The notes below the pieces were generated by a model. The model worked only from the letters and a program-made list of their open reading frames with translations. It ran no database searches and was not told the origin of the DNA. Shown one piece after another: positions 1 through 64,000 of a stretch of DNA of 64,000 nucleotides. Source of the DNA: Octopus sinensis (lineage: Eukaryota); assembly GCF_006345805.1 (NCBI RefSeq), contig NC_043012.1:11408001-11472000 (forward strand). Reading direction: 5' to 3'. The first letter of the stretch is position 1. Each line of letters opens with the position of its first letter. Made by a program: the position numbers and the translations under genes.

Positions 1-146
1 TACCAGTGAAATCGCATTGCTACAGCTGAGTGAACTGGAGCAACGTGAAATAAAGTGTCTTGCTCAAGAACACAACACACAGCCCAGTCCAGGAATCGAA
101 CTCACTACCTCATGACTGTGAGCCCGACGCTCTGACCACTGAGCCA
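1..146 (-). mobile_element. tRNA-derived SINE (family C), 5' part, runs off the window start
   Basis: Reverse complement reads tggctcagtggtcagagcgtcgggctcacagtcatgaggtagtgagttcgattcctggactggg, i.e. A and B boxes; same family as 2605-2935, 38994-39235 and 42150-42440. Confidence 0.8.
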
Positions 147-419
147 TATATTTATTGCACACTGTATGGATTTATATAACCCTGTGATAATCACAAAACG
201 GCTCTTTTAGTGGGCCCGGTTACAAACCACATAGGAGACCGTAGGTGTGTAAAGCAGAGTCCTAGTGCAGTCACGTAAATTAATTTATCATACACCAATA
301 TAAATCATTTTTGCATGATGTCGACTGTGAAACGGCCGTAACCCGATGGATATCAACTGGGGAAATAAATGTTTTCATCTCATACCTCCCGACTTTCTTT
401 ATATCCCTCCCCTCTCTCT

Positions 420-617
<198 letters not shown>

Positions 618-845
618 GTACCACTTTAAAAGGCTTTTTAGTCACAGGAATCGAACCCAGGACGTATTCTTTGTAAGCCTAGTATTTATTCTGTCGGCCA
701 CTTTTGCCGAACTGCTAAGTTACGAGGACGTAAACACACTAGTATTAGATGTCAAGCGATGGTGGGGGTGGGGGATAAGTACTGACACAAAGACACACTC
801 ACATAAATATATACATATATATGCATATATGTGTGTGTGTGTGTG
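618..845 (-). mobile_element. SINE family A, 3' half
   Basis: Matches the 3' half of full copies (ttattctttgtaagcctagta...cttttgccgaactgctaag...gtcaagcgatg), degenerate. Confidence 0.7.
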
Positions 846-2108
846 ATGTATTTCACGCCAACAAACCTTATATGATTACTGGTACTAAAGAAGGCCTACG
901 AGGGTCAAGAGAGATTTAGTATTTACCTTAAACTACAGAAATGTTATTGGTGTTTATTTTAGCGACTTCAGTTGTACTAAAAGACCAAGATGAACGAGTC
1001 GAGATTCGAAATCAGTCTTAATAAGATGGTGAACCAATTATCTTTAAAACAGTTTCTACTTTAACCAAAGAAGAAGAAAAAGAAGAAAAAAAGAAAGAGA
1101 GAAAGCTTGTGCTTAATTTTCGATAACCCAACCATATTTTTTGAGAATATAAACCACATTAGTTCTAAATAAAACACATTCCCTGATATATTAAACATAT
1201 TTCATTCAGGAAGAATATGCTTTCCTTTTGTCTCGTTCATTTCATTCTGGTTTGGTTCTTGTTTTCTATTTGTTTTATTTTCAATTTTATATTTCTGCTT
1301 TTCTTTTTTTTTTCCCTACATGTTGAAGTTTGAATTTGATTGCGAAACTTGAAAACACACACATAAATAAACGAATGAATGGATAAATAAATAAATAAAT
1401 AAATAAATAAAGGAAGGAAGAAAGGAAGAAAGAAATGAAAATAAATAACAAAGAAGGAAAATACAAAAAAAAGAAGAATTGGTGTAGTTAGTGTTACTGT
1501 ATTGTCAAACGTTAAATGTATAATTATTTTCCATGGTTTAACAATAAATCTATTGATTTAGTTTTATTCTTTATTCTGATACCTTTAGAACAACTTTATT
1601 GATTATTTTAATAGTCGGTGGAGGTAATTGTGAAGGTCTAAGTGGGGGAAAGAGAGGAAATAGTTGAAGCAAACTGGAAGAGAAGAGAAAAAAAATTCTT
1701 CTGATCTCGAGAATGGCTATTGGTAAATTTTAAATGTATTTCTACCTATTGTAATGGACAAATTGGGGGAGATTTGTACAAGATAAGTAAATTTGTAGAA
1801 GTGAATTGAAAGATAATTTCCTAGTGAGGTCAGAAGTAATAAAGAGAATTTCCATTTACTGGTTTGTCTATTTTTATTTCGTGTTTTCACTCAATTACCG
1901 TCATAACTCTAACTCATTCTCTCTCACTCTCTGTCTCTCTCTCTGAAGATCATTTTTGCAGGAAACGGTGAGACAACAATAAACTTTCGTTTCTCGTGAG
2001 CAACTCTACAATTCTAGAACGGAGTATTCACCACTGGAACGCCTTCACCAAGAATAACCAAGGACTATAACAACAACGAAAATTATATCTACATATTTGC
2101 CACTTCAT

Positions 2109-2404
<296 letters not shown>

Positions 2405-2604
2405 AGTGAGAGATAGTAAGAGAGAGGGAGAGAGAGAGAGAGAGAGAGCTACTAGCATAGATAAACACAGTCAAACCCGAGACATATTTATGTGGAACAC
2501 AAAATGCGTTTATAAAATAAAGAAAACAAATAACAAAGTAGAAGAAAAATATTATGTAAAGTCTTATCTCGGCAGCTTTTTCAAGACGGCTATAACTTAT
2601 GTAA

Positions 2605-2935
2605 TAACCATGGTTCAGTGGTTAGAGCGTCGGACACACAATCACGAGGTACTGAGTTCGATTCCCAATAGCGGGCTGTGTGGTGTCTTCTCGAGCGAGA
2701 CACTTTATTTCACGTTGGTCCAGTTCACTCAACTGTAGAAATGAACTGTGACGTCACTGGTGCCAGGCTGTCTCCGCCTTTACCTTTCCCTTGGATAATA
2801 TCAGTGGTGTGGAAAGGAGAGGCTGGTATGCATGGGTGACAGCTGATCGTCCATAAACAACCTTGCCCGGAGTTGTACCTCGGAGGGGAACTTTCTAGGT
2901 ACAATTCCATATTCATTCATAACCGAAGGGTGCAT
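2605..2935 (+). mobile_element. tRNA-derived SINE (family C), near full length
   Basis: A box tggttcagtgg, B box gagttcgattcc, then a shared body (acgtcactggtgcca...ggctggtatgcatggg...ccataaacaaccttgcc) also present at 42150-42440 and 34720-35060. Confidence 0.85.
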
Positions 2936-4095
2936 TTTAAGTAATACTGTGCAGTCCAACAACGTGACCCGATGAAATTGTTGGAGTAAGCTAGGTGTTT
3001 GTTTCCAAGAGCAGACTGGCAAATGTGAATTGTCTAGCAGTGTTTATGAATATCAATATTCAAAAAGAACAGAGAGGTAGAGTGGGGAAGGGACTCAAAG
3101 ACTCGAAAGGAAATAATGAGCTAGCAGTGGTTACGAAGCGAGACGAGATGAGGATACAGCTTGACAAAGATCAGATATAATGAAAAAACAGAGTTAATAG
3201 CTAGCCGGAGAAATAGTGTTGTCAGTTAAATCTAGCGATGGGGTGGGGTGGAACAGAGTACTTGTTCTCAGACATGATAAATCAGTTAAGAGTGGCAGAG
3301 GCAACAGACAGATAAGCATGAGAAAATTAAATGTTGTGGTAAAGGAGTAGAGGTATTAGGAAAATAAAATGCAATGAGAAAAGAGAATTTCAGTTAAGAT
3401 GATGAGAAATTATAATGATTTTTACATAGTGAGTAAAGACTCAGTAGAATTTATTCCTGCAAGAGAAGATTACATTAGAGAATCGATTAAATAGAGAGGT
3501 CTCATTTTAACGTTATATCATTTACGAACGCGCTGATTTGCATTGCAGAGGGTGCAAACACAATCTATTGATTAGGAAAATGTATAAAGCGTACCCTGGG
3601 CTTGAAGGGGTGAGTGTAGGTGGCTAGAGAAGTACATTGTTTAGAAGCCCTATTTGAAAAGTAGTGCAGGTGAGTAAGGTAGCGTTGTCTGAAGTTGATG
3701 TAACGCAAGCAGCGTACTTTCCAACTACACGCTCATAGAAATAGGAATTTCAGTGTCTTTCTGACGTCGCTAGTGTATCTCTTATTATAAAAGGCAGATT
3801 TTATCTGCCTCCCTTTGGGAGTTATACAAATCTACAATATAGGATTTCTTCAATTACAATTTACCTAGCATTTTTAAGAGTACAATGCATCGCGTCATGC
3901 CAGGTCCAGTTTTTAAAATTTAAACTCCAATTAAGCAAAATTTACAGAAAACTCACATTCTGGTGTGTGTGTCAAATGTTTTTCTTAATGTGGTTTACAC
4001 CACACGCAAACGCACACACACACAAAGGGAGCGAATTGTTTCACTGACGCTATCACCCTTCTCCTCCTTTGTTTTTGCAAGTTGGCAGCTATTAA

Positions 4096-4458
4096 AGTGA
4101 AAACAGTGAATCCGACAGCGATTAAGAACACGAAATAGCACCTGAATGGAGTGAAAATTTAAAAACTGTTTCTTTCGGTGATTTTTCTGAAGAAACTGCA
4201 CCAAGCCACAGACTTTCCCAGAAGAGTAAAGCCTTACACTATTTCTATTTACTTTTTCGAATGAGCCCATTTAAAATCATTACGGCAGAAACGAAACGTT
4301 ACGCTAAACGTAAACAAAACGAAAGAAACGATAGTTTCTTATTTCCCACAACCTTAAATGAAATTAAGGCCTATTTTGCCATAAATATTATTATGGGTAT
4401 CAGAAAGTTACCCAGAATAACAAATTCTATTGTAAAATTTTGTTGTATACCCAATTGA
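4096..4458 (+). pseudogene. piggyBac-type (PGBD/DDE_Tnp_1_7) transposase N-terminal fragment
   Basis: In-frame reading EHEIAPEWSENLKTVSFGDFSEETAPSHRLSQKSKALHYFYLLFRMSPFKIITAETKRYAKRK...FPTTLNEIKAYFAINIIMGIRKLPRITN resembles the piggyBac pattern YFxLFF...IVxETNRYA...PTTxxEIKAFxxxxIxMGIxKLP; there are upstream in-frame stops. Confidence 0.75.
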
Positions 4459-6020
4459 ATATTAGCTAATAACCCATTTTCTATAGCGATGTTTGAACAA
4501 AATTTTAATAATTTTACAGAAAGTTACCCAGAATAACAAATTCTATCGTAAAATTTTGTTGTATACCCAATTGAATATTAGCTAATAACCCATTTTCTAT
4601 AGCGATGTTTGAACAAAATTTTAATAATTTTACAGAAAGTTACCCAGAATAACAAATTCTATCGTAAAATTTTGTTGTATACCCAAGAATATTAGCTAAT
4701 AACCCATTTTCTATAGCGATGTTTGAACAAAATTTTAATAATTTTACAGAAAGTTACACAGAATAACAAATTCTATCGTAAAATTTTGTTGTATACCCAA
4801 TTGAATATTAGCTAATAACCCATTTTCTATAGCGATGTTTGAACAAAATTTTAATAATTTTACAGAAAGTTACCCAGAATAACAAATTCTATCGTAAAAT
4901 TTTGTTGTATACCCAATTGAATATTAGCTAATAACCCATTTTCTATAGCGATGTTTGAACAAAATTTTAATAATTTTATAGAAAGTTACCCAGAATAACA
5001 AATTCTATTGTAAAATTTTGTTGTATACCCAATTGAATATTAGCTAATAACCCATTTTCTATAGCGATGTTTGAACAAAATTTTAATAATTTTACAGAAA
5101 GTTACCCAGAATAACAAATTCTATCGTAAAATTTTGTTGTATACCCATTGAATATTAGCTAATAACCCATTTTCTATAGCGATGTTTGAACAAAATTTTA
5201 ATAATTTTACAGAAAGTTACCCAGAATAACAAATTCTATCGTAAAATTTTGTTGTATACCCAATTGAATATTAGCTAATAACCCATTTTCTATAGCGATG
5301 TTTGAACAAAATTTTAATAATTTTATAGAAAGTTACCCAGAATAACAAATTCTATTGTAAAATTTTGTTGTATACCCAATTGAATATTAGCTAATAACCC
5401 ATTTTCTATAGCGATGTTTGAACAAAATTTTAATAATTTTACAGAAAGTTACCCAGAATAACAAATTCTATCGTAAAATTTTGTTGTATACCCAATTGAA
5501 TATTAGCTAATAACCCATTTTCTATAGCGATGTTTGAACAAAATTTTAATAATTTTATAGAAAGTTACCCAGAATAACAAATTCTATCGTAAAATTTTGT
5601 TGTATACCCAATTGAATATTAGCTAATAACCCATTTTCTATAGCGATGTTTGAACAAAATTTTAATAATTTTACAGAAAGTTACCCAGAATAACAAATTC
5701 AATTGTAAAATTTTGTTGTATACCCAATTGAATATTAGCTAATAACCCATTTTCTATAGCGATGTTTGAACAAAATTTTAATAATTTTATAGAAAGTTAC
5801 CCAGAATAACAAATTCTATTGTAAAATTTTGTTGTATACCCAATTGAATATTAGCTAATAACCCATTTTCTATAGCGATGTTTGAACAAAATTTTAATAA
5901 TTTTACAGAAAGTTACCCAGAATAACAAATTCTATCGTAAAATTTTGTTGTATACCCATTGAATATTAGCTAATAACCCATTTTCTATAGCGATGTTTGA
6001 ACAAAATTTTAATAATTTTA
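4401..6020 (+). repeat. Tandem array, 14 copies of a 116-bp unit
   Basis: Unit agaaagttacccagaataacaaattctatcgtaaaattttgttgtatacccaattg...ttttaataattttac; starts at 4401, 4517, 4633 and onward, with few SNPs or indels. Confidence 0.97.
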
Positions 6021-6947
6021 TATATTGTTGAATTTACCTGTATCTACCTGCAATTAGAGTCACTTTGTGACAAAAATTATAGTATAGAATTGGTTGAGGA
6101 CATTTCATTAAATTATCTTCCAAAAATCACATTAATATATTGATAAATAAAAAAGTTATAGTTGTTTAATGAAACCAGACTAATTTATGATTACGTTAGA
6201 AATTAATTGAAACACATAAGGGGTGTATTTTGGTCAGAAATATAGTAACGAAAGGATTAAGAAAAACCAAAAATATTTTATTCTTTATAATGTTGTATTC
6301 AAAATAACATTTTCTTTTAAGAATGCGTATATAACAAAGTATGTGTATATAACTACGTGGCTTATATCTTTATATATAAGAGTGAAGTTGTGTGTCTGTC
6401 TCCTACGATTTAGATTCCTAACTACTCCCACATTTTGCGGTGCAGTGTAACCAAAACCGGGTATCTTATAGTCGTGATTCATATCGAGCCCTTCTGGGTA
6501 TTAGCGCGCGTCTACGATGAGTCTACGATTTTAAAAAATTTACCATCATATTTTTCCATTTTAATGCATTTTTTTCGCTATTATATAAGGGAAGTAACTC
6601 TCTAAAAATATCTACGATGTGTCAACGATTTAAAAAGAAATTTACCTTAATTTTTTTTCCATTTTTTATGCATTTTTTTCCTATTTTTTGGCTATAACTC
6701 TCTAAAAATGCATATATAGTTATTTCCCTTACAAACCCGAGCAACGCCGGGCGATACTGCTAGTGAATACTAATATCAACGACAGCATGTGACTTTCCTT
6801 GACTAATATAGACCCAATCTTCAGTAGACCTCTTAAACTTCCTCCATTCGGCTACCTGAGCCTAAAGAACTAGGTACGTTTTACGAGCCTAAGCAATTAT
6901 ATGTTGCATGGAACCGAATCAAACTTTTTATTAAATAATACACATAC

Positions 6948-7358
6948 GCAGGAGTGGCTGTGTGGTAAGTAGCTTGCTAACCAACCACATGGTTCCGGGT
7001 TCAGTCCCATTGCGTGGCATCTTGGGCAAGTGTCTTCTGCTATAGCCCCGGGCCGACCAATACCTTGTGAGTGGATTTGGTAGACGGAAACTGAAAGAAG
7101 CCTGTCGTATATATGTATATATATATGTATATATGTATGTGTGTGTGTTTGTGTGTCTGTGTTTGTCCCCCTAGCATTGCTTGACAACCGATGCTGATGT
7201 GTTTACGTCCCCGTCACTTAGCGGTTCGGCAAAAGAGAGCGATAGAATAAGTACTGGGCTTACAAAGAATAAGTCCCAGGGTCGATTTGCACGACTAAAA
7301 GGCGGTGCTCCAGCATGGCCGCAGTCAAATGACTGAAACAAGTAAAAGAGTAAAAGAG
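6948..7358 (+). mobile_element. tRNA-derived SINE family A, full length with internal (TA)/(TG) microsatellite
   Basis: Head ggagtggctgtgtggtaagtagcttgc...ggttcagtccc, central microsatellite, tail gactgaaacaagtaaaagagtaaaaga; many copies in the window. Confidence 0.9.
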
Positions 7359-7794
7359 CATACGCACGTAGTGTGTACGTACGGGCGTGTATGTGTGTCT
7401 CTGTGTGTGTGTGTGTGTGTGTACCATTATCCAGTCAGTTTCCTGTATAGTTAATTGTTAGTCCTAACCTGTATATAGAAGTGTTACTAGTTATGCTTTA
7501 CAGACCATATGTTGGGGAATATTAAGATAAAAAGAAGACACAACCATAAATAATTAGCTCCTATGTACGTTTCACCATTGTAGTTATTTGGAACTCAACA
7601 CTGGATGTTTCAAGTGCATTTAGAGATGCCTAGCTGTAATGGGTCATAAGAGGAACACCATATTGCAATCTGTTACAGAAATCTAATAAAGTGTCCCTCG
7701 GACGATCCATTGCGGTTTAACATCGAAATGCACTTAGAACATCGAATGCTATGTTCCATATATCTACAATGGTCAAACGTAAGTAGCAACCAAC

Positions 7795-8168
7795 TATTAC
7801 TTCGGCCTTAGTGAAGGTGGAGGTATTGTTTTCAGTTGTGTTTGTTTGTTTGTTTGTCCGTGAACAAGATATCTCAAGAACTGCCGGATGGATTCGGATG
7901 AAACTTTCAGAGATGTTTGGTCCCCTGACTGGCACGAACTGATTAGATTTTGGGATCGATCCCGTTCTGGATAAGGATTCTGGATTATTTTTCGTTTTTT
8001 TTTTTTACTTAATTTTTGAGAGTGGTCGGGTTCATTTTAGTATTCTCGTTTGAGAGAGCAGTCGAGTTTATTTCAGGTATTCTCATTTTAAAAATCATCT
8101 CTGGTTAACCGTTGAGAGGACGTTGGTGTTGCCTTGGCGGAGGTTTGCGCTCCTTGAGTGCTCTTGTT
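7795..8168 (+). mobile_element. Helentron/DINE-1-like non-autonomous element (inverted copy at 13785-14156)
   Basis: Starts tattacttcggccttag..aaggtggagg, has a (GTTT)n core and ends gccttggcggaggtttgcgctc...gagtgctcttgtt. This architecture resembles DINE-1/HINE elements; the family call is inference. Confidence 0.55.
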
Positions 8169-8764
8169 TAACCGAAGTTATTTCTTATTGAAGTATAAGT
8201 CTGAAAGCTGAGTCAACAGTGAGGAGTTCCAGCGATTTAAATGCACAAGTCTTTGATATCCAAGTAGTTAAAAAGTGTCAGCAGAAGGGTATCCAAGCGT
8301 CATAGCCTGGATGCGGCTCCACCCGGCCTCCTTAAAGTTTAAGAAGTTAAAAGCCGAAATACTTGCCTAAGATTGGTTTCTTCTCTGGAGTTATGATGTT
8401 CAGTTCTTCTAAGAGTTTCTTACCACTACGTGTATGTGTGCACGCGCTTGTGTGTGTACGTGCGTGTATGCGTGTGGGGGTAAGTACAAAAGACAAAAAA
8501 AAGACGAGGTAAAAAACAAACGAACATACGGTATGTATTAGGTTGACGCTCAAGAAAATTGAAAGAACTCTTTAACTTTTCGTGTCTACACTCTTCTACA
8601 AGAAGGATAGTTGAGGAGAGGGAAAAATAGAGAGAAAAAACAAGCGTCTCCATTAGATGGTCACCGCATACTTACATATATATTTATACACACACACACA
8701 CGCACACACATATACATGTATACACTCATGTATGAATAAGTGTATATATGCATGCATGCATGAA

Positions 8765-9025
<261 letters not shown>

Positions 9026-9665
9026 TGCTTCTGTGGATGAACGCAAAATGGTGATATAATTCCAAACAACGTCGGACGAAAATTAGTTTGCTTTGCTCCG
9101 TCTTTCTTTGGATTAGTGAAATAGTTAAATATTATTCTGATAATTAAAGCTCTCGCTTAAACTCATTAATATTTATTGGTTCATTACAGCGAATAAACTA
9201 ATGCCTATTTTATTATTGCGTTAGCATGTGACAAACGAACCTGGGTAATTTTCCTGTAGTCATTTTTCAAGTTATTTAACCACTTAGTTTCCATTCTCTA
9301 AAAGCCTATATATTGTCTAAACTTTGTCAGATCTGAAGTAACGAAGAGAATATGATTTGCTGAGGAGGCCTAATAAGAACGAAACATGTACAAAATTATC
9401 ACCTCACTGCTAAGGATCATATTCATTTGTCTTGATTTTTGAAAAATCGATGCCGATTAAAAATCATCGATTTTTTAAAATATTCCAAGTGACCGCATGG
9501 GTAATCAGCCCTACATACGTGTCAGGTTTCATTAAGATCGGTTGGATAGTCTCGGAGGAATTAAAGTAACAAATTCACAAACACACACACAGCCACAAGC
9601 AGACAGAAATTGTCATTTGTGTGTGTGTGTGTGTGCGCGGGTGTGTGTATGTGTGTATGTGTGTT

Positions 9666-9715
<50 letters not shown>

Positions 9716-9852
9716 GGTATGTATGTATATATTATCTTACACCTTTTTCTTGTTTCAGTCATTACATTCTTTTGTCGTGCCGCTAAGTTACGGGGAGCTG
9801 AGCACACCAACGCCGATTTTCAAGCGGTGGGGGTGGAGGCAAAGACTGATAG

Positions 9853-9888
<36 letters not shown>

Positions 9889-10106
9889 CATACATACACG
9901 AAGAAATTTACAAGTGATATTAATAATGAACACATCAACACTGTTGCTGATGGGAAATGCCTCAGGGTTGTGTTCTGCATACTAAATACACAGATGGTTG
10001 GGTGTCACATATACGCAATTGAGTGAAGCGAAATGCACCTTTTCCTTCTCCACAACCAAAGTACCACTCCCTTTTTTCTGTCTCTCCCTCTCTCTTTCTC
10101 GCCTCT

Positions 10107-10137
<31 letters not shown>

Positions 10138-10392
10138 TTCTTCTCAGACAAACGTTCCAGAAATTTAGGTTCTTCACACCTCACGGCAATTGGTCTTTTT
10201 GAACTTTCCTATGAACACCTCCCTTATTAAATATCACAAGGTTAACCCGTGTTAGGTGAACCGGGTCTAGAAATCGGCTCCGTTAAGCTGCACTGCCCTT
10301 TCACAACCTACATACGCAAAACCAGCGTTTACTGCCGGTCTAAACATCAATTAGTAGTTTACAAGGAATCCTAAGTGTTGTATTTTAATTCT

Positions 10393-10394
<2 letters not shown>

Positions 10395-10426
<32 letters not shown>

Positions 10427-10450
10427 ACATCGTCATCATCGTCATCATCG

Positions 10451-10494
<44 letters not shown>

Positions 10495-10502
10495 GTCATC
10501 AT
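10395..10502. repeat. (CAT)n trinucleotide microsatellite
   Basis: Direct repeat. Confidence 0.95.
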
Positions 10503-11055
10503 TAGTGTGTGGGGTGTGCCATTTCAGCAGCTGTTGGAAGCTAAAGTAATTTTAGGAGTGAGGGTGGTGGTGGTGGTGGTGGTGTATGTGTGTTTGAAGT
10601 ATAAATGGTTCTCTGGCTCCAAATCGGTTAAACCTAGTTTGACTTTCTCTCCCGCTTTCTTTTCTTTTTTCTCCCTCTTTCTCTCTCCTACTATTTCTCT
10701 TCCTCTTTCTCTTATCTCTTTCTCTCTTTCTCACCCCTCTCTTCTTCCTCTCTCTCCCCTTTTTCCCTTATATTTAAAAGTGACTGATAAAACAGCCATC
10801 GATAATCATTGTGTGGTGAAGGTGTGAGGGCAAAACTAGACTCTATGTCTGGCATTTCCAATTGGTGTATCGCCGCCTTGCCACACAAATGCTGCCACAA
10901 TCACTTCCAGCACTCCTCCACCATGACCATCACCGCTGATACTAAACTGCCATCTATCTCACTTTGTATTTCTGTGACATGTGTTTGTCTACATTGTAAA
11001 CAAACTACAACTAAACAATTTGCCATTATAACATAGCCCTGTAAAACTTTGTATG

Positions 11056-11112
<57 letters not shown>

Positions 11113-11703
11113 GATGTGTGGTTGGGTGTGCGTGTGTATGCAGGTATGTGTATACTGTGCACACATACACATTGACTCCAAGTATCAGGATGGAACTGGT
11201 GTATGGTGAATGTCTGCGTGTAATCAATGTAGATAAAGCCATGAAAATGAAAACACGAAAGACAAGATAAAATACGGTAATGGTTTTTATTATTAATTTC
11301 ACATTCAGAGAAGCAGAGATAGACATGTTCTAACATTCCAGACAGAATCCCTTCATTTCATCTGAAAGAGTTTCAGATTCACACATCTACTTTTATCGCT
11401 TAACAATTTTTCTTTGTTCCTTCTTTTTTTTATCCCCCACCCCACAGTTGTCTTTCCTTCTTTTCTTTTCTGATGAAGGTCTTTCTCTGAAACGTTAGAA
11501 CATTTCCATTTCAGTCTTTCTGAGCTTGGCACTTAATAATAAAGCTACTTATCGCCTTACACTTGGTTTCATTTGTCATTTTATTGGAAATATTTCCAAT
11601 TATCACACAGTCTCGCAGGTAATTGTTATCGAATGGATTACCACCTCAGGTTGTCGTTCGATTACTGACATTGCATAATCACTTCCTCGGATTAGAAGAT
11701 ATA

Positions 11704-11734
<31 letters not shown>

Positions 11735-11747
<13 letters not shown>

Positions 11748-12470
11748 ATTTGTACATCTCTCTCTGTATATATATATATATATCTTTACTCTGTGTGTGT
11801 GTGTGCGTGTGTGTTAATCCCGTCTGTGCATATATATGATTAAATCCAATCTGTTAGTGACCATCCCGTCTATAATTTCAACTCATCGTTTACTTCAGAC
11901 TATCTAATACATGAGTCTTCCTTTCTAACAGAAGAGTGTATTTCGAAGTCTATTTGACACACAAGTATAGTTATGTGTGTGCGTATGTATGTATGTATGT
12001 ATGTATGTATGTATGTATGTATGTATGTATGTATGTATGTATGTATGTATGTATGCATGTATGTATGTATATATATATATATGTATGTATGTATGTGTAT
12101 ATATATATATATATATTATATATATATATATTTGTACATCTCTCTCTGTATATATATATATATCTTTACTCTGTGTGTGTGTGTGCGTGTGTGTTAATCC
12201 CGTCTGTGCATATATATGATTAAATCCAATCTGTTAGTGACCATCCCGTCTATAATTTCAACTCATCGTTTACTTCAGACTATCTAATACATGAGTCTTC
12301 CTTTCTAACAGAAGAGTGTATTTCGAAGTCTATTTGACACACAAGTATAGTTATGTGTGTGCGTATGTATGTATGTAGTATGTATGTATGTATGTATGTA
12401 TGTATGTATGTATGTATGTATGTATGTATGTATGCATGTATGTATGTATATATATATATATGTATGTATG

Positions 12471-12480
<10 letters not shown>
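11735..12480. repeat. Two-copy tandem duplication of about 380 bp bounded by microsatellites
   Basis: The unique core (tgtacatctc...acaagtatagttatgtgtgtgcgtatg) occurs at about 11751-11985 and again at about 12133-12365. Confidence 0.9.
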
Positions 12481-12533
<53 letters not shown>

Positions 12534-12624
12534 ATATGCATATATGCATTTTTGTATGTATGTATGCATCTATCTATCTGTCTATACACAAACACGCACA
12601 CACACACACACATATATATATATA

Positions 12625-12656
<32 letters not shown>

Positions 12657-13399
12657 GATGCGTGTATGTATGTGCGCGTGTGTGTATGTATATATATATT
12701 TAAGTATACCTATAAATCTATCTATCTATCTATATATATATATATTTACATACATACATACTTTCATACAAATCCTTACACCCGTACGCATGCGCACATG
12801 CATAATACACTCAAACAGACTTTTTTAATTAAAAGGTAATTGTTAGGGAGGCGTCATTTCCGCGTCCTAACTGGATGTTTGTCTGTAGGGGTTTTGCTAA
12901 ACCGTTTTCAGTTGATGAGTTTCATTGCGTATTCAGCGTTTTCAATGAGGCGAATAGTCTAGAATTTCTTCGATGGTATTTGGGTGATCTGAATGCCACG
13001 GATCGGGAGATTGTTTCTCCACCTTCAGGTCTGTTTTCCTGGTTTGTGCATAATTTTTGTCCGGTGGTAGCGAATATGCGGTTTCGATACACGCCACTGA
13101 ATCATTACTCGATAAACGTAGTAGAATTTATACTTATATTTCATATCGGACTCGCATAATTATTTATTCCGTTGCTATTCAGAGTTTCCTGCCACATGTG
13201 GTTTATGATATCGTACACTCTTTCTCTAGTTTGCAACTAATAGTGTATGCATATATGAATGTATGTACTAATAGTGTATGCATATATGAATGTATGTACT
13301 AATAGTGTATGCATATATGAATGTATGTATGTGTGTGCTTTATGATTGTATTGTTTAACAGGGAAAGTTTTGCAGCAAGTCAGGTGACTCATAGCACAA

Positions 13400-13590
13400 T
13401 AAAGGAAATATACAGTGAAAGGTCATTCAACAAGATTCAGCACCTTCTCACAATTCCAATGCAACTAGATGTCAGACAATCTTTACGATCATGAAACACC
13501 AAATTTCTTGCCTCCAAACTCATCAGATTTAAATCTCAGCGACTACTACGTTCGGGGTGTTGTTGAAAGGAAATTGATATTTTCACAATA
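13400..13590 (+). pseudogene. Tc1/mariner-superfamily transposase fragment
   Basis: Reads QQDSAPSHNSNAT and PPNSSDLNLSDYYVRGVVER, matching the QQDxAPxH and WPPNSPDLNPLDY motifs; frameshifted. Confidence 0.7.
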
Positions 13591-13784
13591 CAACAGCTCT
13601 GTTTTTATCATTATTTTGATTTTAATTCTTATCTTGAGGAGTTCGTTTAAACGAACGACAGCGCTAATAATGAAGAATTATCCAAAATTCTGACTGCCTC
13701 CTTTTCTCTCGATATACAATATTTGTATACCACTTCAAACATTCTATACATATGTGTGTGTGATAAAATGCAATAAGATATTAT

Positions 13785-14156
13785 AACAAGAGCACTCAGA
13801 GGGCACAAATCTTCGCCAAGGCAACACCAATGTCCTCTCAACGATTAGTCAGAGATGATTTTTAAAATGAGAATATCTGAAATAAACTCGAATGCTCTCA
13901 CAAAAGAGAATACTAAAAATGAACCCGACCGCTCTCAAAAATTAATTTTAAAAACAGGAAAAATAATCCAGAATCCTTGTTCGGTACCGAGTCGATCCCA
14001 AAATCTGATTAGTTCGTACCAGTCACGAGGCCAAACATCTCTGAAAGTTTCATTCAAATCCATCCAGTGGCTCTTGAGATATCTTGTCCAAGGACAAACA
14101 AACAAACAAACACGACTGAAAACAATACCTCCGCCTTTGCTAAGGCCGAAGTAATA
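13785..14156 (-). mobile_element. Helentron/DINE-1-like element, second copy
   Basis: Reverse complement of 7795-8168. Confidence 0.55.
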
Positions 14157-15162
14157 ATATATTAATATATTAAGATACATTATAATATAGGTGGTCGTAG
14201 CAATTAAATCTAAAAAGGTAAAATTAATAAATGAGGGTAGAAAATAGTATCTGCTAGAAATGAAAGTTCAAATTTAATTCGAACAGCTAAACATGAAATA
14301 TTCGAGACTGCGCGCAGCAAGCTACAACCTCTTTGTTTGGCGAGATAAACTCACAGAATGGAATAGTTTGATGAAATCTTATCACGACATTTTGAAATTT
14401 GATCAATATTTCTTGTTTCTCATCAGAAGTTTTCATAATTACTCCGAGTTAAAGAGAGAGCTTGTCTCCGATTAGTTCGTGAGAAAAACCGTTGAAAGGC
14501 GAGCGCTAAAATTTAAATCGGTTGAAGTATATCGTAAAATTTTAGCGCTCACTTTCTCGTGACTTAATAGGAGGTAGGCTTTCTCTTTAACCCGGAGTAA
14601 TTGTGGAAACCTCTGATGAGAAGCAAGATCATATTGATAAGGTTTTATCAAACTACTTCATTCTGTGAGTTTCTCTCGCCCAAGAAAGATGCAGCTTGCT
14701 TTTGTGTGGCTGTTCAAGTTAAATTTTACTCGCAATTGCAAGGGCTGTTCGGACTTAGCCCGAGTATGAATTTAGTAAAATGAACATGTATTTGCAAGGT
14801 GATTTCTGCAAACACTGACTTTAAGTATTTAATTGCAGCCAAATATCTCGGGCCCCTTTTATTGAGCCTGGCTGCATTTCATTTATTTCCGTTCAGCGTC
14901 TGACGGTCGTCGTAGAGGTGCCCTGTCTCAAAAAAATGTCATTCGTAGCCGACGTTCTCTCAACATCGTTCACACGCGACTGACTCGAGCTCAGAAGTTA
15001 TAGTGAGGCATTCTTTCGTTAAAAGTAGCAAACTTGCTTACTGTTAAATTACCCGAGCATATGTAAGTCTGCGGTGTGCATTACGTCTCTTACCTTCTTT
15101 TCTACGTGTGTCTCATGCGGAATCTGTGATGAGCCCGAGTGAGACTGATGACCTGAAGTCGC

Positions 15163-15200
<38 letters not shown>

Positions 15201-15201
<1 letters not shown>

Positions 15202-15391
15202 TCCTTTACTCCTTTACTTGTTTCAGTCAGCTGACTGCGGCCATGCTGGAGCACCTCCTTTAGTCGAGCAACTCAACCCCGGGACTTATTCTTTGTAAGC
15301 CCAGTACTTATTCTATCGGTGTCTTTTGCCGAACCGCTAAGTGACGGGGACATAAACACACCAGCATCGGTTGTCAAGCGATGAACGGGAA

Positions 15392-15440
<49 letters not shown>

Positions 15441-15599
15441 GTACGACGGGCTCCTTTCAGTTTCCGTCTACCAAATCCACTCACTAGGCTTTGATCGGCC
15501 CAAGGCTATAGAAGATACTTGCCCAAGGTGCCACGCAGTGGGACTGAACCCGGAAGCATGTGGTTGGTAAGCAAGCTACTTACCACACAACCACTCCTG
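15201..15599 (-). mobile_element. SINE family A, full length
   Basis: Reverse complement of the 6948-7358 type. Confidence 0.9.
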
Positions 15600-15625
15600 G
15601 TGTGTATATTTATGTATATACATGC

Positions 15626-15696
<71 letters not shown>

Positions 15697-16670
15697 ACTG
15701 ACACCCAGACTTACACCCAGACACACTCACACAGCCACACACATACATACTTACACACACACTCGCAGGCGCGCGCACATACACGCTTGTGCACGTTCGC
15801 GCACGTATACACGCATGCATGCACCACGCTCGTGGGTGACCGACTAGATCTCCTGTTCGTATCTGGGGCCGGCGCGTGTCTTTGGGTTCCCCCACGCCTG
15901 TCGCCGCGGGACCACTCTTCCATCTTTCCCTCAGCTGCAGTTTTTATTCCTTAATAACCCCCCCTTTTTTGTACACACACGCACACACATACACACACCC
16001 ACTCACACACACACATTTGCATATATATATACATTACACTTACACACACTTCAAATTTACTTGCCATACACACAACTACGCACACTGGATACACACACAC
16101 TACCACTCAACACACACACTGGCACGTTACATACGCCCCCACCCTTTCCCTCCTTCCCTTCTTCCCTCCTTCCTCCTTTTTTTTTACCACTGACCACTCA
16201 CTTGAGACTTGCTATGTCAAACACGCACACACACATACCTCCCTGTTTCTGATCTGCCTTTCTGACTTGCTAGGGTACCCCCACACCACTCCTTTAATTC
16301 TACTACTGCCTGCTACTAGCCATTGTCCACCATACACACACATACACACACACGCACACACTCACACACACACCCTTGTCATCTCGCACACCTTTTTTAC
16401 CATTCCCTCATTGATTCAGCTCTCCTGTTTTTAAAAAACATTTTCCTCCTTTTTTACCACTTCCGTCTTTTTAGTATGTGACCTCGTGAAGACTACCTGC
16501 AATTTTTTTTCCTCTGTCCTCCCGTCTCGGGATCTTTCTTTCTCCTATGTTTCCGACGAAGAGCTCCGCTCGAAACGTCATACCCTCTTCCATTTTCCTG
16601 AGCGCCTAATAATAATAATACTGTAATTGTTCCACGTGTTGTTGTTTTTTCTGTTTTCCCGTTTGGATTA

Positions 16671-16748
<78 letters not shown>

Positions 16749-17689
16749 GCCTCTGTGTGTGTAGTATAGGAAAATAATAAATGCTTGCGACATCTGCGAT
16801 CAACGAAACTTGCGTTATGTTAATGGGGAATTTTAATTTATATGACGTATGAACTCTGGTATTAAAATGCATATGAGTACTTATCTGTGTGTATAGAGAG
16901 AGTGTGTGTGTGTGTGTGCGTGTCTGTCTGTGTGCGTCCGTATTTGAGGAAGATACGTTTATTCATTTCCGTCAATGCATATATTACATGCGCATTTCAT
17001 TGAGCATATGTGACCGAAAATGTGTGTATGTACACGTTTAAGTATGTATACATGTTAGTAATTCCGCGTGAGAGAGAGAGAGAGTATGGGGTGAATGTAT
17101 ATGGATGTGTATGTTTGTGTCTGTATGTATGTGCGTATGTGAGTGTATATGTATCTGTATATATATATATATATATATCTCCACATGTAGCTGTGTTTGT
17201 GTATATAAAATATATCCTTTATGCTTACGAAGCTAACCTACACTTAAAGGGAGTTGCAGATGTAATTCAGAGGAAATTAACATTCCATATTGTTTGAAAT
17301 GTGACACGTTCAAATCCAAAGAACCCAGTTTTCGGCATTATGATTACGTTCCAATCATCATTATTTTGCCTATTATACACTTAGAGAAAACCAAACAAGT
17401 CACAATTTCTCTTAAATATCAACAGGATTTCGGGTCTTGAAATTTTGCATTGTTGTTGTAGTTGTTGTTGTTGTTGCTGCTGCTGCTGTTGTTATTGTTG
17501 TTGTTGCTGCTGCTGTTGCTGTTGAGCGCTATTGCTATTGAGCGAAGCGGTTTTCGTCCCAGTGGGAGAAGTTCGAAACGTGCTCCTTTGCTATTCGTAA
17601 GACCCGCAGAAGAGAAAGCAGGTCCAACCCCCGACACCGAGAGCATCGACGGAGGGATGAATGCGCATCCAGGCTCAGCGGTTGCGTAG

Positions 17690-17898
17690 GAAGTCGGGGA
17701 CAAGAAACAGGAAGAAAGAGTGAGAGAAAGTTATGGGCGACAGAGTACAACAGGGGTCGCCACCACCCCCCTGCCGGAGCCTCGGGGAGCTTTTAGGTGT
17801 TTTCGCTCAATAAACACACACAACGCCCGGTCTGAGAATCGAAACCGCGTTCCTCCGACCGCGAGTCCGCTGCCCTAACCATTGGGCCATTGCGCCTC
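17690..17898 (-). mobile_element. tRNA-Arg-like SINE (family B)
   Basis: Reverse complement ggcgcaatggcccaatggttagggcagcggactcgcggtcggaggaacgcggtttcgattc: tRNA-like head with TCG at the anticodon position; same family as 28941-29240. Confidence 0.8.
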
Positions 17899-19311
17899 CT
17901 GCTGCTGGTGTTGTTGTTGTTGTTGCTACTGCTGCTGTGTTGTTGATGTTGTTTATGGCTTCAAATGCAAATGCTGAATGCCGGTAGCGATGTTATGGGT
18001 GTTGAAGCAGCTCAAGATAAACGCTTCACTTTCATTAATTTTCAATGAAATATTCACATCTGGCTGGCAGCTGACCTCCACATCGCTACACCATTTTTTG
18101 TTTGTTTTTGTTTTTGCTTTCCCTTGTACTCAATCCTTTTAAATATGCAGCTGCTACCACAGCTGTTGTTGTTGTTTGTGGTGGTGGTGTTTTTGTCGAT
18201 GATGTTGATGATAATGATGATTAGCCCCAAGACGTCCCTGATCAAGCAACCCTCTGACAATAAGAATTGAAACCATGAACATCCTTTCTATCGCTTCGTT
18301 TTTTTTTCTTTTTTAGATGCAGTGTATCAAAGACAACATTATCTAATGTGACCTTGTTGTTTTATAAAGCTAGAATTTATTTGAGGGCGATCTGTATGCT
18401 ATTTCTCACAAGTCGAAGCACCTTTTAGACAGGTAGGGCATACCTCACCCCAATTAATGGGAAAATTTCATCCATACGTTTCGTTTTGGGATTTGGTTTG
18501 CAAGATTCTTTACATGAGTTCGTGTATTGAAGCATATTCTGTTGTGTCTGGGGAGAGTCATTTTCTTTTTGTGCCTTATAATGTAAAATTTCCACTTCTT
18601 TCTTATTTTTATTTTCCTAAAATTTTCGTTGCGTCTTGCAACCTTTTCAATAGTCATCCATATGCTAATTAAAAATCACTTACTGGCAAAGTCAGAAAAA
18701 TATCTAATCTTAAAGATCAAACAATAATTTAGTTTAATTTACATATTTATGAATTTATGAAATTAAAAATTCTATATTTTCTCGGCACAGTAGCGCTCTC
18801 CCAGGTTCAGTGTTTTATGTAGTTCACCCTTGAAACTTAATTGGTTCACCAGTTTTTACATCAAGTTGTCTTCATTCGTTCCGTGTTTCTCGTTTTGTAC
18901 TCTTCAGTAACAAAAAAAGGAAGTATAATTAATTGTTGCTGTTTAGTGTTGTGCTTGTTGTTTAATCCCCATGTGAACCCGGATCGAATGGGTCTATAGC
19001 TTTAACGACTATCATAGGACTATCATCAAACAGGCCTATGATAGTCATTCCAGCTATGGCTAAGCTGTATTCTTTTTTGTCTACCAAGACTTAAATTATT
19101 TAGTGTGTTCTTCCCGTTTTTAAGGCAGTCGTGAGCGTTTTGAGGAAAGACTAGGCAGTTATATCTAGCATGTCTAACAACTACGTAGAGCTCTTCCTGT
19201 AAGCTTGTAGTTCCATGTTGTGACCACAGTGAAGGGAGTTGGTGACAGAAACTCAGTCGATTAAGGACAGTTGCTCATCCTCCTTTGATGGTCTACTCTC
19301 TCACTCTCTCT

Positions 19312-19703
19312 CTCTTTTACTCTTTTACTTGTTTCAGTCATTTTACTTTGGCTATTCTGGAGCACCGCCTTTAGTCGAGCAAATCGACCCCAGGACATAT
19401 TCTTTGTAAGCCTACTACTTATTCTATCGGTCACTTCTGCCGCACCGCTAACTTACGGGGTCGTAAACACACCAGCATCGGTTGTCAAGCGATGTTGGGG
19501 AGACAAACACATACACACACATATATATATATACATACATACATATATACGACGGGCTTGTTTCAGTTTCCGTCTACCAAATCCACTCACAAGGCTTTGG
19601 TCGGCCTGAGGCTATAGTAGAAGACACTTGCCAAAGTGTCACGCAGTAGGACTGAACCCGGAAGCATGTGGTTGGTAAGCAAGCTACTTACCACACAGCC
19701 ACT
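19312..19703 (-). mobile_element. SINE family A, full length
   Basis: Reverse complement of the 6948-7358 type. Confidence 0.9.
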
Positions 19704-20662
19704 GTGGTAAGTAAATTTCCGTTGATCGAAGTTCACCAAGTCATATTCGGGAGAAATCTCTAAGTCCATACCGATAAACTAAACAAAATATTCATTAATT
19801 ATAGACTGATTCGACCGCTGCTTATAATGGCAAGTTTATTCTCTTACCATGGTTCATATTTACTGTTAACTTAGGATCTTTTCCTTTTGATAGCCAGATT
19901 TCAACACAATTTCTAGTTAACTAAACAATTTGAAATTTCGTATACTGGTAGACTGTGTCAAAAGAAAACATTATTTTCACTTGGGTTTTTTGATAAATTT
20001 GTAATTTGTAAGTTTAACGTAGTTTAATTCTTCGAATTTTAACCAGGAAAAGATCCTTAACTTATGTTCACCGACAAAGACATTCGGCTGGTAAATCGAT
20101 GATGTGAAAGAAGCAAAAAAAAAAAACATACCAATTCACAACCTGCGAAGATGTTATCCTATCGATCGGTCGGTTGTGACTTTGTAAACTTCTTTCGTAC
20201 AACGTACACTATTGAATTGAATAATGTTTACTATAGAATAGGGTTCGGCAGGCACTACCTTATGTCCGATTAAACGTTGTTTTTTGTCGCTTGAACAAAT
20301 TACTTTATGTCTTTCAATATTTATATCAAGTAGAGTCACAACCCAACAAAAAACTTCGTGCTAAATGGAAATAAACTCGACGTTTATTGTTCTGGAGGAG
20401 GGGATGATAGAATAAGTACCATTGAAGAAATAAGTACCATTGAAGGAACGTAAAAAGGATCAAATGAGTTATGTCTTTTCTCGCAAAATCTGCCTTTAAA
20501 CCTTTCATGGAAAAAAGTCGATATGTATTTTTGTGTTATTTCCTTTGTAGCAAATCTCCCACAAAGCAACAAAGCTTCTTTTATTTGGGCTCTTTTTTGT
20601 TTTGTTTTTGTATAGAGTCAATCGTTTGTAACCATATTTACATATTAACAATAACGCTACCA

Positions 20663-20696
<34 letters not shown>

Positions 20697-21384
20697 AAAC
20701 AACAACAACATCAATACTACAACCGCCACCACTACCACCGCTGCCGCCGCTACCACAATCGCCGTCGCTACCCCCCCCCCACCACCACTACCACTATCAC
20801 CACCACACCCATCACCACCACCAACAACAACAACAGCAATAGCATCATCATCATCATGATCATCAAAAATAACCATCAATGTTGCCAGCACCGCACCAAC
20901 TGCTCTCACAACTCCGAGCATTTTTTTTCTGTTTTTGCAATTTCCCCCCTTTTTTTTCTTACAAATAATGATTTCTTGCATAAGCACAAGGATAGGTGGA
21001 CGAGGATAATCTTTAAAAGGGAAGAGGGTCTTAGGAAACTGAATCGATGTTGTGCACATTAGTAATCTTTCTTACGGTAATTTTTGTGGGATTTCAATTC
21101 AGTTGTAAGAAGGGCAAAAACCAAACTCCATTACTACAAAATGGTAAGGATGGTGTTCTACCGCTTCTGCCTTTCACACATCTTGAAATATTAAAAGACC
21201 AGAGTTGTTCGAGGCCTACAGAGAGAAACAAACGAACAAATATCCACACGAGTCAGCGACGGAGCTTCAACGTGGTCACTGAACTTACTGGAAATAGCAG
21301 TGAAATATCTTCCAAATGTCGTACACTCTTCGGTCAATAAGTAAGAAAAAGAATATACCAGATAGTATCGCCATGATACTAGCG

Positions 21385-21780
21385 GTGTCATATGAAATTG
21401 TCACCCATAATTATGACCCTAGAATCGATCTATTACATTTCAATCTATTTTAGATTTAGGGTTAGTTAGAGTTAGGGTCAGGGGTGGGGGAAGGGTATCT
21501 TTTTTTTTTCACAAATGTAAATAAACCCAATCTGTTTCTTAAACGAGGGACATATTCAAATGTAACAGAATGCTTTCACCTCAATAGACGGTCATTGATT
21601 GGTTAAAATTGCCGAAATGCAAGAAATTAAAGACGAAATATGTTACAAACTACAGAATTTTCTCAAGAAAGCCAAGAGAAAATGATGTTTTATAAACACA
21701 TTCTACCAGTATACGAAGTTTAAAATATTTTAGTTACCTCGAAATTATGTTAAAAACTGCCGTTCAAACCGAAAAGATCC
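21385..21780 (+). mobile_element. MITE, 5'-truncated copy of the 27167-27587 element
   Basis: Shares the body gtgtcatatgaaattgtcacccataattatgaccctag... and the 3' TIR aaaactgccgttcaaaccgaaaagatcc. Confidence 0.85.
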
Positions 21781-22002
21781 CAGGCTCGCTCCTCCCTATT
21801 CAGGGAGGTCGGCGGAACGATCTTAGAGAGAGAGTAATTGAGAGATGAGCAAGTGGTGTGGCTGAAAGAATGCAGTAATGACCAACAGGAGACGAATAAC
21901 GAAAGCAAAGGCTTAGAGATTTGGTACCTGGAAAGGTTATTACTAACATGGTACCACACTTCTATGAATTTTCTCTGAATTATTATTACTTAACCGCAGG
22001 AG

Positions 22003-22350
22003 GAGGCGAGCTGGCAGAATTGTTAGTGTGTCGGGCAAAATTCTTAGCAGCATTTCGTCCGTCTTTACGTTTCGAGTTCAAATTCCGGTGCGATCGACTA
22101 TGCTTTTCATCCTTCTAAGGTCGAAGTACCTGTCGAGCACTGGTAATTGATTAGACTCCTCCCCCAAATTTTCAGGCCTTGTGCCTATAGTAGAAAGGAT
22201 TATTATTTAACCGCAGGGCGGTGGGTCAGCAGAATCACTAGAAGATTGGAAAAAAATACCTTGAAGTATTTGTTTCGCCTCTTGACATTCTGAGTTCAAA
22301 TCTCACCTAAGTTAAATTTGCTTTCATTCCTCAGAAGTCGATAAAATGAA
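22003..22350 (+). mobile_element. Two degenerate SINE copies (family D, ggcgagctggcagaa head)
   Basis: Head ggcgagctggcagaattgttag and B-box-like gagttcaaattcc; related copies at 54525-54760 (+) and 26100-26230 (-). Confidence 0.65.
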
Positions 22351-23579
22351 AAAAATTAAAAATATACAGTTCTCTCTAAGATCGTTCCTCCGACCTCCTT
22401 GAATAGGGAGGAGCGAGCTCGGTAGGTGCTGTTGCGAAAGAGGTAGTATGGAAGACGAGTGTGAAAGGAATTGCAACAGGCATGTTTATCTCCAGTCTCG
22501 AGCTAATCGACTTTTTCGTTTTCCACACGAAACGGAAAATAAGTTCTGGGATTGATTTAGCCCAGTAACCTTTTTCTCCAGACTTCTGGCCTTGTAATCT
22601 ATACTAGAAGCAATTATCTCGTAACCGCCGTTAGACCGGCAAAATGAATATTCCGGCACAAATCTCCACCCAAAGATTCCAGTAAATCGGTGGTCTGCTA
22701 TATATCATCCGAATGGTACATTTTGAATCAATTTCATATTTAATTTTACTTCCGTTCAAAGAAATCTTCAATTATAGTTTTAATACATTTCTTTTTTTCA
22801 GCAGCTGTTGTTGTTGTTGTTGTTGTTGGTATTAACATGAATGAATTTTAAATAAATCTAATTAACAATAATACCAAGATAATTAATAGTAATTAATTAG
22901 TTAATTAGGTCAATCTAATTTCATAGATATTTTGCCGAATTACAATCTGCCATTTCCCACGATTTAAACATTTGTCTGTTACCCCCCACCCCACCTCACA
23001 ACGCACTAACTTTCTCTCTTTCTCTCTCTCCCTCTCAAGCATGCACACACACACACACACACACACATACACATACACACACATACACAAAGACAAACAC
23101 GCAAATACACAACAAAAATTGGCAGCGAGTCTCAAAATAGCCGTTTGATGTGCTAGAAATAACAGCTAAATCTTTCTCAAATCGTACCAGTTGAGTAGAT
23201 CTGACTAATATAGTCCTAAATGCATAATATCCCAAAATATGACGGAATGGTCATAGCTGGAACACTTTTGATTACAGATTTACACACATATATACACATA
23301 CATTCGCACACGTACTGACAAATCTCTACGAATATTTAAACATACACATTCATCATTGTGTTACAAAAATTCACTCACATACACCCTCACACAATGTATA
23401 CGTACACCGAAACACTACTTTTCAATGTAAATATCATAATACATGAATATATGTGTATAATATGTATGTATATTTATCTATGCGCGCATATGTGTGTAAA
23501 TATACAAGCACATACAAATATACAGACACTCACACATATAACTATATGTGTGTGTGCGTGTGTGTATGTATATATATAT

Positions 23580-23589
23580 ATAGATAGAT

Positions 23590-23661
<72 letters not shown>

Positions 23662-23676
23662 TGATTGATTGATATT

Positions 23677-23727
<51 letters not shown>

Positions 23728-23750
23728 GTAGATAGATAGATAGATAGATA
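23580..23750. repeat. (AGAT)n/(AGAA)n microsatellite
   Basis: Direct repeat. Confidence 0.95.
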
Positions 23751-24413
23751 GGTTTAAGAAACAGAATCACACTTAAGCAACTCAATCATCATTGAACGAC
23801 ATTATCCCATTATACACGTTAGGTACATATAGGACTAAGTATTAGAATGATCAAAATTAATACCTCAATTCTTATTCTAAATCATATACTATACATACAC
23901 GCGTTTCATGACAACATATTCCCCTGCTGATGTAGAAGGTCTCAAATACCATATTATAACGATTATATTGCCAATCTTCAGGTCTAGATTATATGAACTT
24001 ATTTTGCTATTTACATCCTATATAAAGGCATTACAAACTAAAATTATATAACTAGAAGTTATCGGAATAATTTTATTTTAGTAAATAATGAACAGAAGTC
24101 TATACAATGCAACGTATATGATTTAGAATAAGAATTGAAGGTATTGATTTTGATAATTTTAATATTTAGTCCTATAATATTTAGTACCTATCGTGGATAA
24201 TGTCGTTCAATGATAATTGAGTTGCTTGAGGGTGATTCTGTCTCTTAAACCTATTTATATATGTATATAATACAGTAAAGTTCTCTCCCTTGTGGACTTG
24301 GAAATAACTTCCCTAATATTAATTATGTTTTACAATAATCTCAACTAGAATGACCCGTTTGTCTTTTTGTTCGTCCCTTCGTGTATTTCACGTTATTTAT
24401 TTATGTAAAGGTT

Positions 24414-24464
<51 letters not shown>

Positions 24465-24484
24465 GGTATGTATACATACTATAC

Positions 24485-24516
<32 letters not shown>

Positions 24517-24885
24517 CAGTTGTATACAGTCAACTTAACGTGACAGTCCCATAAAGGGAATTACACCACCACTATTTAGCCCTAGGAAGCATCAACGCTT
24601 CCTGTCGGCCTTGACACATTTCCTGTGTCCTTATGTTTACAAAGGGGAGACAAGCACCCCCAACAGCTAGGCCTGCATCCAGATGCTCTCTCGTTCCACC
24701 ACTACTTATATCTCTCTGAGATATTTAAAAATTTAATATTTATAATAATAATAATAATAATAATATAATGATAACATATATATATATAATATATATATAT
24801 ATGCATATATATATATATTATATATATATATATTTGTATATATATGTATATATATGTATATATTATGTATATATATATGTATATA

Positions 24886-24944
<59 letters not shown>

Positions 24945-25025
24945 TATATATATACCGGAGTAAACACATAAATGTGAAACAAGGTGGAAAAAAGAGTACT
25001 CAAATACCAGTGGTAGAGTAATATG

Positions 25026-25174
25026 CTTTATTTAAAGCAGCAGAAAATTCAACAAAATCTGTTACTCTGAGTTTCCCGTTGCCGTTCGTCGGACAGTTTT
25101 TAAAACTGTCCGACGAACGGCAACGGAAACTCAGAGTAACAGGTTTTGTTGAATTTTCTGCTGCTTTAAATAAA

Positions 25175-25175
<1 letters not shown>
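25026..25175. repeat. Near-perfect palindrome, arms about 75 bp
   Basis: ctttatttaaagcagcag...gtcggacagtttt|t|aaaactgtccgac...ctgctgctttaaataaag. Confidence 0.95.
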
Positions 25176-25229
<54 letters not shown>

Positions 25230-26334
25230 CATACATACATACATATATATTGCGCAGGAGTGGCTGCATGGTAAGTAGCTTGCTTACCAACCACATGGTG
25301 GTGGTGCTGCTGCTGGTGGTAGTGGTGCTAGTGGTTGGAAGTGATGTTGACAATAGGGAGGAGGAGCGATGGTTGTGGTTGTTGGGGATGATGGTTATGA
25401 TGATGTGATGGTAGTAGTGGTGGTGGTGGTGTTGGTGGAGGAGGAGGAGAGGAAGTCTGGTGGTGGTGGTGGTGGTTGGGGATGATGACGACGAAAATGG
25501 CAACGACGACGACGACGACGACGATGATGATGCCGTTATGGTGGTGGTGGTGGTGGTGGTGGTAGTGATGATGGTAATGATGATAATGATGATTCTTACA
25601 CGACCGACTTTCTCTTGTAAACCCCAAAATTTGTTTTTCGTGTATTGCACCGTCACAATAAGTAGCATGAGATTATTCATTTCCTTCCATTTTATTTCTG
25701 AGAATGATAAATTCACAAATTTACATACAATCACTGAAGAATATATTTCATTAAATCGACTCCAGTACTTCTCGGCTATTTATTTTAACTCTGCAATTAT
25801 GAAGAACAAACTCTTAACCTGACTGAGCTTGAACTTTCGGACAGTCGACTTAATCCGTAGACCTACTTCATTCCGACGCCTGGACCTCGGATGACGTGGG
25901 TAGAATTCGTTGCGTAATAAATATTCGAGACAGATCTTCAGTCTAATGATGCTTCCATCGCAGCAATCTAAGACACCCTTGAAAGGGATCATAAGCAGTG
26001 CGTTTCCGCTTCTAATAAAATGCGAAAATGAATTTTTAAAAAAGTCCTCTAAGGCGTTTGAAAGGTGACGTTTAGTCTTGGTTTCACATTTTTACACAAG
26101 GCCAGCAACTTCGGCAAAGGGGTTGACTTGATTACATCGACTCCAGTGTTCAACTGATGCTTAGCTTAACGACCCCGAAAGGATGAAATGCAAAGTCGAC
26201 CTCGGTAGAATTTAAACACTGCGCGAAACGATTAAGGGAAATAACTCTATAAACATTTCGCAAAATAGTTACATCATCTCCCTTTAAAACTTTTCGTAGC
26301 CCAGTTTGTGGAAGAAATAGCACACACACACATA

Positions 26335-26349
26335 ATTATTATTATTATA

Positions 26350-26393
<44 letters not shown>

Positions 26394-26400
26394 TAATAAT

Positions 26401-26440
<40 letters not shown>

Positions 26441-26441
26441 T

Positions 26442-26474
<33 letters not shown>

Positions 26475-26503
26475 AATAATAATAATAATTAATAATAATA
26501 ATA

Positions 26504-26562
<59 letters not shown>

Positions 26563-26637
26563 TTAATAATAATAACAATAACAACAACAACAACAACAAT
26601 AATAATAATGATAATAATAATAATAATAATAATAATA

Positions 26638-26670
<33 letters not shown>
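26335..26670. repeat. Long (AAT)n microsatellite
   Basis: About 330 bp of aat with short aac interruptions. Confidence 0.97.
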
Positions 26671-27166
26671 AATTATTGTATACAGTGCTCAGGGGCACCA
26701 CAACTTGTCAAAAGTGCATATAAAGTATATGCAGTAATGTACAAATGTCTGGAAAGCGAACAGTGTATGAGTCAGGTACATGCTTGCGTATGTGTATGGA
26801 GGGGAGAAAAATCAGGTGTAGTGTTGGCGTCAGGTGAATTATAGTCGACGCTCAAAGGTTTAGCCTTGTCTTATACGGTTTCATGTTTGAGAATTACGTG
26901 AAGTGTATACATGTCTGTGGTATACATGATCATTTAACGAGTAAATAGTTCAGTCGTTGAGTTGATCCAATAAACTGAACATCCATGATGGAAACAGGCA
27001 TGAATGTGTGTGTGTGTGTGCATGCTTGTATGCATCCATGTGTGCAGAGAGAAAAAGAGAGACAGTCAGATGAGGAGAAAGAGAGATACCATCCAACTGT
27101 CCATTATTTTGGTGTTGAGTTCCAGACAAATTCAGATTGATGCCATAAATATCTGTAAATAATGTA

Positions 27167-27587
27167 GGATCTTTTCGGTTTGAACGGCAGTTTTTTCTAG
27201 AGGTGTCATATGAAATTGTCACCCATAATTATGACCCTAGTATCGATCTATTGCATTTCAATGTTTTAGGGTTAGGGTTAGGGGTGGGGGAAGGGTATCT
27301 TTTTTTTTTCTTCAGAAATGTAAATAAACCCAATCTGTTTCTTAAACGAGGGACAAATTCATACGGCACAGAATGTTTTCACCTCAATAGACGTCATTGA
27401 TTGGTTGAAATTGCAGAAACTGAAAAAAACCCCCAAAAAACAAATATCTTACAAACTATAGAATTTTCTCAATAAAGCCAAGAGAAAAAGATGTTTTATA
27501 AACACATTCTACCAGTATACGAAGTTTAAAGGGGTTTAGCTAAGTGGGAATTATTTTTAAAAACTGCCGTTCAAACCGAAAAGATCC
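27167..27587 (+). mobile_element. Complete MITE with 28-bp TIRs
   Basis: ggatcttttcggtttgaacggcagtttt ... aaaactgccgttcaaaccgaaaagatcc; contains an internal short ttaggg run. Confidence 0.9.
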
Positions 27588-28657
27588 ATAATGTATAGTT
27601 TCTGACATGTTTGGTTGCTTTTGATATGAAAACATCCTTGCAGCCAAAGTTAAAATCTCTCTCTCTTTTTCTCTCTCTGACGAAGAGCAAGGATCCAAAC
27701 CGTTAGCGTCTTTACACTCTTACGTTAATTTAAACTTAACGAACTTATCTGTACAGCAACATTGTCAGATACTATCTTAATGAGATTCTATGACAGCAAA
27801 AGAGAAAAGGGCGATTGATAAAATTTGTGAGGTTACAGTGTGCGTCGGGGAGGTTCTTATGTTCCATGTAAAATCCTTCTTCTAAACATGTTTTTTAAAA
27901 GTAAGTCTCTTTTAATCTGTTTTTTTTCTTTTTTTATATCGTTTTTGGAAAAAGCCCAGTCTCGAAATGCGAAACATATCCCCTTCACTGTACACAAACT
28001 TATCTTTAATTTACGGATGTTGTAAATATGTCAGAATCTAGGAATATTGGTAAGAGAAAAAAAACTGGAGAAAGTTTTAGAAGGGAAACATTGGGAATTC
28101 ATAGAGTTACTTCCCTTGGAAAAAGAGTAAGTAGTGAAAGGAAAAAGCGAGAGAGAAAGAGAGACAGAGAAGGAAAAGGGAACAAGGTGAGGGTTTAAAG
28201 GAAAACAAAAGGAAAAGAAGAAGGATGAGAAAAACAAGACAATAAAAAAAGGATTTAGAGAGAGTGAGAGAGAGAGAGAGGTAGAGGAGGAAGAAAAGGA
28301 AAGAGGGAAACGGGAGTGAGTGAAAGAGAGAAAAGGAAAGATAAAAGTAATGAGTGAGTGAAAAGGCGAGCAACACAGTAAGTAGAAGTGGTGGGAGGAA
28401 GGGGAGAAGAGTTCCAGGTTTTCAAAATGGCTACGTAAACAATTTAGTTTTGCTTGAATTTAATGAAACTCAAATCGAACTGATTCGAACTGGAATGATT
28501 GTGCGATTATCGATATGAATCAGAAGGCGTCAGGTAAATAATTAGTACGGCTTTGATCTAAACTTTTTAACTCTTTACTTTCATAGATAGACAGATACAC
28601 GGATCATAAATACACCATAAATATACATATCTTTTGTTATCTTAAACGTTTTTACCA

Positions 28658-28708
<51 letters not shown>

Positions 28709-28872
28709 ATATAATACGTGACAATTATATTACATATGTGACATATATTACAGATAAATTCCTCTATTTACATAATATCGAGGTCTCATTCTTTCTTTTG
28801 TTGTCATACTATTAATATATAGGTATATATATATATATATATATATATAAATATATATATATATAATATATA

Positions 28873-28925
<53 letters not shown>

Positions 28926-28940
28926 GTGTGTGTGTGTGTG

Positions 28941-29236
28941 GAGACGCAATGGCCCAGTGGTTAGGGCAGTGGACTCGCGGTCGTTGGATCGCGGTTTCGA
29001 TTCCCAGACCGGGCGTTGTGAGTGTTTATTGAACGAAAACACCTAAAAGCTCCACGAGGCTCTGGCAGGGGGTGGTGGCGACCCCTGTTGTACTCTTTCG
29101 CTCCAACTTTCTCTCACTCTTTCTTCTGTTGGCCTGCTCGCTTAGCCAGCGGGGTGGCTTTATTTGTAGGCTAAAAACAATGCGAAGCGATGTGTAGCAA
29201 CATCTGATAGCCTGGTCGGTCACGGTGATCACGGTG

Positions 29237-29240
<4 letters not shown>
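28941..29240 (+). mobile_element. tRNA-Arg-like SINE (family B)
   Basis: gcaatggcccagtggttagggcagtggactcgcggtcgttggatcgcggtttcgattccc head plus body shared with 17690-17898. Confidence 0.8.
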
Positions 29241-29284
<44 letters not shown>

Positions 29285-29675
29285 TTATAAAATTCTTAAA
29301 GACATTCCGAACATCCAGGTGATACAATTAGTTGTATGTAATATTGTGATCTTTCGCTCTTAAAGACCGTAAGTGAATCGGGCAAGAGTTGTCATCAGCG
29401 GATCCAGGCGAAAAAAAACTATAGGATAGCAACTATCATAATTTATCTTTCGGCTTTTACTCTGTGTGTGTGTGTGTGTGTGTTTCACAAATCAGTTACT
29501 CGGTTTCTTGCATCTAAGGACTTCGTTTACGAACTTCACACTGGTAGATATTCTTTTAGCTGACAACAAAATAATTACACACATACGGAGACAACAAACA
29601 CACACACAGAGAAACTTGCTTGTAGGCCCTAAATAAATTTTGGCAATAGTTGGGGATAGAAACCTTCAGAACTTT

Positions 29676-29679
29676 ATGG
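29676..29679 (+). CDS. LRRC61: Candidate first coding segment of LRRC61 (ATG G, phase 1)
   Basis: actttATGG|gtaagc gives the phase-1 donor needed by the exon at 37074 and yields MGSKVTSG; it lies where CpG density visibly drops. Not uniquely determined. Confidence 0.45.
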
Positions 29680-30902
29680 GTAAGCTTTAATTTGCAATAA
29701 TCCTAAAACTTTATACCTTCTTAATCATTTATGGCGTTTACCGTTGTATCAGTTTTACACATTGTTATCGCTTTATCAGTTTTAATCAAAGAATGAACAA
29801 GTTCGAGATGTCTCCAAAACGAAGTTTTTATACAACTCTAAAATTAAGTCTGATTGAAAATTTATAAGATTTACAAAATTATTGATGACCAATACTAATA
29901 GCACAGAAATTATATTTACAAGAATTACTTCAAAATTATTGAAATTATCTTAGAACAGAAATGTTTTGTATTCGTAATTTAAACTAGAAAACTAAACAAA
30001 AAATGCTTTTTTGAAATATTTTTGTTGTGAGTCATATTATTTCAGTCATTTTGTGGTATTTCTTAAAAAATCTGTGTTAATTATTTGTACTTAGACTATT
30101 CATACTGGTATTTCCCATCAAACCACACCTCCACTTTTGCCCACCTCTCACTAACTTTCACCTCCACCCTTCTCTCTAACCATCTGGTACTCTCCCTTTG
30201 CACTCTTATAACTGTTCCCCACCTCCTGGTCCAATTCCTGCATCATCTCATGTTTCTTGAAGGTTTTGCTCTGATACTCACTCCATCATTGCCATCTTAC
30301 CATTTTCCCAGATAATCCCATCCACCCTCATCAATGTGGAGGAACTATGTATCTTCTCCATAGCAAGACACCTTAGTATCCCTAACTTAAAAAATCACTC
30401 CTCCACCCTCTCCAATACTGCCCCACCACCACTACCAACAACATTTAGTTGAGAGGACCTTTCCCTTACCCTTGTATTTTTCCCTTTTCTTGTTCTTTTC
30501 TGTCTTGAAAGTTGCTTGATGACCCCACTAGTGCTGGTGATGTCAAAAAGGAAGAAAAAACACCCAGTACATGCAGTAAAGTGTTTGGTGTTAGGAAGGG
30601 CATCCAGCCATAGAAACCATGCAGCCTTGGGTTCACCAAATCCTGTCAAACTGTCCAACTTATTCCATCATAGAAAATGGCTGTTAGGTAATGATGGTGA
30701 TAATGGATTCTTGGGGCTGGCTAGATTGGAGCAATCTCAAATATAATTAGCCGAAATTGCAAAGATAATCTGTTACTCAACTGAGGAAAGAAAACTTCAA
30801 ATGACCTGTCCTTGGTTTCTTTGTATCGTCTATCTGGATGTTTTGTTGTCTAATTTTTGTATCACCTAACTGTCCAGAGGTTTTGCGTTCTTGTCCCATT
30901 TG

Positions 30903-30937
<35 letters not shown>

Positions 30938-31127
30938 TGAGAGAGAGAGGCATACCTCGACTTAAGTCATCTTGATTCAAGTCGTCTTTGATTATACGTC
31001 GGTTTTCAAAAATAATATGGAAAAATAAAAATCAAGTCAAGTCATTTTACTTGACTTGACGTCTGTTCGCCACAAATATTAGAATCATAAAATCACTAGA
31101 AAACCATTAAAAGCACATAAAATCATA

Positions 31128-31302
31128 TTAAAATATGTACATTAACTGTTAAAATATGTACATTAACTGTTAAAATATGTACATTAACTGTTAAAATATG
31201 TACATTAACTGTTAAAATATGTACATTAACTGTTAAAATATGTACATTAACTGTTAAAATATGTACATTAACTGTTAAAATATGTACATTAACTGTTAAA
31301 AT
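31128..31302 (+). repeat. 21-bp minisatellite, about 8 copies
   Basis: Unit ttaaaatatgtacattaactg. Confidence 0.95.
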
Positions 31303-31520
31303 ACACACCATAAAGTAGTGTAGCTTAGTGAGCAAAATTATGAAATCAGCTGTGTTGTCTTATTTATCAGTCTTTCGGAGCTCATAGTGCACTGTAGTTC
31401 CAATATCTGCCATTAGGTGTCGTTGTCACTCGTGATTCCCGCGATTGTTTGAATTTAGATTTGTTTAAGTCTGTTTATCGGCTACTTACTCATTCATTTG
31501 TGACTTTATTTTTTGCCCCC

Positions 31521-33220
31521 ATGGCTCATAAGAAAATTCATAGTGAAAGTGCTAAGCGTCATGCTATAATGTTGGAAGATAAACTGGCTGTGATAAAACG
31601 CCATGGAAAAAGTGGTAGCAATTGTGTGATCTTTGGCAATGAGTCGGACAGCTTTATCAACGATTGTACATAAGGATAAGATTTTAGCACATATCAAATC
31701 TGACACCCCAGGGATGAAGAACACTGTCATCAATAATTCAAAGAAGCAAAATCTTTGAAGAAATAGAAAGCCTTCTTTCTCTTTGGATTGTTAGGTTGAA
31801 TCGTCATCGTGCTATTATTAGTCAAGAAATCATTCAAGAGAAAGCATCTTCTTTGTTTGAGGACTTGAAGAAAAAATATTCAGATGAGAAAGATGTAGAG
31901 TTCAAGTTAAGTCAAGGATGGTTCATGATATTTAACCCTTTAGTGTTCGCATTATTCTGCCAAAATTAATCCTTTTTGATCCACATTGTTTTGAACTAAT
32001 CATGCATTATCTTGTAGCTATGGGATTTCAATGAGGTAGGTGTTAATTTTTAAAATGATATTGTAGGGTTGGTGTGAGAGACCAGATCTGGCCAGTCTGA
32101 CCATAAAACAGGCAGAATACTTTTGGCCGGATATGGCCGGTTTAAATGCTAAAGGGTTAAGGAGCGAAGAAGTTATTATTCCATTAAGAAGCGAGGTGAA
32201 AGTGCATCCGCTGACGAACAAGCAGCAGCGGAATTTCCCAATGCATTAAAGAAAATCATCGAAGGAAACGGGTTTCTTCTCAAACAGATTTTTAATGTAG
32301 ACGAAACTGGAATGTATTGGTAGAAAATTGCCAGACCGTTCATTCATTTCCAAGGAGGAGAAAACTATTCCAGACTACAAGGTCTCAAAAGAATGTGTGA
32401 CCATTATGTTGGGAGCTAATTGTGCAGGAGATTTTAAGTTAAAACCATTGTTTATGTATCATGCACACAATCCCTGTGCCCTGAAGGACTTTCCCAAGGC
32501 ATCTCTCCCTGTTATATGGATGGCTAATTCAAAAGCATGGGTTTTGACCCCAACATTACTGTTGTATACCTCCTTCCAAACACCACATTTCTTTTGCAGC
32601 CAATGGATCAGTGAATAATTGCTATCTTCAAGCATTACTATATGATGTGTATGCTGCAGCAAGCAAAAGCTGCAACAGATCTTGATGAGTCCATCACATT
32701 TCATGACTTTTGGAAGAGATACGATATCTACAAGGCTGTACAGAACATAGCAACGGCATGGAATGATGTGCAGAGCACAGCTATGAATGGTGTATGGAAG
32801 AAGCTTTGCTTGCTATCCATGAATTATTTTAAGGGGTTTGATAATGTTGCCATTAACAAAATGTTGGTGACTATGAGCAGAGAACTAGAAATGGGTTTGG
32901 AGAAGGAGGATTTCACAGATTTTTTTGAAAAAGACAAGCAGTCCTTGATGAACGAAGATTTGATAGAGCTTCACGAGCAGCAAAATAAAGAAGAGGAAGT
33001 TGAACCTGAGCCTCATCACTTTACCATTAAGAGAATGCAGCAAGCATTTGTATATATCGAAAAAGTTCTTTCTATGTTCAAGGATATGGATCCAAATGCT
33101 CAGAATTTTTCCAAGATCATGGGGGCTTGTCATGAAGCTTTTGCTCCTAATAATGTAGTCTTTGAGGAAAAGAAGAAGACAGTTCAAGGAACTCTCAACG
33201 GTTTTTTTTTATTACATTGA
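31521..33220 (+). pseudogene. Tigger/TIGD1-like transposase (HTH plus DDE_1), with frameshifts and stops
   Basis: MAHKK..KRHAIMLEDKLAVIKR (HTH), GWFMIF|KERR...ESASAD...QIFNVDETGMYW*KLPDRSFISKEEK..KPLF...PVIWMANSKAWV, and FWKRYDIYKAVQNIATAWNDVQSTAMNGVWKKL. Confidence 0.9.
31932..32160. mobile_element. piggyBac-type MITE with TTAA target duplication inserted in the Tigger ORF
   Basis: TTAA-CCCTTTAG ... CTAAAGGG-TTAA; removing it rejoins the frame GWFMIF-KERR. Relatives near 40190, 47148, 48234 and 62640; a different TTAA element is at 62037-62248. Confidence 0.85.
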
Positions 33221-33789
33221 ACAAGAAGAACCAGATTCAGCTGTTGATGTTGGTGATCCATAGCCATCTATATCCGCGATGTAAACCACCAAATTGTATG
33301 TGCATATTGGTGAATTTAAAATAATTTAGTTTTTTTTACTATTGCAAAATAATAATAATTAATTTGTTTTTTAAGCTTAAAAAAGGCTTTTATTTTACCA
33401 TGTCTTATTGCAAACTGCATTCATAAATAAAGCATCTGTGATGTACGGTAAACACAGAAAAATTGTATTCGTAAATTTAGATTACTTTTTTTTTTTACTG
33501 TACAGTATTAAAAAATAAAAAAATTATTTGTTTGTTAGCTTAAAATAGATTTTTATTAACCATGTGTTATTGAAAATGCATTCATAAATAAAGTACAGAA
33601 CTGAAAATAGTTATTATCGGTTTAGCATAGAGACAAGTAAATTCGGCCTAGCCTAGCCTAGAGGCAAGTTAATTCGACTTAAGTTGTGTCACCTGGAACC
33701 AATTAATGACATAGGGTGAGATATGCCAGTGAGTATATATATATATATATACACATATATATGATCCATATATATATATATATATATAC

Positions 33790-33819
<30 letters not shown>

Positions 33820-33821
<2 letters not shown>

Positions 33822-34330
33822 CATCATCACCATCATTTAATGTCCATTGTCCATGCTGGCATGGGTTGGACGGTTTGAACAGGGCTGGCAAGCTGAGGCA
33901 CTGCACCAGACTCTGGTCTGATTTGGCATGGTTTCTACGGCTGGATGCCCTTCCCAATGCCAACCACTCCTAGAATGTAATGGGTGCTTTTACATGCCAC
34001 TGGCACGGTCACCAGTTGCTTCACTCTAGTACCTGCCACGACTGCAATTTCACTTGGCTTGATGGATCTTCTTCTCAAGCGTGGAATATTGCCAAAAGTC
34101 TCGGTCATGTGTCATTGGCTCTGTGAGGCCCAACGCTTGAATGGTGCTGTTTACGTGCCAGTCACACGCCAATATTTTCTGTCTTCCTTCAAACATGAAC
34201 AGCACAATGATCGGTTTATGTTTCCATGGAAGATCGGAAATGAGCAACTCCATTTGTATGACTCTGACATTTGTTTACAGTTTGAATAAGATGTGAAAGC
34301 AAGGAGTCCTGAACTAGCACTTGATCAGTT
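33820..34330 (-). mobile_element. RTE-type LINE/SINE 3' end with (GAT)n tail
   Basis: catcatc...ccatgctggcatgggttggacgg...ggatgcccttcc..gccaaccactc; same family at 36440-36650, 43610-43990, 51270-52130, 55990-56410 and 58790-59180. Confidence 0.7.
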
Positions 34331-34719
34331 ACAACATCGAGGGTTCCAGTTGATCCAATCAGCAGAACAGCTTGTTCATGAAATTAAGTGGCCAAGTACT
34401 CTGTAGACATGTATACCCTTGACGTAACTCCCAGAGAGATTCAGCATGGCACAGAATATGAGAAGGGTGGCCCTTTGAAATACAGGTACTACTCATTTTT
34501 CCATTTGAATGAACTGGAGCAATGTGAAATAAAGTGTCTTGCTTAAGAATACAACATGCTGCCAGGAATTGAACTCATGACCTTACGATTGTGAGCTGAA
34601 TACCTTAACCATTAAGCCATGCACCTTCAATAGGAGACATGAAGACACAGTCACACACACATATATGAAAGGTCTCTTTCAGTTTCCACTCACAAAGCTA
34701 AGGGCTATAGAGGGAGGGA

Positions 34720-35060
34720 GCCCCTCCCCCTTCCTTTTATCATGAATGACCATGGGATTGCACCCAGAAAGTTCCCCTCTGAGGTACAAGTCCAGGCAAA
34801 GTTGTTTATGGAAGCCCAGCAGTTGCCCATGCATACCAGCCTCTCCTCTCCACGCCACTGATGTTATCCAAGGGAAAGGCAAAGGGGCCGATACAGCTTG
34901 GTACCAGTGACATAACAACTCATTTCTACAGCTGAGTAAACTGTAGCAGCGTGAAATAAAGTGTCTTGCTCAAGAACACAACTCACAGCTTGGTCTGGGA
35001 ATCAAACTCACTATTTCATGATTGTGAGCCCAACACTCTAACCACTGAGCCATGCAGCTT
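34720..35060 (-). mobile_element. SINE family C, full length
   Basis: Reverse complement of the 2605-2935 type. Confidence 0.85.
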
Positions 35061-35219
35061 CATAACTTAGGGCTATAGCAGAATGCATTTGCCCCTAAGC
35101 ACCACACAGTGGGATTGAACCGGGAACCATGTAGTTGCAAAGCAATCTCCGTAGCCATGTAGCTATCTCCATACTTATAACAGTTGTACCTCTGCCTACA
35201 AACAAACACATTGACAGAA

Positions 35220-35522
35220 GAGCAATGTTTGAGGAATGTTTGCAGGAACAACCAGGAGAATTCATCTACGAAGCAATTGCCCCAGCTCCCCTTCAGGGTT
35301 GGCGAAAGCGATGTGGTGGACAACGAAAAACCTGGCTGATCTGGAACCCAACCTAGGCCCCCATGTCTAAGGCATTCGCCGCTGGAATAAGGAGTGGTTG
35401 GAGATCACTCAATCGTTAGCCTCAAATCGCCAGGCCTGGTCGGCGCTTGTGAGACATCAAGCTTTGAGGATGAATGAAGCCAGCTCAACCCACCCCGGGT
35501 GAATGCTGTCTCAAGACAAGAA
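35220..35522 (+). pseudogene. RTE-clade LINE ORF C-terminal fragment
   Basis: AIAPAPLQGWRKRCGGQRKTWL followed by a W..LASNRQAWSALVR-like stretch; resembles RTE ORF ends (inference). Confidence 0.55.
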
Positions 35523-37073
35523 GAGCAACATATTTACAATCTATTGTTTTTTATGCAAAGTTTGATATTTTTGTGTTGGTAATGATGTCAATGTGCGTCT
35601 TAAAGTAACTTTCTTTTTTAAAATGCAAATCTTAAGACTTATTTACCTTATTGTTTCCAGTTCATTTATTAAAAAAATCAGTGTTTATAATGTATATTAG
35701 TGTTATTATATTCGGACCAGTTGTACCAGTTGACCAAGAAAGCAAGGCCACTGATGCATAGTGGTTTGACAAGAATATTAAAGTAATTACACATGACATA
35801 AAGACAAAAAAACTATTACGACTGTTGTAGTGGAATTGAGAATAGCTCTTTCTTTTTTTTTCTTTCTTTTATGTATGCACACACAATTTTATATCATCAT
35901 CATCATCATCATCATCTACATTCACTTTTTCATGCTTGCACCCTGGTTATCTGGTTGAGTCAGTAACATCAAGCCCTTCCTTGGTGTTACTGACCTTCAC
36001 AAATGGATCACAATTGTACATTTTAATTTTTGACCTGGTTTCTATTCTTAGATACCCTTCCTAGCACCCTAACATCAACACTTTACAAAACCTCTGTGTG
36101 CGTGCGTGTGTACATACATACACACATACATACGCAAAGTACAAAACTGAATAAACAACATATAATTATATAATTACTTATTATATATTGTTTATTTATT
36201 TTTGTACTTTTTGTGGTCTAGTTATATGTTTTAAAATATATTTTGTTTTTTATTTATGATTTGGTTTATGTCTATCATTGTTTGAATAGCATAATTGTGG
36301 TTTTTCTCTACTATATATAAGAAAGTGAGATGACAAAGGAACAAGTGGTTATCTTATGAGCTTCATTAGCTTACAGCTGTTTCGTCCCTTGCAACCCTCT
36401 CCAGCTGAGCATCCCTAATCTTGCAGGATTGTAAGTGCTGGTGCCATGTAAAAAGCCCATGTACCGGTGCTGCCTAAAAGCACCCAGTACACTCTGTAAA
36501 GTGGTTGGCGTTAGGAAGGGCATCCAGCCGTAGAAGTCATGCTAAAACTGACATGGAGCCTGAACAGCCTTTCAGCTGGTCAGCTCCTGTCAAACCATCC
36601 AACCCATGCCAGCATGGAAAACAGACACTAAATGATGATGATGATGATGATATTAAATGTCCAATCGTTTTCTCTGTCATTCACTGAACATCGAACAGAT
36701 TAGCTCTAATTCACTTATCCAATGTAATTACTCTTTTAATAATTGTAGTTAGTTGGCTGTGGCCATGCTGGGGCATTGTCCTGAAATTATGTTGCTAGTG
36801 ATACCAGAGGGCGCACACTCTCCTACCCTGATGTAATCTCCATGGATACAGGCATCAAGCAACAAGACCTCCGTAATGCTATGATGGACCGTGAAGTCTG
36901 GCGTAGCATGGTAAATTCCATTGTTTAGACCACCGTCGAACAATGATGATGAGTCCACTAAAAAAAAATGTAAAAAAATTAACAAAGGGTCTCAATACAT
37001 TTGGAATTGAATCCAGTATCCTAGTTTTAATAGTTACTCTCTATTGATCTCTGTGTTTTCTGTTTTCTTACAG

Positions 37074-37160
37074 GATCTAAAGTGACCAGCGGAATGCTGA
37101 GAGGAATCAGTGGAGATTTTGATCTGGAATCAATCATGATTTTAAATCTTGATGGTTTGC
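37074..37160 (+). CDS. LRRC61: LRRC61 coding exon 2
   Basis: ttcttacag|GA TCT AAA GTG...GGT TTG C|gtgagt; SKVTSGMLRGISGDFDLESIMILNLDGL aligns with recalled human LRRC61 ITPQLLKSRTGEFSLESILLLKLRGL. Confidence 0.88.
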
Positions 37161-37617
37161 GTGAGTATACTGTATGGTCATTTGGCTGTACCTTTGTGTG
37201 TGTGTGTGTTTATGTAATGACTGTGTGGATTAGATATGGTCTCTGCATTTCATGGAACCTGTCCCAGAGAACAGAAACTCTTCATAAAAACAAACACATG
37301 ATGGGGGAACCCCATAGTCCTGCACCCAACAACTTCTGCAGTGTCAGTGGCATGATAAAATGCGCCTATTCTATGCCAGGAAGTGCATCCTGCTGTAAAA
37401 TCAATGCAGCACATGCACACACACACAACAAAAAATGCATGACACATCTTCAAAGACTGATTGTTTTCTTCTTGCCATACATGTGCATATATGCATGGCA
37501 GATGATAAAAGACAGTGACTAATTTTGAGATGCTGTGACACCTGTCTAACCAACATGGAAAAGAGAAATGATGATGATGATAATTTGACAGACACACAGA
37601 CATTCACACATATGTAG

Positions 37618-37773
37618 GCATAGGAGTGGATGTGTGGTAAGTAGCTTGCTTACGAACCACATGGTTCTGGGTTCAGTCCCACTGCGTGGCACCTTGGGCA
37701 AGTGACTTCTACTATGGCCTCGGGCCGACCAAATCCTTATGAGTGGATTTGGTAGACGGAAACTGAAAGAAGC

Positions 37774-37813
<40 letters not shown>

Positions 37814-37910
37814 TGCATGTATGTGTGTGTATATGTTTCTGTGTCTGTGTTTGTCCCAACAACATTGCTTGACAACCGATGCTGATGTGTTTACGTCCCC
37901 GTAACTTAGC
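37618..37910 (+). mobile_element. SINE family A, 3'-truncated, intronic
   Basis: Head ggagtggatgtgtggtaagtagcttgc with central (TA)n. Confidence 0.85.
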
Positions 37911-38102
37911 GATATGTATTTGTTTGGATTCTCCCTGTTCTGTGCAGACCCCATGAATTTTTGAAAAATTTCAGTAAGTATTTAAAAAAAAAAATAGATG
38001 AAGAATTATTAATTTGTCAAAAATTTGTTGCAATGGTAAAATATTTGGAACCAGTCTCGTAGACTATGATAGATTTAAGTTCTAATAAATATTATTTTCC
38101 AG

Positions 38103-38249
38103 ATATCAATGAAGTTGGCAGTCTTGAAGAATGTACTGGCCTGGAACATCTTATTCTCTCCAACAATGACTTAAGTAACCTCATCCCCGTCTCCAGTTTA
38201 ACAAACCTCAATTCTTTGAATTTAAGCAACAATAATATCAGTTCCCTTG
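38103..38249 (+). CDS. LRRC61: LRRC61 coding exon 3 (LRR repeats)
   Basis: ttttccag|AT ATC...CTT G|gtaagt; INEVGSLEECTGLEHLILSNNDLSNLIPVSSLTNLNSLNLSNNNISSL. Confidence 0.92.
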
Positions 38250-38434
38250 GTAAGTATTTGCTTTCACTTCTTGATGTTGTTGGTGTTCTCATTTAACCTT
38301 AGGTCCACTGTGGTCTAATACACCTGTCCCCAAAATGGCATTTAACCATTCTCATCTTATTTATGGATATCAAAGACAACATTTAATGCATTATTTACAT
38401 TCGACAGATATTTGTCCTCATCTTATTTGTTGTT

Positions 38435-38480
38435 AACACAACGTTTCGGCTGATATACCCTCCAGCCTTCTTCAGATGTC
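38435..38480 (-). ncRNA. Minimal type-I hammerhead-ribozyme-like motif in a Penelope-type repeat
   Basis: Minus strand GACAT-CTGAAGA-A-GGCTG-gagggtatat-CAGCC-GAAAC-GTT-GTGTT: core, 5-bp stem II and 5-bp stem I with wobbles. Confidence 0.45.
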
Positions 38481-38564
38481 TTGGGGAAATTTCGAACCTG
38501 GGTTCTCATTCCTAAGGTATTTTTCAATGTTATTATTATTATTGTTATTGTTCAATAACAATAA

Positions 38565-38810
38565 TAATAATTGTGCAATCTTGCATGGCTAGCAAGGCTT
38601 GCCACCCGTAGCCTATGTTATCATCCTCTTTGTTCTCTTCAACTGCCTAATACATTCCTGAGGATTCTGGCTGTTTCGAAGAGGCAAACTTTTTGTAATA
38701 ATTCTACCGGGCATTCTATTCCTATTTCCTTTTGTATTCCCCTCAATATCTCTTGATACTGTCCCCAAGTCCCCAACTATAATCAGCACTCTCTTCACCT
38801 ATTACATCTT
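38565..38810 (-). pseudogene. Non-LTR retrotransposon (R4/Dong-like) C-terminal fragment
   Basis: RVLIIVGDLGTVSRDIEG...ITKSLPLRNSQNPQ resembles the VIPVVIGALGTV...QKxxLLxTAxILR end of REL-endonuclease elements; (AAT)n tail nearby. Confidence 0.5.
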
Positions 38811-38993
38811 CCACAATCGGGTTGTTTCGTTTTTAAGAACCATTTAGCAAAATGCTTTGTCCTATTTGTTGTGTCTCTTTACTTTCCATGAACATCAATT
38901 TTACCTTTCATCCATTCAAGAGTCATTAAAATAAAGTACCAGTCATGGACTGGGGTTGAAATTATTGACTAACCACCCACCTCAAAACTGTGG

Positions 38994-39235
38994 AGGCACA
39001 TGGCTTAGTGGTTAGAATGTTGGACTCATGTTTGTAAGATTGTGGTTTTGATTCTTGGACCGGATTCTTGTTCTTGAGCAAAACACTTCATTTCACATTG
39101 CTCCAGTCCATTCAGCTGGCAAAAATGAGTAATCCTGCAAAGGATCAGCATCCCATCCAGGTGGGGAAACTCCGTGAAACCGAGAAACCAGCCCTTATGA
39201 GTCAGTATGACTTGGGAAAGTAACTTTACCTTTAC
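38994..39235 (+). mobile_element. SINE family C variant, intronic
   Basis: gaggcacatggcttagtggttagaatgttggactcatg...gattcttggacc; related copy at 60470-60715. Confidence 0.75.
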
Positions 39236-39375
39236 CACCCCAAAATTACTTGCCTTCTGCCTAAATCAGACGCCATCATCATCATCATTATCATCATCAT
39301 CCTCATCATCATTGTCATCATCATCATCATTATTATTATTATTATTATTTTATTTTTTTTTTTTTGTCTTTATAG

Positions 39376-39436
39376 AAGGATTACAGACTCTGGAAAATTT
39401 AGAAACTTTAAACTTATCAGGAAATTTTATTGAAAA
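39376..39436 (+). CDS. LRRC61: LRRC61 coding exon 4
   Basis: ctttatag|AA GGA...GAA AA|gtaagt; EGLQTLENLETLNLSGNFIE. Confidence 0.92.
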
Positions 39437-40457
39437 GTAAGTACATAAGTTGTTTTAGGAATATGGAGGAAAGAAAATAGACTGCTATAATTACGCTACT
39501 GGCATTATCATTATAACCTTAATCACCGCTGTCATCATCATTATCATCATGATGATGATGATGATCATCATCATCAATATAATGTCCATATACTATCTGT
39601 ACATATCCCCTGAGATAGGTATCTTCACATTAGTGTTAATAATTTAACTATATTAATTTTTCAAAGTCATGATAGCTTGATTGCATTTGCATTTTCCCGT
39701 CTTTGTACAATTCTTTGTCTTGGCTCAAATAAAATAACTAAAGCCTCTGTTCTCTTTAGACAATTTCCTCTGTGGCCTTTGACCTTTAAAACCAGAATTT
39801 ATGATCCATGAGGAAAAGTAAATTATGGTGTTTTGAGCTGGATCCTTCTTTATAAAACTATCGTGACTCACGTCTTTTCATGACAAATAAATGTACTATA
39901 ACTTAGCAGTTCGGCAAAAGAGACTGGTAGAATAAGTACCAGACTTACAAAGAACGAGTCCTAGGGTCGATTTCTTTGATTAAAAAACCTTTTAAGGTGG
40001 TGCTCCAGCATGGCTGCAGTCACATGACTGAAAAAGGAGAGGGAAAAGAATTCCAAATTTTCACAAATTTTTATCTCTGTATTTTTGCTGACATTGGCCA
40101 ATATTAGTTTTCTTAATTCTAGTTTTTGTTTTCTTTTTTTGAATTATTAGTTCCCCCATTTTTATTGTTTCTTTTTAATCGTTAACCCTTCAGCATTTAA
40201 ACTGGCCATATCCAACTGAAATATTCTACATGTTTCCTGTTCAAACTAAGCAGATCCAGTCTCTCACACCTATCCTAAAGTGTGACTCTAAAAATAAAGA
40301 ATCACATCATTGAAATCTCAAGCCTACAAGATTCATTCAAAATGTGAATAAATGAATATTAGGTTCGACAGAGTAATCCGAATGCTAAAGTGTAATACGT
40401 CTTGCTTTGTGAAAACACTGAAAAATCTGTTAAATCTCTCTGATTTGTATTTTTCAG

Positions 40458-40609
40458 CACCAACAGCCTCTATTGTTTGACTGGCTTACCAAAATTAAAA
40501 CATCTACTTCTGCAATGCTCGGCCCAGAAACGAGTTAATCCAGTTTGCCAAGAAGATCTTTACCAGGACAAAATACTTAACATGTTTCAAAATTTAGAGT
40601 CGTTAGATG
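40458..40609 (+). CDS. LRRC61: LRRC61 coding exon 5 (LRR cap)
   Basis: ttttcag|C ACC...GAT G|gtagga; TNSLYCLTGLPKLKHLLL...NPVC..LY...ILNMFQNLESLD aligns with recalled LQCLAGLPCLEYLRL..NPLC...VRELLPGLKVID. Confidence 0.9.
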
Positions 40610-40825
40610 GTAGGATTTCATTTAGTCATTTGACTCTTGATACATGGACACCTTTATTCACCGAATGGCCAACAAGCTGGTCCCGTAACTTTATTTTTGA
40701 TATCTTATTGAATGTATTTCTTTACTTATTACCTTCAGAAAGACACAAACTTGCATTTCCCTTTGCCTATAAAACAATTTAACCTTCATAGAACAATATA
40801 CAAGACAAGTAAATCAAGTAAACTA

Positions 40826-40856
<31 letters not shown>

Positions 40857-41197
40857 GTCTTTGTTTGACTTTTGCTTTACATTTGTACAAATTGGCTCCA
40901 AGTCTCACCCAGAGACTTCAAGAGACAACAAGTTGGAAGTTCATGTTGGTGTTATGCCTAGGGTGCCATATATTTGGTTTTGTACCTAGTGTTGCACCAG
41001 GACTTATCTTGTCTAAACGCCAACAGCAGTGACAACTGAGATTCTAAGTAATCACTTATCTGTTAGAAATAGTAGCTAAATCTTCCTTGAATCATACCCT
41101 ATCGTCATAAGAAAGACGGTATACATACATGTAATATCTTACCTGTACATGCAGGCAATATCCTTTCTGACATTATATATCTTACCTTTACACACAG

Positions 41198-41290
41198 GTA
41201 ATATCCTTTATGGTGCTTGCAAAGAACTTAATCAACTTGTAGATGAGTTGGATTCCATAGTCATTGATAATCCTCCGGAACAGATCAAGA
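41198..41290 (+). CDS. LRRC61: LRRC61 coding exon 6
   Basis: cacacag|GT AAT...AAG A|gtaagt; GNILYGACKELNQLVDELDSIVIDNPPEQIK; phases fit on both sides. Confidence 0.85.
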
Positions 41291-42149
41291 GTAAGTATAT
41301 GAGCACCACCACCACCACCATCATTGTCATCACTGCAGGAAATGACCACTGACAAAAATTCTTGCCACCAACCCTTGCTTGGCTCAATATTCTTTAGCAT
41401 TGGATGTGATATGAATAATCTCCTAAATACTCTTTCTCAGAAATTCTTGCTTCAAGAATCTCTGAAATGTCTTTTAGAAAATTTTAAACTAAAAGCCCAT
41501 ATACTAATTAGCTCAGTAGTGACATCTATGTGACTATTTTCTCGTTTAAGAGAAAATAGTTGCTTCTTTTTTTTTATTTTTGAATTATAAGTAATAGTAA
41601 AGTATCAATTAAGTTAGAATCATCAGATCACATCATCATTAATCACCACCATCACCACTGTCATTACCAACACCACCACCACCACCACCACCACCATCAT
41701 CATTTTAATATCCATTTTATCATACTGGTATGTGTTGGTTGGGTCAATTCGGATAGTTTCTCACTACTTGTGATCCTTTGTAAGTTCTTTGTGGGGTCCA
41801 GCTTTCTGATGGCTTCTTTAGTGTTTGTTTTTCTGATGGCTTCTTTAGTGTTTGTTTTCTGCAGATCCTTTCAGAAAATGGAGAAAAACGGATTTTAACA
41901 AGTTACTACTAATTTAAATTAATAGGACTTCAACCACCTGACCAAAGAGTGCACAGTTTGTATCTCATCACTTACTTGGCTCTCACCTGGCCTCTTCTAA
42001 GAATTTTCAATCGAGACACCTCAAGGCCAGAAATTTATAGATTTGTGTTATTTTTTAATATAATTCCATTTATGTCTACAATGCTTTATAGGAATATCAA
42101 ATCAATCCTGATTAGATTATCACTTGTGTATAATTTGGTATTTTATTGA

Positions 42150-42440
42150 TCCTGGTTAGAGAGCCAGTCTCACGATCATGAGGTAATGATTTCAATTCCT
42201 GGACTGGGCTTGAGCAAGACACTTATTTCACATTGCTCCAGTTCTCTCAGCTGTAGAAATAAGTCGCAACGTCACTGGCGCCAAGCTGTATCGGCCTTTC
42301 CCTTTCTCTTGGATAACATTGATGGCATGGAGAGGAGAGGCTGGTATGCATGGGCGACTGCTAGTCTTTCATAAACAACATTGCCTGAACTTATGCCTCA
42401 GAGGCGAACTTTTTAGGTGCAATCCCATGGTCTTTACCCC
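42150..42440 (+). mobile_element. SINE family C, intronic
   Basis: Same body as 2605-2935, with CpG sites largely decayed. Confidence 0.8.
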
Positions 42441-42825
42441 TGTTGGAAGGAAGGGCCATGTTGTCACCTGTTGGATTTGAACTCAATTCATCGTAAAGGA
42501 ATGTAATAACCACTGCCAGCCATGTTGTTCATTACTTTATTGATTCCCCCCCCCACTCAAATTTCCCATTCTGCCCATCTATAAACAGTAACTTCGATTT
42601 GTATGACTAATTGCAATACTCGGAGGGAACACTGTAGAATTAATGAGTGTTTTGAAACAGTATTAAAATTTGCCTAACCGGTGTTTGATCCTGGATCCCG
42701 CTCAGATGTATGGGTACAATGGTCTTCATATATAACAGTCCCTGTAGTGGTGGAAACATTACTAAAACTACTAAGAACTCTTTAATGCATTTCATCTCTC
42801 TCTTGTGTTCTTTATATTTTTCTAG

Positions 42826-42933
42826 ATTTGAATATATCTGAGATCAAGGAAAATCTAAAAGATTTTGAAGTCCATCCCAGCAGTGTTGATTTTGAAAAAG
42901 CTGAAACTGAAGAAGCTGAAAATCATTTAAAAG
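42826..42933 (+). CDS. LRRC61: LRRC61 coding exon 7
   Basis: tttttctag|AT TTG...AAA G|gtaatc; open in phase 1/1: LNISEIKENLKDFEVHPSSVDFEKAETEEAENHLK. Confidence 0.8.
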
Positions 42934-44091
42934 GTAATCTTTAGTTTTCTCTTTTCAATGTGAACAAAAATGACTGTGGTGGTAATATACTGGACTACAG
43001 ATTACAAGGTCTTGAGTTCAGTCCCTATGATAGTTGTGTTTTGTCTAAGAGCAGTGTACATAACTCTTTTTGCTTCAACTTCCCTGGTTAACTAACAAAT
43101 AAGCCTCCACTCCGCCATCTAGTTCGTCAGACCTCAGTCAAATCGTCCAACCCATGCCAGCATGGAAAGCAGACGTTAAACGATGATGATGATGATGATG
43201 GTAGTTTGCTTTGTAACCATATGGTTCCAAATTCAATCCCATTATATGGTGTCTTGCTCAAGTGTTTTCTACCATATTCTCCAAGACCTTGTGGGTGGAA
43301 TTTGGGAGATAGAACCTGCATGGAAGCCCATTGTATTTACATCTCATTTGTTTGGGGTACTGGACATGAAAGTTCATGTTGTTCTCTTCTGCAAGCTGGT
43401 GCATTGGCATCAAGACTGATCAAGTAAAATATTTGGACACTTAAACAGGCTTCTGTACAGTTTCCATCTCTCAAGTCCACTCACAATGCTTTGATAGTTG
43501 CAAGATTATAGTAGAATATACTTACCCAAGGTGCTATATCATGGGACTGAACGCCAAACCATAAGGTGAATCCGGTGCCCCTCAATAATTTTTTTATATC
43601 TGCGTTTTGATAATTTAGATGTTGCCAGAGCAACAAGCTGGCCTTCGTGCCGATGGCACATTAAACACACCATTCGAGCGTGATCGTTACCGCGTCGCCT
43701 TATTAGCATTTGTACTGTGGCACGTGAAACATTTGAGCGAGGTTGTTGTCAGTGCCGCTGGACTGGCTCCTGTGCAGGTGGTACATAAAAAGTACCATTT
43801 GGGTGTGGCCGTTGCCAGTACCACCAAACTGGCCCTCGTGCTGGTGGCACGTAAAAGCACTCATTACACTCTCGGAGGCATCCAGCTGTAAAAACTGCCA
43901 GATCAGATTGGAGTCTGGTTCGCTAGACCTCAGTCAAATCATCCAACCCATGCTAGCATAGAAAGTGGATGTTAAATGATAATGATGATTTCAGGATTAC
44001 AGATGACATGTTCAGATGTAGTTTCTTTCACTTTGCATTGTTAAATTATTTTCATCGTTAATGAATCTTTGAACTTTCTCTATAATTGCAG

Positions 44092-44168
44092 TTTTACTGG
44101 GATCCTGCCAAGATCTGATTGATGGAACAAAGCAAAACATAAAACCTCTATTTACCACAATAATTTAG
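44092..44168 (+). CDS. LRRC61: LRRC61 last coding exon
   Basis: aattgcag|TT TTA CTG GGA TCC TGC CAA GAT...TAG; VLLGSCQDL resembles recalled DTLQECWDL. Total CDS is 729 nt, 242 aa. Confidence 0.78.
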
Positions 44169-45814
44169 ACACATTTTCATATTTTGATTTGTCCTCTCTA
44201 AATACCAATGACACGCGTCTGCTGTGGAGGTGGAGGTGGAAATGGTGAAATCTATGGAAGAAAATCTAGAAATTCCTGTGTGATGAAGAACTGGGTGAAA
44301 CTTGGGAGAATTTGGACTCAAAAATGTAGAAGGGCAGAAGTGGAAACAATTTGGCATTTCATCCAATCCTGATTCATTTCTGTCAAATTGCTCTCTTCAG
44401 ATGCATTCATAAGATTAAATATATTAGAATCCTTTCGTCATTTTCTCAATTTTGTTTTTAATTTACTAAGAAAGTTTAGTCCTGAGTCAGATTTCATTTT
44501 GTACAGTTCTTTAATCAGGCATTCCAGTCATGACTATCCCATGTTTTTACACCTACAATTACATTGTTTAAAGTGTTCAATTGTAAGACTGTGGAGTGTC
44601 ATATGAGGTAGATTAGACTGCTATTTCTAGCAGTGTGAACTGCCGCAAAGGTTTTTTGGGAAGTTTTAAAATTAATTTAGAAGTTGTTGGTGTTGATATA
44701 TTCTCAATACTGTTGTGGGATAAGATCTCGAGAGTTGCCTCATTGAAGCTGATTTAGTTTTGTCTTTTGGAAAGGCATAAACATCACTCTTTCACATTAC
44801 TTCTTTTAATGATGCAAAACAGTACTCTTTCTTCATGTTGATAATCTCCTCAACAAGACATCATAAACATCACACAATCTCCCAGACTTTTAAAATCTTG
44901 ACATCAGATGAAGAAAGAAATGAACAGCATAGAGGAAGAAGAGTTATAAAGGAAGACCTCCTGACATGCTTAATCAACAGTGTGGTTTCAATTCCAAGTT
45001 AATATCAATCCACCTGAGATTACTAATACAAGAGATCATATTTAAAATTTGAAAAAAAAACCCAACAAACCTTTATCAAAATCTCATTAGCGTGATAACA
45101 AGATCTCAGTTGACCAACACCAGCATAATATACAAAATATCAAATTACCAATATTTTATGAAAACCCCTGCAAAATCTTGATTATATTAACTACTTGAAA
45201 CATAGGCCTTTGTAAAACATTTAAAGCTATTTCATTTGTCAGTTGGAAGGGCATGAATGCCTAAAAGTCATACTTCTCTAAACTCTGATTATTCTTTTGT
45301 GTATATCAGTGCCCATTAAAAAATCAAAGCATTCACATTATAGATCACTCCACAACATAACATACACATGTTTATCCTATTTCAAACACCTTTTGCTTTA
45401 ATTTTTCGTTTCAACCTTCTACATTTTGAGTTCCAATTCTACCAAGACAGATTTAGTATTTTCTTCATTTAGGATCACATCATTCCAAATCTAATTCTAG
45501 CAATAACAGTTCCAACTGAAACTGCATTACCCAGTGCATTCTTCCATTTTTTAAGCTAATAAGGTTATTTTCAGAAGGACTTGGCTGTTATTTTTGCACC
45601 TCGTAGAGGCTCTCACATTGGCTGAACTTTTACCAGTAATATAATGTAGATGAATTAAATAAACTCCTTTGTAACCTGCAGTCAGCCATGCATCTATTCA
45701 ACAGAACTTTAAATACACATCCCATTGCCAAAATTCTTTCATGTGCATTTCATATTTTGAATTGAAATATATATATATATATATGTAGAAGGTTGAAAAG
45801 GAATACACGAATTG

Positions 45815-46266
45815 ATATATATGGAAAAAAAGTCACGGTAGAAAATGCTAAAATAATTTTATAAAAAACATTTCAGTACCGGTTTCAGTCATTGAAACTT
45901 TTTCAACTGTAAGTATGGAAAACAATTAAATTTGGGAAAAGTTAAAAGAAAAGTTTTTTTAAAAGAATATTTGTATAGTATTCAAATACAAGTGGCATTT
46001 TCCTTGTTTCTGCCTGTCTCTGTCTCTCTTGTTTACTCTTACGATCTCGAACCCACAAGAGTAAACGAGAGAGACAGAGACAGGCAGAAACAAGGAAAAT
46101 GCCCCTTGTATTTGAATACTATGTAAATATTCTTTTAACTTTTCCAAAATTTAATTGTTTTCCATACTTACAGTTGAAAAAGTCTCAATGACTGAAACTG
46201 GCACTGAAATGTTTTTTATAAAATTATTTTAGCATTTTCTACTTTGACTTTTTTTTCCATATATAT
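45815..46266. repeat. Long inverted repeat (arms about 226 and 210 bp, 16-nt loop)
   Basis: Left arm 45815-46040 is the reverse complement of 46057-46266 with few mismatches and one left-arm insertion. Confidence 0.95.
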
Positions 46267-47642
46267 ATATACACATATATTACATACTCATGCTAGCATG
46301 GAAGGCAGACATTAAATGATGATACACATGTATTTTGAAATAAAATTTTGAAAGGTTTAGTGCAGTTTTCTCTTTTATTTAATGAAATTAAATATATTAT
46401 GTCACACCTTGTTATTGTTTAGTCCAAAATTAAACAGAGATCTAATCAAAGGTATTCCATGACCACCCTGTCATTTTAATGGTATCTAAGGAGTGTGATA
46501 TTTTAACTTGCACATGACATAAAGTGAGGGACGGTGGTGCAACATTATCTTCCCCACTCTCTCGTCCCTTCCTATGTGACTCCAGTGACAGGACATGGTC
46601 AAGATGACCAGAGATAAGTCAGGATGCAGTGGATGGCTGTAGTGTCCTTTATGTCTTACTGTGCCTCGTTTGTGCTTCACAATGCTTGCTGGTCTGACCT
46701 CCTACTCATTGAACCACATCCAGTCTTTGCATGCATGGTTAGACAAACCCTGGCTCACCAACGGTTTGAAAGTGATTAGCTACCCTCAATATGGTTCAGG
46801 TGGCCTATGAAAGCCATTGCATGAGGTGTCTGGATTAGGTAGTACCTTTGACTAGGAAATGCAGTGCTCTTCATAGTAGTTAGCCTGCTTTGGTCCTCAC
46901 CTGATACCCAGCAAAGCTGAATGCATGCAAGTGGCTACACCCTGGTATCTAGGGCTACATTATTTAATGTACAAAGTTCCATACCATTTTTCTAACACCG
47001 AGGGTATGATTTGATGAGAATTTAGCTGTTATTTCCAAATTATGCAACTACATAGGGGGACCCTTGTACGTTATATCTTGTTCTCAATTGGATATTTTCC
47101 AAAGAAAGAAGAGTTTTATAAAGTAACTTTTTATTTTGTCTGTCATTAACCCTTTTGCATTTAAACTGGCCAAATGTAGCTCACATGTTGTATGTTTGAA
47201 CTGGCCAGAAGACCAAGAAAAATGGAAGCTGATATAGTAAGAGTAAAAAATGTAAATTAATGAAATAATGAGGCTAATGAAGATTGGTTTCAAGAAGTTC
47301 CAGGTTGGATTTTTATTGGAAAAATCTCTCAAAAATATTTCTTCCATATTATTTTAAAACATTTTATAACAATGTGAAGAGAAGAAAGAAAAAAATGCAA
47401 AATAAAAAGTAAATAATAAATAAAGATTTGATGGAAAAGATGATGTGAAAAATGATTGACAAACTGTTAATTCCACTAAAACCCTTCTGATATTTGTAAT
47501 TTTAGAGTTCCTCCATCAGCATTTTAAGTTTGATTGAAAACTGAAAGACTAAAAAAAGAACCAAAAAATTCTTTTGCAAATCTTCAGATAAGATTGTTTT
47601 GGAGGTTCGATAAATCAAAAGTTCTGCTAAAACCGGTCTTAT

Positions 47643-47758
47643 TCATTCTTTGAACTTCCATTCCTGTCGACACATCGGACACAATTGGTGGACCTGTTGT
47701 GAGTTGAGCCATTTCACTATGCAGTGGATATGGAAGCAGTGAGAACACTGACCCCACA
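47643..47758 (-). CDS. ANAPC11: ANAPC11 last coding exon (C-terminal RING-H2 half)
   Basis: atattttcag|TG TGG GGT CAG...AAA GAA TGA; (V)WGQCSHCFHIHCIVKWLNSQQVHQLCPMCRQEWKFKE closely matches the known APC11 C-terminus. Confidence 0.97.
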
Positions 47759-49112
47759 CTGAAAATATTAAAAATAACAATAATGACATTAGACATTTTA
47801 AATGCAAATGAGAGAGAGAGAGAGAGTGTAACAGATCCATAGACAGGATTTAATACCAGTTTTATATCTTCAGTTCAGTGACAGTGTTACTGAAAACTAG
47901 AGAGCTTGCCATTACAGCATCTTGGGAAAGTACCTGCTACTATAGCCCCAGGCCAAGCAATACCTTGTAGTAAGTGGAATTGATAGATGAAAAATACGAT
48001 ATGGAAGCAAGTAAGAGATATACGGCTCAGCCCCTGTAAGTGGACTTCTATCATTTTTCTGTCTCAATTGACACATTATAATGGTAACCAATAATTTGTA
48101 CTTAATGATTAATGAAATGTTCCCTCATCTGTGATCCAGAAGAAAGTATTTAACTCTTTTTAATACAAACCAACATAATACTATCTTGGTTCCATTGATG
48201 TGTTTCCAAATGCTCTTAAACCATAAGCCCTTAACCCTCTATCATTTAAACTAGCCATATCAGGCCCAAATATTCTAACTGTTTTATGTTCAAACTGGAC
48301 AGATCAGGCCTTTCACACCTACCTTACAATGTCATTCCAAAAATAAACAGTCACATCTTCAAAGTCTAGAAGCTGTGATATAATGCAAGATAAATTCAAA
48401 ACAAAATGAATAAATAAGCTGCTGAAGGGTTGAAATAATTCTGTGTAAGAACTTTTTGTTAAGTCATGTTCCAAACATCAATTTATCAGTGACAAAGTTT
48501 GACACTTTACAAAATATTTCCAGATGTTTTAGGTTATTTTCAATATTTAACGAAAGACATGGCAGAATTTTTAAAATAGTTCTTCAAAACTTGAACTATG
48601 GTTGATATGAAGCAACTGAACAGCTCAACTACTGGATTAGCAGTTCATTGACATTGGTGATAAAATCAAACTCAAACATATTTTTATATCAACAAAAAGA
48701 CATTTTAATATGTGGCTTGGTTTATTGGTCTATATAACTGTAGAGAATAGAATAACTACAAGGATCTGTGGGAGAGAAGTCAACCAACAATAGGCTGGTA
48801 TGCTAGTTGATAAAAACATTGTCTCACTCATTTGGTACACAACAGTCTTAATGTACTCCTGTCTTTGTGAAAAAGTTAAAAAACATTGTAGGGAAAGCAT
48901 TTGAAAATATTCCCAGACTGTGGTTTTATTTCGTCAGTTCACTGTACACGTAGCAGACTTAAATGCAATAAGATAAATTTAGGATTAATTTTATTACTTG
49001 CAAATCTGGTGACGTGTACTGTTGATCAAGGGAAGACAAATATATGGGAAAGTTAGCCATGTTTATCTCACATAAATTAACATATATTGGAGTTAACACA
49101 CACACACATAGG

Positions 49113-49500
49113 TGCAGGAGTGGCTGTGTGGTAAGTAGCTTGCTTACCAACCACATAGTTCCAGGTTCAGTCCCACTGCGTGGCACACCTTGGGCAAGTG
49201 TCTTCTACTATAGCTTCGGGCTGGCCAAAGCCTTGTGAGTGGATTTGGTAGACGGAAACTGAAAGAAGCCCGTTGTGTATATGTGTGTGTGTGTTGTATG
49301 TTTATGTTTGTCCCCCCCCTCCCCACCAACATCGCTTGATAACCGATGCTGGTGTGTTTACGTCCCCATCACTTAGTGGTTCGGCAAGAGGGACCGATAG
49401 AATAAGTACTGGGCTTACAAAGAATAAATCCTGGAGTCGATTTGCTCGACTAAAGGTGGTGCTCCAGCATGGCCACAGTCAAATGACTGAAATAAATAAA
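49113..49500 (+). mobile_element. SINE family A, full length, in the ANAPC11 intron
   Basis: Same head, body and tail as 6948-7358. Confidence 0.9.
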
Positions 49501-49864
49501 AGAAAGAAAGAAAGAACAAAAGAATATAATTTCTTTTACTTATTTCAGTTAATTAGACTGTGGCCATGCTGGGGCACCATTTTGAACAATCTTTTAGTCA
49601 AACGAATCAACTCCAGTACTTATTCAATCAGTCTCTTTTGCTGAACTGTTAAGTTATGGAAATGTAAACATTCCAACTCCAGTTGTCAAGCAGTGGTGGT
49701 GGACAAAAAGATACAAAGACACATGTACACAGATTATAAAACATCCATTTGATATATATATATATATAAGGGTGAAAATTGAATATTAATTTGAATTAAT
49801 ATCAATTTAAAACCAGTAGTCTAGCATATTAAAACCCAAAGATTCAGAAAAATTATATTACATA

Positions 49865-50083
49865 ATATAAGGAGGATGACCACTAAGTGGACATCCATTA
49901 TGCTAGAAGTAGATCCACTATGGTCTTACCACTAAGAAAAGAATGTTCTCAAGAGAATTTAGCAAACACTCACGTTCTGGCATTTGCTAAATTTTCTTGA
50001 GAACATTCCTTTCTTAGTGGTAAGACCATAGCGGATCTACTTTTAGCATAATGGATATCCACGTAGTGGTCATCCCTCTTATA

Positions 50084-50084
<1 letters not shown>
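49865..50084. repeat. Inverted repeat, arms about 100 bp, 16-nt loop
   Basis: atataaggaggatgaccact...gagaatttagcaaa | cactcacgttctggca | tttgctaaattttc...agtggtcatccctcttatat. Confidence 0.93.
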
Positions 50085-50124
<40 letters not shown>

Positions 50125-50353
50125 ACGTAAAATCAATGGGCTTTTTTTAGTTTCTGTCTCCCAAATCCACTCACAAGGTTTTGGTCAGCCCAAGGCTACA
50201 GTAAAAGGCATTTGCCTAAGGTAGTATGCAGTGGGACAGAACCCAGAACCATGTGGTTGGGAAGCAAGCTTTTTACCACACAGCCACCTGTGCTTATATA
50301 TATATATATATAATAAAAAAAAAAACTAGGTGTAATAAAATAAGGGTACCCAC

Positions 50354-50472
50354 CAAGAGGACAGTCATCGCCAGGAAGTTTGCAATCAGGACAGCAACCA
50401 TCGAATGCCATGCGACAAATTCCACAATTATCATCATTGGCAATCCATCGCCATGTGGCCACAGCTGTCCAG
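50354..50472 (-). CDS. ANAPC11: ANAPC11 coding exon 3 (requires phase-2 entry)
   Basis: ttctcattgtttcag|C TGG ACA GCT GTG...CCT CTT G|gtgggt; [39 protein letters not shown]. Confidence 0.96.
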
Positions 50473-51269
50473 CTGAAACAATGAGAAGGATCAGAAATAT
50501 ATCAATACTATTTACATAAACCAGTAGAGTGTGTATTTGTGTGTGTCTTTCTCTCTATATTTGTCCCCCACCACGCGTTGACAACCTGTGTTGGGGTGTT
50601 TATGACTCTGGAACTTAGCAGTTTAGCAAAAGAAATTAATAGAATAAGTACCAGTTTTAACCCATTCGTTACCAACCTGGCTGAAACCGGCTCTGGCTCA
50701 GTATACCAGCCTGTGGGTGCAATAAAATGAGCTCATAGGCACAATTGCGCCTGCAGGTGGGGTTTCCCCACCCTTGATTTAATAGAATCTATTTCACATG
50801 GTCTGTTATTGATATCTGTTACTGTGAATTTACTTACAAAATCCATCTTTTCTGTCAGCACACCTATGATTCCACTTCATTTCTCTTTCTCAATATGTAT
50901 TCATGAAAGAAGTAAACAATGAGCAAACCAGGAAACTAGTTCTTTCTAATAAAAATAACAGCAATGGATTTGAACTCTAGAGCTATGATTTGGAAATCAA
51001 GTACCTCAACCATCCAGCTATTTCTTTTCAACTCTCTTAACCACAAACCTTAGCAGAAACAAAAGACATACAAACTGCAACCAGGAAAAAAATATGACAC
51101 TTCACATAGTTGTAGCCTACAATAAAGATGCCACATATTAACATTGTAAATTGGGACTTACAAATTGATCCTATGTCTACCAGAGAGGACGGTCACAGTA
51201 CTTACATGATTATTTGATTGAACATCTAGAAAACAGAGGAAGAGAAGTGACATTCACATTTTTCTATCA

Positions 51270-52130
51270 GCCTCCCCTGGCACGTAAAAAGCACTATCTG
51301 TACGTGGCCGATGCCAGCGCCGCCTTGACCGGCTTCCGTGCCGGTGGCACGTAAAAACCACCAACCGATCGTGGCTGTTGCCAGCCTCCCCTGGCATGTA
51401 AAAAGCACCTTCCGTACGTGGTCGATGTCAGCGCCACCTTGACTGGCTTCCGTGCCAGTGGCATGTAAAAAGCCCCAACCAATCGTGGCCGTTGCCAGCC
51501 TCCCCTGGCACATAAAAGGCACCCACTACACTCACGGAGTGGTTGGCGTTAGGAAGGGCATCCACTGTAGAAATCCAGTGTAGAAACACTGCCAGATCAG
51601 ACTGGAGGCTGGTGCAGCCTCCTGGCTTCCCAGACCCCAGTCAAACTGTCCAACCCATGCTAGCATAGAAAACGGACGTTAAACGATGATGATGATGATT
51701 TAACGTTAGTTTTTCCATGCTGACATGAGTTGGATAGTTTGACAGGAGCTGAGCAGCTGAGGGGTTATTCAGGGCCCCTGTCTGTTTTGGCAGGATTTCT
51801 ACAGCTGGATGCCCTTCTAATGCCGTCCACTTCACAGAGTGTACTAGGTACTGTTATGCAGCACTGGCATGGGTGTTTTTTACATGGCACCAGCACCTAC
51901 AAGCCTGTGAGATTAGGGATACTCAGCTGAAGAGGATTGCAGGGGACAAGCCTGTATGCAAAGACAACTACTTACTTAGCTTGACATGTCTTTTCAAGCA
52001 CAACAAACTGCCAGGGATCTCGGTCCCCCGAAATCCCTTCTGTGAGTTCCAACGTCAGTAAATGATTTCTCACCACTTTGTCCCACGTCTTCCTGGGTCT
52101 ACCCCTTCCACATGTTCCCGCTCGAATTAT
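51270..52130. mobile_element. Two oppositely oriented RTE-type 3' fragments sharing a (GAT)n junction; the first has an internal ~110-bp duplication
   Basis: ggcacgtaaaaagcac repeats, then ggatgcccttc and ccaacccatgc motifs on both strands around 51680-51710. Confidence 0.7.
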
Positions 52131-52320
52131 AGAGCAGCATCTCTAATGTTCATCAATAAAGCGATATAACTCCAACCAGAATTTAAAAGTTATGTAGTCA
52201 GAATTGGTATACCTGAATCTTACCTCTTGGCTGTAGCACACAGGATAGAGAAACTTTAGAAATAAAAAAAAATCCTTTTATGATCAGGAAACCATTCTTT
52301 CTTACCAAACTGCTACTCAC

Positions 52321-52321
52321 C
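52321..52321 (-). CDS. ANAPC11: ANAPC11 single-nucleotide exon (G), coding exon 2
   Basis: Minus strand atttcttttctgtattacag|G|gtgagtag: pyrimidine tract, CAG, one base, then consensus donor GTGAGT. A+G+C gives AGC (Ser), restoring frame and the 84-aa length. Confidence 0.8.
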
Positions 52322-53536
52322 CTGTAATACAGAAAAGAAATTTCATAATCATAGATGACAATCAAAGGGAAGTATGACTTAATATTTAAATGATAGGATA
52401 GGTTAATATACATTGATACAGGAATGGTAGAGGAGAGAAAGTGCACATTTGAATGACCAAGAGAAAATACATTAAAAAATATTTATTTTCAATGTATGCA
52501 CTGACGTGGTATTGGAATAAAATAACAATGTATACTATTTATATGAAAAGGCATTAACTGTCCCCTCCTCCCTTTTTTTATGGTGCAAGAGAAACTCCTC
52601 TTTAAAAACTTTGTGCATTAACAACATAACCTGCTCTGAATGACATCAGCAGACTATCAGACACCAGTGTTTTGGCACAATTTTGTCCCATTTCCGGTAA
52701 AAGTGAAAAATGAAGGAGGTGGGGGAAATTGAAAATTTGAAAATACGATTTTTGCAAATTTTTTTTCCAGAATCGGATCTTCCATAACCAAAAACGTGAG
52801 ATTCCGTAAAAAATAAAATTAATATATATATCCATTTTACCGGAAGTTATGACGGAAAAATCGGATTTTGAGAATTTTCCGAAAGTCCCCCTCCAGGGTT
52901 GTCGGCGAGCATTTTTTTTTTTTTCATATTCGTTTTCTACATACTTGTTAATACCCACCAGGCAGGTTTTAGTTTTTTTTTTGTTCCCGGGTGAAGATCT
53001 TTATACTGACCGGGGTTTTTTTGTATGTGTTTTCGTTAACGAGTGAGGATCTTTATATTGACAATTCCCTCCAACAAATGCACCATGGTAGAGGCATTTA
53101 GAAGAATGATAGTATTTAATTAAGGTCACTGAGTGTGTAACGAAATCAGAAGCTGTGGATAAAACTGGCAGAAAATATAAAAATGCAAAAAAGTGTCAAC
53201 AGAAGAGTTTGAACGGTTGACAGCAAATGAGACACAAATCTCTTCAGCGGAAACAGAAAAGTGTCTTGAAGGGAGTAGAGACAAGTGGATGTGCAAAAGA
53301 AACCCTAATCCTTGTGAAACATGTTAAATGTGAACGAAAATCAGAATTTAGGATCAGAGAGAAAAAACTTCAATAAAAAGTGAAGAATCTGATTCTACTT
53401 TATAATTCTTCTTTTTTACGCAATATTTCCAACCCTGGGCTTCTAAATGTAAATTCATTTGTCCAATACAAATGCCACAGTGTACCATATCTTCATCTAT
53501 TTCTATAAAATAAATGAAATAAAAGGAAATCCTTAC

Positions 53537-53555
53537 TTTTTACTTTCACCTTCAT
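53537..53555 (-). CDS. ANAPC11: ANAPC11 first coding exon (19 nt, phase 1)
   Basis: aaaagATG AAG GTG AAA GTA AAA A|gtaagg gives MKVKVK, matching the conserved APC11 start MKVKIK. Confidence 0.9.
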
Positions 53556-53559
53556 CTTT

Positions 53560-53900
53560 TTTAACTCATGCAGCCCGCCATTGTTATCAGAATCAGTTTT
53601 AAAACAAGTCGTAGTTGCGTATCTCGAAACAAAACTAGACATATTTATATATATACGTTCAGTATTAATTATAATATAATAACACATTTAAATAGTACAT
53701 TAAAAAATAATGACATTAAACTAGAAAGTAAAATTTTAATACTAAACTAAATATAAACACTTCTCTGAAAACTGTAAAAATGGCGGTTTTTATTTTTGTT
53801 TTCATAAAAATTGTTTGAAAGTTTGTGATTTTGACTTCGTCTTCCACCGCTGCTGGATTATTTAATTATTTAGGTATTTCATACAGGTACTTGGTTATTT
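53560..53900. promoter_or_regulatory. Probable bidirectional promoter of ANAPC11 (-) and DIS3L (+)
   Basis: Lies just upstream of the ANAPC11 ATG; divergent ATGGCG (YY1-like) motifs at 53576-53581 (-) and 53777-53786 (+); candidate DIS3L 5'UTR donors near 53875-53890; CpGs retained locally. Confidence 0.5.
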
Positions 53901-54761
53901 TACTTCCTAACAATTGACCTCTGTCAATTTTGATTATATTGTTCTTTATAAATTAACACTAATTGACACAAAATAATACTAATTATGTTTGTTATTGATC
54001 TCTCTCTCACATTATTGACATAAAATCGAACAAGTTTTGATATTGCTCCCTCTCTCTGGTATTGATAGAAAGTCGATGACGACAAGCAAACCTCGGGCGA
54101 TATTTCGTATTGTTTTATCGACTTTAGGTGTTTGTATCTTTAGTGAAAGCCTTTATGGCCCCTAATGAAGGGCTTTCCACCTGGGAGTATCCCGTCTCCG
54201 TGTGTGCAGGGAACCCGCAACAATGTTACCTCATGTTTCCTTTTCTAAGATGATGTGTTTGTGATATGAAGGAGATTTAACTGCTATTTCTACCCGTTCA
54301 CTCAACCATCGAACGGTTACCTTGCTACGAAGCTGCGCTAAAACAAAGGATAAGACGATGATGATGATGAACATTTGTTTGGCCCTCTGCTATTTCTGTT
54401 AATCCAATGCCTTACTCGATCTATTTACAGACCTTTTCTCTAAAACCCAAAGCTACGTTGAAGCGGAACTGTATTCGACGACGAGGACGTAGTTTGTTGA
54501 CATTTCTTAGAGTAGACAAGTGGTGAAGTAGGTTGGCAGAATCATTAGAGCGTTGGACAAAAAAAATACCTAAAGTTATTTACTTCAGTTTTTTACATTG
54601 TGAGTTCAAATTCCGCCGGGGTCAACTCAGCCTTTCATATACCCCACCCCACCGCCGGCATGGATGAAATAAAGGACTCGTGACGTACTAGGATTGATAT
54701 ATTCGACTAAATCCCTCCCCTTAAAATTACTGGCCCTGTACCAAAACTAGAAACAATTTTA

Positions 54762-54913
54762 GGCGATCCTTCGGTATAGGTACCGGAAGTGGCTTTGTTT
54801 ACATTTCTGAAGATAACAGAGACCCTTTCCCCCTAACCCTAACCCCCCATATATATATAAAAAAAAACAACACTTTCTTGAAATGTATCCGGTACCTATA
54901 CCGAAGTTACGCC
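54762..54913. mobile_element. Small MITE with about 26-bp imperfect TIRs
   Basis: ggcgatccttcggtataggtaccgga ... tccggtacctataccgaagttacgcc. Confidence 0.8.
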
Positions 54914-55879
54914 CAATTTTATAACGTACAAAGACAATGAAGTATAGTGATGTTTGTGTTTTAATGACGCAATGTTCTTCGGCACCTCTTATTTACTTGC
55001 TGAGCGTTTGACCAGATCTAATAGAAATATCGAAGTCCCAAACCGTCCTTCAAGTTTATTCAGATATACTTTCCCGTCCCTTTTCTCACAATTAATTTAC
55101 AACAGTGTGGTTTACATGATCTGAAATTGTTGACAATTTTAAACTGAAACGCTTTCGAGCGAGCCAGTCTTACAAGCTTTTGTTTATAGAAGAGGAGGTT
55201 GTTGTCGCTGGGCTTCCGATTTCGATTCCACAGAGCGGACAACTTGGGCGATTTGTCATTTATTGTTGTCGTGGTTCATTGAGTTGATTTTCTGTGATAC
55301 ATCCAAGTACATAGAATGTAGATAATCATCGTCGTCGTCGTCGTCATCATCAGCAGCAGCAGCATCGTCATTATCATCGTCATTGGCATGGATTAGATCA
55401 GTGGTTTTCAGTCGGGTTTCATGTATGATTTTTGGGGTCCACACAACAAAATAGAAACTTGGGGATCCACAATAGTATTTTAAGGGACCCTGAAAAAATT
55501 TTGCTTTAGTATTGCAATAAACAGTTTTTTCAACCCCTTCAAACATTTTACAAGTTCAACCTATAAAAGTTAAAATGTAAAAACAAAATAGGGATTTTGA
55601 AAGACGTTTCTATAAAACTAGTTTTTAAGCATAGAATAGCTAAAGGGGTCTACCAGAATAAAATAGTAATCAAAAGGGTCCAGAGATAAAAAAAAAAAAA
55701 AATAGTTGGGAACCTCTGGGTTACATAGTTCATCATGGTCTAAATTCTTGCTTAGAATTACTTCTACTGTCCAAGACAGGTTGAAGAACCACTTTTCACT
55801 CATACATTTCACTCTTGGTTTAGTTTCAATAGCCTGATGCCCTTTCTAGCACCAACCGTTTTATATTTGATGTAATTTT

Positions 55880-56410
55880 ATGTTAGGCAATGGATGCTGT
55901 GTACAAGAAAGAAGACTGCACTGGTTTGGTCATGTGATGCATATGGATAAGGACAGCTGTGTAAAAAGTGCTGAGCTGTAATTGTGGGAGGAGTAGACTG
56001 AAGAAGACCTGGGATGAAGTGGTGAGAAAGGATCTTTGGATGCTGGGCCTCCCTGAAGAAATGACAAAGGGATGGGAGATATGGCAATTTGCTGTACTTG
56101 ATAAGATGCACCAAGCTAAGTAAAATCGCTGTCTTCCACATATACAAGCTTGTCTTCTCAAATGCTGGTGCCAGATGAAATGCACTTGTGCGGGTGCTGC
56201 ATAAGTGCACCCATGCCAGAGCTGCATAAACACATCTGTGGCAGTGGTGCATAAAAAGCATGCAACACACTGTTAAGTGGTTGGGGTTAGGAAGGGCATC
56301 CAGCCATAGAAACCATGCCTCAACTGACACTTGGAGTCTGGCCAGCTGATTGTTAAACAGCCCAACCCATGCCATCATGGAAAATGGAAGTTAAACCATG
56401 ACAACAACGA
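55880..56410 (+). mobile_element. RTE LINE 3' fragment
   Basis: aagaagacctgggatgaagtggtgagaaaggatctt (KKTWDEVVRKDL) followed by the family 3' UTR. Confidence 0.7.
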
Positions 56411-57280
56411 CGACGTTCTCCATAGCAACTGAACAATCTTGCTTCTGAACGAATTGTCATTCAGATCATCGCTGTTTCCCTTGGCAACTGGAGTTTAACC
56501 CCAAAATCAGTGGGTTTGTGTTAATGTTAGAGATCGAGAAATCAAATGAATTGGGATGTGAGAACAGATTGATGTGTTTTAACCGCTTGAAGTACAACAT
56601 AATGGATGGCTTATTAGCTGAACTTTTAACCTTGTGGGACAAAGTTCAACTTCTTAACCCTATTATTGTTGTTATGTTTACCTCTCTCTTTCTCTTTCTT
56701 TTCCTATTGTGTGTGCATTGTTTTATCTATTCTATGTATATAAATGTGTGTATGTATCCATGTATATACACACATATGTATGCATGTATATACACACACA
56801 TACAAGTTAGTTTATGCACGCACACACACACACATACAAGCACATACATACTCACACATACGTTACATTTTAGTGATGACATTAAACCACGGAGGCATCA
56901 TTTTTTCAATCCCATTTTCTAAAAGTTCTAGATTATTCATAATCAAGCGTTATGACTGATGAAATCATTATGAGTTTGGACCATTGGGTGACTGATGTAC
57001 AACTAATCTGGATGTGTTTTTAGACAAGAAACCTAACGATTGCTATCATTTACTTGTAATTAAGTGTAAGTCGCACAACACAATGAATATTTTATCAACT
57101 TCCTCTAACTCTATTAATATTTTGTGTATTTTGCTTATGATAGAAACTTTCATAATGTAACACGCTTAACTGTTTTGATATCAACCTACCTGAGGATTAC
57201 CTTAAAACCTTCCATCAAAATTTCATTTTAATTCAAATTCCAAAACCAGTTAAGTAACAACAAATTTATTGTACTAAGTT

Positions 57281-57499
57281 CTTTTACTCTTTTACTTGTT
57301 TCTGTCATTTTACTGTGGCCATGGTGGAGCACCGCCGTTAGTCGAGCAAATCGACCCCAGGACTTATTCTTTGTAAGCCTAGTACTTATTCTATCGGTCT
57401 CTTTTTGCTAAACCGCTAAGTTACAGGAACGTAAACACGCCAGCATCGGTTGTCAAGCTATGCTGGGGAGACAAGCACAGGCACACAAACATATACATG

Positions 57500-57549
<50 letters not shown>

Positions 57550-57712
57550 GACAGGCTTCTTTCAGTTTCCGTCTACCAAATCCACTCACAAGGCTTTGGT
57601 CGACCCGGGGCTATAGTAGAAGACACTTGCCCAAGGTGCTACGCAGTGGGACTGAACCTGGAGCCATGTGGTTGGTAAGCAAGGTACTTACCACACAGCC
57701 ACTCCTGCGCCT
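57281..57712 (-). mobile_element. SINE family A, full length
   Basis: Reverse complement of the 6948-7358 type. Confidence 0.9.
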
Positions 57713-57884
57713 ATTGTATATATATATATATATAATCATTCTTTAACATCCGCCTTCCATGCTGGAAAGTGTGATATATATATATGTAGTTCAGTGCATG
57801 TGCCAGCCTAGAACATGAACATTAAATGATAATGGTGGTGTTGTTGATGACAGTGATGATGACAATACACATGCATGTGTGCGT

Positions 57885-57920
<36 letters not shown>

Positions 57921-57989
57921 TTATTTCTTTAGTGGAGACATCATTTCATCTTTTTTGTATTTAACAGTTGTACAAACCAATACCGAAAT

Positions 57990-58188
57990 ATGACTGCCGA
58001 AGAAAGTGATGACTTTGAGAAAGCCCCATCCACCACCTCTATATCCCAGATTTCCAGAATAAACAGACAGTTCCGGCTGAAGTCGAACCGGAAAAGCAAT
58101 ATTATTAGTATGGTACAAGAACTCTATCTTCGAAAAGATGTTCCTTGCAAAAGTCTTTTATGCCAGAACAATTGCACATCGAATAAAG
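57990..58188 (+). CDS. DIS3L: DIS3L first coding exon
   Basis: Acceptor ttaacag ends at 57967; MTAEES...SMVQELYLRKDVPCKSLLCQNNC matches the YLRxxVPCxSxxC Cys-rich motif; donor G|gtaagt. Confidence 0.88.
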
Positions 58189-58369
58189 GTAAGTGTGGAT
58201 GGGTTGGTTTGATCTTTTGTTTTCTTTTTTAATTGTTTCACTCCATATGTGGCCAAGCTGGGGCACCACCTGCATGTCTTAATCATCTCAAACCTAGTAC
58301 TTACTTTGTCAATCTCTATTTGACAAATGGCTAAGTTACCTTTTTGACATATAGGTGTAGGAGTGGCTT

Positions 58370-58700
58370 TAGTCGAGCAAATCGACCCCAGGACTTTTTC
58401 TTTGGAAACCTAGTACTTATTCCATCTGTCTTTTGCCGAACCGCTAAGTCAGGGGGATGTAAACACACCACCATCAGTTGTCAAGCGATGTTGGGGGGAC
58501 AAACACAGACACACAAACATATACACACACATACATATATACGACGGGCTTCTTTCAGTTACTGTCTACCAAATCCACTCACAAGGCTTTGGTCGGCCCG
58601 AGGCTATAATAGAAGACACTTGCCCAGGGTGCCACGCAGTGGGACTGAACCCAGAACCATGTGGTTGGTAAGCAAGCTACTTACCACACAGCCACTCCTG
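58370..58700 (-). mobile_element. SINE family A, intronic
   Basis: Same family on the reverse strand. Confidence 0.85.
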
Positions 58701-59613
58701 TCTGAGATAATTTATTGTTTATTTGATTTTAATTCTTTAGAGTAGTAAATGTAATTTCTGGAGGTGAAACATGTTTAATATTTGGCCTCACTGAGGAGAT
58801 GACAAGAGACTGAGAATTCTGGCAATTTGCTGTACTTGTAAATACATGTCAAGCTAAGTAAAACCATGGCCATCCAGATGTACAGTCAAGTCCTTTATGA
58901 CCCATGCTGGCACCACATAAAAAGCCCTTGTACCTGCGTCACATAAAAACCATTCATGTAAATAGCATTTGTACTAGAATCACGTAAAACTATCTGTCCA
59001 GTGCTATGTAGTAAAAGCCCCAAGTACACTCTGTAAAGTGATTGGCATTAGAAGGGCATCCAGCCAAAGAAATTAGGCCGAAACAGACAGTTGGAGCCTG
59101 GGCAGCTCTCCAGCTGGCCAGCTGCTGCCAAATTGTCCAACCCATGCCAGCATAGAAAACAGACGTTAAATGATGATGATGATGATACATATCCAGGAAT
59201 AAAACACTTGAGGATGTCATGTACATATCATCATCATCATCATTATGATCATTATCATTTTTATATCTACTTTCCATGTTGACATGGGTTAGCTGGGTTG
59301 TCACAGTCCAAGGCAGGTCTTACTTAGAGTTACTGATCTCTTAGACGGGTCTAAGGATCACGTCTCACTTGATGGTAAATATTTAGTGTGGTATCTATGG
59401 TTGGATTTCATTCTAACCACCAACTTTATAGAGTATGTAATGGTTCATTGCTGAGTTATGACCCCAGCAATAGAGAGAGGTTGCTTGACGATGTTAATAT
59501 TTTAAAATATTCCATCTCTATAGGGGAAGCTTATAATCCCGAATATTATAGTTCTATGATTGTTGTTGTCTGAAAATATTACTTATTTTTCTATTTTGTT
59601 CTTTTTTCCACAG

Positions 59614-59747
59614 AAAATGATGTATTCCTATCATTGGATGTTTCACATTATGTTGTACTGGATAGCCAGATATGCAGGGACTATTTGGAAATATGGGAAA
59701 CACCAGAGATAAAAGGAATTATATTCCCCCAAACTATTGTTAACAGT
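59614..59747 (+). CDS. DIS3L: DIS3L coding exon 2 (PIN domain)
   Basis: ttccacag|AA AAT...AAC AGT|gtaagt; LDVSHYVVLDSQICRDYLEIWETPEIKGIIFPQT aligns with recalled human DIS3L [33 protein letters not shown]. Confidence 0.93.
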
Positions 59748-61157
59748 GTAAGTTTTTCTTTTATTATGTGTAAATACAAATCTACACGTGTGTAGTTATT
59801 GAAAATCTGCTTCAACAAATTCCATGGAGAAGTGATGTTAAATGATGATGATGGTGATGATGATGATATATATACATACATATATGTATGTGTATATATA
59901 TGTGTGTGTGTGTGTGTGTTGTGTGTCATAAGTCCAAAACATTGCCTTTTCAGAAAACAAAAAAGTAGTTTCACCATTCCATTACTGTTTACATTAGCAA
60001 CAGTTTCAGCTTAACAATAATACTTTGTTGGGTGCATAAAATCGTAACTCCATGCATGTATGATATTTTTAGTCAGAAATATTTTTGCAAAACCGTCGTA
60101 TGTGGGACTAACTACACTTTTGAAAATGCTAAACCATTGTACTACACCTTGACAGTTTCATATCTTGGCATCTGAAGCAGCTGGAGATACGATAGGTTGA
60201 CCAAAAGAACCAGCTTTTGGAAGCAAAATAAAATATTGGAAAAAATGCATTTGGCCAAGTTTGGACATACAACAGTTTAACATAACAGCAATGATGTATA
60301 TATATGTGGGTGTATATATATATATATATAAACAATTGCAGCGTGGAAGGTGTTTATAAGCCATTTAAAAACACACAAAGACCGTTAGATTCACTTCAAC
60401 ATTAAAATTTAATTTACCAAAATATTTTCGTTGCTTTGAGACCGCGACCTGATCACTGACTATATTGTGGAGGTGTGTGGATTAGTGGTTAGGATGTTGG
60501 GCTCATGATCATTGTGGTTTCAATTCCTGGACTAGGCAATGCATTGTGTTCTTGAGCAAATCACTTCATTTCACGTTGCTCCAGTCCACTCAGTTTGCAA
60601 AAAGGAGTAATCCTACAATGGACTGGCATCCCATCCAGCTGGGGAATGTATACACCATGAAACCAAGAAATCAGCTCTTATGAGTCACCATGACTCAAGA
60701 AGGTAACTTTACCTTTGTGTATGTATATTACTTCTATTCTTTTACTGGTTCTCCTTCCATTTAGCTTTTGCCATGGTGATAAACTGGCATCAAAATACAA
60801 AAAATTCTACTGATGGCAATATTCTTTTACAGGCCATTCTGTAGCATTGCATGTTGATTATATCAAGTGCTCTACTTATTTTTATTGAGTGTTACTTATT
60901 TTATCAGCCTCTTACAAGGATGAAAAACAAAGGTAACCTTAGTGAGATTTGAACTTGGAATGAAAAATGCTGGAACAAATCCCCACATGACATTTGGTTT
61001 GATGCTGTACTGATCCTATTAAAAGTGTTTCATCTTCAGAGTTGAGCTTCACTCTCTTCAAGACTATAATCATATTAGCAATGCTTGTCTGTTTTGTAAT
61101 GGAGAAGATACGTTACATGTTATGAAAGTAAAATGTAATAATTTGTTCTTCACTTAG

Positions 61158-61309
61158 GTCCAGTATGAAGGTAACAGCCGTCAGGTGAAACGACTGAAGG
61201 CCCTCCTGGATGATCCTCGTAAAGGATCAGTGTTGTTCTGTAATGAGTTTCATGAAGATGTGTATTGTGAAAGACAACCAAAAGAACCAACATCAGAATG
61301 GCAAACTAA
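61158..61309 (+). CDS. DIS3L: DIS3L coding exon 3
   Basis: cacttag|GTC CAG...ACT AA|gtaagc; VQYEGNSRQVKRLKALLDDPRKGSVLFCNEFHEDVYCERQPKEPTSEWQT. Confidence 0.93.
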
Positions 61310-61605
61310 GTAAGCTGCTCTGTTTGTCTGTCCGTCTGTCCATCCCAAACACTTCTCTCTCTCCCAAATACAGCCAGTATTTGTAAGCTTATCTTACTAA
61401 ATACAACTAATACCGATAAACTTTTCTTTTTTTTCCCCCTTCATATTTTCTTCTTCTTCTTCCTCTTCTTCCATTTCTTTCTTCATTATCTGATCTCCCT
61501 GTCTGTAGAATCCTCTGCTCCAAGTTCTCAAAAGCTTTTTTCCTTTTAACTATCATGTTCTAATTAGTCTTGCTTTTGTTTCTTTTCTCCTTGTACCATT
61601 CCTAG

Positions 61606-61687
61606 GTGTTGCTACAAAGTCTCAGAATGGTATTACAACCACCTAAATGGTCAAATGCCTATTATAATGGTGACTGATAATACGAAG
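61606..61687 (+). CDS. DIS3L: DIS3L coding exon 4
   Basis: cctag|G TGT...ACG AAG|gtgagt; CCYKVSEWYYNHLNGQMPIIMVTDNTK. Confidence 0.93.
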
Positions 61688-62036
61688 GTGAGTTGCCGAT
61701 CTCTTTCAGTACCTCAACATCCAATCAAACTATAAAATGGCTTTTCCCTTTTCTGTATTTGTAAATTAATATTCTGTGTCTCAGTCTTCAGCATCCTCCT
61801 TGATAACTCTGTTCATAGATGCATTGAATCAATCAAGATTTTTTAAAGATCTTCTTGGATCCATACATGTGATAGACTGGTTGTTGCTGTTGAGTAAAAG
61901 AAGAAAAAAAGTTCTCTACGTTTGTTTGAGAAACTGTATCTTTTAAAACAACTTAAGAACCTTCAGTGATTGTGTAAATACTAGGAACGAGATTTTTCTT
62001 CATGACCATATTTTACAAAATACATCTTAGCAGAAA

Positions 62037-62248
62037 TTAACCCCTAGCAGATGGAAAACGGTACTGACTGCATTGAAATACTGTGTGTGAGCAGTACAAT
62101 GTCTCGTTCTGTGCTGCACCTTGTTTTCAAATACACCACACTGTAAAGACATAAAATTGTTTGTTTGAAAGATTATGTAGTTACTAAACGGCCTAATACC
62201 AGTACACAGCACCGACTGTCAGTACTAAATCTGTCTGCAAGGGGTTAA
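62037..62248. mobile_element. TTAA-flanked MITE (piggyBac-type)
   Basis: ttaacccctagcag ... ctgcaaggggttaa. Confidence 0.65.
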
Positions 62249-62893
62249 GGATAAATTACGTGGCACTTCGTAAAGAATTCTAGTGTTGGCTTATGTAATT
62301 TTTGATATTCATAAGATACTGGTTATATTTACTGTGAAGTTAATTATTTCTTCTGTGCTTCTCTGTCTTTTTCTAAATGCTTCTGCTCATTCAAACATCG
62401 ATTGCTATGCCATCATGTTGTTTTTACCAGCTTGCTAAATAGCAAAATAAGTTAATATTTTGGCCAGGAAACCATGGGAAACTGTATTTCACAAGGGTTT
62501 TTGTGGTTTTTATTAAGAAAATAAAAACTCTTTGAACTGATCAAATGCTTTATATATTTACATTTTTCTCAATTACTCTTGTATTATCTCATGGCTTTGA
62601 AATTTTGAAAAATGTGATTGTTTAGTTTCAGAATGACAAAGTAAGGTAGTTTTGGGAGGCTGGATCTGACCACTTTTAACATAAAACAGATGGAATATTT
62701 GGGCTGGGTATGGCTGGTTTGAATGACGAAGGGCTAAAACTTAGGTGCACAGCCAAGTTTATTTCTCTAAAATCAGTCACTGCAGAACTTCTTGATTCTA
62801 TAGAATCCACTTTGAAAAAAAGCATGATTTGTAACAGTGATTGGATTCACTTAATTAATTATATGTGACTAATTACTTTTGTTGGTCTTTCAG

Positions 62894-63035
62894 ATGATTG
62901 AAGAATATGGATGCAAAACTTTGAACGTCTTTGTTTTATCAATGGAAGACTACATGAATAACTTTTGGGAGGAACTTCCAGGAATAATTGATTTGTACGC
63001 GTCTCTTCGTGCATCTTTAGACAGTAAACAAAAAG
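62894..63035 (+). CDS. DIS3L: DIS3L coding exon 5
   Basis: ctttcag|ATG ATT...AAA G|gtaaat; MIEEYGCKTLNVFVLSMEDYMNNFWEELPGIIDLYASLRASLDSKQK. Confidence 0.92.
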
Positions 63036-63207
63036 GTAAATGAATGGTTGACCTTTTCCCTCTGTCTGTCTGTCTGTCTGTCATTGTCAGGTGTCATTGC
63101 TGCATATGAACATAGAACTGCTCTAGATTCCAAACCAGGAACCTTTGTTTCTAAGCCATATATTTCGTTTGAATCATTTACTATTATGCTGGTGACAAAG
63201 TTGGAGC

Positions 63208-63582
63208 TGAGGAGTGGTAAGTAGCTTGCTTACCAACCACATGGTTCCGGGTTCAATCCCACTGCGTGGCACCTTGGGCAAGTGTCTTCTACTATAGCCT
63301 GTGAGTGGATTTGGTAGACGGAAACTGAAAGAAGTCTGTTGTATATATATGTATATATATATATATATATATGTGTGTATGTATATATATATATATATAT
63401 GTATGGGTGTATATGTTTTTGTGCATGTTTTTTTCCCCCCAACATCGTTTAGCAAAAGAGGCTGATAGAATAAGCACTAGGCTTACAAAGAATAAGTCCT
63501 GGGGTCGATTTGCTCGACTAAAAGCGGTGCTCCAGCATGGCCACATTCAAATGGCTGAAACAAGTAAAAGAGTAAAGAGTAA
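63208..63582 (+). mobile_element. SINE family A, intronic, with internal deletions
   Basis: Same head and tail as the other copies. Confidence 0.85.
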
Positions 63583-63709
63583 AAGATATATATATATATA
63601 CACACACACATACATATATACTTATATATACATGTTACTTACTTTTATATTAATTTTCTTTTTGGATTGTGTATTTATTTTCTTTTTTCCAATTTTCTTG
63701 TCTTTTCAG

Positions 63710-63839
63710 GAACAGAATATTTGGGATATCTTCCAATGCACTGTCTTGAGAGTGGTGTCAAAACTGGTCTCTTCATAAAGGGACACTTAAATGTCAACAA
63801 ACATGATGCTCAGAGAGAAGCTTTTCTACAGCGTAGCAG
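63710..63839 (+). CDS. DIS3L: DIS3L coding exon 6 (start of cold-shock domain); the gene continues beyond the window
   Basis: cttttcag|GA ACA...AGC AG|gtcagt; GTEYLGYLPMHCLESGVKTGLFIKGHLNVNKHDAQREAF. Confidence 0.9.
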
Positions 63840-64000
63840 GTCAGTCCACTTATAATTGTATACATGTAGCATTGATCTCCATGTTCCCTACATCTATGTG
63901 TGTATCTGTGTATATATTTGTAAGATTGCGAGTTTGATACGTGGTAGTACATTGTTTTTCTTGAGTAAGACACTTTGTTTCATGCTGCTCCAGCCCACTC

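What the first reader, a model, noticed from the sequence alone, without database searches (positions are those of the whole stretch)
52321..52321. A single-nucleotide exon completes the reading frame of octopus APC11
Seen: coding exon 1 has 19 nt (ATG AAG GTG AAA GTA AAA A|gtaagg, phase 1) but the next recognisable exon needs phase 2 (tttcag|C TGG ACA GCT GTG). Direct splicing would frameshift this essential APC/C subunit after 6 codons. Scanning the 3-kb intron by eye, the only AG-N-GT with both a pyrimidine tract and a consensus donor is atttcttttctgtattacag|G|gtgagtag at 52321, splitting it into introns of 1215 and 1848 nt. Inclusion gives AGC (Ser) and [16 protein letters not shown]...WKFKE, exactly 84 aa like human APC11. 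Recalled knowledge: Arabidopsis APC11 has a constitutive 1-nt exon (Guo and Liu 2015), to my memory also phase 1 and near the N-terminus; I am not aware of a report in animals. Inference: either an ancient 1-nt exon conserved across plants and a mollusc, or a striking convergence. It implies an unusual, probably sequential or recursive-like, splicing route. A second donor 15 nt downstream (tttg|gtaaga) would give a 16-nt exon with an immediate stop (AGG TGA), a possible NMD switch.
Basis: partly seen in the sequence, partly recalled or inferred. Interest (0 to 1): 0.95.

Follow-up and report, generated by a model that had tools for sequence, protein, structure and literature searches.

The report
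One-base exon in octopus APC11
The octopus gene for the essential cell-cycle protein APC11 reads in frame only if a single G, sitting between strong splice signals in the middle of a 3-kb intron, is spliced in as a one-base exon; plant APC11 is known to do this at the same codon position, and four other molluscs, a hemichordate and two corals show the same gene layout, so it is probably very old.

Summary
The window is Octopus sinensis chromosome CM016874.1, and APC11 lies on the minus strand. Coding exon 1 (53555-53537, 19 nt) ends in phase 1. Exon 2 (50472-50354) needs phase 2. Adding the G at 52321 (ttctgtattacag|G|gtgagtag) gives a clean 84-aa APC11.

This site is the best of 10 AG-N-GT sites in the intron. 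Only 1 of 1000 shuffles of the intron gives a site as good.

An assembly error is excluded. The same one-base deficit, each with a top-ranked AG|N|GT site in the intron, occurs in Batillaria, Dreissena, Bulinus, the hemichordate Glandiceps and the corals Pocillopora and Porites. Two insects instead have an ordinary phase-1 intron there.

In an Arabidopsis locus the experimentally proven plant one-base exon occupies the same position: a 19-nt exon 1, then the 2nd base of codon 7, then an exon 2 that starts with the 3rd base.

No octopus mRNA could be examined. The NCBI protein model already contains the Ser, by a route I could not inspect.

No animal one-base exon was found in the literature searched.

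Verdict: a real, probably ancient one-base exon. It is a new (animal) member of a known kind.

The parts
53537..53555 (-). APC11 coding exon 1, ATGAAGGTGAAAGTAAAAA (MKVKVK plus the first base of codon 7), 19 nt. The donor is |gtaagg, phase 1.
   Evidence: Read. The same 19-nt exon 1 ending in phase 1 is found in 4 other molluscs, a hemichordate, 2 corals, 2 insects and Arabidopsis.
52322..53536 (-). Upstream intron (1a), 1215 nt, gtaagg...attacag.
52322..52341 (-). Pyrimidine tract and acceptor of the one-base exon: atttcttttctgtattacag.
   Evidence: 68% pyrimidines, with C at position -3.
52321..52321 (-). One-base exon, G. It is the second base of codon 7 (A-G-C, Ser).
   Evidence: Best of 10 AG-N-GT sites in the intron. 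1 of 1000 shuffles reach its score. It is also the best of all frame-restoring microexons up to 40 nt. It gives the 84-aa protein. Homologous sites occur in 6 other animal genomes and in Arabidopsis.
52313..52320 (-). Donor of the one-base exon: gtgagtag. After ligation to exon 1 the junction reads AAG|GTGAGT, a consensus 5' splice site.
   Evidence: The reconstituted site follows directly from the sequence.
50473..52320 (-). Downstream intron (1b), 1848 nt, gtgagt...tgtttcag. It holds repeat blocks at 51268-52112 and 50529-50654.
50354..50472 (-). Coding exon 2: C TGG ACA ... CTT G. It carries the third base of codon 7 through the first base of codon 47.
   Evidence: tblastn; sequence.
47643..47758 (-). 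Coding exon 3, including the TGA stop.
52300..52305 (-). Second donor, gtaaga, 15 nt downstream. Using it would make a 16-nt exon (52321-52306) with an immediate in-frame stop (AGG TGA).
   Evidence: Whether it is ever used is unknown.
52224..52230 (-). Runner-up frame-restoring microexon, ctacag|CCAAGAG|gtaaga (7 nt). It would give K-TKS-W and an 86-aa protein.
   Evidence: Not supported by the length of orthologues or by the NCBI protein P0001.

Best explanation
Octopus sinensis APC11 has four coding exons, not three. The second is the single G at window position 52321 (minus strand). Two ordinary GT-AG introns flank it, of 1215 and 1848 nt. The spliceosome must remove them one after the other, because an acceptor complex and a donor complex cannot both sit on one nucleotide at once. 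This last point is inference from established knowledge of the splicing machinery.

If the upstream intron goes first, joining exon 1 (...AAAAA) to the G creates AAG|GTGAGT. That is a consensus 5' splice site, which is then used to remove the downstream intron, much as at a recursive splice site except that one base is kept. The opposite order is also possible.

The product is AAA-AGC-TGG (Lys6-Ser7-Trp8) and a canonical 84-aa RING-H2 subunit.

The layout is a 19-nt exon 1, a one-base exon at the 2nd position of codon 7, and an exon 2 that begins with the 3rd position. It is homologous to the experimentally proven one-base exon of plant APC11. It is shared with other molluscs, a hemichordate and corals, so it was most likely inherited from a very early ancestor. 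Insects have lost the downstream intron, so in them the base is fused to exon 2.

Shown: the sequence anatomy, its statistical quality, and its recurrence across genomes and in the plant gene. Inferred: that octopus mRNA contains this G, that it comes from 52321, and the order of the two splicing steps.
For: 1. Exons 1 and 2 are out of frame by exactly one base. Adding the G gives an 84-aa APC11 with no stop.

2. Site 52321 is rank 1 of 10 AG-N-GT sites, scoring 12.95 against -2.85 for the next. Only 1 of 1000 shuffles reach that score. It is also the best of all frame-restoring microexons up to 40 nt.

3. The same deficit (a 19-nt exon 1 in phase 1, and an exon 2 that starts one base before the Trp8 codon) is present in six other genomes, and the rank-1 candidate in each is:
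- Batillaria: gcag|G|gtaagc
- Dreissena: acag|G|gtgagt
- Bulinus: aaag|G|gtaggt
- Glandiceps: gcag|G|gtgagt
- Pocillopora: tcag|A|gtgagt
- Porites: aaag|A|gtaagc
. The Fisher-combined shuffle p-value over the five of these genomes tested (Porites was not among them) is 0.0017.

4. The public models for Batillaria (P0008) and Pocillopora (P0073) end their first coding exon on the candidate base. So their pipelines used that donor.

5. A beetle and a cockroach have a plain phase-1 intron here, A|gt...ag|AT TGG and A|gt...ag|GT TGG. The deficit is therefore not an artefact of how I read the exons.

6. In the Arabidopsis locus L008, exon 1 is ATGAAAGTCAAGATCTTGC|gt (19 nt), followed by cag|A|gtaagt and then aatag|A TGG. 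This matches the mutagenesis primers of Guo and Liu 2015. Their experiments showed that changing or deleting that base changes the cDNA accordingly (PMC4674806).

7. The NCBI protein XP_029646490.2 (P0001) for this very locus reads ...KKMKVKVK-S-WTAV and is not flagged as low quality.

8. Arion vulgaris P0020 reads MALKVKIK-S-WTGV. From my own knowledge, not checked here, it derives from a transcriptome. Its relative Bulinus has the genomic A / G / C arrangement.
Against: - No octopus cDNA or RNA-seq read was available, so inclusion of the G in the mRNA is inferred.
- A G at this junction could formally also come from the G of the exon-1 donor (AAAAAG|taagg) or from the G of the exon-2 acceptor (tttca|GCTGG). 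An mRNA sequence alone would not tell these apart.
- I could not see how the NCBI model obtains its Ser.
- My splice-site scores use a rough consensus matrix recalled from memory, not a trained model.
- For Batillaria and Bulinus the candidate sites are individually weak (shuffle fractions 0.26 and 0.09).
- In Glandiceps and Acropora, public models restore the frame with a donor 4 nt further downstream, giving 85 aa. This cannot be excluded for those species.
- No other octopod genome could be reached.
Confidence: 0.8

Rival explanations
1. Slipped, non-canonical splicing. There is a single 3064-nt intron, and the extra G in the mRNA is the G of the exon-1 donor (a TA...AG intron) or the G of the exon-2 acceptor (a GT...CA intron). 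On this view the 52321 site is irrelevant.
For: In all five bilaterian genomes with the deficit the missing base can be a G, which both slips would supply. An aligner or annotation pipeline could produce P0001's Ser this way.
Against: - TA-AG and GT-CA introns are essentially unknown for the major spliceosome (established knowledge).
- This reading does not explain why each intron carries a top-ranked AG|N|GTRRG site.
- It does not explain why two gene models use the donor at that site.
- It does not explain why both corals offer an A at a similar distance from exon 1.
- In the homologous plant gene, mutating the isolated base changes the cDNA.
Confidence: 0.07
2. A different in-frame route is the main one. 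Candidates are the 7-nt microexon at 52230-52224 (giving K-TKS-W, 86 aa), the alternative acceptor 8 nt inside exon 2 (ctggacag|CT, giving MKVKVK-T-VATW, 81 aa), and another isolated G such as 50772 (aag|G|gtgggg).
For: All three keep the frame open. The 7-nt exon has decent splice signals, with a score of 7.93.
Against: - Orthologues from plants to vertebrates have exactly one residue between position 6 and Trp8, and Trp8 is invariant.
- P0001 has a single Ser.
- Site 52321 scores higher: 10.98 against 7.93 for the 7-nt exon on the score, and 12.95 against -2.85 for the next-best AG-N-GT site on the score.
- The internal acceptor is absent in Dreissena.
Confidence: 0.06
3. Assembly indel. The real genome has one more base, for example six As at the end of exon 1, and there is a single ordinary intron.
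For: A run of five As in a long-read assembly is the kind of place where indels occur.
Against: Seven independent assemblies from three phyla have the identical one-base deficit with different flanking sequence. The plant gene has it too, and was re-sequenced by Guo and Liu.
Confidence: 0.02
4. The MKVKVK exon is not used. Translation starts from another 5' exon that ends in phase 2, as in Dreissena model X1.
For: Dreissena isoform X1 (P0002) joins an upstream exon ending ...AG to C TGG.
Against: The 19-nt MKVKxK exon is conserved in position and sequence in every genome examined. The N-terminal MKVK(I/V)K is conserved in APC11 from plants to mammals. P0001 includes it.
Confidence: 0.03

Closest known systems
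One-base exon of plant APC11 (Arabidopsis At3g05870; Guo and Liu 2015, PMC4674806; conserved in land plants, Yu et al. 2022, PMC8831610)
   Same: - It is the same gene.
- Exon 1 has the same length, 19 nt.
- The position is the same: CDS nucleotide 20, the 2nd base of codon 7.
- Exon 2 starts in the same way, one base before the Trp8 codon.
- The next intron is also shared (codon 47, phase 1).
- The base sits in AG|N|GT.
- Public annotations are wrong in the same ways: donors shifted by +10 or +4 nt, or false N-termini.
   Different: - The base is A in the plant (Gln) and G in octopus (Ser).
- The flanking introns are 10 to 100 times longer in molluscs.
- The plant case is proven by cDNA and mutagenesis. 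The octopus case rests on sequence and comparison only.
- Yu et al. place the origin 'in early plants'. The animal data argue for an older origin.
One-base exon of Fusarium CYP621A P450 genes (Nelson and Syed 2026, PMC12940212) and the 1-nt microexon of plant VPS55 (PMC8831610)
   Same: The diagnostic logic is the same: a phase-1 boundary that cannot be joined to a phase-2 boundary, rescued by an intronic AG-G-GT. G is the favoured base because it fits both splice consensus sequences.
   Different: These are unrelated genes. The fungal introns are tiny (139 nt in total). They are lineage-restricted rather than shared across kingdoms.
Recursive splice sites (ratchet points) in long Drosophila and vertebrate introns (from my own knowledge; the model is also discussed in PMC4674806)
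   Same: An acceptor lies directly against a donor inside a long intron. The first ligation regenerates a consensus 5' splice site (AAG|GTGAGT here), and the intron is removed in two steps.
   Different: A ratchet point leaves nothing in the mRNA (AG|GT). Here one base lies between AG and GT and is kept, so the step is needed for the reading frame and is not merely a way of removing a long intron.
Animal microexons (3-27 nt neuronal microexons; 3-nt exons such as in Drosophila hth, PMC7392893)
   Same: A very short internal exon that standard aligners and annotators miss.
   Different: Those are multiples of 3 nt, alternatively spliced and regulatory. This one is 1 nt, is presumably constitutive, and is needed for any functional protein.

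Membership tests
APC11 one-base exon (plant type, Guo and Liu 2015) | The flanking coding exons are out of frame by exactly one nucleotide when joined directly. | tested here: met
   Exon 1 is 19 nt in phase 1, and exon 2 is C TGG, which needs phase 2. Skipping the G gives a frameshift.
APC11 one-base exon (plant type, Guo and Liu 2015) | A single nucleotide inside the intron is immediately preceded by AG (with a pyrimidine tract) and followed by GT. | tested here: met
   ttctgtattacag|G|gtgagtag at 52321. Rank 1 of 10 sites; 1 of 1000 shuffles reach its score.
APC11 one-base exon (plant type, Guo and Liu 2015) | The position in the coding sequence is the same as in the plant gene. | tested here: met
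   In Arabidopsis locus L008, exon 1 is 19 nt, the isolated A is CDS nucleotide 20, and exon 2 is A TGG. The octopus layout is identical.
APC11 one-base exon (plant type, Guo and Liu 2015) | The mature mRNA contains the extra nucleotide. | not testable with these tools
   No octopus transcript was reachable. The only evidence is indirect: NCBI model P0001 has Ser7, and Arion P0020 reads K-S-W; that P0020 derives from a transcriptome is my own knowledge, not checked here.
APC11 one-base exon (plant type, Guo and Liu 2015) | Changing or deleting the isolated base changes the cDNA accordingly. | not testable with these tools
   This needs a minigene or genome edit.
Recursive splice site (ratchet point, zero-length exon) | The acceptor AG is directly abutted to the donor GT, so nothing is retained in the mRNA. 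| tested here: not met
   One base (G) lies between AG and GT, and it is required for the frame.
Recursive splice site (ratchet point, zero-length exon) | The first ligation regenerates a functional 5' splice site. | tested here: met
   By sequence only: exon 1 ...AAAAA plus G, followed by GTGAGT, gives AAG|GTGAGT. The order of the steps was not tested.
APC11 / zf-ANAPC11 RING-H2 protein | The protein matches the APC11 family over its full length. | tested here: met
   The query is 81-95% identical to animal APC11 proteins. The precomputed Pfam hits of those matches, including P0001 (100% identical to the query over its whole length), are PF12861 and PF12678.
Assembly frameshift artefact | The deficit is private to one assembly. 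| tested here: not met
   The same deficit is found in seven independent animal assemblies and in Arabidopsis.

The most novel reading that the evidence does not exclude
The one-base exon of APC11 is a single ancient feature inherited by both plants and animals. Two introns one nucleotide apart, at CDS positions 19/20 and 20/21, would already have existed in their last common ancestor, more than a billion years ago. They would then have been kept in land plants, corals, molluscs and hemichordates, and lost by intron loss in insects, spiders and most monocots. That would make it both the smallest exon and one of the oldest conserved exons known. It would also show that every spliceosome across this span can handle a one-base exon.
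Probability: 0.6. Interest if true: 0.9.

Novelty: new member of a known kind. Interest (0 to 1): 0.8.

Why it matters
In the literature I could search, a nuclear one-base exon has been described only in plants (APC11, VPS55) and in Fusarium. The animal microexon literature stops at about 3 nt.

An animal case, in an essential gene and at the same nucleotide as the plant case, would have several consequences.

- It would show that the animal spliceosome can define an exon with no exonic sequence to bind.
- It would push the origin of this oddity back towards the root of eukaryotes. That contradicts the published view that it 'evolved in early plants' (PMC8831610).
- It would offer a natural substrate for studying sequential, recursive-like splicing.
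- It would explain a systematic annotation error. Many animal APC11 models have false N-termini, shifted donors or frame tricks.

It also gives annotators a simple rule: a phase-1 boundary followed by a phase-2 boundary one base short should trigger a search for AG-N-GT.

Tried and rejected
- **Other octopods through the neighbouring gene.** I searched with the 66-aa first exon of the DIS3-like gene (57990-58187). It found no candidate at all.
- **Dreissena isoform X2 (P0009).** It is not on record. Isoform X1 (P0002) served instead.
- **Position of the plant exon from supplements.** The supplements of Yu et al. hold only images. The primer table of Guo and Liu gave the local sequence, and the Arabidopsis locus settled the position.
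- **Transcript-derived coral, hemichordate or octopus proteins in the clusters.** None were there. The 51-aa Logan/ENA members of the coral cluster look like unspliced genomic read-through ORFs: read in the frame of P0244, Pocillopora exon 1 runs on into its intron to a stop codon.
- **Stegodyphus (P0003).** The gene is intronless, so it says nothing about the intron.
- **The loose motif AGNGTRRG as a statistic.** It is too common to mean anything on its own. I replaced it with a maximum-score shuffle test.
- **RNA secondary structure around the site.** None stands out: z = +1.14, and 176 of 200 shuffles fold at least as well.
- **The site as part of a repeat or transposon.** Rejected; it lies in unique sequence.
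- **Assembly indel.** Rejected on comparative grounds.

Full report
**Where the window comes from and what the gene is**

The window is identical, base for base over the 26 kb compared, to Octopus sinensis assembly GCA_006345805.1, chromosome CM016874.1. APC11 lies on the minus strand. A tblastn search with human APC11 finds two large coding exons, at 50471-50355 and 47759-47646. Upstream of them lies ATGAAGGTGAAAGTAAAAA|gtaagg at 53555-53537.

**The observation**

- Exon 1 supplies six codons plus one base (phase 1).
- Exon 2 begins tgtttcag|C TGG ACA, that is, one base before the Trp8 codon, so it needs phase 2.
- The intervening 3064 nt hold, at 52321, the sequence atttcttttctgtattacag|G|gtgagtag. 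This splits the intron into 1215 and 1848 nt.
- Exon 1 + G + exon 2 + exon 3 (47758-47643) is 255 nt. It translates to [16 protein letters not shown]...QEWKFKE, 84 residues.
- Without the G, the frame shifts after Lys6 and gives a 59-residue nonsense peptide. Its stop lies in the last exon.
- No other GT lies in the 44 nt that follow exon 1 before the first in-frame stop, so there is no downstream donor that could fix the frame.

**Is the site more than chance?**

The intron holds 10 AG-N-GT pentamers. I scored each with a simple matrix covering acceptor position -3, a 16-nt pyrimidine tract, the base itself taken as donor position -1, and donor positions +3 to +6. The weights come from my own memory of the metazoan consensus.

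- Site 52321 scores 12.95 and the next best scores -2.85.
- Only 1 of 1000 dinucleotide-preserving shuffles of the intron contains any site as good.
- A loose motif (AGNGTRRG) is not rare, with P(at least one) = 0.44 in this intron, so it is the quality of the site that counts.
- Among all possible microexons of up to 40 nt that would restore the frame without a stop, the single G is the best. The runner-up is a 7-nt exon at 52230-52224 (ctacag|CCAAGAG|gtaaga), which would insert two extra residues.
- The site lies in unique sequence between two repeat blocks of the intron.
- It has no unusual RNA structure.

**Not an assembly error: the deficit recurs in other genomes**

I fetched the APC11 loci of other species through their annotated proteins. 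Six further animal genomes share the arrangement: a 19-nt first coding exon ending ...A|GT or ...C|GT in phase 1, and a second exon that starts one base before TGG.

| Species | Group | Locus | Intron | Best AG-N-GT |
|---|---|---|---|---|
| Batillaria attramentaria | caenogastropod | L002 | 3.1 kb | gcag\|G\|gtaagc |
| Dreissena polymorpha | bivalve | L003 | 20.3 kb | acag\|G\|gtgagt |
| Bulinus truncatus | heterobranch gastropod | L006 | 1.4 kb | aaag\|G\|gtaggt |
| Glandiceps talaboti | hemichordate | L007 | 1.6 kb | gcag\|G\|gtgagt |
| Pocillopora verrucosa | coral | L009 | 0.74 kb | tcag\|A\|gtgagt |
| Porites evermanni | coral | L011 | 2.9 kb | aaag\|A\|gtaagc |

In every one the candidate ranks first in its intron on the scores used. 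The max-score shuffle test covered five of the six; Porites was scored only with the simpler scan. The fractions of shuffles that reach the observed score are 0.26, 0.04, 0.09, 0.07 and 0.009 for those five. Their Fisher-combined p-value, leaving out octopus, is 0.0017.

The two corals both offer an A, roughly 190-200 nt downstream of exon 1.

Seven independent assemblies from three phyla cannot share the same sequencing indel.

**Controls**

A beetle locus (L005) and a cockroach locus (L010) have the same 19-nt exon 1. It is followed by a single short intron (about 85 nt) and an exon 2 that starts two bases before TGG: ag|AT TGG and ag|GT TGG. That is an ordinary phase-1 intron with no deficit. 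So my way of reading the exons does detect the normal case. It also shows that insects look as if they have lost the downstream intron, which fused the lone base to exon 2. The spider gene is intronless.

**What public gene models do at this spot**

The models disagree with each other in a telling way.

- The Batillaria model P0008 and the Pocillopora RefSeq model P0073 each start from a spurious intronic ATG. They end that first exon on the candidate base, and so they use its donor.
- The Glandiceps and Acropora models shift the exon-1 donor by +4 nt, giving 85-aa proteins with an extra residue. The old Arabidopsis annotation used the same trick with +10 nt.
- The Dreissena models use other exons.
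- A Pocillopora damicornis model joins exon 1 to exon 2 directly and reads exon 1 in another frame.
- Many other animal and plant models simply have a false N-terminus up to Trp8.
- The NCBI model for this octopus locus, XP_029646490.2 (P0001), reads ...KKMKVKVK-S-WTAV and is not flagged as low quality. The pipeline therefore reached the same Ser. I could not see its exon table, so I cannot say whether it used 52321.

**Comparison with the plant case**

Guo and Liu (PMC4674806) showed by cDNA sequencing and mutagenesis that Arabidopsis APC11 has a constitutive one-base exon. It is an A, 333 nt into the intron. Substituting T, G or TT, or deleting it, changed the cDNA accordingly. Yu et al. (PMC8831610) found it conserved in land plants and concluded that it 'evolved in early plants'.

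Neither text states the codon, so I fetched an Arabidopsis locus (L008, from A. suecica protein P0183).

- Exon 1 is ATGAAAGTCAAGATCTTGC|gtatcc, 19 nt.
- The isolated base is in cccaaaaaaacag|A|gtaagttcc. This matches the authors' mutagenesis primers.
- Exon 2 is ggaatag|A TGG CAT.

So the plant exon is CDS nucleotide 20, the second base of codon 7, flanked by phase-1 and phase-2 boundaries. That is exactly the octopus layout.

The next intron is shared as well: codon 47, phase 1. It reads CTA A|gt in the plant and CTT G|gt in octopus. The same boundary is seen in the other molluscs, the hemichordate, the two corals and the cockroach locus; the beetle locus has no second intron.

**Most likely mechanism**

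Shown:
- the anatomy;
- its statistical quality;
- its recurrence across genomes;
- its positional identity with a proven plant case.

Inferred:
- The octopus pre-mRNA is spliced in two successive GT-AG reactions around the single G.
- The two reactions cannot be simultaneous, because acceptor-binding and donor-binding factors would have to sit on the same few nucleotides. This rests on established knowledge of the spliceosome and is also argued in PMC4674806.
- If the upstream intron is removed first, exon 1 (...AAAAA) plus the G followed by GTGAGT forms AAG|GTGAGT. This is a better match to the 5' splice-site consensus than the unspliced AGG|GTGAGT. The same holds in the four other bilaterian genomes, whose exon 1 also ends in AAAA. 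That resembles recursive splicing, except that one base is retained. The opposite order cannot be excluded.

G is the base expected to be favoured, since it fits both acceptor position +1 and donor position -1. The same point is made for Fusarium in PMC12940212.

**Rivals**

1. A slipped non-canonical splice, with the G taken from the donor or the acceptor, would give the same mRNA in bilaterians. But it needs TA-AG or GT-CA introns. It also explains neither the intronic sites nor the plant mutagenesis.
2. Other in-frame routes exist: the 7-nt exon, the acceptor 8 nt inside exon 2, or a weaker isolated G at 50772. They conflict with the invariant one-residue spacing before Trp8 and with P0001.
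3. Assembly error is refuted by the comparison.
4. An alternative first exon is contradicted by the conservation of the MKVKxK exon.

**Evolution**

The simplest reading is that two introns one nucleotide apart existed before plants and animals diverged. They have been kept in land plants, corals, molluscs and a hemichordate. The downstream intron, or all introns, were lost in insects, a spider and most monocots.

Parallel gain of both introns at identical positions is the alternative. One version is the rescue scenario in PMC12940212. I rate common ancestry at about 0.6, because only a few lineages were sampled. Fungi, algae, sponges and vertebrates were not examined.

**Novelty**

Four full-text searches for one-base exon terms, APC11 and ANAPC11 found only:
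- the plant papers;
- the 2026 Fusarium paper, which states that only one earlier study had reported such an exon;
- mitochondrial or otherwise unrelated uses of the terms.

Within that library an animal one-base exon is unreported. It is a new member of a known kind. The new point is its identical position in plant and animal genes.

**Limits**

- No octopus transcript and no second octopod genome could be reached.
- The protein searches and locus look-ups are exhausted.
- The scoring matrices are approximate.

Noticed in passing
window 53556-53642 (minus strand): The NCBI model P0001 starts at an upstream in-frame ATG (53642). This adds 29 residues (MSSFVSRYATTTCFKTDSDNNGGLHELKK) that no orthologue shares. 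It is probably translated 5' UTR, and the real start is the ATG at 53555.
   Followed up: partly
L002, L003, L006, L007, L009, L011 and proteins P0002, P0008, P0009, P0069, P0070, P0073, P0074, P0087, P0241-P0248: APC11 is systematically misannotated in animal genomes at exactly this spot. The errors include false N-termini up to Trp8, donors shifted by +4 nt (Glandiceps, Acropora, 85 aa), an extra cassette exon (Dreissena X2, L003 23147-23251), and a direct exon 1-exon 2 join read in another frame (Pocillopora damicornis).
   Followed up: partly
L005 6001-6343 and L010 10457-10565: A beetle and a cockroach keep the 19-nt exon 1 but have a single intron of about 85 nt. Exon 2 then starts two bases before TGG, so the lone base is fused to exon 2 (apparent loss of the downstream intron). 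The spider Stegodyphus gene (L004) is intronless.
   Followed up: yes
window 52224-52230 and 52300-52321 (minus strand): Two further potential microexons lie next to the one-base exon. One is a 7-nt exon, ctacag|CCAAGAG|gtaaga, which keeps the frame (K-TKS-W). The other is a 16-nt exon made by the second donor, gtaaga, which gives an immediate stop. Whether either is used is unknown.
   Followed up: partly
window 51268-52112 and 50529-50654: Two stretches of the APC11 intron have up to 9 and up to 6 overlapping blastn matches to other places in the window, so they are interspersed repeats. By eye, 51260-51520 also contains tandemly repeated units of roughly 120 nt (ccagcctcccctggcacgtaaaaagcac...).
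   Followed up: partly
window 57990-64000 (plus strand): A DIS3-like exonuclease gene (Rrp44, RNB and OB domains in the precomputed Pfam hits for the 1063-aa product) lies head to head with APC11, 4.4 kb away. Its 66-aa first-exon peptide found no candidate at all in the protein search, not even the O. sinensis protein itself. I did not resolve why.
   Followed up: partly
L005, L010; L009, L011; L003: Some APC11 neighbours recur. A Dpy-30-domain gene lies directly upstream in both insects. Frataxin lies upstream and UBAP2 downstream in both corals. A NUDIX gene lies nearby in both Dreissena and Pocillopora.
   Followed up: no
window 50465-50472 (minus strand): An AG inside exon 2 (ctggacag|CT) could act as an in-frame alternative acceptor for the phase-1 exon 1, giving MKVKVK-T-VATW without Trp8. 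Similar internal AGs exist in Batillaria, Bulinus and Glandiceps, but not in Dreissena.
   Followed up: partly
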